Positions 1 through 64,000 of a stretch of 64,000 nt of DNA are shown in pieces (position 1 is the stretch's first letter; each line of letters opens with the position of its first letter). Source of the DNA: Octopus sinensis (taxonomy: Eukaryota); the NCBI RefSeq assembly GCF_006345805.1, contig NC_042999.1, positions 83,266,001 to 83,330,000 of the forward strand. Direction: 5' to 3'. The notes beneath the pieces were generated by a model. It searched no databases, had not been told where the DNA came from, and saw nothing but the letters and a program-made list of their open reading frames with translations. The position numbers and the translations under genes are program-made.

Positions 1-652
1 AGTATTATTTGGCAGAGCAGTTGGATAGAATTGTAGAACAAATAGACTTAGTTAAAAGCTGATTTATGGGATGCTGTGTGCAAAAAAATTTTTAATTACT
101 ATTTATTTAGTTGAAGAAAGAAAATAAATATCTGAGTGGAGATGAACTGCTCTCAACACAAAACAAAAAAAAAGGAGATAACTTCAGGACATTGAAATTA
201 AATTTCCCAAAAGTTAATTTATATGCTTAGGAGAATGGAAGTTTGATGTTTGCCTGCAAACAACGGATAACTATGGACATGTTTCCATCTTTGAGACCCC
301 ATCTACATATTATAATGCACACAAGCCTGCCTGGTTATTTAACAGATTTTCTCATATAGTAGAAGAGTTCTGGATAAGTTTTTAACCAGAACCATTTGCA
401 TGATTCAAAATGAAGTAAGCTAAGGCAAATAACTCAAATAGGTCAATGATATGAATTCAAATAAATAAATTAAAGTTTTATGTACTGATTGTAACTTGCA
501 TAATATTCTTAAGGGGAAAAAGTAAACAAAAGTCTAGAAACAGTTGTTGGCGACTCTCAAAACAAAGGGGAGATAATTTCAAGAAAATATGATTTATTCT
601 ATTTGGCTTAATTTAAATACTTCAAGGAAGGGATATGAGACAAAATACTTTA

Positions 653-1075
653 GGTACTGGCATGGCTGTGAGGTGAGAAGTTTCTTTCCTAACCACATGG
701 TTTTAGATTTAGTCCTAATGTGTGGTACCTTGGCCAGATGTCTTCTGCTGTACTGTTGGGTCCACCAAAGCCTGCCTTGTGAGTGGATTTGGTGGAGGGA
801 AACTGAAAGAAGCCCTTTGTATATGTATGTATATGAACATTTGAATGCATTTATGTGTGTTTGCATGTCTCCTTGCCTTGATTTCTTGTGATAGTTATAA
901 ACAAATGTCACTGACATACAAGTAGTGCTCTCCCTTTCCAATCTTCTGTGAAAACATGGGAAATATTGTCTTACTTGGAAATAGATGAGGGTTGGCAGCA
1001 GTAAGGGCATCCAGTTGCAGAAACTGCACCTCAACAAATTCTATCCAACTAATGCAACCTTGGGGATGATGATGA
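653..1075 (+). mobile_element. SINE-like repeat, family C (gtgtggt..gaag..tgctt..caaccacatggtt...ggaaactgaaagaagccc...agggcatcca)
   Basis: Homologous copies at about 17200-17620, 19715-19995, 61200-61390 (minus) and 22600-22830 (minus). Confidence 0.7.
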
Positions 1076-4000
1076 TGAGTCATTCCTCATCACATTTGCT
1101 GTTACAATTTTTTTTTTTTTTTTTGTACAACTAAAACACAGAATGCCTGCCAAATATTTCATCTCAGATTTGATCAAGAATTGACCTTTGCTCAAGATGT
1201 GTTAAAAAGATATCATCATTTGCATCATCGTGTGTTTATTTATTTATTTATTTATTTATATTTTTTACTTATTTTCTTCGTACATTGATCATTTTCCACT
1301 GATTTTTATTTTTCTCTGTGTCCAAACAGATATTTTCATTAAAAAAATTCATTTAGTTTATTATTAAAACATAATCTTTAAAAAGAGAGTAAATTCATGA
1401 AAATCATCAGCAAACTTATTCTTATATAATGTTGGTTTATATATATATATTTATTTATTCATTCTTCTCTTATTTCACATGATTACAAACTTCATTCCGC
1501 ATTCATTATTCTTTCTTTTTGAAGTCATTGTTTTATTTACGCACACACACACACACACACATTCAATTTTTCCATTTTTCACTTTATCTTTTAAGGTAGT
1601 GAAAAATAATTTCAAATTCATGACAGTTTCTCAAAACTTGGTTAATTTTCATACTATGATATGTTTCTCTCTCTGCTTCTTTATATCTACCTGTCTCTCT
1701 CTCGATCTGTCTATTTCTCTCCACCCTCCTCTCTCTCTCTCTCTTTCTCTCTTGCAGCTTTGAATGGAATTTATAGATGTCTTGCAAAGCTAGCTTCTGA
1801 TGCACCTTAATGTATATGGCACTGTATTGACACGATATGTCTATCTTTCTCATTTTTCTCCTCTCCATCTATCTATCTATCTATCTTTTATATATATATA
1901 TAAATATATATGTTTATATCCCTATCTGTCTCCCTTTTTTTCTCTCCCCCTTGAGAGTATGTGTGTGTGTACGTATATATATGTATGTATATATATATAT
2001 TATATATATATATATACACACACACACATGTACATACGTCCACACTTTTCCATTCATTATAATGATGTTTTAACGAACAATATTTATTTTGTTATTGCAT
2101 TTTTCTTGGTAATTCTCAAGGTAAAATGGAGTAAACAATAACTTCTAATGAGTATACTGTGTATGTATGTATGTATGAGTTGTGTGCTCATGCCAATATA
2201 TATGTCTGTATATATGTTATGTGTCTATATATATGGTATAGTTATCTACATGTTTCTCTGTATAATTTATGTGTGTGTATGTATACAATGTCTATGTAAA
2301 TTGTATTTATTTATACATGTTTCTATATAGATAATGTGTGGATTTGTATATGTGTACACACATATGTATGTGTCTGCATGCACTAAAATATCTGTTATAT
2401 ATGTGTTTTTGTGTGTATTTATGTATTGTGTTCTTATGCTTATATGTATGTGTATGTACATGATTACACATGTATTTAATTCTGAAAGAGCCGCATATTG
2501 GCTTTGGAGCAAGAGAGATAAATTAAGCTGGAAGAGATGAGAAGCAGTGACCTGGCCACCTCTGCTGACCCACCAAAAGGAGTGTGTTAATGGTTCAGGG
2601 TTGAAACACCCGATGAATGTTGGATACCACCTGTTGACATGAGTTCCTCATAGCCAAAGCTCCATTCACTTTGGTGAATGGAAAAAGCACCTTCCTAGAG
2701 GTGTGTGAACATGAATACACATGTCTATAACTGTATGTGTGTGTGTGTACCCACATATCCCGCTGTAAAAACCATATCAAAGATTAGACACTGTAGCAAG
2801 ATCCATTGAATCTTGATGAACTTTCCAACCCATGCAAGTGTAGAAAGCAAATGTAAAATAATTATGCTAATGAAGGTGATGCTTATTACTTATTGGGCAA
2901 CATTAGAGGTTTCTGGCCTAGTTCTCATCCAGGCCTTGATCGTAGCTACATTAGAAATTTTACATTAATACTAGTTTGTCAACTAGCTACAGATACCAGT
3001 CAAATTTTTTTAATTCCATGCAGTACCCTCCCACTCCCTGCCAAAATAAGTCACACTGGAAAACATAATCCAGAGGACACTGCAAGTAGTCATAGCATAA
3101 ACGATGAGCTCAAATAAAACCAAAATAGGTCCAGACCTGTCACCATATTGCTTTGAAATTAGACTTACTCTCCTCTGCACTCCACATTAAGTGAAAGCTC
3201 CAATGCCCTCTCTTCAGTTCAACCATTTAAGCATTTTGGTTTGAACAAATGCAGACAACATAGAATGATGAGGGCTCTTTTGTATCCAGAGTACTGGGCA
3301 ACAGGCCACCTTACTGGTGCTACTGCCATTGATAAAATACACTGAGTACTCTTTCTAAAGTGGTTGGAAAATGAGAGCAGTTAATGTCTTGTTGAAAGGA
3401 CCCTTTAGTGAGGATATTGGTGATCTCCAATGTTGATCTCATATTAAAACACACCTACTACACCCTGTGTGTATTAAAAGGAGTATCCAGCCATTGAAAC
3501 CACGTCAACAATTGGTCATATGAGTGACATAATATAATTCACCAACCCACCCATAATTGCAGTGTCTTTGGATAAGAACTAATTCAAAACATGTCAACCT
3601 ATTCTAGCATAGTAGAAGGCATGAAATGTTTATGATGATTAGTCTGAAGAGGAAGTCAGTACAAATAACCCTCTATAGGAGGTCCTAGACTGGTGGAAAA
3701 CTGACGTACATGCTTGTAACAGAGTAAACTCCTGTGGGTCTTGTTGGTTGTGAAACCAAGCAACTGGGGAAATACTTAGTTATTTTTTTTCATGTCTGTA
3801 TTAGAAAGTGCAGCAAATATTGGTGCTATATATGTCTTGTAACAAATTATTCTATTTAAGAATATTAAAAATTACTACCCCTAAAACTGGGTTGTTACAA
3901 ATGATGGAATACAATATACATCTGTTAGTGTTTATGGTCCTGTTTTTAGCTGTTGAAATGACGAATAATTTTTAAATGAGAGGAACAGATATTTACAATG

Positions 4001-5207
4001 AGCCAGTTTGGGGGCAGGGACATTTTGTATAGTATTAAATTCTTTCTTACAGACATGTTAACATGTACCCATGTATGTGTGTAATATACACATACATTTT
4101 ATCTCTGTATGAACAAGTGGTTTGAAAGTTCACTTTGTTATTATGTGGTTACAGGTTCAGCCCAACTGCATGGCATTCTGTACCTATAGCCTCTGATCAA
4201 TCCAAGCTTAGTGTGTAAAATTAGATTGATAAGGACTGCACAAGTGTCAGTAATTCTGCCTTATCACTTCCTCTTTCTCCCTCTGTCACTCTCACACACA
4301 GAGTAAAGATGATTCTGCCCAAGTATCACATCAAAAATACAAGTATTTGTGGAACTCTTACCCACTAACATTACTGTAATTCTATTAGCAATTCAATTGA
4401 TTAACACCTGGAAGATTTATAAACACTTGTGGGGAATCCATTTTACCCACACCCTCCACCACCAAATTTTTAAGTTTGTATATGTAATATATGTATTATT
4501 ATAGCTATATTAATTATTATCATTTTATATCATTTTTCTCATGCCTGTATATAGTTAATATATCTACAGGTACACACCATTTACAAGCACTGATCTACGA
4601 TGTATAAAGAATGTTTCTACAACATTCTGTTGACTCCTATTCCTTCCAAGAGCACCTGCCATATATTTCTGTGAGAGAAAAAGCCAAGGCTACATAAATG
4701 TTTTACTTGTAAAGCATTTGTCTCTCATCATATATTAAATGGCAATAAAATAATTGCATGTATCTGTAAATTCTTCAGATAGACATAGTCAAACCATTTA
4801 GGATAAACATCTATTTGCTGTGGATGTGGCTGTACTAATGACACCAGAGCTCCCTGGTGCACCCCCTCATAATTGCATGAGTTTTGTCAGATCAGAATTT
4901 GGTAGTCTGAGCTAGATGTTTCCACCATCATTAATGCTCATTCTTGCTACACTACTCATCCTCTCTCTTTCATTCTCTCTTGAGCCAGATGTTATGGCTT
5001 GCTTTCTCAGAGACATCCAACAACTTTCTGGCAACATGTTTTGTCTCTTCCACTAAAATATAATTCCTAAGCTTAATCCCTCTGGATAACATCTTGATCA
5101 GCTGTTTTTTAGTGAAACCTTATGATGGCTGGCACATTTTAAGTGGAACTTGGCTGGCAAGAATTGTGCAGAAATTTGTCATGTATATATATATAGAGCC
5201 TATGTGA

Positions 5208-5515
5208 AGACACATGGCTTAGTGGTTGGGATATTCGGCTCACAATTGTAAGGTCTTGAGTTCAATTCCTGGTGATGCATTGTGTCCCTGAGCAAGACAA
5301 TTTATTTTCACATTGCTCCAGTCCACTCAGCTGGCAAAAATGAGTTGTATCTGTATTTCAAAGGGCCAGCCTTGTCACATTCTGTGTCATGCTGACTCTC
5401 CCCAAAAACCATGTGTCTGTGGAATGCTCAACCACTTTCCACATTACTTTCACGAGCAGGCTGTTCTGTTGATCATATCATCTGGGACCCTCATCGTCAT
5501 AACTGACAGAGTGCT
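5208..5515 (+). mobile_element. Older tRNA-derived SINE
   Basis: TGGCTTAGTGG A box and GAGTTCAATTCC B box; body similar to 57460-57660. Confidence 0.7.
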
Positions 5516-5945
5516 TCTATATAGCCTATGCTTTAATAATACAATTCTGTTACAAAAGCCTCTGAGTACTTTTGGTAAATTAGATGAGGAAGGATGTAAG
5601 AGACCAAATTGGCTTAACAGGAATGAACTTCAGTTTCCCTTTGTGTGTCTCCTCTAATTTGCATATATATATATATATATTTGACTGTTTGTGTGTCCAT
5701 ATTCATTTTTGTATCTATGTTCGTTGGTGTAAAAAGCAGTGTTGTATCAAGAAATGTAACTTAGCCATTTGTTAAAATATAAATCAATAAAATAAGTACA
5801 ATTAACTAAAATCCCTTGAAGTAATTTCTCCCAGCATAATTTACAATCTAATGACAAGCCTTTGATTGGTTTTTCTCTGAGTACTGCAATATTATGCTGA
5901 GAATTTGCATGGGTAAAAATATATTTGAAAGACTGACAACATTAC

Positions 5946-5999
<54 letters not shown>

Positions 6000-6211
6000 C
6001 ATACATACATACATACATACATACATACATACATACATACACACACACACAAATTTACATATTTATATGAAACATAAATTTATCATGCAGACCAAATACA
6101 AAGAAGATTAAAGCTGAAAAAATTAATTTGCATTTAACATTTTTTAATACTGTAATTCTGACAAGCAAGAAAACAAAGTGAATTAAGAAAAATCAATTCA
6201 ACACATATCTA

Positions 6212-6262
<51 letters not shown>

Positions 6263-6374
6263 CATCACACACAAAACACATAAACCCTCACACACACACA
6301 CACACACAAAGTTTTTGTCACAATTTTGCAAACCGCCTATCTACACATTTCCTTGCTTGTTTATTGATTCACAC

Positions 6375-6377
<3 letters not shown>

Positions 6378-6447
<70 letters not shown>

Positions 6448-6768
6448 TATATGTATGTATTATATATATGTATGTATGTAATGTATGTATGTATGTATAT
6501 ATATGTATGTATGTATGTATATATGTATGTATGTGTATGTATGTATGTATGTATATGTATGTATGTATGTATATATATGTATGTATGTATATATATGTAT
6601 GTATGTATATATATGTATATGTGTATGTATGTATATGTGTATGTATGTATATGTGTATGTATGTATATGTATGTATGTATATATATGTATGTATGTATAT
6701 ATATATGTGTATGTATATATATGTATGTATATATATATATGTGTATGTATATATATGTATGTATATAT

Positions 6769-6813
<45 letters not shown>

Positions 6814-6817
6814 TATT
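6378..6817. repeat. Compound (TA)n/(TATG)n microsatellite
   Basis: Direct reading; source of several spurious I/Y/M/C/V ORFs. Confidence 0.95.
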
Positions 6818-7203
6818 AGTTGTAATACACAACGCTCAAATGTTCGTAAATCGCTTTTTATTATTTCTCTTGCTCAAAACACCTTTTTGTTAAAATCTTT
6901 GTTCCTGTTTTGTTCCCATTGTTCTTTTTATTATTATTCTTGTTGTTATTATTACTTTCTGTTTTTTTCCCCCTCCATCTCACTTTTATTATCAGTTTTC
7001 TCTTGTTTTGGTTGTCAACCTTTTCTTGTATATACTGGTGTCTGTTCTTTTTCTGATTCGATCTATTTAGTTCCATTGAAATCTCGGATAGGTGTAGAAA
7101 TAATATTCTTCTTCCAATAATATGATATATTGTTGCCAATGATATTGATTTGTGTCTATAAGAAATTTTTTTTTTGTTTTTTGTGATATTATTCTTATCA
7201 ATA

Positions 7204-7204
<1 letters not shown>

Positions 7205-7234
<30 letters not shown>

Positions 7235-7408
7235 CATCATCATCATTTGTTTACTCCATGTTTTCTTTTGTTTGTTTATTCAATATCTTTTCTCACTTTT
7301 TTTTTTACCTTTCAGAGACCTCTTTCAGACAACTGTTTATTTTTCTTATATTGTTTGTTGTTGTTATTATTATTATTATTATTATTATCATCATCATCAT
7401 TATTATTA

Positions 7409-7447
<39 letters not shown>
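7205..7447. repeat. (ATT)n/(ATC)n microsatellites
   Basis: Direct reading. Confidence 0.9.
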
Positions 7448-7449
<2 letters not shown>

Positions 7450-7869
7450 TTGTTGTATGGGTTAAAGCATGGTTTTAGGAATTTTCAATTCTGAAATGTT
7501 TTTGTTTATCATATGGACTTAATGTATGTTTGGATGGAAAGGTGTGTGTTTTTTTTTCTTTCTGTCTTGTTTCGTTTCTCATTTCTTTCTTACCTATTAT
7601 TATTATTATTTTTTTTTTTTTTTTTTTCATTTTTTTGTTGGGTTGGTTTGATTCCCTGTCATGTTTTGTGTTGGTGTTCATTGCTGCTGTTCTTGTTGTT
7701 CTTGTTGTTCTTGTTTTCTTTCTGGTTGCTCTTGCAACTTTTGCCGTTCATTTCGCTTGTTGCTGGGTGGGATTTTTCATTAAGATATGTTTATGTAAAT
7801 ACTGTAGTCTCCTTGTTCTTTGTTTAGACAATACAAAGATGTACATATGTTTGTGTTTACCTTCCTCTG

Positions 7870-8259
7870 TGCGTGCGTATGTATGTATGTATATATGTGT
7901 GTGTGTGTGTATATTTATATGTATATATATATATATGTATATATATGTATGTGTGTGTATGTATGTATATATATATATATGTATATATATATGTATGTGT
8001 GTCTGTATGTATATATATATGTATATATATGTGTGTATATATATATATGTATATATTGTATTTAATCTAACATTTATATTGTTAAAAATTCTAATTTATC
8101 ACACGCGTTTATTTGCCTTTGTATGTATATATGTGTGTGTGTGTATATATATATGTATATACATATACATACATGTACATATATATACATATTTATGCAT
8201 GTATATACATATATATACATATTTATAATCATCATATATATAAATATATATATATATAC

Positions 8260-8291
<32 letters not shown>

Positions 8292-8490
8292 GCATGTATA
8301 TATATACATATGTATATACATTCACATATATGTATATATGCACATATATACACATATGTGTATATATATACATATATATATATATATATACATATATATG
8401 TATACATATACTTATATATATATACATACACATACATATATATATATATATATATACACATATATATATATCTCCATATATATATATTTT
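7870..8490. repeat. Compound TA/TG/CA microsatellite
   Basis: Direct reading. Confidence 0.95.
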
Positions 8491-8730
8491 GAAGTGGTTA
8501 GATATAGATATACTTATATACTTAGTATATTATCTAAAGTTTATGTTGTTAAAAATGCTTGTCCATTTTTAACCCCTCCTCATCCACATCCTCCCTTTTT
8601 TTATTTCTTGCCTTTCCCTTCCAGTCCTCCTCGCTTACATTTGCTCTCTCTGCCTCCCTCTCTTTCTCTCTCTTTCCATCCCTCTCTTTCCCCTTTTCCT
8701 CTAACCTTGATTTATTTACCAATCCTGCAG

Positions 8731-8826
8731 GCTTCTTAGACAATGAGATTCCTAGAATCCACCGGAACAAAGGAATCATCAGACTGACCACACCCCATGG
8801 AAATCCCAATGAAATAGAGGCTCCTG
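8731..8826 (+). CDS. Internal coding exon (96 nt, phase 1-1; [32 protein letters not shown]), probable extracellular stalk exon of the semaphorin-1A-like gene
   Basis: Long pyrimidine tract, then cctgcag acceptor ending at 8730; open frame; strong G|gtaaga donor at 8827. The phase-1 end joins in frame to the phase-1 acceptor at 25451 (G+AT = Asp). Only non-repetitive coding-like stretch in 1-9 kb. Confidence 0.7.
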
Positions 8827-9086
8827 GTAAGAAAAATTGAACTACCGCACTAAACCCTGCAAATATGTGTTATTGTTATTATCATCATCATTTAATATAT
8901 ATATATATATATGTATATATATGCATAATTTTTTTATTTATTTATTTATTTTTTTTGGCTGGCTGCAAACTTTTCCACTCACTATTTTGAGTTGCTAAAC
9001 ACGTTATTTATTGTTGCTTCGTTTTCATGCAAAGCTGAAGCCTTCTGCCTCTGTATTAATTCAAAAACTTAGATATAAAAACACTA

Positions 9087-9134
<48 letters not shown>

Positions 9135-12100
9135 CATCTAGTGTCTGTTTTCCATGCTGGCATGGGTTAGGTGGTTTGACTGCAACTGGTAAGCCTGAGA
9201 GCTGCACCAGGCTTCAGTCATTTGTTTTGGCTTGGTTCCTATGACTGGGTACCTTTCCTAACGCCAACTACTCCACAGACCTGGTTGCCTTTTATGTATC
9301 ACCATTTCTTAATAATAATGATAATAATCCTCTCTACTAAAAGCCTGAAATTTTTGTGGGCAAAGGGACTAGTTGATTACATCAACCCCTGTTTGACTGG
9401 ATATTTAATTTATCGACCCCATAAGAATGAAATGCACAGTCGACCTTGGTTCAAAATATTACTAAGCATTTTGCCCATCCTGCTAACAATTCTGCCAGTT
9501 CACTGTCTCAATAATAATAATAATAATAATAATAATCCTTTCTACTAAAAGCACAAGGCCTGAAATTTGGGGGGAGAGGGCCACTTGATTAGATCGACAC
9601 AATATCTTCAATCAACAACCTCATGATATCGTATACTGTGTGATGTCTATAATAATAACAAAACCCATTCTTCCCTGCTATCATGAGGCTTTTTTGGGAG
9701 CTGGATTTTCTACAGAGAGCATGCCCTTGCTTACTCCCCAACCTCAGTTTCTAGACATGAGTGGTCTTGAGACCAAGTCCTCTACCATGATTTTTAAGAA
9801 ATGTGGTGGAAAACTTGCTCAGGAAGGCAGGGATGCTACTCCCTGAGATCCCTTTCAGAGCCCCAATACTTTAATAATTATAATAATAATGATTGTTTCT
9901 AATTTTAAAATAAGGTCAACCATTTGGGGAAGGGGTTAGTTGATCCCATCATCCCAGACCATAGATGGTACTTTATTTTATCAACCTTTAAAGGACAAGA
10001 CCAAAGTTGCCTTTGGCAGTATTTGAACTGATAATCTTTCTCAACATTGTAACAATTCTGCCAGTTAAACAGCTTAATGATAGTGATATTTATTTGAACT
10101 ACATTCAAGTAGAGGGAACAATCAATTAGAGGAATTCCACTATTCGACTGGTACTTTATTAAGAACTTGACAGGCAGTAAACATAGTCAAGTAGGGCAAG
10201 ATTTGAACTCACATTGTAAAGAGACCTCATGAAATGGTACAAGGCATTTTGTCAAACACTTTGATGCTTTTGCCAATTGCTTTTCACTTTTAATTATCAT
10301 GATTTCTATTCTTGGCACATTATCAGAAATCTTAAAAAGGATTAGTTAATCAATTCAACACCAGTCTGGGATTTATTTTATTGAACCATGAAGGATTAAA
10401 AGCAAAAAGCTGACTGCTAGAGAATTTGAACTCAGAGAATTTTGTTTGGCACCATGTCTGCCAACCCATTATCACTAATAATAGAATATGATAAAGAATG
10501 GTAATAACTGATTCTTTTGCTTAGGCACAAGGCTCATTTTTGTCATGAGGACGCAGTATAATTTAGCCTTTTGTTTCCCTAAAATATCACTGGTACCCAC
10601 ATGATTTTTGTATTGAGCACTCTGGGAGAAATACCAGTAATATTCCCCACCATCTTTTACCATATATGTGTGTGTCTGTCTTTGCATTCGTCCATTTGTT
10701 CCGAAGCACTTTTCATTTTGAATTGTTTCTCCTTTTTCTCTCTTCACACTCATTCTTCTGCAGTTGTTTCACTTTTTCTTCTACTTTTACTGCTGCTGCT
10801 ACTACTGCTGCTATTATGACGACTACTACTACTTTTTGGTTTTCTTAACACTGAGGCTGTCTTTTCTTTTCTTTTTTCCTTTGTCATTTCTTTTTCTTTC
10901 CAGTTTCTTCCATATTTTCTTCTTTCTTCTTTATGTTTTCTGTCTTTCATTATCATCCTCTTCGTTCATCTTCTTATTCATATACACAGTAATATTCATT
11001 CTTTATCACCACCACACTACTACCACTTCTATCTCAGCCTCTTCCATTTCACTTCCTCCTTTAATTAGCATCACCATCATCACTCATTCATCCATACATC
11101 TTGTCATCTGCCTGTCAATTGTTCAGCTAACCAACTATCCATCCATTTAACTATTCTTTTACCTATCTACTGTCTCCTTGCTGATCTTGTGTGTTCACTT
11201 GCACTAAAACACTGGCTGATTTTGTTGTACTGTTTTTCTTTTTTTCTATTTTGTGTCCTAAAAAAAATGTTGTTTTTAGTTCAACTCACTCTTTAGTTTT
11301 TGTTGTCTTTACAATGCTTCTTACTCTTGCATGCATTTACTTTTTCACTCTGTGGCTACTTTTCCTTGGAAACAAAGGGAACTCTTTTGATTAGCCAAAA
11401 GCAGCTTTTTCACATGGGGTATTCATTTTTAATGGTTCTTTTCAATTAATTATTTGTCTAATATGTGTATAACGTTTATGGGTTATGATAAGCATGGAGT
11501 TTGTGTCCTCCACTTCTTTTTTTAAATTTGATATGGGCACCATGTCTTCATATGTTGTACTCACGTTTGTTGTGATCACCCGTGTCTTTGATTCCCGTTG
11601 ACACTGTCTTTGCCGTGCACAGCATGTTTGTTGTTGACACGCATGTTTACACTTATTATATATATACACCACCTTTATTATCATTCATTCACCATTTGTT
11701 ACACTGCATCATGTTTGCTGGGTTGTTTGTTTGCTATAACTGTCAAGTTGGTCTAGCACCTCTGTGTCTCTCCATTCTTTTTAGACATCATGTTTTCTGT
11801 TGTGTGCATCTATCATTATTCTTATTTATAGTCATTATCACATTCAAGAATTTATCAACTTATGAGAGAACCTGAAATAATTCTTTTGCCAGAATATTAA
11901 CTCTTGAACTACATCACATAAACTTGCAGGCAGGCTTTGACTTTCTCTATCCAGAAGGGTTTTTCATCTCAACATTTACATGCTATTATTTATAGCTTTA
12001 TGTGATGTTCCTTGAGAGCCAATATTTCAAAAAAGAATTATTAAATATGTTTTGTACTTTTCAGTTTTCATTATATGAAACCTATTATTTTATTTTATTT

Positions 12101-12329
12101 ATTTTTTTTTTGTGGATGTGCTATCGTCATTTTGAGGTGTTGATTTTTTTGTTGTACTATAAAGTAAGCACAGACATGCTGATTTTTGTCTGCTGTTATG
12201 ACTAAGGCATCATTTTTCTCTGGTTGTTTTGACTAATTTACATTTGACACTGGCTGACTCTGTTTTGGACAGTAGCAGCTGCTAGGTGACAGTGGAAACC
12301 AAATATTTATCTATTGTCACCCTCATATT

Positions 12330-12690
12330 AACAAATGGACACTATCTTAAAGTATGGCTTGCCTATGGACACCATGGCTTTCTCTGTTCAGGGACCCATT
12401 GTTGTTCGTTGAGAGCAAACATCATCAGCCTTTTGTTTCTGAACACCATGGTTTTGTTGTGGACTTATATAGCTTTGCTGTAGATGCTACAGCTTTGTTG
12501 TGCTCACTATTGCTTTTTATTTATTTATTTTTTTGTAGACAACATAGCTTTATTGTGGCCTCAAAGCTTTGTTATGGGCACAACAGATTTTTGTGAATAC
12601 TACAGCTTTGCTGTAGACACTACAGTTTTTGTCACAGTTTTTGACATCACAGCTTTGATAAGAAACACCACATTTTTGTTGTATTGTTTG
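12330..12690. repeat. Degenerate ~20-21-bp minisatellite (consensus near acaccacagctttgttgtgg)
   Basis: About eleven recognisable units, e.g. gaacaccatggttttgttgtg, agatgctacagctttgttgtg, agacaacatagctttattgtg, agacactacagtttttgtc. Confidence 0.55.
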
Positions 12691-13108
12691 TTTTGATCAC
12701 TCTGCCCATTATTTGTTGCACACATCTTAAATATTTTGATATGTATGTGTGTAACAGAAACTTAGTAACCAGTGCCAAACTGAGATAATTTCAATAAATC
12801 AAGAATTTGTTATCTGGTATTTGATATACCTGTATTTATCTTTGTTGTTCAGATATATACCACTGGTATATCTCTGAGCTCACCTTTGTTTAAATTATGC
12901 AAATTAATTTTGGTAACTTGAAATACCTTACATGGCAGCTAAGTATCTGTCCTGCAAAAAAAAAAAAAACATTTTTTAAAATAGGAAAATATGTCACCTC
13001 ATGAGGGACTTTATTGGTGTGTGGTTGAAAGGAACGAAATTTCCATTCTTGAAGTAAGGGATAAAAAGGTGAGATGAGAGAGGTAGAGTAAAAGACTGAA
13101 TAGAAAGA

Positions 13109-13160
<52 letters not shown>

Positions 13161-13611
13161 GGGGGAGACCGAGTACAGTTGAAAAATGTGGAAAAAGTTG
13201 TAATACAAGGGATATTGAAAAGAGGTAAGTGGTAATGGAAAAATAGGAAGACAAAAGGGAAAATTCATGGAGAAAAAGAAAGATTTGAAGTGAGAGAGAG
13301 AGAGAAAATAAAGAGGTGACTGAGTAAGAGAAACGTTTTAGGAGGAATATATTATTGTTCAATGTTTTTTGATCAGGTAAGTTGTAAAATGATAACAGAA
13401 CTACTGCTTTTTTGTTATATTGTAAATCTAGGTAAGCCTGAGCCAAGGAGAGAACCATGGCATCTAAATTAGATGGGATGCAATCCACCATACTGTTTTT
13501 TTTCTTCTTCTTCTTTTGTGTGTGTTTCTGTGATGGCTTTTTGTCATTTGACTGACATTCCAGTAGAGTCCATTCACATCATTTTTATTTCAGGCATAGT
13601 GTTTTGCTGTT

Positions 13612-13840
13612 CTAACTCTTTTGATGCCAGTCTGCCTGAGACCACTCCTCATTCTATGACACCCATTTCCTGTTTTAAAGTGTTCTAAATTAAAACCTTC
13701 CATCAAATTTTCAAGTTAATTTGTTCCAAACACCAGCTCAATAATGCCGAAGCTGTTTTACAAAATTCTTCTTTATTTTCAAAATTAATTGAAATAAAAG
13801 CAGCATATTTCAATGGAATATGGTAATGAAAGGGGGTTAA
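13612..13840. mobile_element. piggyBac-like MITE (~230 bp)
   Basis: Right end aagggggttaa and degenerate left end ctaactctttt match the TTAA-CCCTT...AAGGG-TTAA pattern. Confidence 0.55.
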
Positions 13841-16398
13841 CGTACTAATCTTAATCCATTGCCTGTTTTTATTCTGCCTTCTGGCACTTGGCAGCTTTTA
13901 ACAGAGATTACTCTGTTGTATGCTTCAGACCAAGTCTCAAGTCAGAAGATAGCTGTTCTACTTCCTATAGCAGCAATCCTTGGTAGTTTCGTCCCCAAAT
14001 TTTCCCCCTCCTCTTATAAATTTTAAAGGTCTTGCAGTAAATCATAGGTGCTACCCTTCCCCTTCTTTTTAAACTATAAAAAAAATGTCAGGAGGGTGTG
14101 GTTAAAGGGAGATTAAGCAGCTATTTCTAAAAGGTTGCAGTTCCTTTGTTGGCTCAACTACAGCATTGTTGACAGTGTAGAAGTGTGGGTTAGAGGGATA
14201 GGTCAAATAGTTGAAGTAGTGTCATCATCAGCAACAGTAGTAGTAGATAGCAGTGGTCATAGTAGAGGTGGTAGTAGTGTTATTGCTTTCGATTATGGAG
14301 TTAGTGGATTTTGCGCATTGGTCCTGGTGGAAATGGTACCCATGGCAATGGTTTGTTCCTTCCTTCCACTATACCCCACAAATTGTGCTGATGGAATGAT
14401 GTAACTGGAGAGAAAAAGTTAGCAGGAAGAGGTGAGCTGCTGTCAGTGAACTGTGCAACAGTCACTCCTTGACAAGCCTTTTCTTTTTCTTGACAGGTGA
14501 TGTAACATACTTGGGGAAAACAAATTAAAGGTAGTCTAGACAATTAAGTGGGGAAAGGAAGAGGAGAATCTAGAGAAGAAAGAGGTGAAAAAAAATCCAG
14601 ATATGTAAAAGGAAGGGAGAAGCATTTGGTCAAAAAAATTACATTTTAGGAGGGTGGTAGGAGGACATTTAATTAACATAAAATTTGAAAAAAAAGGGGT
14701 GGGGAGGAAATAATAAAGGAAAATAATTGTAAAAAATATTGTAATGATAGTGGGAGCATAGCAGTGACAATGTGTGTGAGTGTGGTGGTGGGAGAATATA
14801 GCAGGTTTCTGTTAAGTTACTTCCCACATACATTCACCTTCATTGTCCACTACATGTACCTCTCAGTACCAGTCTCCACCACTGTAAGATCTTGTGATGT
14901 CAACCTTAGTGCTTAAGCCCTTCCTGTCTTTCTTAAAGAACTTGAAACTATGGCAGGTGACATATGTCCTGAGGAATTTCATTAAAGGGTGTCTGTCATG
15001 CCTGTTGGGCTAGGTTAAGTCTGATTAGTATGCAATATTTATTGTGTGATTATATCCTATGATTTTTCATTACGTATTCGGAAATGATTCATAGTTCATT
15101 GTTATAGTGGTGATGATGTCCAAGGCATAGATTTTACAAAAAGTAAAAAAAAAAAAAAAGCTATCCTTCTGGCCTGTATCGGGAAGGAAAATAAATTATT
15201 TTATAAAACTTTTAAAATACAATAAATTTGTGTAATATAAAGCAGATATGTGAATGCGGATATTTTATGTAGTGAACTTTTCTTTCTTTAGCTTCTCTGA
15301 AGAAGAACCTTGCCCCAAACTAGAATTCGCTTTCCCTCACAGCATATAAGCTTATTTAGTCAGCTTCTAGCTGACTAAAACCTTGTGAGTGGATTTGGTT
15401 GATGGAAGCTGAAAGAAGCCCAATAGAATAAGTACTAGGTCAATTCATTTGGCTAAAATTTTTCAAGGTAGTGCCCCAGCATGGCCACAGTCTAAAGACT
15501 GAAACAAGTGAAAGGGTAGAAGGTATATGTTTGGTTTTCCAATGCTTGCATGGGTCGGATGAGTACACATGTACATCTGTTTATGTCTCAACCAGATGTA
15601 AACATTGTCAAGAAGGGAAAATACAAAAAAGAAAAAAAAAAATTACAAGTACTTTGTAATGACATTCTTCACAAATATTTGTCTTGCTTTGCACCTATTG
15701 ATTTACTGTGAACCTTTGAATGGCCCATTGGCAGTCTGCAACAAACAACACTATTGTGCATGATTCCAATTTAAAATTTAAAGAAGAAATAACAACTGAA
15801 AGTAAACAAAAAGAAAACATGTGTATGTATGTATGAATTTATATGTATATATATTATATTATATTTATGTACAATGTATGTGTCTGTGTGTGTGTGTGTA
15901 TATATATGTATGTATTTACCTGCGTGTTATGTGTGTGTTTGTGTATGAGAGAGAAAGACTAAATGATGTGGGAGATTCATGTTTTGTACATCTGTGTATG
16001 TTTGCATCATTTTTACCAGTTCCGTTTAGTACGTTAGTTTCTTTTTCATTTCTACATTATTATTTTTTTTTTTGTTTTTTGGTACTTTCAGCAGTTACAA
16101 ATGGTGTTACAGCATGGTCTGTATAAAATGCTCATTAACTGAATAAAATGTAAAGCTAAATTAATAATAATGATATTAATAACAAAATTTTTTTTTTTAA
16201 ATAAAATAAAGATCAACCATTCAATAATAATAATGATAATAATAATAATAATAATAATATCATCATCATCATCATCATCATTGTTATTGTTAATATTATT
16301 ATTATTATTAAACCATCAAGTAAGGCAACAAGTATTGTTTCTGCAGGTGTATTAAGAACTTTCAGTTTTGAGATTACCTTCCACACACACACACACAC

Positions 16399-16466
<68 letters not shown>

Positions 16467-16978
16467 GAAAAGGAGAAAAAAAAACAATATAAATAAAGAA
16501 AACTGTGTGAATATATATTATCAAACACCTTTTAATTGAAAACAAACATCAGAAAGTCTGAGAAAGAACGTCAAAAAAAGGAAAAAATAAGAAGATAAAA
16601 ATAAAGTTGAAAAAAAAAAACCAAAAATATGGTTGTCTTATAAAAATATAAGAAAAAAAAGAAACTATTGCAAGTACTTTCCTACACAAAACATTATTTA
16701 ACATAACATTGAATAATGTAGGAAGTAGACCAAATGATTTGTTTATATTTTTAAATTTTATAGATAGAAAACGAAGATGGTGTTAAAAATGTTTTTGTTT
16801 CATGCCATTCTGTTATTCTTGTCTGTTTTTACTGTATGTGTGAGTGTATGGTTGCTGTCTTCAGTATAATTCACACACACATTCATTCTCTCTAATATTA
16901 TGTATATATATGTGTGTATATATATGTATATATATATATATGTGTGTGTGTGTGTATATATATATGTATATATATATA

Positions 16979-17026
<48 letters not shown>

Positions 17027-17361
17027 TGAGTGTGTTTATGTATATATATGCACATATATTTCACACAATGATATCATATTGAAAACATTTGGTTCCCATC
17101 CTATCATCAAAGTTAAGCTGTGTTGGGCCTAGTTACTACTTAGTTGGCTGACCGTTTAGGGAACTAGGTTTTATAAACATCCTTTAGGTGTAGATGTAGC
17201 TGTGTGGTTAAGAAACTTACTTTCCTGTCATATGGTTTTGGGTTCAGTTCCATTGCAAGTTACCTTAGGCGACTGTGTTCTATTATAAATCTAACCCAAC
17301 CAAAGTTTTGCGTGCGGATTTGTTTGTCAGAAACTGAAATAAGCCCTTTGTGTGTGTGTGT

Positions 17362-17436
<75 letters not shown>

Positions 17437-17903
17437 TGTATAGGTGTATGTGTTATTTCCTATAGTTTGCAAAGACATGTCTGACCATGGGGGAAATGGT
17501 AACTTTCTTAGAAATTGGTAAGGGTTCATGACAGGAAGGTCATTCATCTACAGGAAATCTATTATGATAAATTCTGTCTGACCCATGCAAGAATGAAAAA
17601 GTGCCCATTAAAATGATGATGATGTGTATGTGTATATATCTGTAATGAAGATGCATGTTTCAATGGTTGGTGTTGGGCTTACAATCATGAGGTTGTGAGT
17701 TCAGTTCCCAGACCAGGCTGTGTGGTGTGTTGTTGAACCTGACACTTTATTTCATGTTGCTCCAGTTCACTGGACTGTGGAAATGAGTGACATCATCACT
17801 GGGGCCAAGCTGATTGCCTTTGTCTTTCCCATGGGCAACATTGGTGGCATGGAGAAGGAAAACTGCTATGTATGGGCAATTGCTGGTCTTCCACAAAACA
17901 ACC

Positions 17904-18134
17904 TATTTCTTTACTACCCACAAGGGGCTAAACACAGAGGGGACAAACACTGACAGATAAACAGATTAAGTCGATTATATCGACCCCAGTGCATAACTGG
18001 TACTTATTTAATCGACCCCGAAAGGATGAATGGCAAAGTCGACCTCGGCGGAATTTGAACTCAGAACATAGCGGCAGACGAAATGCTGCAAAGCATTTCG
18101 CCCGGCTTGCTAACATTTCTGCCAGCTCGCCGCC
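17904..18134 (-). mobile_element. SINE, family A (ggcggcgagctggcaga...gagttcaaattccgccgaggtcgac...aaagaaata), full length
   Basis: Highly similar to 39014-39234 and 61851-62068. GAGTTCAAATT B-box-like motif. Confidence 0.85.
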
Positions 18135-18521
18135 GCAACAACCTTGCTTGGACTTGTACCTCAAAGGGGAACTTTCTAGATGTAATCCTGTGGTCATTCA
18201 TGACCAAAGGGGGTCTTTACTTTTCTTTATATACATACATACATGTGTCTGTGTGTGCATATCTGTATGTGTATATATAGCAGTATGTGAGTATGTGTTT
18301 GATGTATATGTTTATCTATTTGTGTATGCATAGCTGTATGTATCTAGAACTTTTCTTCTTAGTCTACTTGACTCTTGTTTTCTTTTTCACTTTTTTTACT
18401 GTTACCATTTAAATGTTTACTTAGTGTCATGTCTGTATTGTATAGTAAGTACAAGCTTGGTTAATGCCCTGGTGGTTAGTAGTTTATTCCAAGTTTACTA
18501 TTGCTTTTCATCTATACATAT

Positions 18522-18552
<31 letters not shown>

Positions 18553-18907
18553 TTTACCTGTCAGTTCCATCAGTTTGGCTCTCAGGTAGTCTTTTTTTTT
18601 TTTCTTTTTCTGTTTCTGATGTCTGTCTGTGTTTATGTTCATGTATCGGGAAGTTTGTGATGCTTGTTGTTGTTATTAAAAACAGACTGGTTTGAAGACA
18701 ACTGTGGTTAACTTCCCAAATCTTCTTACTGCTCTGAGATAGAAAAGAAAAGGCGCAAGAAAGAGGAATCGGCAGCAACACTTTAATCATTGTCAAAATA
18801 ACTACAGTCTTGATAGCTATTTTTCATCACAAGATGTTATTCTTTATAATATTAATAATAATAATAATAATAATTTTCAACTTCAATGTGGTTATTGCTA
18901 GTTGAAA

Positions 18908-18939
<32 letters not shown>

Positions 18940-18944
18940 TACTA

Positions 18945-19620
18945 AGAAGGTGGTGAGCTGCCAGAATAGTTAGCACGCTGGACAAAATGATTAGCAGTAT
19001 TTCACCTGTTGCTTCATTCTGAGCTCAAATTCTTCCGAGGTCAACTTTGCCTTTCATCCTTTCAAGGTTGATAAATTAAATACCAGGAAAATACTGGGGT
19101 CAATGTAATCGACTTACCCCTCCCTCAAAATTTCTGGCCTTGTGCCTACAGTTAAAAGGATTATTATTATTATTATTATCATTATTATTATTATTATTAT
19201 TAAGGCATTGAACTGGTAGAATGATTAGCACACTGAGCAAAATGCTTAGTGGCATTATTTCTGTCTTAACGTGTTCTGAGTTCAAATTCTGCCAAGGCAG
19301 AATTTCAACCTTCCAGGGTCAATAAATTAAGTACTATTTGAATACTGGGGCACAGTTGATGTAATCAACTTAAGCTCCTCTCTCATAACTTCAGCAGCTT
19401 TCTGGCTTGCCAGCCCTCAGTCAAACCATCCAACTCATGCCAGTATGGAAAGCGGATGTTAAACAACGATGATGATAATGATGATGTGCCTATAGTAGTA
19501 AGGATTATTATTATTATTATTATATTATAATTGAGGTGGTGAGCTGGCAGAATTTTTAGCATGTCAGGTAAAATGCTTAGTGGTCTTTCATCCATCCTCA
19601 CATCCTGAATTCAAATTCCA
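18945..19620 (+). mobile_element. Cluster of three older family-A-related SINE copies separated by (ATT)n
   Basis: Repeated gagctg(c/g)cagaa...ttagca...aaaatg(c/a)ttag...gagttcaaatt heads at about 18950, 19203 and 19533. Further copies at about 9370-10470 (minus), 26930-27420, 36470-36720 and 43560-44210 (minus). Confidence 0.7.
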
Positions 19621-20887
19621 TGCAGTGGGATGATCCTGGGACCTTGTAATAATGAAGAGGACTTTATAACCATCTGGGAATACATGTGTGTGTGTGTATG
19701 CATTGGCAGACAGGCATCGGTATGTGGTTTAGAACTTTGCTTCCTAACAACCACATGATTTCAGGTTCAGTCTCACTGCATGGTACCTTGGGCCATATTT
19801 TCTACTATAGCTGTCATGTGATTGTTGTAAATAAATATCATTCATTCCCAATCTTCAGTGAAAATATGCTGGCCTTGGGGAAATATTACCTTGCATGGAA
19901 AGAGTTAAGAGTTGATGACAGGAAGGGCATCCAACCATAGAAAATCTTCCTCCATATATTCCATCTGACTCATGCAAGCATGCATATGTGGAAGTAAAAT
20001 GATATGATGGTGATATATAATGCTTGTAAAACAGTTGTGGAGAGATGTGATTGGAATTGAGATATTTCTGCTGTAGTGTGTATGATTTAGTAGGTCAAGG
20101 AATTCAAACACAAGTTCCTCTCCCATTGGTCTCATTAAAATTGTTAATGAAAACCATGTGGAAGCACTTCAGACCCTAACAGGTTTACCAACATGCATCA
20201 GTTGTCATGTATTCATTCCCGTGAGACATTTTGGTTTATTTAGAATCTAAGATTACAATCAACTCCATAAAAAAAAAAAATCGTGATGTTAAAAAAAACC
20301 CAACCATTTTGCTCTATTTACATTTGGTAAAATAGATTATTGTTTTGTTCCTTTAGTTTACTTGTTTCCTTTTCTTACTTTTTAAATTTCTTTTTATTTT
20401 CATGTAGCTTTGTTTGTTTGTTTATTTATTTTATACACTTTGGAAATGTTGAACAGAATGTTTTACATAACCAATCTGCCCCTGTAATTTCGCTTATGGC
20501 TTACAGTGTAGTGTTGTGTTGTCTGCAGGAAATGTATGCATTGTAGTAATCAGGTTTTGAAATTTAGAAGGAACTATTACTTTACATAACTTTTTTATGT
20601 TTTTAACTTTTTTTTTTATTTTTCTGGTTTTCTTTTTAATATTTTTGTGTATTTTAAATTACAGCACAGAGGGCAGATGACAAAATTGATAGAACATTAT
20701 ATAAAATATATTTTGTATTTGGTTATGTTCTGAGTTCAATTCTTGTCTTGGTCTGCTTTGCCTTTCGTCCTTCTGTTGTTGATCAAATGAATACCAATGA
20801 AGAAAATAAAGACTATGAATATTGTAGAGTTTTGCAACTTATTTTAGGCTATGAGAATGCCAGTAGAATGATACCAGTAGAAGAATG

Positions 20888-20925
<38 letters not shown>

Positions 20926-21214
20926 TCTGATGCATTAGTGAAGTTGGTTTTTCATTTAGGACATCTTAGTAACCAGAGCTACAAATTAACAACTGACCAT
21001 CCCTATTGATTTGAGTGACTGGTGGAATTATGTGTAATGATAGTTATGCCATTTCTAGTATCTTAGCTGCTTAAAATAGTTATTAGTTGGAATCACATTT
21101 AGATTGTTGATTTAATTCTCTGAGACCTTTCTTCTTCTACCATATTCATTGAAGACTGCATATATATGTTTTTATCCATATGTATGTGTGTCTGCATGTA
21201 GTGAGAATTTACAG

Positions 21215-21315
21215 AAAAAAAAATTGAAGTCAGGTGTGTAAACAACAAACAGATGTATTAGTTTAACACTTGGGAAGTGAGAAAGTCTTTTGCGTTTCGA
21301 GCCTATGCTCTTCAT
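21215..21315 (-). mobile_element. Truncated Penelope-type terminal repeat remnant (related minimal hammerhead motif)
   Basis: Minus strand reads ...atga-a-gagc-atag-gctc-gaaacgc-aaaagac..., the same GAGC/GCUC-GAAACG layout as 47006-47040. Confidence 0.45.
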
Positions 21316-23582
21316 TGTGGTGATAGTCAGTGGAGTTTGTATTCTTAAATGTTGAAGAAAGACAAAGGAATATATTTTCTTTCTTCAGAGGAGCATATAA
21401 GTTTTGTAATCTGTGGTATATGTATATATAGCAGGAGTGAGAGGCAGACAGAGCAACTGCCCCTTCTACTACAGCCTCACTCAGTTGAAGGATTTAAAAA
21501 AAATTTTTTTGTCTTGCAAGTTACTTGGCAATCTCACTAGTGCTGATGTCACAAACGAAGTGCCCAATACCCTCTTTAAAGTGGTTGGTATTAGGAAGGG
21601 CATCCAACCATAGAAAACATGCCAAAGCAGACATTAGGAGTAGAGCTTGACACTGTCCTCTGATTCATTGGATCCTGTCAACCCAGCCAACCCAAGCCAG
21701 CATAGAAGGACGTTAACTCACATTGCTAATTATTTATGTATGTATGTATCATTAGAGAGCAATTCAGCAGGGTGAGCTGCCACTTAGACATGTCCAGTGG
21801 ATGAGGGTGCTCAATTCCAATTTTTCTTATTATTCACATTCTTAACATTTGGCATTAATAGATATAATAATAGTTATTATTCAGTAGTCTTATTTTCATC
21901 ACATGCTTTCACAGCACTACCAAGTGCAGCTCTGTGCTGTGGTTTGTTGTGATTCTCTTATTATTACTGTATTAAAAATGTTTTATGTAGGATGTATGCG
22001 GTGCTTAGTGCTGTTTTCTGTATGTTATATATACTTGTTAGTCCCGGTGTTTTTGTCATGTATTTGTCTGAATATTTTTATTATTATAACTCAAGGAAGA
22101 AAGAGGTATCATACTGAGTTTCCCTAGCAACACAACTTGTAGACAGTAGTGTCTTGGCAATATAGCTGATGTATTTGTTTTGCATTTACCATAAGATGTA
22201 TGCATAGAATTGAAAAAAAATGCACTTGATTAATTTGTTTAAACTAGTCTAAAATTCTGATAATTGTCATTTTTATTAATTGTAGATCTAAAACTGAGGA
22301 TTTCAATCCTTGGTGATTGTTTGTTTAGCCCTAGATCAGTCTTGTTCAAATAGACTTTTGATCAAATACATTCTAGCCTTTACCATTCCGTGTTTTATTC
22401 AAACAACGTATCCATGACTACCTTATCATATTCCATTTTTAAAATGGTAAGATGTCATTTTGAACTGTTTCAGTCATTGGATTGTGGTCATCCTGGGGCA
22501 CTGTATTAAAGGGTTTAGTCAAACAAATCAGCCCTAATGCTTATTTTCATGTCTGGTACTTATTCTACTGGTGAACCACTAAGTTACAATGACGCCAAAA
22601 ACATCAGTTTTAAAGTAGTGGTAGGGGACAAATACAAAGAGAGACATGCACACATTTGACAGGCTTCTATACATTTTCCATCTACTAAATTTACTCACAC
22701 AGCATTGTTTGCCCAAGGCTATAGTGGAACACATTGATCCAAGGTGCTGTGCAGTGGAATTGAACCTGAAAGCACATGGTTGCAAAGCAAGCTTCTTAAA
22801 TACACAACCATTCGTGTGCCTGAACATATATTGATTGGCAATTGACCCTATTAATTGGTTATTGGATATTGATTAGTGTGTTTGTGTTTAGATTGATTTT
22901 ATTGATTTATAATATGAGACTAGCTAGAATGTGCTTTCTTTGAGGTTCATACCTGGAAAAAGAGCTAAATTTGATGTTACAGGAACCAAATACTGCAGCC
23001 TGATTTATTGTCTTTTGTATTCCATTCTGTATTAAATAGTAACAGCAAAGTGGCTGGAACTTCAGAGATTTATGTGTCTTGTCTGGATACGAACTGACAT
23101 TCATGTCTCTCATAAATATATGTTAGAAGTGCTTAAGACATTTCTACATCTACATATATTCAAGAAAATTTACTTCTACTACTCATGGTCAACTTGACTA
23201 TTTGTGCATATATGTGTGTGTATATGTATGTGCATGTGTGTGTGTGTGTGTGTATATATATGTATGTATGTTTACATATTTGTATACATTTATATATTTA
23301 TAGGTCTGTATATTTGTATTTAAATGTTCCAGTTTTTCAGTGAAAGTATATTTTTTTTATTTAAGCTGTATTCTTTTCTCACAAATTGAGTTTTACACCT
23401 TTCAGGGAAGAACAATCCAGTGTTCTGGCTGATTTTTATGTATTTCAGAGTTGTTTTTTTTTTTATTTTTTATTGATGGCTATCATTTTTATTGGCTGTT
23501 TTTAATATTGTTTTATTGAGATATTATCTCTAGTTTCCATCATTTCCAATATATATAATGTGTGTGTGTGTGCGTTTATATT

Positions 23583-23670
<88 letters not shown>

Positions 23671-23940
23671 CAATACAATCAAGGAAGATCAATGCATAGA
23701 ATGCCAGAAATGGCTAGGTACAATAACATAGAGTTCATAGTGAGGTGTGTATATATGTATATAATATATATATGTGTGTGTGTGTGTGCGTATGTAAATT
23801 TGTGTATGTGTATATATATATATATATATACACATATATATATATATATATATATATATGTAAATGGATGTTTGTGTGTGTATATATATATATGTGTGTG
23901 TGTGTGTATATATGTAAATGTGTGTATATATATATATATA

Positions 23941-24406
23941 TAATCAAGGAAAGGTAATAAACCTCATTAAGGGATCATAAATCCAATGAAAATACTGGTT
24001 AGTTACTAATCCATAGTAAGTTCAACTATAAGGTAACCATAAAAACCGTGGTTCATATATTTATATATTTAAAGAATAAGAAGAAAATGGAGAGGTAATT
24101 AATAAAATTATTTATTAATTATAAAATATGACAGCATCTCTGACAGCTGTTTCGTTTCAGAAATCTTTAGATAATTAAATTATAAAATTAAAATCATTAT
24201 AAGATGAATCTCTTCAAAGGTAGTAAAGATATACCGATTAGAAATACATGATGAGATAATGGCTATAAAAGAGATTCATCTTATAATGATGTTAATTTTA
24301 TAAATTAATTATCTAAAGATTTCTGAATCGAAACAGCTGTCAGAGACATCATATTTTATAATTAAATAATTTTACTAATTACCTCTCCATTTTTCTCCTT
24401 ATTCAT

Positions 24407-24415
<9 letters not shown>
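23941..24415 (-). mobile_element. TA-flanked fold-back element with ~150-bp inverted arms carrying a degenerate long-stem-II hammerhead
   Basis: Arms 24061-24216 and 24269-24415 are reverse complements. The right arm reads GAUUCA...UGAAUC-GAAAC-AGCU-GUC-AGAGA; the left arm (minus) has UUGAAGA-GAUUCA. Core C3 and stem I are damaged. Confidence 0.6.
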
Positions 24416-24445
<30 letters not shown>

Positions 24446-24635
24446 GAAAATAAATGTCCAACCGTACTCCATGTTAACTCCAAATTTTGTCAATTATCTA
24501 TTCACATACGGCAGATGCCCAAACACAAACCTGGAAGTACGTATAATACTTACTACTGGTTAGCACAGGGTAAATCTGAAGGTGGATGAACTTTACCCTG
24601 TACTCTACTATGTTCTTAACAGAGTATATCATAAC

Positions 24636-24676
<41 letters not shown>

Positions 24677-25169
24677 ATATAAATCTATGTGTTTAAATGT
24701 ATATATGTAAATCTGTTTGTGTATATATTTCAGAGTGTGTATGTATATGTGTATACATACACATACTCACATTTATGTATAGAGTTGAACATTAATTTCC
24801 TCATATTTCCAGACACATGCTTGCTTTCTGTTCTCAGTACTCACCACTTTGCTTTTGTAATATTCATTTCAAATTAGTTTCTAACTATAATTACTTGGAA
24901 AGATTTTACTTCATTTTAATATATAATACTTTATTATATTTGCTTAGTCTCTTTGTTTTCTTGATACAATAAACCTTGAATGTATTGTGTTTATAATTTC
25001 ATTTGCAATATGATAAACCTTGTCTTTATTAATATATAATTTCATTTATATTCTGAATATATATATATAAGAAACTATGCTTTCGTTAATTTGCAACTTT
25101 TTTGGACATTTTCTGTATTTTTCATTGTTTTAAATTTAATAAAATTTTGAAGATATATATGTTAGTGTG

Positions 25170-25213
<44 letters not shown>

Positions 25214-25450
25214 AGGTTGTATATGCAGGTATATATACATGTATGTGTGTATGTCTATATGTGTGCATATATATTTATATATGTTCATGTAATACCTGAT
25301 ACATCAATGAGATTTTTGTTATCTTATCATCATAAAATATAGATAACATTATTCTACTTTTTTTACTATATATTTGCAGCCAGTGTGGTGTGGCCATGCT
25401 GGATCAGTGCTTCATTATTACATTTCTTAAAAATAACTTCTCTTCTGCAG

Positions 25451-25812
25451 ATCATCGACCAATTGAGTCACGAAACCATCTGACTACGGCTGAATTTATT
25501 CCGACTCCCATTTTTATCGGTTCGCTGGTTTTTGTCTTCCTGTTGGCAAGTGGGCTTGGTTTCATTGTCGGTTTTAAAGTGAGCACCTGCAAAGATTCTC
25601 AGGACAATGACTCGACGATTGATGATGCTACGGCAAATCTGCGTGTCCACCAAGAAAATGACCACTACTACGCCAAACCAGATAATCGTGCTCCGACGAA
25701 ATACAACAACTACTGGGACGGCTCTCCAAGAGCTGGCAAAGTACCAAACAATGGTTCTGAATTCCGACCTGTGAACACTTATACAAATGTCAAAGGGAAG
25801 ACCTATTTATAG
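25451..25812 (+). CDS. Sema1a: Terminal coding exon of a single-pass type I membrane protein, probably semaphorin-1A-like (TM helix plus cytoplasmic tail)
   Basis: Acceptor tcttctgcag ends at 25450. The open frame gives DHRPIESRNHLTTAEFIPTP-IFIGSLVFVFLLASGLGFIVGF-KVSTCKD...NVKGKTYL* (TAG 25810-25812). TM end GFIVGF..C and C-terminus VKGKTYL resemble invertebrate Sema-1a (GFxxGF..RC; VKKVYL-type PDZ-binding end). Sema/PSI exons were not found in the window, so identity rests on motif recall. Confidence 0.6.
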
Positions 25813-27989
25813 CCAAGTGAAAAATGGAAAGAAAAAAAAAAACTAATAAAGAAATAAAAAACAAAAATAAAATATAAATAACAAAAGCAAAAAAATCCAA
25901 ATAACCAAAATAAAACAAAAAATACAAAAATGAAACAAAAACAAAAAAATATCTAAAGGGGGAAAGACACAACTCCACTGTGAAAGGAGAGGGGGGACTT
26001 TCATTATCAGTAATTAAGAATTATTATGATTGATCACTGTCATCATAATTATTGATTATTTATGATTACAGCTATGATTTCTTTTTTAATGTCTTAGTCA
26101 GTTCCTATTATCATTATTACTATTATTTATTATTATCAATATTATTTTTATTTTTATTATTATGATTATTTTAATGAAAGGGAAGATGGAGATTTTAGCA
26201 GAAATACTTGAGAGCTGCATCAGTTTTTTAGTCTTGTCTCTCTCTCTCTCTCTTTATATATATATTGCTATCTTCATTCTGTGTTCAAATCCCACCAGTG
26301 GTAGTTATTTTGTTTTGTTTTGTTTTTTTGCCTTTCATTCCTCTGGTGTTGGTACTGGTGGCTGTGGCAAAAGGTTGATAAAAACATGTACCCAGTTGAT
26401 AAAAAATAAGTACCCCCCTTATAACATTAAATGTTGGTAGTGTTCATTCAATCAACTATTAATTATTAACTAAAGCTCTTCTCTTGAACTATTGGGCTTT
26501 GTGCTTATATAAAGAGGAGGAGGAGGAGGGGATGATGAAGGAAAAAAATAAACATTGCCAAATAATAAAAAAGAAAGAAAAGTCTTTTTGTTTTTCTGGC
26601 TCCTGGTAAACCTTCTTCAGTGATAAGAATTTTGGCAACCCAGTTTCAGTTCCTGTTTGTAACTGTTTCACATGTATTTAACACATCACTTTTCTTTCTT
26701 TTTTATCTTTTCTTTTTTATCTTTGCTCCAGAGGTGGGAAGGCTGGAAGGTAAAAAAAAAATACGATTATAATTAATATAGAATGACCATAAATATCAAG
26801 GTGTTACCATTTCTCTCACTACATGCCTAACCCTATAGAATACACATAAACCTTCCCTTTAGAACTTTTGCTGGGCTGGTTGAGGCAAATGAAAATAATA
26901 GGAAACAACGTTCATCATCGTCATCATCATGGTGATGGGGTGGCTGTATTGTTAGTGTCAGACAAAATGCCTCGCTATATTCTGAGTTCAAATCCCACCG
27001 ATGTCAACTTTACCTTTCATACTTCTGGGGTCAATAAAATAAAGTATCAGTTATGTGCTGCAGACAACAGAGAATCGACTATTTCCTCTTTTCAAATTCA
27101 TCACCTTGTGCCATTAATTGGAGGAGAAGGAACAGTTGATTCTATATTAATGTCATCATCTTTATTATGATTATAATTATTATTGTCATCATTATTGTTA
27201 TGATTATAATTATTATTATCATCATTATTATTATTATTAAATTGGTAAGCTGCCAGAATCATTTGTACATTGGGCAGAATGCTTAGTGGTATTTTGTTTG
27301 CCTTTACAATCTGAGTTCAAATTCTGCCAAGGTCAACTTTGCCTTTCATCCTTTCAAAGTTGATAAAATAAGTACCAGCTGAGCACTGGGGTTGATGTAT
27401 TCAACTAGCTCCTTCCTCCAAAATTATTATTATTATTATTATGACTACTATAAATATTTTTTCTCTTTTTTTGATTGATCTTTAACCTCATCTTTTTCTG
27501 CTTCTCAATGTCTTATATTTTCTTACTAAAAGAAAAGATAATATTTATGTTCCTTAACAACAACAGCAGCAACAAGAACTTCAACAAACAAGAAACAAAC
27601 CCCAACTACAATCAAAATAAATTTATAATTAATTCAGAAGAGAAAATACAAAAGTGATACATACACAGAGTATATATATATATATGTATATATAATATGA
27701 GTATATCTGTGTTTTTCATCTTGCTTGCATTTTTTTTTCTCCATTAATTTTGTCAAGTGTGAGGAAGTAGGAGTGCTTAAGAAGGGGAATGATGTTGATA
27801 TGATCATTAATAAACATTAGTGTATCCCTGCTACTTTCCTGATTGGGTGTCATATGAATGAGAAGATTCATCGATACATGCTGCAGAGGTTGAAATTGAA
27901 ACGAGTTTCACCTGAAGATCACACAGTAGCTTGAAACTTGAGTCATGAGACAAACTCTCAGCTTCATTTTCAATTAAAGAAAAACTTTA

Positions 27990-28272
27990 TATATAAATTG
28001 TATAAAGGATCATAGGTGAGGCCAGAACAATGCGAAGTAAAAGCAAAAAGCAAATCACAAGAAAACAAATATGTGAATTAATGTAGACTTACTTTGCATT
28101 CAATATTTTGGGGTTATGATCTCATCCTCAAGAAATCAATGAATGGGTTCATAACCCCGAAATATTGAATGCAAGGTAAGTCTACATTAATTCACATATT
28201 TGTTTTCTTATGATTTGCCTTGCTTTTAATTCACATTTTTCAGGCTTTACCCACGATCCTTTATATAATATA
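27990..28272. mobile_element. Fold-back element with ~135-bp inverted arms and hammerhead-like remnant (UUGAGGA-U-GGGUU-CAU-AACCC-C-GAAAU-AUU-GAA)
   Basis: 27990-28126 is the reverse complement of 28141-28272; both arms end in gatcctttata plus AT-rich sequence. The HHR-like core is reconstructed from both arms. Confidence 0.55.
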
Positions 28273-31063
28273 TTCTACACAATGCTTCATAGTAACTATT
28301 CCATAGATATATGTATATTTATATATAGTGACAAAGGTGGTCCTCAGATGTGTTTGATCATAACTGAGTCAGGTCTCAGCTGAGGCTGAATGATGTGCAG
28401 AAAAGATTCACAGCCTACTGCTTCCTTTTACTGACCTTCTCATCACTTTTTGCTGTCATTTTGTTGTCTGCATCATCCTACCGATCACCCAGTCACTGCT
28501 ACCATCACCACCTTCATTTACATTAACTGGGAGTTTGCAAGATGCAGAGAGCAAGGAGAGTTTGTAAAGCATGCAATTTCTCTCCCCCTTGTAGCTCAGC
28601 ATCGCATTGGTTGTCACTTTGCACCACCTGAATCAAAGAAATAGCCCCATACTCAGCTGATCAAGATGCTCACCCTGAAATTATTTCCTGCTGTCTTAAA
28701 AGGTAAGGACACATTGCCTAATGTAGTTAGAGATATGCTATATCTGGAAATGAATCGAGATAGTTATGGCTGGAATGCCTTTAATGATAGGGTTTACTGC
28801 TTGATCAAGGTTGAGCGTGGGCCAAACAAATACAACAAACCTTTTTCTACTGCAGCTCCTTCTACTTCATTAGGCCGTAATTACTAAGGCTAATACCACT
28901 ATCACCTCTACAACTATCTCCATTGTGAGCTGCTGTGTGTTAAGAGTGGGAAGGAGTCATGGTGGGTGTATAGGGTTGTTTTGAGTGACTGATGATTAAT
29001 GAGGCCATCAACATCCGATATTATAACTGCTGTTACTATCACTGCTCTGTGTGTGTGTGTGAATGATAAACATGCATTACCCAATGCATATAGACTGTTC
29101 TTGGTTCACTATCACCACAATTACTAGCACCATATTTGCCGTGAGGGTATAGGTGTGATTGTGTGTCTGCAGGGTGGGAGATATGTAATTAATTAGCTGA
29201 ACTTCTCTTCATCTCTTTCCACTACTCTCACAACCAAGACCCTGTGAAACTACCTGGCCACTGGTACCATATCTGCTGTGATATATGATAAGTGTGTGAA
29301 GGGCTGAAGAGAGTGGAGTTATTCTGAACCTTTTCCCCATTACACCTGACCAACACTTGAGGTCACTTCATCTGCTAAAAATAGGAACCAAGTCTCCTTC
29401 TAATCACACCATACCATCTTAGAAAAGGATATGTTGGGTTAATGTCCTCCTGGCTTCTTTGTACCCAGGGATGGTCATGCCTGGAAGCCCTTTGGTCTGC
29501 TTGGTCACGGCTGACCTGAAACTGAACAGCTATAACAATCATAACCAAAGAAGCCAATGAGGACCCCTGACATGTTAGAAATTCAAGCCAAATCTTATTT
29601 CATATTGCCATCATGAAAAAAAAAAATGTTATGGTTGAAGCATCTTTGATCATATCTGCTTGTTTCAGTGTGATCCAGAGCTAAGCATCCTCACCATGAT
29701 CCAATCACTTTTGTCTGTGATCATCCCTTACCATTTTTGATGTGAGATTGTGTATATATATTAAAGAGTAGTGATAGTAGATGGAGTGGGGAGAGGGTAT
29801 CATTGATTCCCTTTCCACTCCTTTTCTCAATACACTTGACTGCTTTTATGATGACTAACACCATCATTATTATATTAACTCTGACTAATACTATTAACAT
29901 CTTGATGTGTAGGTGTAGTAAAGGGTACCATGACTGTTATGTAGCTTATTGTTTGACCTCCTCCTCTTACCTGACTGACACTCCTACTACCACAATAGGG
30001 ACTTCCACCACCATTATCATTATCATCATCGTCATCAACACTGCTTCTACTGCAACTAATCCCAACATTCATTGTGTCTAGTACGAGATTGTACCAGAGG
30101 TTTATGTACTTAATTAATTAACAAATATACTCATCATCACATTTATCAATACTGAGCGACTACTGACCAACCATTCTATCCACTCAAGACTGTATTAACA
30201 TTATTATAGGCCACAAAGCAATGCACTAGAGCCTCTATCCACACATCTGTGGCATACATAGCTTAGCGTTGGACACCTTAGACCTATGGGATTCCCAAAT
30301 AGCAGCTCAGGGTTTCCATGCCTTATTGCAGCACTGCTATCCAATGATCACTAACCACCTAAAACTACAGTTGCTATAGCTACTCACCCATCAACTGTGA
30401 CTAATCAAAGTGACTCTTATAAAGTTTGCTATGAGCACAGGTAATATTTTGAGGACCAATGATGTTTGAACTTTTTGATGAAGGAATCTTTCTGAATTGT
30501 TGGATAATTTTGGCCCCTATTCATATTAAAATTAAAATGCTTATTTTGTGAGATTTAAAATTTTGTTTTCTTCTTTTTTTTTTTTTAATACAGTACATCG
30601 AGTTGTATATCTGTAGTATCACTACTGGGGTGAGGCCTACCACTACACATTCACATGAATGGATTCTTTGTAATGGTCATAACTATGTTAAAGTACATCC
30701 TAGGTGTTCATATATTCACATGAGCATATTTATACATGTTTGAATATATGTTTATCTATACGTGTGTGTGTGTGTATATATATTTCATTACCAAGGATAG
30801 TATTGACAGTACTTTGATGATGGCTTGGACGTTTGAAACTTCGATGTCACTGTTAATCATATTCTTGTTGAAGAATAATGAATTTGTACTCCACCTAATG
30901 TAGAGAAATCCTTCAGTTTAGTGTAAAACTATTTTTTATTATTACATAGAAACAAACATTAATACATATTACTGAACATGCATACAGAATGTATGTGCTT
31001 TGCTTGTCTGCCAGCCGGCTGCGATTTAACATGGAGGAGATGACTCTTTCAAAGTGCTGTAAT

Positions 31064-31100
<37 letters not shown>

Positions 31101-31589
31101 CGATCACGCAAATGTGCATTTATACATGCACACATGCTTATCTGTGTGCATGTATATGTGCATTCACATACTTAAATGCATATTTTAAGGTATGTAACGT
31201 CAGTGATATATCTTTTAAAGATATATATATATATATATACGGGCAGTAATGCATGCATATTTAGTAATTGCATTTTACTGAGCTTCAGTACTTTATCATA
31301 AATTATAAGCACATATATACGCAAACACATGAACATGTTGCATTTTACAAACATACGCACATGCATAAGTGCACATACAAATACACATATATACACACAC
31401 ACACAGAGCCTTAGTCATTCATTAAGTCATAATTCAACACTCTTTTGTCATTTAATTTTCTCATCATTTGTTAATGTTATTGTTGCTGCTGTTACTACTG
31501 CTAAATAGGAGTTAATGATACAGAATTTGTGATTGAAAAAAAATGAAAGAGAGGGACAAGACAAAAGACAAAATATTGTGGAAGGAAAA

Positions 31590-32486
31590 TGGATTGTTTT
31601 AATATAGTTTTGCTATATATACATATGTGTGCGTGTGTGTGTGTGTGAGAGAGAGAGAGTGAAAGAGAGAGAATGAGGGAGAGTTAGTGTGTATGTATTA
31701 TATTTCTTTTCTGGGAGATTTCTTCATTCATATTTTGATCAATGTTGTGAGACATATCTCATTTTTATCTACCTATCTATATGTATGCGTATCTATATAT
31801 ATATATATATATATATATAAATACATATATATACATATATATTTGTGCATATATACATATACATAGATTTATATGCATATATGTGTGTGTCTCTCTATAT
31901 AGATGTATATGCATATATGTATATATGCATGGAAATGTGTGTGTGTGAGCATACAGATATATATTTGCATATACATGTTTTCTGCATATGTATGTGCATT
32001 TGCTTATACACACACACATGTATAGTCATGTGTATAAACATAAATACATATAACTATATTCTATACATACTTATGTATGTACATATGTATATGTGTGTGT
32101 TTGTGTATAAGTATATAAATATGTGCACATGTATATGGCTATTATACCTATGTATATAAACCTATACACATACGAATACACATGCATATATGTGTATATA
32201 GATATGTTTATATGTATGTACATATTTGTATATGTATATACACACATTTGTATATATTTTTATATGTACACACACATATATATATATACTTATATTTATA
32301 TACATATACACATTATGCATATATATATACATATTTAAATATATGTAAAGATATGTATGTATATATATCATTTATTTATAAATATGTATATATATTTTTT
32401 TAGTTTTACACCTGCTTGGTGTATGTTTTTTGTGAATGTATATGTGTGTGTGTATGTATATATAATATATTATATATATATTTATA

Positions 32487-32526
<40 letters not shown>

Positions 32527-32540
32527 TACATATACATACA
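31590..32540. repeat. Degenerate TA/TG/CA low-complexity tract
   Basis: Direct reading. Confidence 0.9.
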
Positions 32541-32946
32541 CCTTATTTTTAAAATCTACCATTTTTTCCCTTCTATCTGGTTTGATCACAACATTCCAAT
32601 GAATTTTTGCTAAATGGACAGAAGAATATAAATAAATGACAAAAAATAAATGATTAAAAAAATGAACAGCAATGAAGAAATGGAAAGTATTTGAGGACAG
32701 TAAGAAAGAAAATTTATAATAATGCAGGAAATAGAAAAGGAAGAAGGCTTGATAAACTTAAAGAATTATATCTTTGAAAAGTAAGAAATAAAAAGAAAAA
32801 AAGATTCTGTGAAAAAAAAAAATACCGAAATGCAAAAACATTTCTTGCATGTTCCCCTGTTCTTGAAACCTGTACAGTAACTCTTTTTAAAAGAAGTCAT
32901 CCAAAAGAAAAGGGAATTTTTTTTTTTCCATTTTATGTTTTTCAAC

Positions 32947-32979
<33 letters not shown>

Positions 32980-33769
32980 TATGTATATATGTGTGTATAT
33001 ACATATATACTTTGTTCCTTGAAAATCACCCCTCCTCCCCCCTCAAAAGAGAAACAAAAATAACCCCAAAAGATCAATAGAAGAACATTCTATTCTGTGA
33101 AACATTAACAAAAACCCTCCTTCCATCAAATATATTTCACAAATGCTCCCCCCTCTATCCACTACCCAATGCTTCTCCTTCCTTCCCCTCTAATATTTTT
33201 TTTAGTAAAATATATTATGTAAATTTTCCCACCTTCCTTTCTTCCTGTCAAACATATACAATATACAAACTCAATCCCAACCAAGACTTAATACAAGTGA
33301 CCCCATCCCCGTTTTTTGTAAATTCCGTTTTTCCCCCTTTAATGAAATACCCTTCCACATTCAAAAATAAAACAACCCCCAAGTCAAACGATTACAACTT
33401 TCTCATTTATGAGAATGATTCTTCTTTCGTCTACCGATTCTGGAAGAAATGTTTAATTTTGACCATTTTTAGGGCGATACATATTGCCAGTTTTAATTAA
33501 ATTCTTGTTATAAATTCGTTTTATTTTGTTCTTTTATCTCTTCATTGTTTTACCTACATGCAATCACGTGATACATGAGTACAAAAATATCAATCTGTCT
33601 ATCTATCCATACACATATGTGCATTTGTGTTTATATAACCAGGTGGGGAAAGCTAAGGGAATCATTACCTCTGCTGACAGCAAAGGTATTCTCTCACTAT
33701 GTGAAGGGTAGATTATTTGATGCCTATGTATGAGTTGTGATGATGTATTGAATTAGGAGAATGTGCGAA

Positions 33770-33910
33770 GGCTGGAAAGTAATGTGTGATGTTAATGTGA
33801 TTGAATAATTGCATGCAAATGAACTTTGAGAAAATGTGTTATAAAAGGAATCGGATGTGGAGTGAAAGAAAAAAAGGCTATGCTGGTATGGGCATGTGAT
33901 AGCAGTAAAC
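33770..33910 (+). pseudogene. Short RT C-terminal (thumb) remnant of an RTE/CR1-like LINE
   Basis: aaaaggctatgctggtatgggcatgtg = KRLCWYGHV (RLRWYGHV-type motif). Confidence 0.4.
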
Positions 33911-34984
33911 AGAAAGCTGTTCACTTTGGATGAGGGTGAGATCTGAACATAGACGCTACTACAGATGTCACCATTCTTGCTTCATTATTGCAACTGAAAG
34001 AAGTAGTAAGTCATTCAAGTGGAAGGAACTTGTGAAAGAGAAAGATATGGGATAAAGATGAATGGACTGAGACTCAAGAAGGAGTTTGACACTGGATTGT
34101 AAAATTATTATGTGGTGAAGCAGGACTGTGCTGTGAGAAAGAGACCTATAAAATAATGATTATGTATTATTGATGACTTAGTGTAGATTTAAAATACTAG
34201 TTTTTGTTGTTTTTTTCTTCTGCTAATTAACTTTTAATCCCTGATATGTAACTTGGGCAGAAACTACATTTCTACGTATAAGAGCAGATTTTTAAAGCAT
34301 TCCCTTGGCCATTTTGAACTTCAGCCATTCTATGTGGTATGAAACTTATGATCCGACCACCATCATCATTCAACATCGGTTTTCCATGCTGACATGGGTT
34401 GGACGGTTTGACAGGGAGCTGTACCAGGTTCCATTTTACTGAGTGTCCTGGGTGCTTGTTATGTGTTACCATCACCAGTGCTTTTTACTTGGTATCAGCC
34501 AGGTCACCAAGTACTTTGCACGACAAAAAAAACCCTCAACTGAGGAAGGGAAGTAGTATTGAGGGGATATGAGTATGTGCCAGTTGAGAAATTTAAGGTA
34601 TAGAGGGTGCAGATCTAGGTGTCTTGCTGTAGAGGAGATACGTGGATATCCCAGTCGGAAAACAGTGAGTTAGAGAGTGATAGTGAAAAAGATGATGGCG
34701 AAGATATGTTGGGACATACACTCGAAGCACATTAGGGTGGTAGTGAAACTAGGTGAGGCTCTTGAGTTGGGTGGGTGGATTTGATGCAGTGATCACAGCA
34801 AATAATGAAGAGAAATACAGGATGAAGGTTGTGATAGATATGTGAGGACATTGAGGATGATATCAGGTAAATGAGGTGTTGATGATGGAGAGCAGCACAG
34901 GGAGTGGGTAGAAGGCGCAGAAATGAGGAGGTCATTGGTGAAGACAGTAGATCGGAGAAAAGGTAATTGAGAAAGCCAAGGGTG

Positions 34985-35270
34985 TAGTATGTGCCATCTC
35001 TGTTCTCAGGTGTTGTCTTCAATACTGATGTAGCTGATATAACCTTCACTTTTGCTGCCAGACATTCCTACATTCTTGGTATCTCCACTTATAGTTTAGC
35101 ATATTTTTTGTTCTTTGCGGTATTTTTATCTAAAGGAATTGCAACGTCTATTGTGATGCATTCTCTTTTCCAAGTCATGTATAGTATTTGGGCTACGCTG
35201 TTCAATTAGTCTGGATGTCAAAATCCCATAGAATATTTGATTTACTATGTACAGTTAGAGTCGCTTCTGC
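34985..35270 (-). pseudogene. R4/Dong-type restriction-like endonuclease fragment
   Basis: Minus strand: ILWDFDIQT...KRECITIDVAIPLDKN...KYAKL*VEIPRM*...KVKVIS. Confidence 0.7.
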
Positions 35271-38200
35271 TACATGATCGTACTACTTATAAGAAGTATT
35301 CTGTCCACTTTTATTTTTATTCATTTATTCTTTTTTTTTTTAAGTGACCACTGTCTGTCGTTGGCTTATTAAAAATAGAAAGCAATCGTAAGGAACAAAG
35401 AGCGAATTAAGTCATCGCCTAGGTGAAAGTGCTGAGTGAAAAGAGAATAAATTGCATGGAAATAAACGAAATTAACTTGAAAGTGTATGGTATGAACAAT
35501 ATAAATGATGAGATTGGCAATATACATTTGATGGAATTGTTATTAAATGCAGAAATGGGCCAAGGGGTCAGACGAAATCTATCCCAGAAAGGTCAAGCAG
35601 AAATGGCGAACACTTACGTCACTTCTGTCATATATTACCGCCTGACTGTTGTGCATTGCCCCAGTTCACGTCTTACCTAACTGGAGCGTCCGTTCTTCAT
35701 TTTTCTGTGGAGGAGATGAATTCCACTGGTCAGTATCACCATTTGTTGTCAACACCCACTCAGTAGAGGACTGGACAAAATGTGGCAGATGATCCAAAGA
35801 CATACGCTATTTCCTTGACGGTGAGCAGGTGTGATCGCCGTTTGTCTGACTCACTTTTCCACAGTTCGTCTATTTGACAAAGTCACAGTTTTGGATCCAA
35901 TATAGACCAAGAGAAAGTGTCTGGTATATCGAGTGACTTGGGACGCTCACAGCCCTCTGTCAGTCGGGTCATACAAGTAGAAATTTCACCACAGCGTTCT
36001 GTGGCGGGCAACAGCGACGATATACTCGAGATCTTTCGAATCATGACTCGTGTTGCAGCACGAGAAATCCTTGGCCTGGCAGTACTACTGGGAGATGGGC
36101 ATTGCCGATTCGAGTTAAATTTGTAGCAAATTAGTTGAAAATTGTAAATGGCAAGGACGGTTCAAGTGAACAGACTTGCTCTGAGTGAGTGCCTGTTGAT
36201 TTAGGAATGAAAATAGGAATAAGGCAATTGCCCTGGAGTTTAGTGTGTGTGTGGTTTGGTGGTGGTGGGAGTTCCACGAACAACCCCGTGAGGAGTTCAT
36301 ACATCACTTTGGTGGTGGTGGTGATGGTAGGTGGAATTATTTCTTGTTTGAACTTTTGTTTGTTATCACACTTTTATGTAACCTCACGTTATAAACATCC
36401 TGTACTATTCTCGATCTTTCTGTGAACCCTCAATGATCAATAAAGAAAACATTATTACATGGGGAAACAAGGTGGCAGAATTGTTAGGGCGTGGAACAAT
36501 GTCTTAGAGTAGTTCTTGCGGTTCAAATCTTGCCGAGGCGAGCGTCGTCTCCCATCCACTCGGTGTCGACAATATAAAGTACCAGTCAAGTACTGGAGTC
36601 AATGGCATCGACTAATTCCTTCTCAAAATTGCTGGCCTTGCGCCTAAATTAGAAGCAATTATTTTAGGGCGGTGAATTGACAGAATTACTGGAGCGTCGG
36701 ATAAAATGCCTTGCCATATTTGATTTTGGCATTTGATTATGAATAAATTACAAACAATTATTATATTCTACAAATTAAAGATTCGTTACAATATTTGGTT
36801 TCACCAGAAACGATATTTAAAAAAAAATGTAAGTTCGCAAAATATCGCAAAGAACACATGTCCTTGAACATAAAACCCTCTAACGATAAAGATCTAAACA
36901 GTTTGATATACGTGGAAAAGAAATTTGTACTATCTCCCTGCCCCTGTCTGACTGTGGAAGCACTCCGTCGGTTACGACGATGAGGGTTCCGGTTGATCCG
37001 AATCCTGTCTGACTATATATGTATCTCACACACTCTCTCTCTCTCCCTCTCATATATACGTGTGTGTATGTGTATCTCTTATCGGCCTATAGCAGTACCA
37101 TGTTTTTTTTCTACAAGTATTTGTTTAGGGTCCACAATAGAGCAAGCAGTCTTAATATTAATTCGTGTAACACGAATAACGATTAATACCGTCACAACAT
37201 TAAAATGTAGTTAGTTATTTACTATTAGCTGTCTTTCTTTTTATTTTTCCTTTTTTTATGCTAGTGTGAGAAGTATTTTTCGGTTTGTAAATATTTATAC
37301 TTATTTTCGTTATTATTTATACTCTTTAATGCTAGCACTTTATACTTCAACTCTAAATGGGATTTAGATGAGTTTTCAGCGGCAAAATTGTTTACAAATG
37401 CTTCTGCTAACTTCCGATTGAAGTCGAGTTCTAACAAACCCCTAATTACATAGTTTCACTATTGATTAGCGATCGACCAAGAACGATGGTCGAATTAAAT
37501 CTATAAATCTATAACGAAGGGCGTAAAAATTGCAGTGCCGAAACTTGTCTTTTCTCCAGCAAGACCATAGACCCTGCGTAGTTTGTTTCTCTGTTCGCTT
37601 ACGGCAAGGTGTGAACTAGAGCAGGAGAGCAAGAAAGGGGGGTAGATATAGAAGAATGGGTTGCTAGATGTCGGTTGTTGGTATGGAGATTGACTAGGAA
37701 AAGTAGCATTAGTGATGTAATTGGGAAGGGAAAATGATGGGGTAGCGATAGAGAGGTGAAAGAGTATAATAGAAGTGGGATGGAGTGAGTATTATGCGAG
37801 AACGATAGAAAGAGAGAGAGAGAGGGATAGCGATGAATAGCAATATTGATGTGTGATAGTAAGGGTAGCTGATGAACAATAATGATTAGGGAATGCAACA
37901 GAGAGACAGATGTTAATGAATAACAAAAAAAAAAAAGTAACGAGACAGAGAGAAGCTAGCAATAATGAATATATCCAGATCTGATATCAACCCTCATTAT
38001 ACAGGTGGCGTGATGGTAAAGTGGTAGGGTCATAAAAGGATAATAGTGATTTGGGAAGTTAAATGCGAGTACATCTAGATTCCAACCACTATTAGTACTA
38101 TTTTTACACCCGTTTTGCTATTCTTGATTGAATGGGTAGCACTTCTCCAACACCGCAGATCGCCGCTTTTGGTTCTTCGTCATCTCCATCGCGAGGTTCA

Positions 38201-38291
38201 GATTCATGAGATAAGTTTTCGTCATTCCATTCTCTATCTTCCTGTGTCCCCTTCTATTACAGGTACCATCCACTTGAAGCTCACCGACAAT

Positions 38292-39500
38292 TTAGGTGCA
38301 AAAATAATGACGGTTTTTATTTTAAAATTTGATGCTTATTTTGGAATAAACTTTCATTTAACTATGTTCATGTAACACACCATTTTGAAGTGCAGATTTT
38401 TTTTTATTGATTTGTGGTAATAGTTTTGCATTTACTGTTTCTTCTTGTTTATTTTAAGCTGTCAATAAAAAGCGAAGAAGAAAAACCCCAGTAAATTTGA
38501 GCGATTGTATTGTACGAGTTCAAAATGGAACTTAAAACGGTAGAAACTGGTTGCAATATCATCCAAACGTTTAGTCAAAGGAACGTCAAGAAAAGTGCAG
38601 CCCAGTATTGGTTCCACAGAGTAAAGACGCGAGCCTCGAGGAAAGTCGTGGCTGACCTTCAATCACTTGAAAGCCAGTGCTGAAATGAGCCACGTAATAA
38701 AAAAAAAAAAAAAAGCGAGAAATTGTAAAGGAACTAAACGGTAACCATTCAATAATTGTTCGACATTTGTACCACAGAGGATGTTATAGAAAAATGGTGT
38801 CACATGAGCTGAACGGAAATCTTTTAAAATCGCCATTAAGAAGTTTGCTCTGAACTTCTTTTGCATATCAAAAGCCATCTATTTCTCGATCTTACTATAA
38901 AGTGTGACAAAAATGGAAGTCTATACGGTAGCTATCAACATTCCGCACATTGTCGGGATTGAGCTGAAGCTACCCATTACATTCTCAAACAGAAGCCACA
39001 TTAAAAAGATATATATTTCTTTATTGCCCACAAGGGGCTAAACATAGAGGGGACAGACAAAGGGATTGAGTCGATTACATCGACCCCGGTGCGTAAATGG
39101 TACTTTATTTATCGATCCCTAAAGGATGAAAGGCAAAGTCGACCTCGGCGGAATTTGAGCTCAGAACGTAACGGCAGACGAAATACCGCTAAGCATTTCG
39201 CCCGGCGTGCTAACGTTTCTGCCAGCTCGCCGCCTTCAACATTAAAAGTATATAGTCATGGTTTGGTTGTCGCTAAGTAGAATCATCTAACACTATTTCT
39301 TGAATTTTGATGAAAAAAAAAATGCAGCTGAGGCGTATGATGAAGATCCGATAAAATACATCAAAAGTTCAACGTTTACATCCAGCATTGGCTAAATGGA
39401 AAGGACCAATTCTTCGTCATGACAAACACCAGACCCCATGACCCACAAATGACTGCAGAAATTAAATGAAATGGACTACAAAATTTGGTACAGGACTTCA
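38292..39500 (+). pseudogene. Decayed mariner (DD34D-type, Hsmar1-like) transposon interrupted by a SINE
   Basis: TIR-like ttaggtgcaaaaataatgacggttttt at 38292. Fragments: IVLYEFKMELK...QYWF, KW(V)SHELN, EVCSELLL...FLD...CD.KW, VMVW, KGPILRHD..RPH...KLNE. Multiple stops and frameshifts. Confidence 0.8.
39014..39234 (-). mobile_element. SINE, family A, inserted in the mariner relic
   Basis: Full-length copy flanked by an imperfect direct repeat (acattaaaaagatata / acattaaaagtatata), probably a TSD. Confidence 0.85.
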
Positions 39501-40892
39501 ACAACTAGGAAATAACTCAAAATACCATAGAGTAATCCGTCAAAATCAGGATTCTATAATTCTGTGCCATCAGAAAAACGAACATGCTTCTTCTTGTCAG
39601 AAATGTGTAGATTCTAATGGCTATGCTTTTCTGTTAATAAAGTTTATCAGCTGAGATATATTCTTTTATAGCTGATAGAAACTTGCAATTACTTTTCCCA
39701 CCTACCGGATGAAACTGTTCCTACACATAATATTCATCACATGTAGCAGTACAGTTTTACTTCTTACATATTACATTTGATTCCATTACATGCAGCTTCT
39801 CTCTCAGCTCATTTATGATTCGTCCCTCGTACACACTAACATTACACATCCATTGGAGTATGCACGTTTTATTCTTTCTAGTCGTGGCAAAACTAACGGC
39901 ATTCAAACCCTATATTTTCCCTATCTTGCAATATCTCACTTCGTTTACAAACGCCGTGCAATCCGTCTTTTACTCTGAGAGAAAACCCCTTTGTTGCCAG
40001 CAGAAGATATATGTACCCTGAACTTTTTCCACCCCGTTCTTTAATCTGATTTTAAATCACTATGCTTTTAAATCACCCATCTCCACTGTCAAGTATATGA
40101 CCTAGGTAACAAAAGCCACCAACTACTTCTAGACGCCATCCGAATATTTGAAAGAATCTATTTCAGGTGAACTCTTACCACTAACTGCTCCTGTACATCC
40201 ATCATATACGAAGCCTACCTTCTCTTTTATCTGTTTTTGATCCCGCTACACCTCTTAAGCGCTTCTATAGTTTACAGAGAATATATCGCATGAAATATCT
40301 ATTCCCACCCACACACATTTCTTTTGGCTTGTCGTACATGGCTATTTTTCTACAGACAGCAGAATCTTGCCTTATATATAGAACTTTGCTTCTTCGCAAC
40401 ATTTCAACTACTAAAAGAGGAAATATTCAAGATATAACTCTCTAAAATAAAGGGAGCGCCTGGAATATTTTTGAGTGACTGGGGTAAAATTTTGGCATCA
40501 AAAACTAAATATATCTTCGATGTGGAGCTGCGCTCATATTACAAATATTTCCTCATGTTGTCCCGAGCGTGTTAGAACATATTTCATTATCTTAAGGCTT
40601 AAATGATTTTTCAGTATCCCAACATAAAACAGACGTGAATATCAAAAATTTCAAACAATTACCGTGTAGGTTCTTTGGGAAAATGATGCACTTGGAGCCT
40701 GGGGTATCAAACTCTTTCATTGTTCAATAATTAAAATATACTTTAAAGGCTTGAGATATCCCTGGTAGTACCCCAGCATTGGCCACATGCCACTGGCTAA
40801 AGCAGTAAAAGAAAGCGGGTGTGGACATTATATATATATATATTTGTGTGTGTACGAGTGTATGTATAATATATATGTGTGTGTATCTTTTA

Positions 40893-41090
40893 TCTTTTAC
40901 TTGTTTCAGTCATTAGACTGCGGCCATGCAGGAGCACCGCTAAGTTATGGAGCCGTAAATGCTGGAGCTTTCTACTAAGTTATGGAGACGTAAGTATGCC
41001 GACACCGGTTGTTAAGTGGTAGTGGGGGACAAACACACACACACGTATGTATATATAAGAAAAGGCATAAGTAATGGACTTTACATATTT
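40893..41090 (+). mobile_element. Dispersed repeat (ttttacttgtt(t/c)cagtcattagactgc(g/a)gccatgc...)
   Basis: Second copy at 60936-61140. Confidence 0.6.
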
Positions 41091-41305
41091 ATTTGTGCGT
41101 CGATCTATTGAGCAAATTGAACTATGAACCCACCAACGATGTATATCTGAAGCAGCTGTAGATCTATGCACAAATAAATAAGTATGTATACCTTTTCTTG
41201 TATATCACTCTGTGAGAAATACCATATTAACTGGCAAATGCATCCACGGATTTACAAAGTCAATTGATGATGGATTTCAGCTTCGGATCTTGTCTGAAGA
41301 TTTCC

Positions 41306-41337
<32 letters not shown>

Positions 41338-41999
41338 CATGTGTGTGTGAAACGTTTTATCTATCCGCCTACCTACCTATCCACTTATACAGATACAAAC
41401 ACACATATACCACACATGTTCTTATCCAAAATACGAAAGTGCTTAATATTCACAGATGTTAGAAGAGTGCTGAGTCAGTTTCATGCGTACTACGTGTAAG
41501 CTAAACAAGGTTACAGTCATACATCTACAGGTTTAGATTAATAAGTCCTAATGCTGGCTGTCTTTAAGAGCGGATTGAGAAGAAATAACGTATGACGCTG
41601 AATAGATCGAATTTCACTTGACATTTTTAGATGGTCACATGTACTTTTACGTCAAGTTCCATCATTTTACATAAAAAGACTGACTTAACGTTTATGTGAT
41701 GGACGGCATTATTAGTTATTAATTTCATTTTTTCTTGTGTGTATGCTTGAGATTAAATGGCAACTCGACAAAATGTTGAATTTATCCTTATGACAAAAAC
41801 CACTATTCTTAAATATTCACGCTTTTGTTCTGCGTTGAGCCAGTTATTCATATTTTGGACTCCAAATATATTTGAAGATTGCTGTGGTGTTTTCTGGGTA
41901 CCAGAATGGAGTGAATTCATGATTTGGTGCATGATATTTTAAAAAGATTGCTCAGGGAGGCCTATGTAACTAAATGAATTGTAGAAACGTAAGCACAAT

Positions 42000-43450
42000 A
42001 ATGTTTTTTTCTCTAGCCATTTATCCAAATGTGAACATAGATGGATTTTTAAGGTGACGCCTTTTCACCCTTTACTTTTTGTCATCACTCTTTTACGAAT
42101 ATCATCGGCATCGATAAAGGTGAAAATGGGATGCAAGTTATAGAAAAATAAAAAAATGATCTTAACACGTTCATACCAGGTGTCGTTTATGGACGATTTG
42201 AAATTCTTTACAACGTTTAAAACACTACTAGAAAAAAGTTATGGAATTTAGTGTTTCAAAATATGCAGTAGTTAATAAGGAACAAGGGAAGAGGTACCGT
42301 GCAGTTGATATTGAATTATTAACTAAACGATTGGATGACTCAAGTAATGATGGTTACAAGTGCCTAGGAATTTTAGCGCTAGGTGATATATTGCACGATG
42401 CAATAAAAAAAATGTAGAAATACCTATCCGTAGAGACTAAAAGAACTCCAAGCTTCTTACGTAGAATTTGATTCTTACTGTGAGCATTTGAACTATGATA
42501 CGGTACATTGCCAACATCCTTAAGTGGATCAAGACCACAGAACAGAACAAAACAACTTATGTCAATGAAGTTATACCAAAAACAAATTTGAATGAGCTAT
42601 ACTCAAAACACAGAGCTGGAGAAAGTGTGGCAATATGTCGAGAATGAGAGGCGAACCATTATAAATAATGAGCAACATTTTACAAAAATGGGGTGAAAAA
42701 AGGAAAGACAGGATGTAATAGTTTAAATGGTATGATTCTATGGGGGAAAGAGTGACATTATCTGGGGTCATTATATGGCCAATATGAAGACAAACATCTG
42801 GGTTACAGACGGAAATGCTTTTTTTCATTGCATTTCTTCACTGATTTAAAGAGGGAAATTGAAGCACTGCTGATATCTGTTCAAGATTATGCTTTTGTTT
42901 ACTAAACCGGCGATTTGGTGGAAGTGAGAAATACCGAATTTGTGGAATTGGTGCGCAAAACGTCACCCTCATAGAAAGACCGTGCACAATGCTAGCTCAA
43001 AAAGTATGGATGACAGATGTCTGGTAAGTGGTACCAGCATTTTCCAGAAACACGTCTTGTTGACTTGATGACAGAGACAAACCTATAATATGTTAGACTG
43101 CACTTTTCAAACAGATCACAGGCTTGAATAAAACAGAGCTGACATTGAGTTCCGAGCAGAAATAGATGTGAATATTATAATATTGATGTTATCATTTGAG
43201 AAGCCAAAACATAAATTTGAAAGAAACTAGGGAAAAAAGTAACACCTAGATTAACTTGGAAATCTAAATTGTGCGAATTTGGTCAGTACTACATAACAAT
43301 ATCAAAATAATCTCTTTTGAATAGCTTTAGGCTCAGTATTCTTGAAGCCAAAAAGGTATCTTGAGTAAACAGATTTCGGAAAATGAATTATTCTTCTTCA
43401 TATGTTTGCTTTGTCGGCCAATGCACAAATACTCAGAAAAGTTGTCTAAG
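42000..43450 (+). pseudogene. Heavily decayed R4/Dong-type non-LTR retrotransposon fragment
   Basis: Manual translation across frameshifts: (Q)GDAFSP.LFVITLL, FMDDLKFF, LKREIEALLISVQD, YRICG...CTMLAQK, FQTDHRLE*NRADI, ALGSV, AQILRKVV*. Confidence 0.75.
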
Positions 43451-45131
43451 GTCCTTGTTTAGACTCAACAGGAAACAGAAGATCCCGTAGTCATCATAAG
43501 TACTATGCAAATCATAGAAATTATAATTGCATGTCTACAATAAATTCAAGGCCAATAACTCAGTATCGATTATATTGACACAAGTACGGGACTGTTAATT
43601 ACTTTTATCAATAATAGAAAGGCAAAAGGTGAAGATGACCCCGGCGGAATCTGAATTCAGAAGCTGAAAAACGCAAAACACTTTTTCCGATGTACTAGTC
43701 AACTACCACGAATAATAACTAGTGGACAGGTGGAAATTCCACGGTGTAAGCCAGCAAATATGAAAACGTTAATATATTGAACACAAGCAAGGAATTCCAA
43801 AAAATTTTTTTGAAATCCACTCATTTAATCAAAACCGTACTTTAATCGAATATAATTCGCCATCCCAGGCTCAGTCGAAGTTACTTACTAATTGAGATTA
43901 TTTTCATTTCTTTTCATTTCATTTCAGTGCGGCTACTATAGTTTGTAAACCAATTAATATATCTGCATATCTGTTGATATATCGATAAACTTACCTACAT
44001 ACGTTTCTACAACAGGCACAAGACCTGACAAGTTTTTTAGGGTTGGGGAGCTACTCAATTACATCGACCTTAGTGCTCAACTGGTACTTAGTTTATCGAC
44101 TCCGAGAAGAAGAAAGGCAAAGTCAGTCTCGGTGGAGTTTGAACACTGAACGCAAAGACGGACGAAATACTACTAGGTATTTTGTCCGACGTGACAACGA
44201 TTCTGGTTATAATTGAAATATAGATTGTATGAAAAGAAAACAAGAAAGAAACTAAGTTGCAAATTTACCGAGTGTAGAAGAAACTAAGAAAAAGAAAGCA
44301 CTTAAGAGATATAAAAATCAGCTATACTGATTCAGAAAATTGAGTGACAAAACTAAATAAAAGTTAAATTTAAAAGTACATATATTTTATTGTTTAGTCA
44401 ACGAGGTGTGCCCACGCTTCTCGCAGGGCCTCTATTGACATCTGGGGTAAAAATGAAAAGTGATATTGGTTTCGAATTATTTATAGATTCCATAAGAGTA
44501 TAAATGAAATGGAATAGCTATTACTTGGAGTAAAAGAAAACAGGTTATGAGTGTTATTTTCATTAAAATTTTACTCCAAAAGAACTACTTTCTCGGGTCA
44601 ACAAACTATTGTAAACTTATTTATCAAACAATACTAAATGAAGTATGAGGATTCTTTTCTTCACACAGTATTCAAAATTAATTGTTAAAATTAGAATATG
44701 TTAAAAATATTTGTTTACTTTGAAACTACTGTGGCTAAGAAGATTGTTATTCTTTCTTTAAAACAATAAATTTAGTCTCTCTCGCGCCTCCCACTTCCTC
44801 CGGTCATTCATTCTAAGTTTAAAGAGTTGTTACAAGTATATCGTTGAAGTTGAATTCACACTGTTTACTATATTCATAATCAAAAGACATCCAGTTTCCC
44901 CTGGTGGTTTATAATACCAAAGAAAAATTACCACTGGCAAACATGAGGAATAAAAGAATGTAAAGAAAATATGAATACGAAAACGTTTGTAATTGTCACT
45001 CTTGCATTTGTTTATCTTAGATGCAAGTATGCATAAAAAAAAATCTTTAAAAATTGGGAAATTTTTGCATGATATTTTAGCATGTTATTAAAGTAACGGG
45101 ACACACAAATGAAAATTGTCACCATTATTTC

Positions 45132-45167
<36 letters not shown>

Positions 45168-46160
45168 CAATAATATGAAACGGAGAAATAATACTATGAA
45201 CTACGCACTGTAGTTGAACACAGATGTTTTATAGATCTCAAAATTATGTTAAAAATTAGTGAGAAACAAGTCAACTATATCGAACTGATGAGAAATCTGT
45301 AGTTACGCCATCCGGATTATAACTTTAGATTTCTACCAATAAATACTAGAGCGTTTGCCTAATCAGAAGATTATAGCTACAAACTATAAAAGGTATTGTC
45401 TAAATATATAAAACAGTCAGGAATTTCAGCATGCAAGATCCTAATATGCAATACAATCTATACTTGCGCCCATGCGTCCACGTGCGCATACAGACATAAA
45501 AAAAAAAGGATTAAAGATTATGTTGCCGATATATTCTCCTCCTGGATTGAACGCCAGTCCAAGGCAAGTGTACTCATTTTTATCAGCTGAGTAACGTGAA
45601 ATGAAATGAGTTAAGAAAAATAACATTGAGTGGTTTGTTTGCATGTATTTAAATAAATAACATATAAGATTAATCTTTGATTTATTGAAATTATTTCCTC
45701 TTCCAGAGTGACCAACATTTTGGTAGTAATTCGTAATAACTCCAAATGAGAAAGGAAAGTAAGCACGCGCGAGTAAAGAATACTCCAGTGTTGATTTGCC
45801 ATTATGGGAAATACAGTCTGATTTACTGAAGACGAGAGAACCGCCGCTGATATTTGATTCCATTTCAATAGATGTCATCAGCACAGCAATTATCCCATCG
45901 CATTTTCAGCATGAAAATTTGACATATACAAAAATGGCAACATATCTATCACCTTGGTAAGCTGCATAAAGGAAACGAAAATGTGCTAAGGGAGATAACT
46001 AAGAGTGGTCAGTGGAATGTGTTTAAATAACAAAAACTAATAAGGATATATTAAATAACATGGACAATAAATTCTTTTCACACACACACACATACATACA
46101 TACATACGTACATACGTACATACATACATACATACATACATACATACATACATACATACA

Positions 46161-46192
<32 letters not shown>

Positions 46193-46969
46193 CAAACGCC
46201 TTGAACGCTTAGGTAGTTGGCGTCGTCGATCCACCTGACCACCTCTCTGGGCCTCTACGCCAGGTACCAAGTGGTGTACAAGAGTACAACGAGCATGGCC
46301 GGTAACAGGACTGCACCGTAGTAGCAGGTCACTTGCTTGTTGACGTCGAATCGTTTTGTGATAGTACAGATCTTCTTGACTTCAGCAATCTTCAAGCCGT
46401 TGGTCCAGGACTCTTCCGCATCGTCAGTTATCCAACGCTCTGCTGCCCACGACTTCCCCGTATCTTTGGTACGGGAGGCAAAATGGGTTGCTAGCACTTT
46501 CCCAATATGCCACCCCAGTTTACAGACGGAAGGGACGATTTACTCTCCTTTTAACAGCCTACTACTGATGCGGATGCCATGTGTAAGTAAGAAGAATATA
46601 TACACATACATACACACGTGCACACTGGCAGACAGACAGAAACACGTACTTACATACACATACGTACACGCAAACATATGCATATTTCTTTTATTAATGA
46701 GGTAATATTTCACAACGGTATTGGCTGTTATAGTCCCTTAGAACAATTAGGGGCCAGAAATGAAAAGTCTTAAAATTAAATTTGTTTTTAATAGGCCTTT
46801 AATTAAGAAAGTAAGGAAATAAAGAACATTAAACCTAGGGCCATAAAAAGTAATTTCCATCGCGTAATTGACATTTACATAGTATAACTGTTGATTCAGA
46901 ACCATTTGCTACAGTTTAGTTGTGAGTGAGTTCTACCTTAATCTAATGACTCTCTCTCACTATATATAC

Positions 46970-47137
46970 TCTGTCTTCCCTTCTCTGGATCTTTCCTTCT
47001 CCTATGTTTCCGACGAAGAGCTTCGCTCGAAACGTTAAACCCTCCTTCTTTCCTTCTTTCCTGAGCGTCCAATAATACTATATTTGTTCCACGTCCTCGC
47101 GTTATTGTGGTTTTTTTTTGTGCTTTCATGTTTGGAT

Positions 47138-47221
<84 letters not shown>

Positions 47222-47318
47222 CTTCTTTCCTTCTTTCCTGAGCGTCCAATAATACTTTATTTGTTCCACGTCCTTGCGTTGCTGTGTTTTTTTGTGTTTT
47301 CTTGTTTGGATTAACTTT
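46970..47318 (+). mobile_element. Penelope-type 3' terminal repeat remnant with minimal hammerhead-like motif; 3' part duplicated around a (TA)n tract
   Basis: 47006-47040: GUUU-CCGACGA-A-GAGC-UUC-GCUC-GAAACGUU-AAAC. Segment cctcc/ccttctttcc...tttggattaact occurs at about 47040-47142 and 47220-47317, each followed by TA repeats. Confidence 0.55.
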
Positions 47319-47332
47319 ATATATATACATAC

Positions 47333-47362
<30 letters not shown>

Positions 47363-47364
<2 letters not shown>

Positions 47365-50300
47365 CACAATCAAGGAACGGCCATAATAGGCCATTCACCC
47401 ACTAGAAATAACAGCCAAAGCTTCAACCGCAAATAAACATCAATTCCGTAAACCAGGAGAAAATTAAAAAAACATTTACCCTGTAATTTCTTATACGATG
47501 CACCGTTTCATCTACTGTTTAATGGTAAACTAACCTGATTAAATTAAATCAAGCCAATCTTCCATAGGCCCTTAGAATCATCAGTAAGAAATAGCCAAGT
47601 CGGAACAGATATTTTCACGAGGCATTTCCGACCCTGCCTCGGCAATATCTGACCTAAAATTTTCAAATCATCGCACTCGCGCCAAATTTATCGGCAGCAA
47701 ATAAATATAAGCCGCCGATTCCATTACGGAATTAGCCAGAAAATTCATAATTAATCAATATAGGGTGGCAAAAAATTTTGTAGAATTTTTTCGCCACCAG
47801 CGGCCTAGTGGGAAAAAATTAATAGTCATAGACCATTTTTAAGTTCAACATCACAATCAAGGAACGGCCCTAATAGGCCATTCACCCACTAGAAATAACA
47901 GCCAAAGCTTCAACCGCAAATAAACATCAATTCCGTAAACCAGGAGAAAATTAAAAAACATTTACCCTGTAATTTCTAGATGCACCGTTTCATCTACTGT
48001 TTAATGGTAACTAACCTGATTAAATTAAATCAAGCCAATCTTCCATAGGCCCTAGAATCATCAGTAAGAAATAGCCAAGTCGGAACAGATATTTTCACGA
48101 GGCATTTCCGACCCTGCCTCGGCAATATCTGACCTAAAATTTTCAAATCATCGCACTCGCGCCAAATTTATCGGCAGCAAATAAATATAAGCCGCCGATT
48201 CAATTACGGAATTAGCCAGAAAATTCATAATTAATCAATATAGGGTGGCAAAAAATTTTGTAGAATTTTTTCGCCACCAGCGGCCTAGTGGAAAAAATTA
48301 AATAGTCATAGACCATTTTTAAGTTCAACATCACAATCAAGGAACGGCATAATAGGCCATTCACCCACTAGAAATAACAGCCAAAGCTCAAACCGCAAAT
48401 AAACATCAATTCCGTAAACCAGGAGAAAATTAAAAAACATTTACCCTGTAATTTCTTATACGATGCACCGTTTCATCTACTGTTTAATGGTAAACTAACC
48501 TGATTAAATTAAATCAAGCCAATCTTCCATAGGCCCTTAGAATCATCAGTAAGAAATAGCCAAGTCGGAACAGATATTTTCACGAGGCATTTCCGACCCT
48601 GCCTCGGCAATATCTGACCTAAAATTTTCAAATCATCGCACTCGCGCCAATTTTCGGCAGCAAATAAATATAAGCCGCCGATTCCATTACGAATTAGCCA
48701 GAAATTTCATATTAATCAATATAGGGTGGCAAAAAATTTTGTAGAATTTTTTCGCACCAGCGGCCTAGTGGGAAAAAATTAAATAGTCATAGACCATTTT
48801 TAAGTTCAACATCACAATCAAGGAACGGCCATAATAGGCCATTCACCCACTAGAAATAACAGCCAAAGCTTCAACCGCAAATAAACATCAATTCCGTAAA
48901 CCAGGAGAAAATTAAAAAACATTACCCTGTAATTTCTTATACGATGCACCGTTTCATCATACTGTTTAATGGTAAACTAACCTGATTAAATTAAATCAAG
49001 CCAATCTTCCATAGGCCCTTAGAATCATCAGTAAGAAATAGCCAAGTCGGAACAGATATTTTCACGAGGCATTTCCGACCCTGCCTCGGCAATATCTGAC
49101 CTAAAATTTCAATCATCGCACTCGCGCCAAATTTATCGTAGCAAATAATATAAGCCGCCGATTCCATTACGGAATTAACCAGAAAATTCATAATTAATCA
49201 ATTAGGGTGGCAAAAAATTTTGTAGAATTTTTTTTTTTTTTTTTTTTGCCACCAGCGGCCTAGTGGGAAAAAATTAAATAGTCATAGACCATTTTTAAGT
49301 TCAACATCACATCAAGGAACGGCCATAATAGGCCATTCACCCACTAGAAATAACAGCCAAAGCTTCACCGCAATAAACACATCAATTCCGTAAACCAGGA
49401 GAAAATTAAAAAACATTTACCCTGTAATTTCTTATACGATGCACCGTTTCATCTACTGTTTAATGGTAAACTAACCTGATTAATTAAATCAAGCCAATCT
49501 TCCATAGGCCCTTAGAATCATCAGTAAGAAATAGCCAAGTCGGAACAGATATTTTCACGAGGCATTTCCGACCCTGCCTCGGCAATATCTGACCTAAAAT
49601 TTTCAAATCATCGCACTCGCGCCAAATTTATCGGCAGCAAATAAATATAAGCCGCCGATTCCATTACGGAATTAGCCAGAAAATTCATAATTAATCAATA
49701 TAGGGTGGCAAAAAATTTTTTAGAATTTTTTCGCCACCAGCGGCCTAGTGGAAAAAATTAAATAGTCATAGACCATTTTTAAGTTCAACATCACAATCAA
49801 GGAACGGCCATAATAGGCCATTCACCCACTAGAAATAACAGCCAAAGCTTCACCGCAAATAAACATCAATTCCGTAAACCAGGAGAAAATTAAAAAACAT
49901 TTACCCTGTAATTTCTTATACGATGCACCGTTTCATCTACTGTTTAATGGTAAACTAACCTGATTAAATTAAATCAAGCCAATCTTCCATAGGCCCTTAG
50001 AATCATCAGTAAGAAATAGCCAAGTCGGAACAGATATTTTCACGAGGCATTTCCGACCCTGCCTCGGCAATATCTGACCTAAAATTTTCAAATCATCGCA
50101 CTCGCGCCAAATTTATCGGCAGCAAATAAATATAAGCCGCCGATTCAATTACGGATTAGCCAGAAAATTCATAATTAATCAATATAGGGTGGCAAAAAAT
50201 TTTTAGAATTTTTTCGCCACCAGCGGCCTAGTGGGAAAAAATTAAATAGTCATAGACCATTTTTAAGTTCAACATCACAATCAAGGAACGGCCATAATAG

Positions 50301-52101
50301 GCCATTCACCCACTAGAATAACAGCCAAAGCTTCAACCCGCATAAACATCAATTCCGTAAACCAGGAGAAAATTAAAAAACATTTACCCTGTAATTTCTT
50401 ATACGATGCCCGTTTCATCTACTGTTTAATGGTAACTAACCTGATTAAATTAAATCAAGCCAATCTTCCATAGGCCCTTAGAATCATCAGTAAGAAATAG
50501 CCAAGTCGGAACAATATTTCACGAGGCATTTCCGACCCTGCCTCGGCAATATCTGACCTAAAATTTTCAAATCATCGCACTCGCGCCAAATTTATCGGCA
50601 GCAAATAAATATAAGCCGCCGATTCCATTACGGAATTAGCCAGAAAATTCATAATTAATCAATATAGGGTGGCAAAAAATTTTGTAGAATTTTTTCGCCA
50701 CCAGCGGCCTAGTGGGAAAAAATTAAATAGTCATAGACCATTTTTAAGTTCAACATCACAATCAAGGAACGGCCATAATAGGCCATTCACCCACTAGAAA
50801 TAACAGCCAAAGCTTCAACCGCAAATAAACATCAATTCCGTAAACCAGGAGAAAATTAAAAAACATTTACCCTGTAATTTCTTATACGATGCACCGTTTC
50901 ATCTACTGTTTAATGGTAAACTAACCTGATTAAATTAAATCAAGCCAATCTTCCATAGGCCCTAGAATCATCAGTAAGAAATAGCCAAGTCGGAACAGAT
51001 ATTTTCACGAGGCATTTCCGACCCTGCCTCGGCAATATCTGACCTAAAATTTTCCAATCATCGCACTCGCGCCAAATTTATCGGTAGCAAATAAATATAA
51101 GCCGCCGATTCCATTACGGAATTAACCAGAAATTCATAATTAATCAATATAGGGTGGCAAAAAATTTTGTAGAATTTGTTTTTTTTTTTTTTTTTTTTTG
51201 CCACCAGCGGCCTAGTGGGAAAAAATTAAATAGTCATAGACCATTTTTAAGTTCAACATCACAATCAAGGAACGGCCATAATAGGCCATCACACCCACTA
51301 GAAATAACAGCCAAAGCTTCAACCGCAAATAAACATCAATTTCGTAACCAGGAGAAAATTAAAAAACATTTACCCTGTAATTTCTTATACGATGCACCGT
51401 TTCATCTACTGTTTAATGGTAAACTAACCTGATTAATTAAATCAAGCCAATCTTCCATAGGCCCTTAGAATCATCAGTAAGAAATAGCCAAGTCGGAACA
51501 GATATTTTCACGAGGCATTTCCGACCCTGCCTCGGCAATATCTGACCTAAAATTTTCAAATCATCGCACTCGCGCCAAATTTATCGGCAGCAAATAAATA
51601 TAAGCTGCCGATTCCATTACGGAATTAGCCAGAAAATTCATAATTAATCAATATAGGGTGGCAAAAAATTTTGTAGAATTTTTTCGCCACCAGCGGCCTA
51701 GTGGGAAAAAATTAAATAGTCATAGACCATTTTTAAGTTCAACATCACAATCAAGGAACGGCCATAATAGGCCATTCACCCACTAGAAATAACAGCCAAA
51801 GCTTCAACCGCAAATAAACATCAATTCGTAAACCAGGAGAAAATTAAAAAACATTTACCTGTAATTTCTTATACGATGCACCGTTTCATCTACTGTTTAA
51901 TGGTAAACTAACCTGATTAAATTAAATCAAGCCAATCTTCCATAGGCCCTTAGAATCATCAGTAAGAAATAGCCAAGTCGGAACAGATATTTTCACGAGG
52001 CATTTCCGACCCTGCCTCGGCATATCTGACCTAAAATTTTCAAATCATCGCACTCGCGCCAATTTGGCGCGAGTGCGTGCCACCCTATATTGATTAATCA
52101 T
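47363..52101 (-). mobile_element. Tandem array of ~485-bp hammerhead-ribozyme units (retrozyme-like), ~9.7 copies, inserted in a (TA)n tract
   Basis: Unit starts (atcacaatcaagg) at 47363, 47850, 48330, 48811, 49306, 49790, 50274, 50755, 51257, 51744. The last unit is truncated near 52061 and followed by two short inverted pieces of the unit. (TA)n on both sides. Each unit has a type I HHR motif on the minus strand. Confidence 0.9.
47486..47592 (-). ncRNA. Type I hammerhead ribozyme, unit 1 of the array (repeated in every unit)
   Basis: Minus strand: stem I AUUUCUUA/UAAGAAAU (8 bp perfect); CUGAUGA; extended stem II (UCUA/UAGA, then 18-bp helix); GAAA; stem III ACGG-UGCA-UCGU; GUA cleavage triplet (cut between 47494 and 47493). 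One deviation: position 10.1-11.1 is U-U rather than the usual G-C. Confidence 0.8.
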
Positions 52102-52114
52102 ATATATATATATT

Positions 52115-52150
<36 letters not shown>

Positions 52151-52151
52151 G

Positions 52152-52186
<35 letters not shown>

Positions 52187-52742
52187 TTATTATATATATA
52201 ATACTATATATCTATATATTATATCCCTGTTCAAGCGAAACGAATAAGTGACATCTCGAATACGAGAGTAACCAATACTAGTGCATCTTTGGCATGGATA
52301 ACGGAATGAGAACAATCTACATAAAATCTCGGTTAAATGAGAATGCGCAAAAAGTATTTGATGCTTCCCTACTAACATCTCAGGTTCTCTTTCGGTGCTT
52401 TCTTGGAGCAAAGCAAAACCAAGTTCATCAAATGCGGGGCATTTTTTTCTTCCATACAAGACTAGTTTGAATTTTATCTTCTTCATATAAACTATGCGAC
52501 CACCCCATCCTTTATTTATTTTCTTTTTACATCTGATTAAAACGACGACTTCGAATATCGCCCATTTTGCATCGAACAAAATTACTGTTGGTCCTAATTT
52601 TATCTACGAGCCGCCACTGCACATCACTGTTTTTAAGGGACGATAAGGAGCTCCCTGATAGGTAAAATTATATGGTCATAGATGGAACGCCTTTTATTAT
52701 ATGCCATCGAAGCCGACCATTGGCACTGAACAGCAACAACAA

Positions 52743-53148
52743 GGAGGCGCAATGGCCCAGTGGTTAGGGCAGCGGACTCGCAGTCGGAGGATCGCGGTTT
52801 CGATTTAGATTCCCAGACCAGGCGTTGTGTGTGTTTATTGAGCGAAAACACCTAAAGCTCCACGAGGCTCCGGCAGGGGCTGGTGGCGACCCCTGTTGTT
52901 CTCTTTTGCTCCAACTTTCTCTCACTCTTTCTTCCTGTTTCTTATCCCCGACTTCCTACGCAACCGCTGAGTCTGGATGCGCATTCATCCATCCGTCGAT
53001 GCTCTCGGTGTCGGGGGTTGATCTGCTTTCTCTTCTGCGGGTCTTACGAATAGCAAAAGGACCACGTTTCGGACTTCTCCCACTCTGGGACGAAGACCGC
53101 TTCGCTCAACAAAAACAAACAAACAAACAAACAAGCAGCAACAACAAC
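52743..53148 (+). mobile_element. tRNA-derived SINE, family B, with (CAAA)/(CAA)n tail
   Basis: A box TGGCCCAGTGG, B box GGTTTCGATT, tRNA-like head, simple-repeat tail. Confidence 0.8.
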
Positions 53149-53366
53149 GGTAAATGTATGATCCAAGAAGGGAACTTCTGCGTAGTTACTGGTTCTGCTA
53201 GAAATAGCAGTTAAACCTCCTCCAAATCACAGTCTACTTTCCTAAAAAGAAGTTAATTACGCCCGTATTGAATAACATACATACATACATACATACATAC
53301 ATACATACATACATACATACATACATACATACATACACACATACATACATACATACATATTTTCTA

Positions 53367-53511
53367 TTTTCTATTTAATTTATGAACAAAGATAATCCTA
53401 TCAAGTCTATTACCTAAGCTGAATTAGACGATCCCATAGCGATATCAAATTTATCAGATCTAGGTTTTCTAATCCAGTAATAATCTAATAGCATAATATC
53501 CTAGAATGAGA
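53367..53511. repeat. 145-bp segment duplicated almost identically at 54806-54950
   Basis: Direct comparison shows only a few differences. Confidence 0.85.
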
Positions 53512-53819
53512 CCTAGGTGCGCTAACTATACCTGAAAAACAAAAAGACAGTATAGTCACAGCTGGAACGTCTTTGTCTCTATTTCTGCTTGTTCAGGTTT
53601 GACCTGGGGCTAAACAACAGCAGCTAAATTTAAGAGTGCATTCGTGACTCAGCAACTTTAATCATTGTTTAATACATATTTGATTTTGTTTTCCTTTTTT
53701 TTCCTACATGAAGATAAATTGTGACTGGATTTAGATATAACTTTAATTATCTTTTAACTATTTTAATTACATTAAAATGAAAACAAAAGGCAATCCATCT
53801 GTCACTCTTTCTTTTGCTT

Positions 53820-53907
<88 letters not shown>

Positions 53908-54074
53908 TTACCAGTTTGTCTCTCCTGGAAGCAAACTATAAATACATGACTAAATTCTCATGTCAATTAACTAACATTTCAGTAGCAAATCTGCAACAAA
54001 TGACTAACGAAAAAGAAACAAAGCCTTCTCACTTCCCCACCAAAAACCAAAGAATAAAGATAAAGATTTATATG

Positions 54075-54126
54075 TGCATGTGTGTGTGTGAGAGAGAGAG
54101 AGAGAGATGTGTATGTATATATATAT

Positions 54127-54189
<63 letters not shown>

Positions 54190-54500
54190 TATATATATAT
54201 TATATTATATATATATATATATAATATATATAATTTATATAGGCATACATATTTATATATATTATTACGTTATATAAATACATGCAAATATATGCTCTTG
54301 ATATGCTTCGATACATACGTGTATACACATATACATATATATATGTATGTATGTATATATATATAATATATATAATATATATATATTATATATATATATA
54401 TGTATACGCACACACCTTGATGTATGTATGTATGTATGCATAAATGCATACATGCATATGTATGTATACATGCATACATGCATGTATGTATGTAAACATG
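54075..54500. repeat. Compound GA/TA/TATG microsatellite
   Basis: Direct reading. Confidence 0.9.
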
Positions 54501-55344
54501 CATACGTACATGGTTGTTTTGAAATAAAACAATTACATTTCAACAGGGGCACACAAATTTTCGCACACATGGTGTATTTTTAAAAATTATTTTTACCTAA
54601 CAAAAAAAACAAAAAATTACACACGAATGCTCGATACGTGTCTGTAATTACATTTGTCTTCTTATTCCATCTAAAATTTTTGCTTATAAAGTGAAATACA
54701 ATTTATCGAGAGATTTTTCTAAGTCATTCAAAGTCAGATAAAGAGTAATTAATTGTTGTAAAACGAGTAACCATCACGATATAAGCCCCCGCTTAAGCCT
54801 GGAAATTTTCTATTTAATTTATGAACAAAGATAATCCTATCAAGTCTATTACGTCAGCTAAATTAGACGATCCCATAGCGATATCAAATTTATCAGATCT
54901 AGGTTTTCTAATCCAGTAATAATCTAATAGCATAATATCCTAGAATGAGATCAGTGCATTCTTGGTTGTTAAATTTATACGTATATCTCTCTCTGTAAAA
55001 CAATAAGTGTAATGAAAAGTGTATTCAAAAGAATAGGAGGTATAGATGGATAATTAATATCAAAGAGAAGCAAAGATTTTCCGCTCTTTTTGAACATCAC
55101 AAACCATTGTATTACCTCAACAAAATTATCCTAACGAGATAGATTTACGTAAGTTTTCTCTTTAGATATCATTGTATTTATTTTCGTCTTCCTAATGCGA
55201 CAAATATCTCACTTAGAAGACGTAATAACTCTAATAGGCGAGTTTTCCAAAGAGATCCTCACGATCTTTACGCCAAACTGAGGTTTTAGGCTTAAAAACT
55301 AGATTAAGTTGAGTAGCTAAGCCATAAATCATACCATAAATATA

Positions 55345-55677
55345 TATATGTGTACACACACACACACACACATATATAGACAGATATATGTGAGTACGTA
55401 TATATATATACATATATATATATGTGTGTGTGTGTGTTTGTTTGTATATATATATACAATGTGTGTAGGTATATATATGCTTGTATGTATATATCGATCT
55501 ATATGTATATATGTATATGTATATATGTGTATGTGTGCACGTATATATATATATATGTATGTATATATATATATATGTATGCACATATATATGTATATAT
55601 ATGTAAATGTATGTAAGTATATATACATAAGCAGGTATACACACGCACACACATGTATATATATATATAGATAGATG

Positions 55678-55716
<39 letters not shown>

Positions 55717-55855
55717 CTTATTTGGAAGAGGATGCGTGGCGTTCAATCATATACTAATATAAATATCTATATATATATATATATGCATATATATACATAC
55801 GTATATGTACATACTTACATCTATATATATGTATATATATATATATATGTATATA
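55345..55855. repeat. Compound TA/TG/GATA microsatellite
   Basis: Direct reading. Confidence 0.9.
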
Positions 55856-56295
55856 GGACGTCACGAAGCGTACAATAAAAAAAAAATACGAAGCACAAGT
55901 GCATGGAACATGATCTATTCATTAGTTTCGTATTTCGAGCATTTAACAACAATATACGCTTTCGATTAAACAGTTGCTCCCGTAAAGTCTAGGCTTAGTA
56001 GCCCTCCCTGTTTGTTTTCACTGTCTTGTTCGTGTTACCAATTTTGACCCTCCTCAAAATCTGAAATTTTATATTATTTTCCGGAGCAATTGTTTTATCC
56101 AAAGCGTATATTGTTGTTAAATGCTCGAAATACGAGACTAGAAAAACAGCTAACAACTGATGAAGGGTCGTTCTTTAAGTTGTTTGTTTTGCTTTCCATT
56201 TGTGTCTTTCGTTGTTCGAAACAATTGTTCATGTTAATGTACTCGTGCTTCGTATTTTTTTATGTACACCTTTCGTGACATCCTGTGCGCACATA

Positions 56296-56296
<1 letters not shown>
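55856..56296 (+). mobile_element. TA-flanked element with 5' inverted arm and degenerate hammerhead (CUGAUGA...GAAAC-AAUU-GUU)
   Basis: 55856-55980 is an inverted, internally deleted copy of about 56083-56285. CTGATGA at 56157-63, GAAACAATTGTT at 56218-29. Stem I is imperfect. Confidence 0.6.
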
Positions 56297-56342
<46 letters not shown>

Positions 56343-56391
56343 GTATAGATGTATGTTCATATACGTATGTATATATGCATATGTACATACA

Positions 56392-56469
<78 letters not shown>

Positions 56470-57334
56470 ATATACATATATATATATGTCTGTGTGTGTA
56501 TAGTTAAACAGCCTTGCATGTCTTATAATTTCTGTTTAATTCTTTGGCAATATGTTCAACATAATTTCGCTTTTTAATTGAGTGTAGAATTTCCAGATTT
56601 ATCCGAAAGAACACGTAAAAAGATAAGAACGATTAAAAATTTTGTAGAAAAAGATCCTTTGGCAGACATTTGTTAATTTTTTAAGAATTCAATGATCGTA
56701 AGTAAATTCTCAAAACCCAGAAAAGTATCCATTATGTATGTATGTATGTATGTATGTATGTATGTATGTATGTATGTATGCATGCATGTATGTATGTATG
56801 CATGCATGTATGTATGTAGCTACGATATTCCTAGTGCTACTGGCTACATGTGACCCAGTACAACCACGTCGGGCCATCGGTGACTAAATCGGCAACCTTA
56901 TGAGCGCCTGCTCGATATTTTGCCAAGGGTGGTTTCCATTGGACATCCTACAGGACGGAAAACAAAACCTGTAGACGAGCAGATGAACTCAGTAGTGTCA
57001 ACGGCCATCCAACAGCTGGGAATAAGAGACTCCTTCTCCTAGTTTTTGTTCAGATATCTCTCTAGCAGAAGGAAATTCCGAAATAACACCCACCTCATTG
57101 CTAAACCGGAGAGCTTACTCCTGTTTGTTTCCGACTTTGTGACAGTCTTAGCGGTGCTGTAAAAGCTGTTATTGACTTTAAACTTCAGCTCTGGCATTGC
57201 TGACAGCGATTGTCTTTAACATTTAGGATAAGATAATTTATCAGTGATGAGATAATTTATCATATTCGTCTACGAGCTGACAGCCGTCATGTATGTATGT
57301 ATGTAGTATGTATGTATGTATGTATGTATGTATG

Positions 57335-57364
<30 letters not shown>

Positions 57365-57365
<1 letters not shown>

Positions 57366-57835
57366 TGTCACTATTCAGTTTAGTTCATGATTTCTTGCCA
57401 ACAGAGGAAGAACCGGTTTCTAACCCAGATCCAAGGCACCTTCATTGGAATTTCAACATCAACAATGTCGGTTACGACGACGAGGGTTCCAGTTGATCCG
57501 ATCAACGGAACTGACTGCTCGTGAAATTAACGTGCAAGTGGCTGAGCACTCCTCAGACACATGTACCCTTAACGTGGTTCTCGGGGAGATTCAGCGTGAC
57601 ACAGAGTGTGACAAGGTTGGCCCTTCGAAATACAGGTACAACAGAAACATGGAGAAAGCGTGAGAGAAATGTGTGGTGAAAGAGTACAGGAGGGTTCACC
57701 ACCGTCCCCTGCCGGAGCCTTGTGGAGCTTTAGGCGTCGTCGCTCAATAAACACTCACAACACCTGGTTTGGGAATCGAAACAACGATCCTACGACCACA
57801 AGTCCGCTACCCTAACCACTGGGCCATTGCATCTC
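57365..57835 (-). mobile_element. tRNA-derived SINE sharing the family-B head but with a different body; sits between (TATG)n tracts
   Basis: First ~150 nt match 52743-52900. The remainder matches 5350-5515 and 36960-36995. Confidence 0.8.
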
Positions 57836-57868
57836 CACTGTATGTATGTATGTATGTATGTATGTATG

Positions 57869-57902
<34 letters not shown>

Positions 57903-57989
57903 GTATGTATGTATGTATGTATGTATGTATGTATGTGAAGATTCGTATGTTTTATGTATGTACTATCATGCATTTATTTGCATACCTAA

Positions 57990-59052
57990 ACATGCTCATA
58001 TATATTTAAATGAAAGTTTAACAGATTTTTACAGTTTCAATGATAGATTGGATCTGTAGTCTTCGAATTAGTTTTCTTCATTCTGGTTTTGAGAAGTCTA
58101 ATAACTCAAGATTGGTATTTAGGCAGAGTGTTACGTATCTCAGGACTCCAATAATTACAGGTATGAATCTGGATAGAGTAACTGCAGTTTTCTCAATAGT
58201 TCAGCATAGGTATTATCTTTTCCACTGATCATCAGCTTTATGTTAACATCCGCTGGGCAGCTAATTTTCACAACTGTGCACTGTTTCTCTTCTCTATCCC
58301 AAATCATTATATCAGGTCTGCTGTGCCTACATTTTATTGGGGTCTTCACTGGTACATTCCACCAATATTCCTTTCTATTATGAGTGGCTATGGCTTCTAC
58401 CATATTGTGGGTTCTTATTTCTTTGTCTTCGGGAATATCCTTCCTACGGATTTCATTATAGAGTGTCCTCGCTACAATAGCATGTCTCGCTGGTACATAA
58501 ACCGTGATGACATTTTCGGACAACTGTTTATGATGTGGGTGATATCTTTAGTGTGAACTCTAAAAAGTCTGCATCGGTTGCCACAGTTTACTGATCTTCC
58601 TGCATCTCTATCCCGTTTGTGTATCAGGTATTTGGTTGATATTTCCTGTTCCTGGATTGCAAATGCATACCTTTCAAAGTGGGAGGTAGTAATCCGGCTA
58701 TTCGTCCATAATAAACTGCTTTGATGATCGATGTTACAATCATCACGGAGATTTCTACTAACATATCCATGTATAGTCTTCTGCTCATAAAGGCTCATCT
58801 TTTCATCTCATGCATATTCTTTGCATGAAGTTTTAAGTCATCCACAAAGAAACAGTGTGTAATTTTGGCATTTCTGTTTCCTTGAGAACCAGTGAGATAT
58901 CCTTCAGACTTCCTTAACATGAATGACAAGGGGTTTACAGGAAGTATAAACAACATCACAGAGAGGCTGTCTCCTTGGAATATGCCTTTGCGATATTGTA
59001 TTCTTTCGGTGATAATACAGTCACCTTTTGTGTTCAATTTCAAGATGGTGGC
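57990..59052 (-). pseudogene. 5'-truncated, internally deleted R4/Dong-type (RLE) non-LTR retrotransposon
   Basis: RT motifs RKGIFQGDSLS and HCFFVDDLKL; decayed CCHC knuckle (CRL...THIINSCPKM); RHAIVAR; PD-(D/E)xK endonuclease (SRPDIMIWDREEKQCTVVKISCPAD); C-terminal IPVIIG...LQIQSI...KI. Frameshifts and stops present. 3' UTR runs into (CATA)n. Confidence 0.9.
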
Positions 59053-59748
59053 CTACAATAAAGTCAAGTCAGCTATGGCTTTGACCATTCTCACTGCAGG
59101 GCTTCTAGCATCCATGAGTGGGGAACAGAATCAAAGGCGGCTTTCTTGTAGTTTAGCCACATTGAAACTAGGTTCCTCATATGCTCTCGCACGTCTGACA
59201 TCACAGATTTAATTCTGGATGCAGATCGTCCTAATATGTGCATACATGTGAACAGTGGAGGACTGGGTTTAAAAATATTGGTGCCAGGAGACTAAGGGGA
59301 CCCACCCGCAACTACAAAGGGGCCCATCCGCAACTACAATGCTATCATTTAATTTTTTTTCTCTTAAAAGTATTCTTTTCAACTGTCTACAAACACAGCC
59401 AGGCCAAAATAATGTATTCTTCCAGGAGCGAATAAAAAATTCTCAAACTTGTGGGGATGGGTCCCTTAGATATTAACATGGGCCCCTATATATGGATTCT
59501 AATGGCGTAGGGATCCACTTGCCATCGGGCAAGCTGGCAACCTGGCCAGTCAGCCACTGGATGTGAATGTGAATATACTTTGTTGTAACGTATAAATGTG
59601 AATGCTGTAGGGTCAATTTACAGTCATGGGTTTCTGCAAACTGATGCCTGGTCATATGTTTCAGCAATTTCAGATATTCGGTTTGTTTCTGATTTTTAAG
59701 TTAGTCCTCAGTGCTTAACATTTCGAGAATATGCTTAGCACGCGTAGG

Positions 59749-59783
<35 letters not shown>

Positions 59784-59963
59784 ATATAATATATATTATA
59801 TATATTATATATATATATATATAAAATAAATATAAGAGAGTGGTCACTATATGGCTCACTCTAGCACCAGTTAATCCAAAAGGTTTCGACCACAAAAATA
59901 CATGTTCCCCATGAAAGCCAGTACGATGTTAGCTCACACGGACAGGGCAAATTGGATTTCATC

Positions 59964-60059
59964 CAGATAGTTTTGCTGAGGAGCTACAAGTGGATTTTTT
60001 TTGTAAGTAAAATTACATTTAATTCATTAATAGCGAAACAATTGTCCAAAAATAATCTG
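59964..60059 (+). ncRNA. Type I hammerhead ribozyme, copy 1
   Basis: UUUUG-CUGAGGA-GCUA...UAGC-GAAAC-AAUU-GUC-CAAAA. Distal stem I CAGAU/AUCUG. Canonical G10.1-C11.1; GUC cleavage after 60046. Confidence 0.9.
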
Positions 60060-60485
60060 TATTTTTGTTATTTTTTATTTGCCCTGTCAGTGTGAGCTAA
60101 CAATGTTACTGGCTTTCATGGGAAACATGTATTTTTGTGGTCGAAACCTTTGGATTAACTGGTGCTAGAGTGAGCCATATAGTGACCACTCTCTATATTT
60201 ATTTTGTAAAAAATATTATAATATATATAATATATAATAATCCAGGTTTTCGGAGCACAGGCCACTTGGTGTTGAATAGATATACTATTAATTAGTATCT
60301 AATTCTCTCACCCTTATTAATTAATTATAATTATGCTGCCATTTATTTCTAAATGCTGTATTGTTTTCCGTGAAAGTTTGGCGCGCTGTTAGTTGGGGCA
60401 TTTGAATTATAACGTCGAGTAATCAATGAACCACACGGTAGTTATCGTTATGGTAAAATCTGCGTGTGATTGAGTGGATTTCATC

Positions 60486-60582
60486 CAGATAGTTTTGGCT
60501 GAGGAGCTACAAGTGGATTTTTTTTGTAAGTAAAATTACATTTAATTCATTAATAGCGAAACAATTGTCCCAAAATAATCTG
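60486..60582 (+). ncRNA. Type I hammerhead ribozyme, copy 2
   Basis: UUUUGG(60493-98)-CUGAGGA(60499-505)-GCUA...UAGC-GAAAC(60558-62)-AAUU-GUC(60567-69)-CCAAAA; distal CAGAU/AUCUG. All core positions canonical. Confidence 0.92.
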
Positions 60583-60873
60583 TATTTTTGTTATTTTTTA
60601 TTTGCCCTGTCCGTGTGAGCTAACAATCGTACTGGCTTTCATGGGAAACATGTATTTTTGTGGTCGAAACCTTTTGGATTAACTGGTGCTAGAGGACATA
60701 TAGTGACCACTCTCTTATATTATTTTGAAAAATATTATAATATATTATAAAATATTATATAATCCAGGTTTCGGAGCACTAGGCCACTTGGTGGTGAATA
60801 GATATACTATTAAATTAGTATCTAATTCTCTCACCCTTATTAATTAATTATATATATATATATATATATATAG

Positions 60874-60908
<35 letters not shown>

Positions 60909-61750
60909 ATTATATATTGTATATATATATATAATCTTTTACTTGTTCCAGTCATTAGACTGCAGCCATGCTAGGGCACCTCCTTGAACAATTTTTCTAG
61001 TCAGATGTATCGACCCCCAGTACTTACTTCTTTAAAGCCTGTATTTGTTCCATCAGTCTTTTGCCGAAATGCTAAGTTACGGGGATGTAAACATGCCAAT
61101 ACCGGTTATCAAGTAGTGGTGACGGACAAACGCACATACACGCACACATACACGCACACATACACATACATACACACACTCATACACACACACACACGCA
61201 TATATATATATATACATATATACAACGGGCTTCTTTCAGTTTCCATCTACCAAATCCACTTAGAAGACTTTAATCGGCCCAAAGCTATAGTAGAAGGCAC
61301 TTACCTAAGGTGCCACGCAGTGGGACTGAACCCGGAATAATGTTATTGGGAAGCAAACTTCTTATCAAACAGAAACGCCTGCGCATACATACATATACAC
61401 GCCGGCACGCGCTAGTGCAACCAGTCACAGTACTTCATAGCATATCCCTTTCCGGTATTTGATACTGAAGAGCAGATAACCACTTCGAAATGCATGCATC
61501 CACCAGTCTGGTTCAATGGTGCTTCGAACTAACTTGGTGTGTTTACGCCTACTTGTCTACAGTGAGAAAGGTTCTCTATGACAAAATACAGCCAGTAGCT
61601 TTCTTAGGGTTCGAGCATGCCTCAAGCATATGTGAACTCAAGATCTCCAGTCAGCCTCATAAAACGTCTCTAGCATACTAACAAATGCTCAGCTCAAGAT
61701 CAAAGTAAAGATACTGAGTGTGTAGCTGTGTGCACGCGTGTGCGTGTGCA

Positions 61751-61790
<40 letters not shown>

Positions 61791-61850
61791 TGTGTGTGTG
61801 TGTGTGTGTGTAAACACATATATGTATGTATATATATACACACACGCACG

Positions 61851-62068
61851 GCCGAAACGTTAACGCGCCGGGCGAAATGCTTAGCGGTATTTCGTCTGTC
61901 GCTACGTTCCGAGTTCAAATTCCGCCGAGGTCGACTTTGTCTTTCATCCTTTCAGGGTCGATAAATTAAGTACCAGTTACGCACTTGGGTCGATATAATC
62001 GACTGAATCCCTTTGTCTTTCCTTGTTTGTATCCTCTGTGTTTAGCCCCTTGTGGGTAGTAAAGAAAT
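61851..62068 (+). mobile_element. SINE, family A, slightly 5' truncated
   Basis: Highly similar to the two minus-strand copies. Confidence 0.85.
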
Positions 62069-62904
62069 ATATATATATATGTATAGACAAACAGACAGAT
62101 AGATAACTAGATAGGTAGATCATATATATATATAAATATACACACATACATGAGTTTATAAAAATAATACAGCTAAAAAAGAAAAGTGTTAGTGGCGTAG
62201 TCTAACAGTGACAAAAACTAGAAGTTGAATATATACAAAAACTTATTTAAAAAATAAGCGAAAATTCACACTAGAAATAAAAATAATACAGGGCCGGTTT
62301 TGTGTCCTCCATAGAAGCAGCGGAGGAAGTAGATTCAAACTAGCACTATTCAAGGAGCAGGCGTACCGAAATCCGACGCACGCGCGTTTAAATGTGTGTA
62401 TGTATTGTTGTATTTAGGGAAGGTCATTTTTTTTTGCCAAATAAACACACGCACTATATATATTTGTTTCTTTACTCGTTTATTATTGTTCTTGTTTTAT
62501 TATTTTAATTCTTGACCATTGTCCGGAAATATTTCGTTACACATCTTTGACCTCTTCAGCGACATTTTTCGTTTTTGTGTGTGTTCTTGCTCCACTTATT
62601 CCATTCTCGGGCAAAAAAAACAAAAAAACTCCGTCCCGAAATACAACAGTATCTGTTTCAACACACGGTTTCACATCAGGAGCTTTGCAAAACGCTCCAA
62701 TTTTCCCCTCTTCCCTTCACAGTTCGCTGTCTGTCACTCTCTCTCCCTCACACCCTTACCTTGTTCACGTGGTTGCCACGTAACCATTGGCCATCTTTCT
62801 ACTCCTAACTTGTGTTTCTTTCTCTCCGTTGTAGCTGGGTCAAGGAAGACGTGTTCTTGTCTGTCTCCTGTCCAAGCATGATTTATGCGTTCGTTACCAC
62901 AACC

Positions 62905-63220
62905 TCGTTTAGGCTTAGCAGCCCTTCCTATTTGTTTTCGCTGTCCTGTTTGTGTTACCAATTTTAACCCCCAGTAAAATTCCAAATTTTATTTAATTTG
63001 CTTTGCGGGAGCAACTGTTTTATCGAAAGCATATCTCGTTGTTAAATGCTTGAAATACGAGACTAGAAAAACAGCCAACAACTGTTGAAGGGCCGTTTTT
63101 GTGTTGTTTGTCTTGTTTTCTACTCGTGTCTTTCGTTGTTCGAAAAATAGTTCATATTCCAGGTACTCGTACTTCGTATTTTTTGTTGCACACGTTTCAT
63201 GACGTCCTCCCCCCCCCACA
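62905..63220 (+). mobile_element. Second, more diverged copy of the 55980-56296 element, ending in (TA)n
   Basis: Collinear similarity from taggcttag(c/t)agccc through ggagcaa...aaatgct(c/t)gaaatacgagactagaaaaacagc to tttc(a/g)tgac(g/a)tcct. Core degenerated to CTGTTGA / GAAAAATAGTT. The 5' boundary is uncertain. Confidence 0.7.
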
Positions 63221-63234
63221 TATATATATATATA

Positions 63235-64000
63235 TAGGGTAAGGAAGCAAAATTTACAATATTTCGAGGCAGGGATTGAAAGACAGTGTATGACCAATTA
63301 TTTTATTGAAAGTTATGAGAATTTATTTGCCACAAGAAAATTTACATAATAGAAAATGTTTTTATTCTATGTGTCCTTCTTTCTCAATAACTGCCTTCAC
63401 ATGCTTCCTGAAACTTGTACAAGTGTTCCTATAATATTCGGGAGACAACTTCTCCCATTCTTCTGTAATAGTATCTTTAAGAGAGTCGACATTACTGTGT
63501 GATGTTCTATTGGTAGCATATTCTAAAACGCCCCAAATAGCATAATCCAGAGGGTTTAGATCTGGGCTAGAAGGCGGCCATAAACATGATTCCCAAAAAT
63601 CGCTAAAGTTAGATTTGCAGAAATCTTGTATTTTTCTGGCTGTGTGGGCTGGAGCACCATCCTGTGTCCATACATAATTACCATCTGGGTAGTTTGCTTT
63701 AAGCCATGGCAATACCTGGTATCTCAGAGTCTTGTAGTAAATATTAACATTGGTCTTTTCATCAGCTTTGTAGAATTTTATAGGCATTTTCTTTCCATCG
63801 GAAGCCACAACACCAAAAGCCATAACTTCTGCAGGATGTTTTGTTTTGAATGTCCCCTTAACCTCAGCTGTTGATTTTGCAATAAATCTGTCATTTCTGC
63901 GGTTTAGAACAGCATCGACAGTGAAGATCTTTTCATCTGAAAAGATTGTTACAATGGAGGACTTTTTCTTGAACCATGTAATAATTTTCTTGCACCTCTC
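63235..64000 (-). mobile_element. maT/DD37D DNA transposon, right part, inserted at a TA repeat
   Basis: Contains the transposase ORF. Putative terminus TA|TAGGGTAAGGAAGCAAAATTTAC at 63235 next to (TA)n; the other TIR is outside the window, so the boundary is unverified. Confidence 0.7.
63362..64000 (-). CDS. Tc1/mariner-superfamily transposase, DD37D (maT) type, C-terminal 212 aa; ORF continues past the window edge
   Basis: The frame is open from 64000: ...IFSDEKIFTVD...VMAFGVVASDG...WTQDGAPAH...WPPSSPDLNPLDYAIW...EGHIE*. There are 37 residues between the second and third catalytic Asp. Confidence 0.92.
   Translation of the reverse strand, partial: ERCKKIITWFKKKSSIVTIFSDEKIFTVDAVLNRRNDRFIAKSTAEVKGTFKTKHPAEVMAFGVVASDGKKMPIKFYKADEKTNVNIYYKTLRYQVLPWLKANYPDGNYVWTQDGAPAHTARKIQDFCKSNFSDFWESCLWPPSSPDLNPLDYAIWGVLEYATNRTSHSNVDSLKDTITEEWEKLSPEYYRNTCTSFRKHVKAVIEKEGHIE

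What the first reader, a model, noticed from the sequence alone, without database searches (positions are those of the whole stretch)
47363..52101. The 485-bp 'satellite' is a tandem array of hammerhead ribozymes (retrozyme-like circRNA element)
Seen: the minus strand of each unit folds into a type I hammerhead. It has a perfect 8-bp stem I (AUUUCUUA/UAAGAAAU), CUGAUGA, stem II, GAAA, a near-palindromic stem III (ACGG-UGCA-UCGU) and a GUA cleavage triplet. About 9.7 copies lie head-to-tail inside (TA)n, and neither end of the array is at a cleavage site. Known: tandem type I HHR repeats in animals (newt satellite 2, schistosome Sm-alpha, coral/mussel/axolotl retrozymes) are transcribed, self-cleave to monomers and circularise; short palindromic stem III favours double-hammerhead cleavage. 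Inference: this is a non-autonomous retroelement copied by rolling reverse transcription of a ~485-nt circular RNA. I am not aware of a description in cephalopods. Caveat: 10.1-11.1 is U-U, not G-C.
Basis: partly seen in the sequence, partly recalled or inferred. Interest (0 to 1): 0.93.

Follow-up and report, generated by a model that had tools for sequence, protein, structure and literature searches.

The report
Octopus tandem repeat carrying hammerhead ribozymes
A 485-bp repeat copied about ten times head-to-tail in an octopus genome carries a self-cutting "hammerhead" RNA motif on its minus strand, so it is most likely a new octopus family of the known animal "retrozyme" mobile elements.

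Summary
TRF finds a 485-bp tandem array at 47363-52062 with 9.7 copies, lying inside (TA)n. On the minus strand, 8 of 10 units carry a complete type I hammerhead. It has an 8-bp helix I, CUGAUGA, a long helix II, GAAA, a near-palindromic 12-nt helix III and a GUA cleavage triplet.

My relaxed hammerhead descriptor hits dinucleotide shuffles of the window 0.007 times per shuffle, and never with a helix I of 7 bp or more.

The same descriptor found a second, unrelated 523-bp tandem element on the plus strand (59783-60852), also inside (TA)n. Its two hammerheads match Rfam Hammerhead_1 (25.9 and 28.4 bits, gathering score 34).

Rfam does not detect the 485-bp family. That family has U.U at positions 10.1/11.1, but a cleaving axolotl retrozyme hammerhead has the same mismatch.

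Both elements show Penelope-like insertion traits: a (TA)n target, tandem copies, inverted fragments at the 5' end, and ends away from the cleavage site.

Transposase homology places the window in Octopus.

Best reading: a new family of metazoan non-LTR retrozymes. Cleavage, RNA circles and reverse transcription were not tested. A 4-unit variant periodicity shows that part of the array grew at the DNA level, or from a multimeric template.

The parts
47363..52062 (-). Tandem array of 485-bp units, 9.7 copies. The sense strand, which carries the hammerhead, is the minus strand.
   Evidence: TRF. Unit alignment. Most units differ from the consensus by only 1-3 substitutions plus 1-nt indels; the two variant units have 11 and 6.
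47486..47592 (-). Type I hammerhead of the first unit. Helix I strands are at 47585-47592 and 47486-47493. CUGAUGA is at 47578-47584, GAAA at 47506-47509, helix III at 47495-47506 and A17 at 47494. The predicted cut is 47494|47493. Equivalent motifs have CUGAUGA at 48058, 48543, 49025, 49518, 50003, 50484, 50968, 51471 and 51956 (plus-strand start of TCATCAG). The motifs at 48058 and 49025 are defective.
   Evidence: Direct reading. Descriptor hits. Shuffle control. Folding.
52063..52101 (.). Sense-5' junction. It holds short fragments of the unit in inverted orientation (GGCGCGAGTGCG, then TGCCACCCTATATTGATTAAT). With the last unit these form a 12-bp palindrome.
   Evidence: Compare the 'inverted 5'-truncated copy' of Penelope-like elements.
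47318..47364 (.). (TA)n flank at the sense-3' end of the array. The last unit bases, ...GUGAU, merge into (AU)n.
52100..52224 (.). (TA)n flank at the sense-5' end of the array.
   Evidence: (TA)n tracts cover only about 3% of the window.
59783..59952 (-). Second element: inverted, 5'-truncated partial copy. It is the reverse complement of 60600-60761 at 88% identity.
   Evidence: Self-BLAST.
59953..60852 (+). Second element: 1.7 direct copies of a 522/523-bp unit. Unit 1 is 59953-60474 and the truncated unit 2 is 60475-60852 (94% identical). (TA)n lies on both sides (59749-59823 and 60849-60933).
59964..60059 (+). Second element, hammerhead 1. CUGAGGA is at 59976-59982, helix II is GCUA/UAGC with a ~45-nt loop, GAAA is at 60035-60038, and helix III is the palindrome ACAAUUGU. 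The triplet is GUC and the cut is 60046|60047.
   Evidence: Descriptor. Rfam RF00163 at 25.9 bits, E=1.1e-4, full model.
60486..60582 (+). Second element, hammerhead 2. CUGAGGA is at 60499-60505 and the cut is 60569|60570, which is 523 nt after the first cut. Compared with copy 1, helix I has an inserted G in its 5' strand and an A-to-C change in its 3' strand. This lengthens the helix from 5 to 7 bp.
   Evidence: Descriptor. Rfam RF00163 at 28.4 bits, E=1.7e-5. Sequence.

Best explanation
The array is a genomic copy of a non-autonomous retroelement of the metazoan 'non-LTR retrozyme' kind, in an Octopus genome.

Proposed mechanism:
1. The minus strand is transcribed as a multimer.
2. Neighbouring hammerheads pair through their near-palindromic helix III into double hammerheads.
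3. [quoted passage not shown]
4. A host RNA ligase circularises the monomers.
5. Monomeric circles or uncut multimers are copied by the reverse transcriptase/endonuclease of an autonomous element, most likely a Penelope-like element that nicks AT-rich or (TA)n DNA. Priming is by A/T microhomology at internal positions of the RNA.
6. This yields a more-than-unit-length tandem insertion with an inverted fragment at its 5' end.
7. After insertion, the array was reshaped by duplication of a 4-unit block.

Shown here:
- the motif and its non-random nature;
- the tandem, ORF-less, AT-rich architecture;
- the (TA)n flanks and the inverted 5' fragments;
- the predicted double hammerhead;
- the 4-unit periodicity;
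- a second, independent hammerhead-bearing element of the same build 7.7 kb away.

Inferred from published work on related elements: transcription, cleavage, circularisation and the identity of the mobilising enzyme.
For: - Motif: complete hammerhead core plus three helices in 8 of 10 units.
- Chance control: 0.0067 descriptor hits per shuffled window, and none with helix I >=7 bp.
- Double hammerhead: the cofold of two copies forms a 12-bp helix III and is 10.5 kcal/mol better than two monomers. In the monomer MFE, UGAUG/CAUCG pairing blocks the core, and the competent fold is 3.4 kcal/mol higher.
- Self-pairing: the 487-nt consensus circle folds to -142.8 kcal/mol, z=-4.7, with 64% of bases paired.
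- No coding capacity: the longest open frame of a consensus trimer is 60 aa and has no homologue. GC is 37%.
- Second family: the element at 59783-60852 is recognised by Rfam Hammerhead_1. This shows that the genome hosts such elements and that Rfam loses them at window scale when helix II is long.
- Target: both elements sit in (TA)n, which covers about 3% of the window.
- Junctions: both have inverted 5' fragments.
- Published match: Penelope-like elements show (TA)n or AT-rich targets, partial tandems, inverted 5' copies, internal initiation and extension of both DNA strands.
- Published definition: retrozymes are tandem repeats with type I hammerheads; consensus lengths of 51-972 bp have been reported, and one family has a U.U at the base of helix II.
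- Taxon: the transposase fragment is 89-93% identical to Octopus bimaculoides proteins.
Against: - Rfam does not detect a hammerhead in the 485-bp family, even on a 141-nt slice at E<=10.
- The 10.1/11.1 pair is U.U instead of the highly conserved G-C.
- Helix I (8 bp before its internal loop) and helix II (U.U plus 4 bp before its internal loop) do not have the canonical 6/4-bp geometry. No loop-loop contact can be recognised.
- The units are nearly identical, so there is no covariation or conservation test for this family.
- No other copy was found in the rest of the window, in the metagenome scan or in the protein collection.
- No Penelope-like RT lies in the window; the only RT remnant is a degenerate LINE.
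- The literature describes Naiad Penelope-like elements of cephalopods as long inactivated.
- The 4-unit periodicity argues against a single rolling-circle event.
Confidence: 0.68

Rival explanations
1. The repeat descends from a retrozyme or Penelope-like terminal sequence, but its hammerhead is now inactive (U.U at 10.1/11.1, non-canonical periphery). The array is simply a minisatellite that grows and homogenises by unequal crossing-over, with no RNA circle and no current mobility.
For: Rfam finds no match. The 10.1/11.1 position is a U.U mismatch. A 4-unit higher-order periodicity shows DNA-level amplification. Two of ten units already carry disabling indels. No second locus of the family was found.
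Against: A U.U at the base of helix II is compatible with cleavage in the axolotl. Eight of ten motifs are intact and the helix I pairing is perfect. The near-palindromic helix III, which allows dimer cleavage, is preserved.
Confidence: 0.2
2. The retroelement assignment is right, but the template was a linear multimeric transcript copied from an internal start by a Penelope-like RT. The array was not made by rolling-circle reverse transcription of a monomeric circular RNA.
For: The array ends lie at A/T microhomologies away from the cleavage site. The variant units recur every 4 units, as expected if a pre-existing heterogeneous array was transcribed and copied. A purified Penelope-like protein initiates internally and extends both DNA strands.
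Against: A hammerhead that cleaves efficiently would leave few long multimers. Published models, and the abundance of circles in other animals, favour circular templates. Post-insertion duplication would explain the periodicity equally well.
Confidence: 0.3
3. The array consists of pseudo-LTR fragments of an autonomous Penelope-like element, not a separate non-autonomous family.
For: Hammerheads of this style (short palindromic helix III, odd base of helix II) sit in Penelope-like pseudo-LTRs. Xenopus retrozymes are sister to pseudo-LTRs.
Against: Ten consecutive 485-bp units contain no RT or GIY-YIG coding sequence. The only RT remnant in the window is LINE-like and lies elsewhere.
Confidence: 0.05
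4. The hammerhead-like motif is a chance arrangement in an ordinary satellite.
For: There is no Rfam hit and no covariation data for this family.
Against: Shuffles of the window give 0.0067 descriptor hits per window, and none with helix I >=7 bp. A second, unrelated tandem element in the same window carries Rfam-supported hammerheads. Both elements share the same insertion architecture.
Confidence: 0.02

Closest known systems
Metazoan non-LTR retrozymes (Cervera & de la Pena 2020, PMC7229834; newt satellite 2, axolotl Rtz_331/353, mussel and coral repeats)
   Same: Both are head-to-tail repeats of a few hundred bp with one type I hammerhead per unit. Both lack an ORF and LTRs, have low GC, and give a highly self-paired predicted circle. 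Helix III is weak and palindromic, which favours dimer cleavage. Axolotl HHR_Amex2 also has a U.U at the base of helix II.
   Different: Helix II carries a ~70-nt extension, against 4 bp plus a loop in canonical motifs. Helix I is 8 bp before its internal loop. Helix III is 4 bp plus a tetraloop. No recognisable loop1-loop2 contact is present. The Rfam model does not score it. The unit shows no sequence similarity to described families. The host is a cephalopod, for which I found no description.
Hammerheads of Penelope-like elements (Cervera & de la Pena 2014, PMC4209133) and Penelope-like insertion architecture (Craig et al. 2021, PMC8557442; Frangieh et al. 2024, PMC11167929)
   Same: Both have a palindromic helix III, an irregular base of helix II, a larger helix II, and activity expected only as dimers. 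Insertions lie in (TA)n or AT-rich DNA, as partial tandems with an inverted 5'-truncated copy. Their ends are set by internal initiation.
   Different: No RT/GIY-YIG ORF lies between the repeats. The repeat number (about 10) is far above a pseudo-LTR pair. The min-HHRs of Penelope-like elements keep G10.1-C11.1, which this family lacks.
Second element in this window (59783-60852)
   Same: It has the same build: a type I hammerhead with a long helix II and a palindromic helix III, tandem units of about 0.5 kb, (TA)n flanks and an inverted 5' fragment. It shares a 26-nt motif (CACCCT-TATT-ATTAATTAT-AATT) 213 and 262 nt after the cleavage site, and a (TA)n junction falls within that motif in both elements.
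   Different: Apart from that motif there is no sequence similarity. It has canonical G10.1-C11.1 and a GUC triplet, is recognised by Rfam RF00163, has only 1.7 units, and is on the opposite strand.

Membership tests
Hammerhead ribozyme, type I | Conserved core: C3 U4 G5 A6 N7 G8 A9, G12 A13 A14, A15.1-U16.1, and H17 (not G) | tested here: met
   CUGAUGA ... GAAA ... U-A| is read directly in all ten units. Eight units are intact over the whole motif.
Hammerhead ribozyme, type I | Three helices around the core, with helix I open and helices II and III closed | tested here: met
   Helix I is 8 bp and perfect. Helix II is UCUA/UAGA plus a 14-bp extension. Helix III is ACGG/UCGU with a UGCA loop.
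Hammerhead ribozyme, type I | G10.1-C11.1 pair closing helix II (highly conserved, though not universal) | tested here: not met
   The pair is U.U in every unit. [quoted passage not shown]
Hammerhead ribozyme, type I | Score at or above the Rfam RF00163 gathering threshold (34 bits) | tested here: not met
   There is no hit for the 485-bp family at gathering score or at E<=10. The second element scores 25.9 and 28.4 bits, also below threshold.
Hammerhead ribozyme, type I | Loop 1 - loop 2 tertiary contact | tested here: inconclusive
   Internal loops exist in helix I (GCU/UA after 8 bp) and in helix II (after U.U plus 4 bp). The geometry is not canonical and no tool here scores tertiary contacts. 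Mussel retrozyme hammerheads also lack the archetypical contact nucleotides.
Hammerhead ribozyme, type I | Mg-dependent site-specific self-cleavage | not testable with these tools
   This needs in vitro transcription of minus-strand monomer and dimer.
Metazoan non-LTR retrozyme | Head-to-tail tandem repeats of roughly 50-1000 bp with a type I hammerhead in the repeats | tested here: met
   The array has 9.7 copies of 485 bp, with 8 of 10 motifs intact. The published length range is 51-972 bp.
Metazoan non-LTR retrozyme | No protein-coding capacity, no LTRs, low GC (<45%) | tested here: met
   The longest open frame of the consensus is 60 aa with no homologue. The flanks are (TA)n, not LTRs. 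GC is 37%. PBS and PPT motifs were not searched for.
Metazoan non-LTR retrozyme | Monomer predicted to form a stable, highly self-paired circle | tested here: met
   The circular MFE is -142.8 kcal/mol, z=-4.7 against shuffles, with 64% of bases paired. The antisense strand is also structured (z=-7.0), so this does not identify the strand.
Metazoan non-LTR retrozyme | Expression as linear and circular monomeric RNA | not testable with these tools
   No transcriptome data are reachable.
Metazoan non-LTR retrozyme | Dispersed copies at several loci (mobility) | tested here: inconclusive
   No other copy was found in the window, in metagenome contigs or through predicted proteins. No Octopus whole-genome search was possible. 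Insertion into (TA)n with a rearranged 5' junction suggests an insertion event.
Metazoan non-LTR retrozyme | Co-occurrence with Penelope-like elements in the same genome | not tested
   This rests on the literature only: Naiad families are reported in Octopus spp., as old remnants. No Penelope-like RT lies in this window.
Autonomous Penelope-like element (pseudo-LTR) | RT plus GIY-YIG ORF between the terminal repeats | tested here: not met
   No such ORF lies in or next to the array.

The most novel reading that the evidence does not exclude
The two unrelated hammerhead-bearing families share a 26-nt motif (CACCCT-TATT-ATTAATTAT-AATT) about 210-260 nt after the cleavage site, and in both a junction with (TA)n falls within this motif. 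The motif could be the internal initiation or recognition site used by one (TA)n-targeting Penelope-like reverse transcriptase. That would be the first sequence-level link between animal retrozymes and the enzyme that mobilises them. It would also imply recent Penelope-like activity in octopus, because most array units differ from the consensus by only 1-3 substitutions.
Probability: 0.12. Interest if true: 0.6.

Novelty: new member of a known kind. Interest (0 to 1): 0.4.

Why it matters
Retrozymes are a natural route to abundant circular RNAs made without splicing, and their mobilising enzyme is still only inferred.

This locus would extend them to cephalopods. There, only raw Rfam hammerhead counts have been reported, in the giant squid.

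It would add natural hammerhead variants that standard covariance-model scans miss. In both families helix II is very long, and the 485-bp family also has a U.U at 10.1/11.1.

Two independent insertions sit in one window with clean (TA)n flanks and inverted 5' fragments. That makes the window a convenient place to study how such elements integrate.

It also warns annotators that '485-bp satellites' in octopus assemblies may be mobile elements.

Tried and rejected
1. Rfam at gathering score on the whole window found only a 5S rRNA-like hit. The E<=10 searches on 5.4 kb and on a 141-nt slice gave no hammerhead for the 485-bp family. I do not treat this as refutation. The second element's hammerheads were also missed at window scale and appeared only on short slices.

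2. The metagenome scan with CTGATGATTCTA-N(50-80)-TAGATGAAAC returned 11 loci. All were chance matches, with no helix I complement and no homology.

3. I searched the protein collection with the 60-aa open frame of the consensus unit, hoping to reach other genomic or transcript copies. It returned nothing.

4. I fetched Octopus bimaculoides and O. vulgaris loci through the transposase homologues to look for an orthologous empty site. They are other copies of the transposon, not orthologous flanks.

5. Strand asymmetry of folding energy (-142.8 sense versus -105.4 antisense) looked like evidence for the sense strand. The difference is compositional: antisense shuffles average -73 and the antisense z-score is -7.0. 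I dropped this argument.

6. Conservation of the hammerhead relative to the rest of the unit cannot be tested within the array. There are 13 variant cells in 108 columns against 90 in 400, and most are 1-nt indels.

7. The resemblance between the duplicated left-flank segment (47043-47141 and 47220-47318) and the second element was swamped by (TA)n matches. It was not established.

8. No tRNA-like part was found that would suggest a SINE. The bacterial promoter/terminator scan is not informative for a eukaryote.


Full report
**Observation.** Tandem Repeats Finder reports one array at 47363-52062. It has period 485, 9.7 copies, 95% matches and 3% indels. (TA)n tracts lie at 47318-47364 and 52100-52224.

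Read on the minus strand, each unit contains AUUUCUUA-CUGAUGA-UUCUA...UAGAU-GAAA-CGGUGCAUCG-UA|UAAGAAAU. In hammerhead numbering this gives:
- helix I: 8 perfect pairs;
- the C3-A9 box;
- helix II: opens with a U.U at 10.1/11.1, followed by UCUA/UAGA and a long extension that contains a 14-bp hairpin;
- G12-A14;
- helix III: ACGG/UCGU capped by UGCA;
- the cleavage triplet GUA.

In the first unit the motif spans 47486-47592.

All ten units carry CUGAUGA. One unit (47593-48072) has lost 5 nt, including the cleavage site. Another (48558-49039) has a 1-nt insertion next to 11.1. The other eight pass a descriptor that I wrote in the style of RNAmotif.

**Is it more than chance?** I ran the same descriptor on 300 dinucleotide-preserving shuffles of the whole 64-kb window, on both strands. 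The descriptor asks for:
- CUGANGA;
- GAAA within 120 nt;
- at least 3 pairs at the base of helix II, tolerating one mismatch;
- a helix III hairpin closed by A15.1-U16.1;
- H17;
- helix I of at least 5 bp.

The shuffles gave 0.0067 hits per window, and none with a helix I of 7 bp or more. The observed helix I is 8 bp. A chance motif is therefore very unlikely.

**Rfam.** The Rfam library does not support the call for this family. There is no hammerhead hit at gathering score on the window. There is none at E<=10 on 47000-52400. There is none at E<=10 on the 141-nt slice 47470-47610.

The likely reasons are the ~70-nt insertion in helix II, the U.U pair, and a 12-nt helix III where the model has 8 positions. 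I could not measure each penalty.

**A second element in the window.** The descriptor also hit the plus strand at 59976 and 60499. This is a different tandem element:
- an inverted partial copy at 59783-59952;
- unit 1 at 59953-60474;
- a truncated unit 2 at 60475-60852, 94% identical to unit 1;
- (TA)n on both sides.

Its hammerheads are more canonical. They have CUGAGGA, G10.1-C11.1, a GCUA/UAGC helix II with a ~45-nt loop, GAAA, a perfectly palindromic helix III (ACAAUUGU) and a GUC triplet.

On 141-nt slices, Rfam Hammerhead_1 (RF00163) aligns its full model to both. The scores are 25.9 bits (E=1.1e-4) and 28.4 bits (E=1.7e-5). Both are below the gathering score of 34, and both alignments place a 40-nt insertion in loop II.

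These two motifs were invisible in the whole-window scan. So the Rfam negative for the 485-bp family is weak evidence.

The two copies differ in helix I by an inserted G in the 5' strand and an A-to-C change in the 3' strand. Together these extend the helix from 5 to 7 bp. That is a compensated change, though it rests on only two sequences.

The two cleavage sites are 523 nt apart.

**Folding.** For the 485-bp family the monomer MFE is -33.2 kcal/mol. It keeps helices I and II but pairs UGAUG of the core with CAUCG of helix III. The cleavage-competent fold is 3.4 kcal/mol higher.

Two copies cofold to -76.9 kcal/mol, against -66.4 for two monomers. The cofold is an exact double hammerhead with a 12-bp intermolecular helix III that contains two G.U pairs. 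This fits the behaviour described for newt, axolotl and Penelope-like hammerheads, which cleave poorly as monomers and well as dimers.

The consensus 487-nt circle folds to -142.8 kcal/mol (z=-4.7, 64% paired). The antisense circle is also far more structured than its own shuffles (z=-7.0). Folding therefore does not identify the functional strand, and I withdrew that argument.

**Array anatomy.** Most units differ from the consensus by only 1-3 substitutions plus scattered 1-nt indels; the two variant units, 4 and 8, have 11 and 6. Many of the indels lie in homopolymer runs and may be assembly errors. There is therefore no power to compare conservation of the motif with the rest of the unit.

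The informative variants are periodic. Units 4 and 8 share a deletion, three substitutions and an expanded A-run. Units 2 and 6 share a substitution.

A single rolling-circle copy of one 485-nt circle cannot produce a 4-unit period. Either a 4-unit block was duplicated in the DNA, or the template was itself a heterogeneous multimer.

**Junctions.** Neither end of the array is at the cleavage site. The sense 3' end (...GAUUGUGAU|(AU)n at 47363) lies 131 nt after it.

The sense 5' end (52063-52101) consists of two short fragments of the unit in inverted orientation. With the last unit they form a 12-bp palindrome.

In the second element, the direct copies end in an internal UUAAUUAAUUA stretch. 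A 170-nt inverted copy sits at the 5' end.

(TA)n tracts cover about 3% of the window. Two independent elements both lying inside (TA)n is therefore unlikely without a target preference.

**Comparison with published work.**
- Metazoan non-LTR retrozymes are defined as short tandem repeats with type I hammerheads, low GC, no LTRs and no ORFs. They are expressed as self-paired circular RNAs. They are known from cnidarians, a mussel, amphibians and other phyla (PMC7229834).
- Reported consensus lengths range from 51 to 972 bp (bioRxiv 10.64898/2026.07.22.740005).
- Axolotl HHR_Amex2 has a U.U mismatch at the base of helix II and still cleaves.
- Penelope-like elements carry hammerheads with a palindromic helix III and an irregular base of helix II (PMC4209133).
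- Penelope-like elements insert as partial tandems with an inverted 5'-truncated copy. (TA)n is a preferred target for Naiads (PMC8557442).
- A purified Penelope-like protein prefers AT-rich DNA, starts reverse transcription inside the RNA, and extends both DNA strands (PMC11167929).

The junction features seen here match that behaviour. They do not discriminate between a circular and a linear multimeric template.

**Taxon.** The Tc1/mariner-like transposase fragment at 63365-64000 (minus strand) is 89-93% identical to Octopus bimaculoides proteins and 86% identical to an O. vulgaris protein. The window therefore comes from an octopus.

I found no description of retrozymes in cephalopods. The giant squid genome paper lists 235 Rfam Hammerhead_1 hits without further analysis.

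**A shared motif.** The only similarity between the two families is a 26-nt stretch (CACCCT-TATT-ATTAATTAT-AATT). It lies 213 and 262 nt after the respective cleavage sites. Four of 500 shuffles reach its score.

In both elements a junction with (TA)n falls inside this motif. In the 485-bp family it is the inverted fragment at 52080-52100. In the second element it is the 3' end at 60852. This may mark a preferred initiation site, or it may only reflect A/T microhomology. It is a lead, not a finding.

**Verdict.** It is a new octopus family of a known kind of element, the metazoan non-LTR retrozyme. Its hammerhead is atypical in periphery and at 10.1/11.1.

Self-cleavage, circles and mobilisation remain inferences. 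The claim that the array arose purely by rolling reverse transcription of a monomeric circle is not supported by the 4-unit periodicity.

Noticed in passing
window 59783-60852 (+): A second, unrelated hammerhead-bearing tandem element with a 523-bp unit and 1.7 copies, plus a 170-nt inverted 5' copy, inside (TA)n. Rfam Hammerhead_1 scores 25.9 and 28.4 bits on short slices. It has canonical G10.1-C11.1 and a GUC triplet.
   Followed up: yes
window 52080-52100 and 60309-60334 / 60832-60852: The two hammerhead families share a 26-nt motif (CACCCT-TATT-ATTAATTAT-AATT). It scores 33 against a shuffle mean of 22.8, and 4 of 500 shuffles reach it. In both elements a junction with (TA)n falls inside it.
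   Followed up: partly
window 49040-49532 and 50983-51485 (units 4 and 8); 48073-48557 and 50018-50498 (units 2 and 6): The array has a 4-unit higher-order periodicity. Units 4 and 8 share five variants, including an A-run expanded to about 20 nt. Units 2 and 6 share one substitution.
   Followed up: yes
window 17061-17179 (+): A 5S rRNA-like sequence scores above the Rfam gathering score (45.7 bits against 38). It is AT-rich (37% GC) and its terminal helix is broken. It is probably a pseudogene or the head of a 5S-derived SINE.
   Followed up: no
window 58158-59052 (-): A degenerate, frameshifted LINE-type reverse transcriptase remnant (RVT_1 E=3.5e-5, weak zf-RVT). It ends about 700 bp from the second hammerhead element. 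It has no GIY-YIG domain, so it is not a Penelope-like element.
   Followed up: partly
window 63365-64000 (-), runs off the window end: A Tc1/mariner-like DDE_3 transposase fragment, 89-93% identical to Octopus bimaculoides proteins and 86% to an O. vulgaris protein. This identifies the source as an octopus.
   Followed up: yes
window 47043-47141 and 47220-47318: A ~99-bp segment ending in ...GTTTGGATTAAC is duplicated at 91% identity, and each copy is followed by (TA)n, immediately left of the array. It could be the tail of another element that ends in (TA)n, or a by-product of the insertion.
   Followed up: partly
window 55987-56284 and 62907-63208: Direct repeats of about 300 bp, 82-85% identical, lie 6.92 kb apart. 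They bracket the LINE remnant and the second hammerhead element. They may be two copies of a dispersed repeat or old terminal repeats.
   Followed up: no
window 17932-18330, 39005-39277, 43989-44213 (+); 61703-61951 (-): Several copies of a dispersed SINE-like repeat give the recurring pseudo-peptide ...KDERQSRPRRNLNSE..GRRN.AKHFARRANVSASSPP. The repeat is also present in the fetched O. vulgaris locus.
   Followed up: no
window, whole: The sequence is very rich in microsatellites, with 53 (TA)n tracts covering about 3% of the window plus many ACAT/GTAT-type arrays. Overall GC is 34%.
   Followed up: partly
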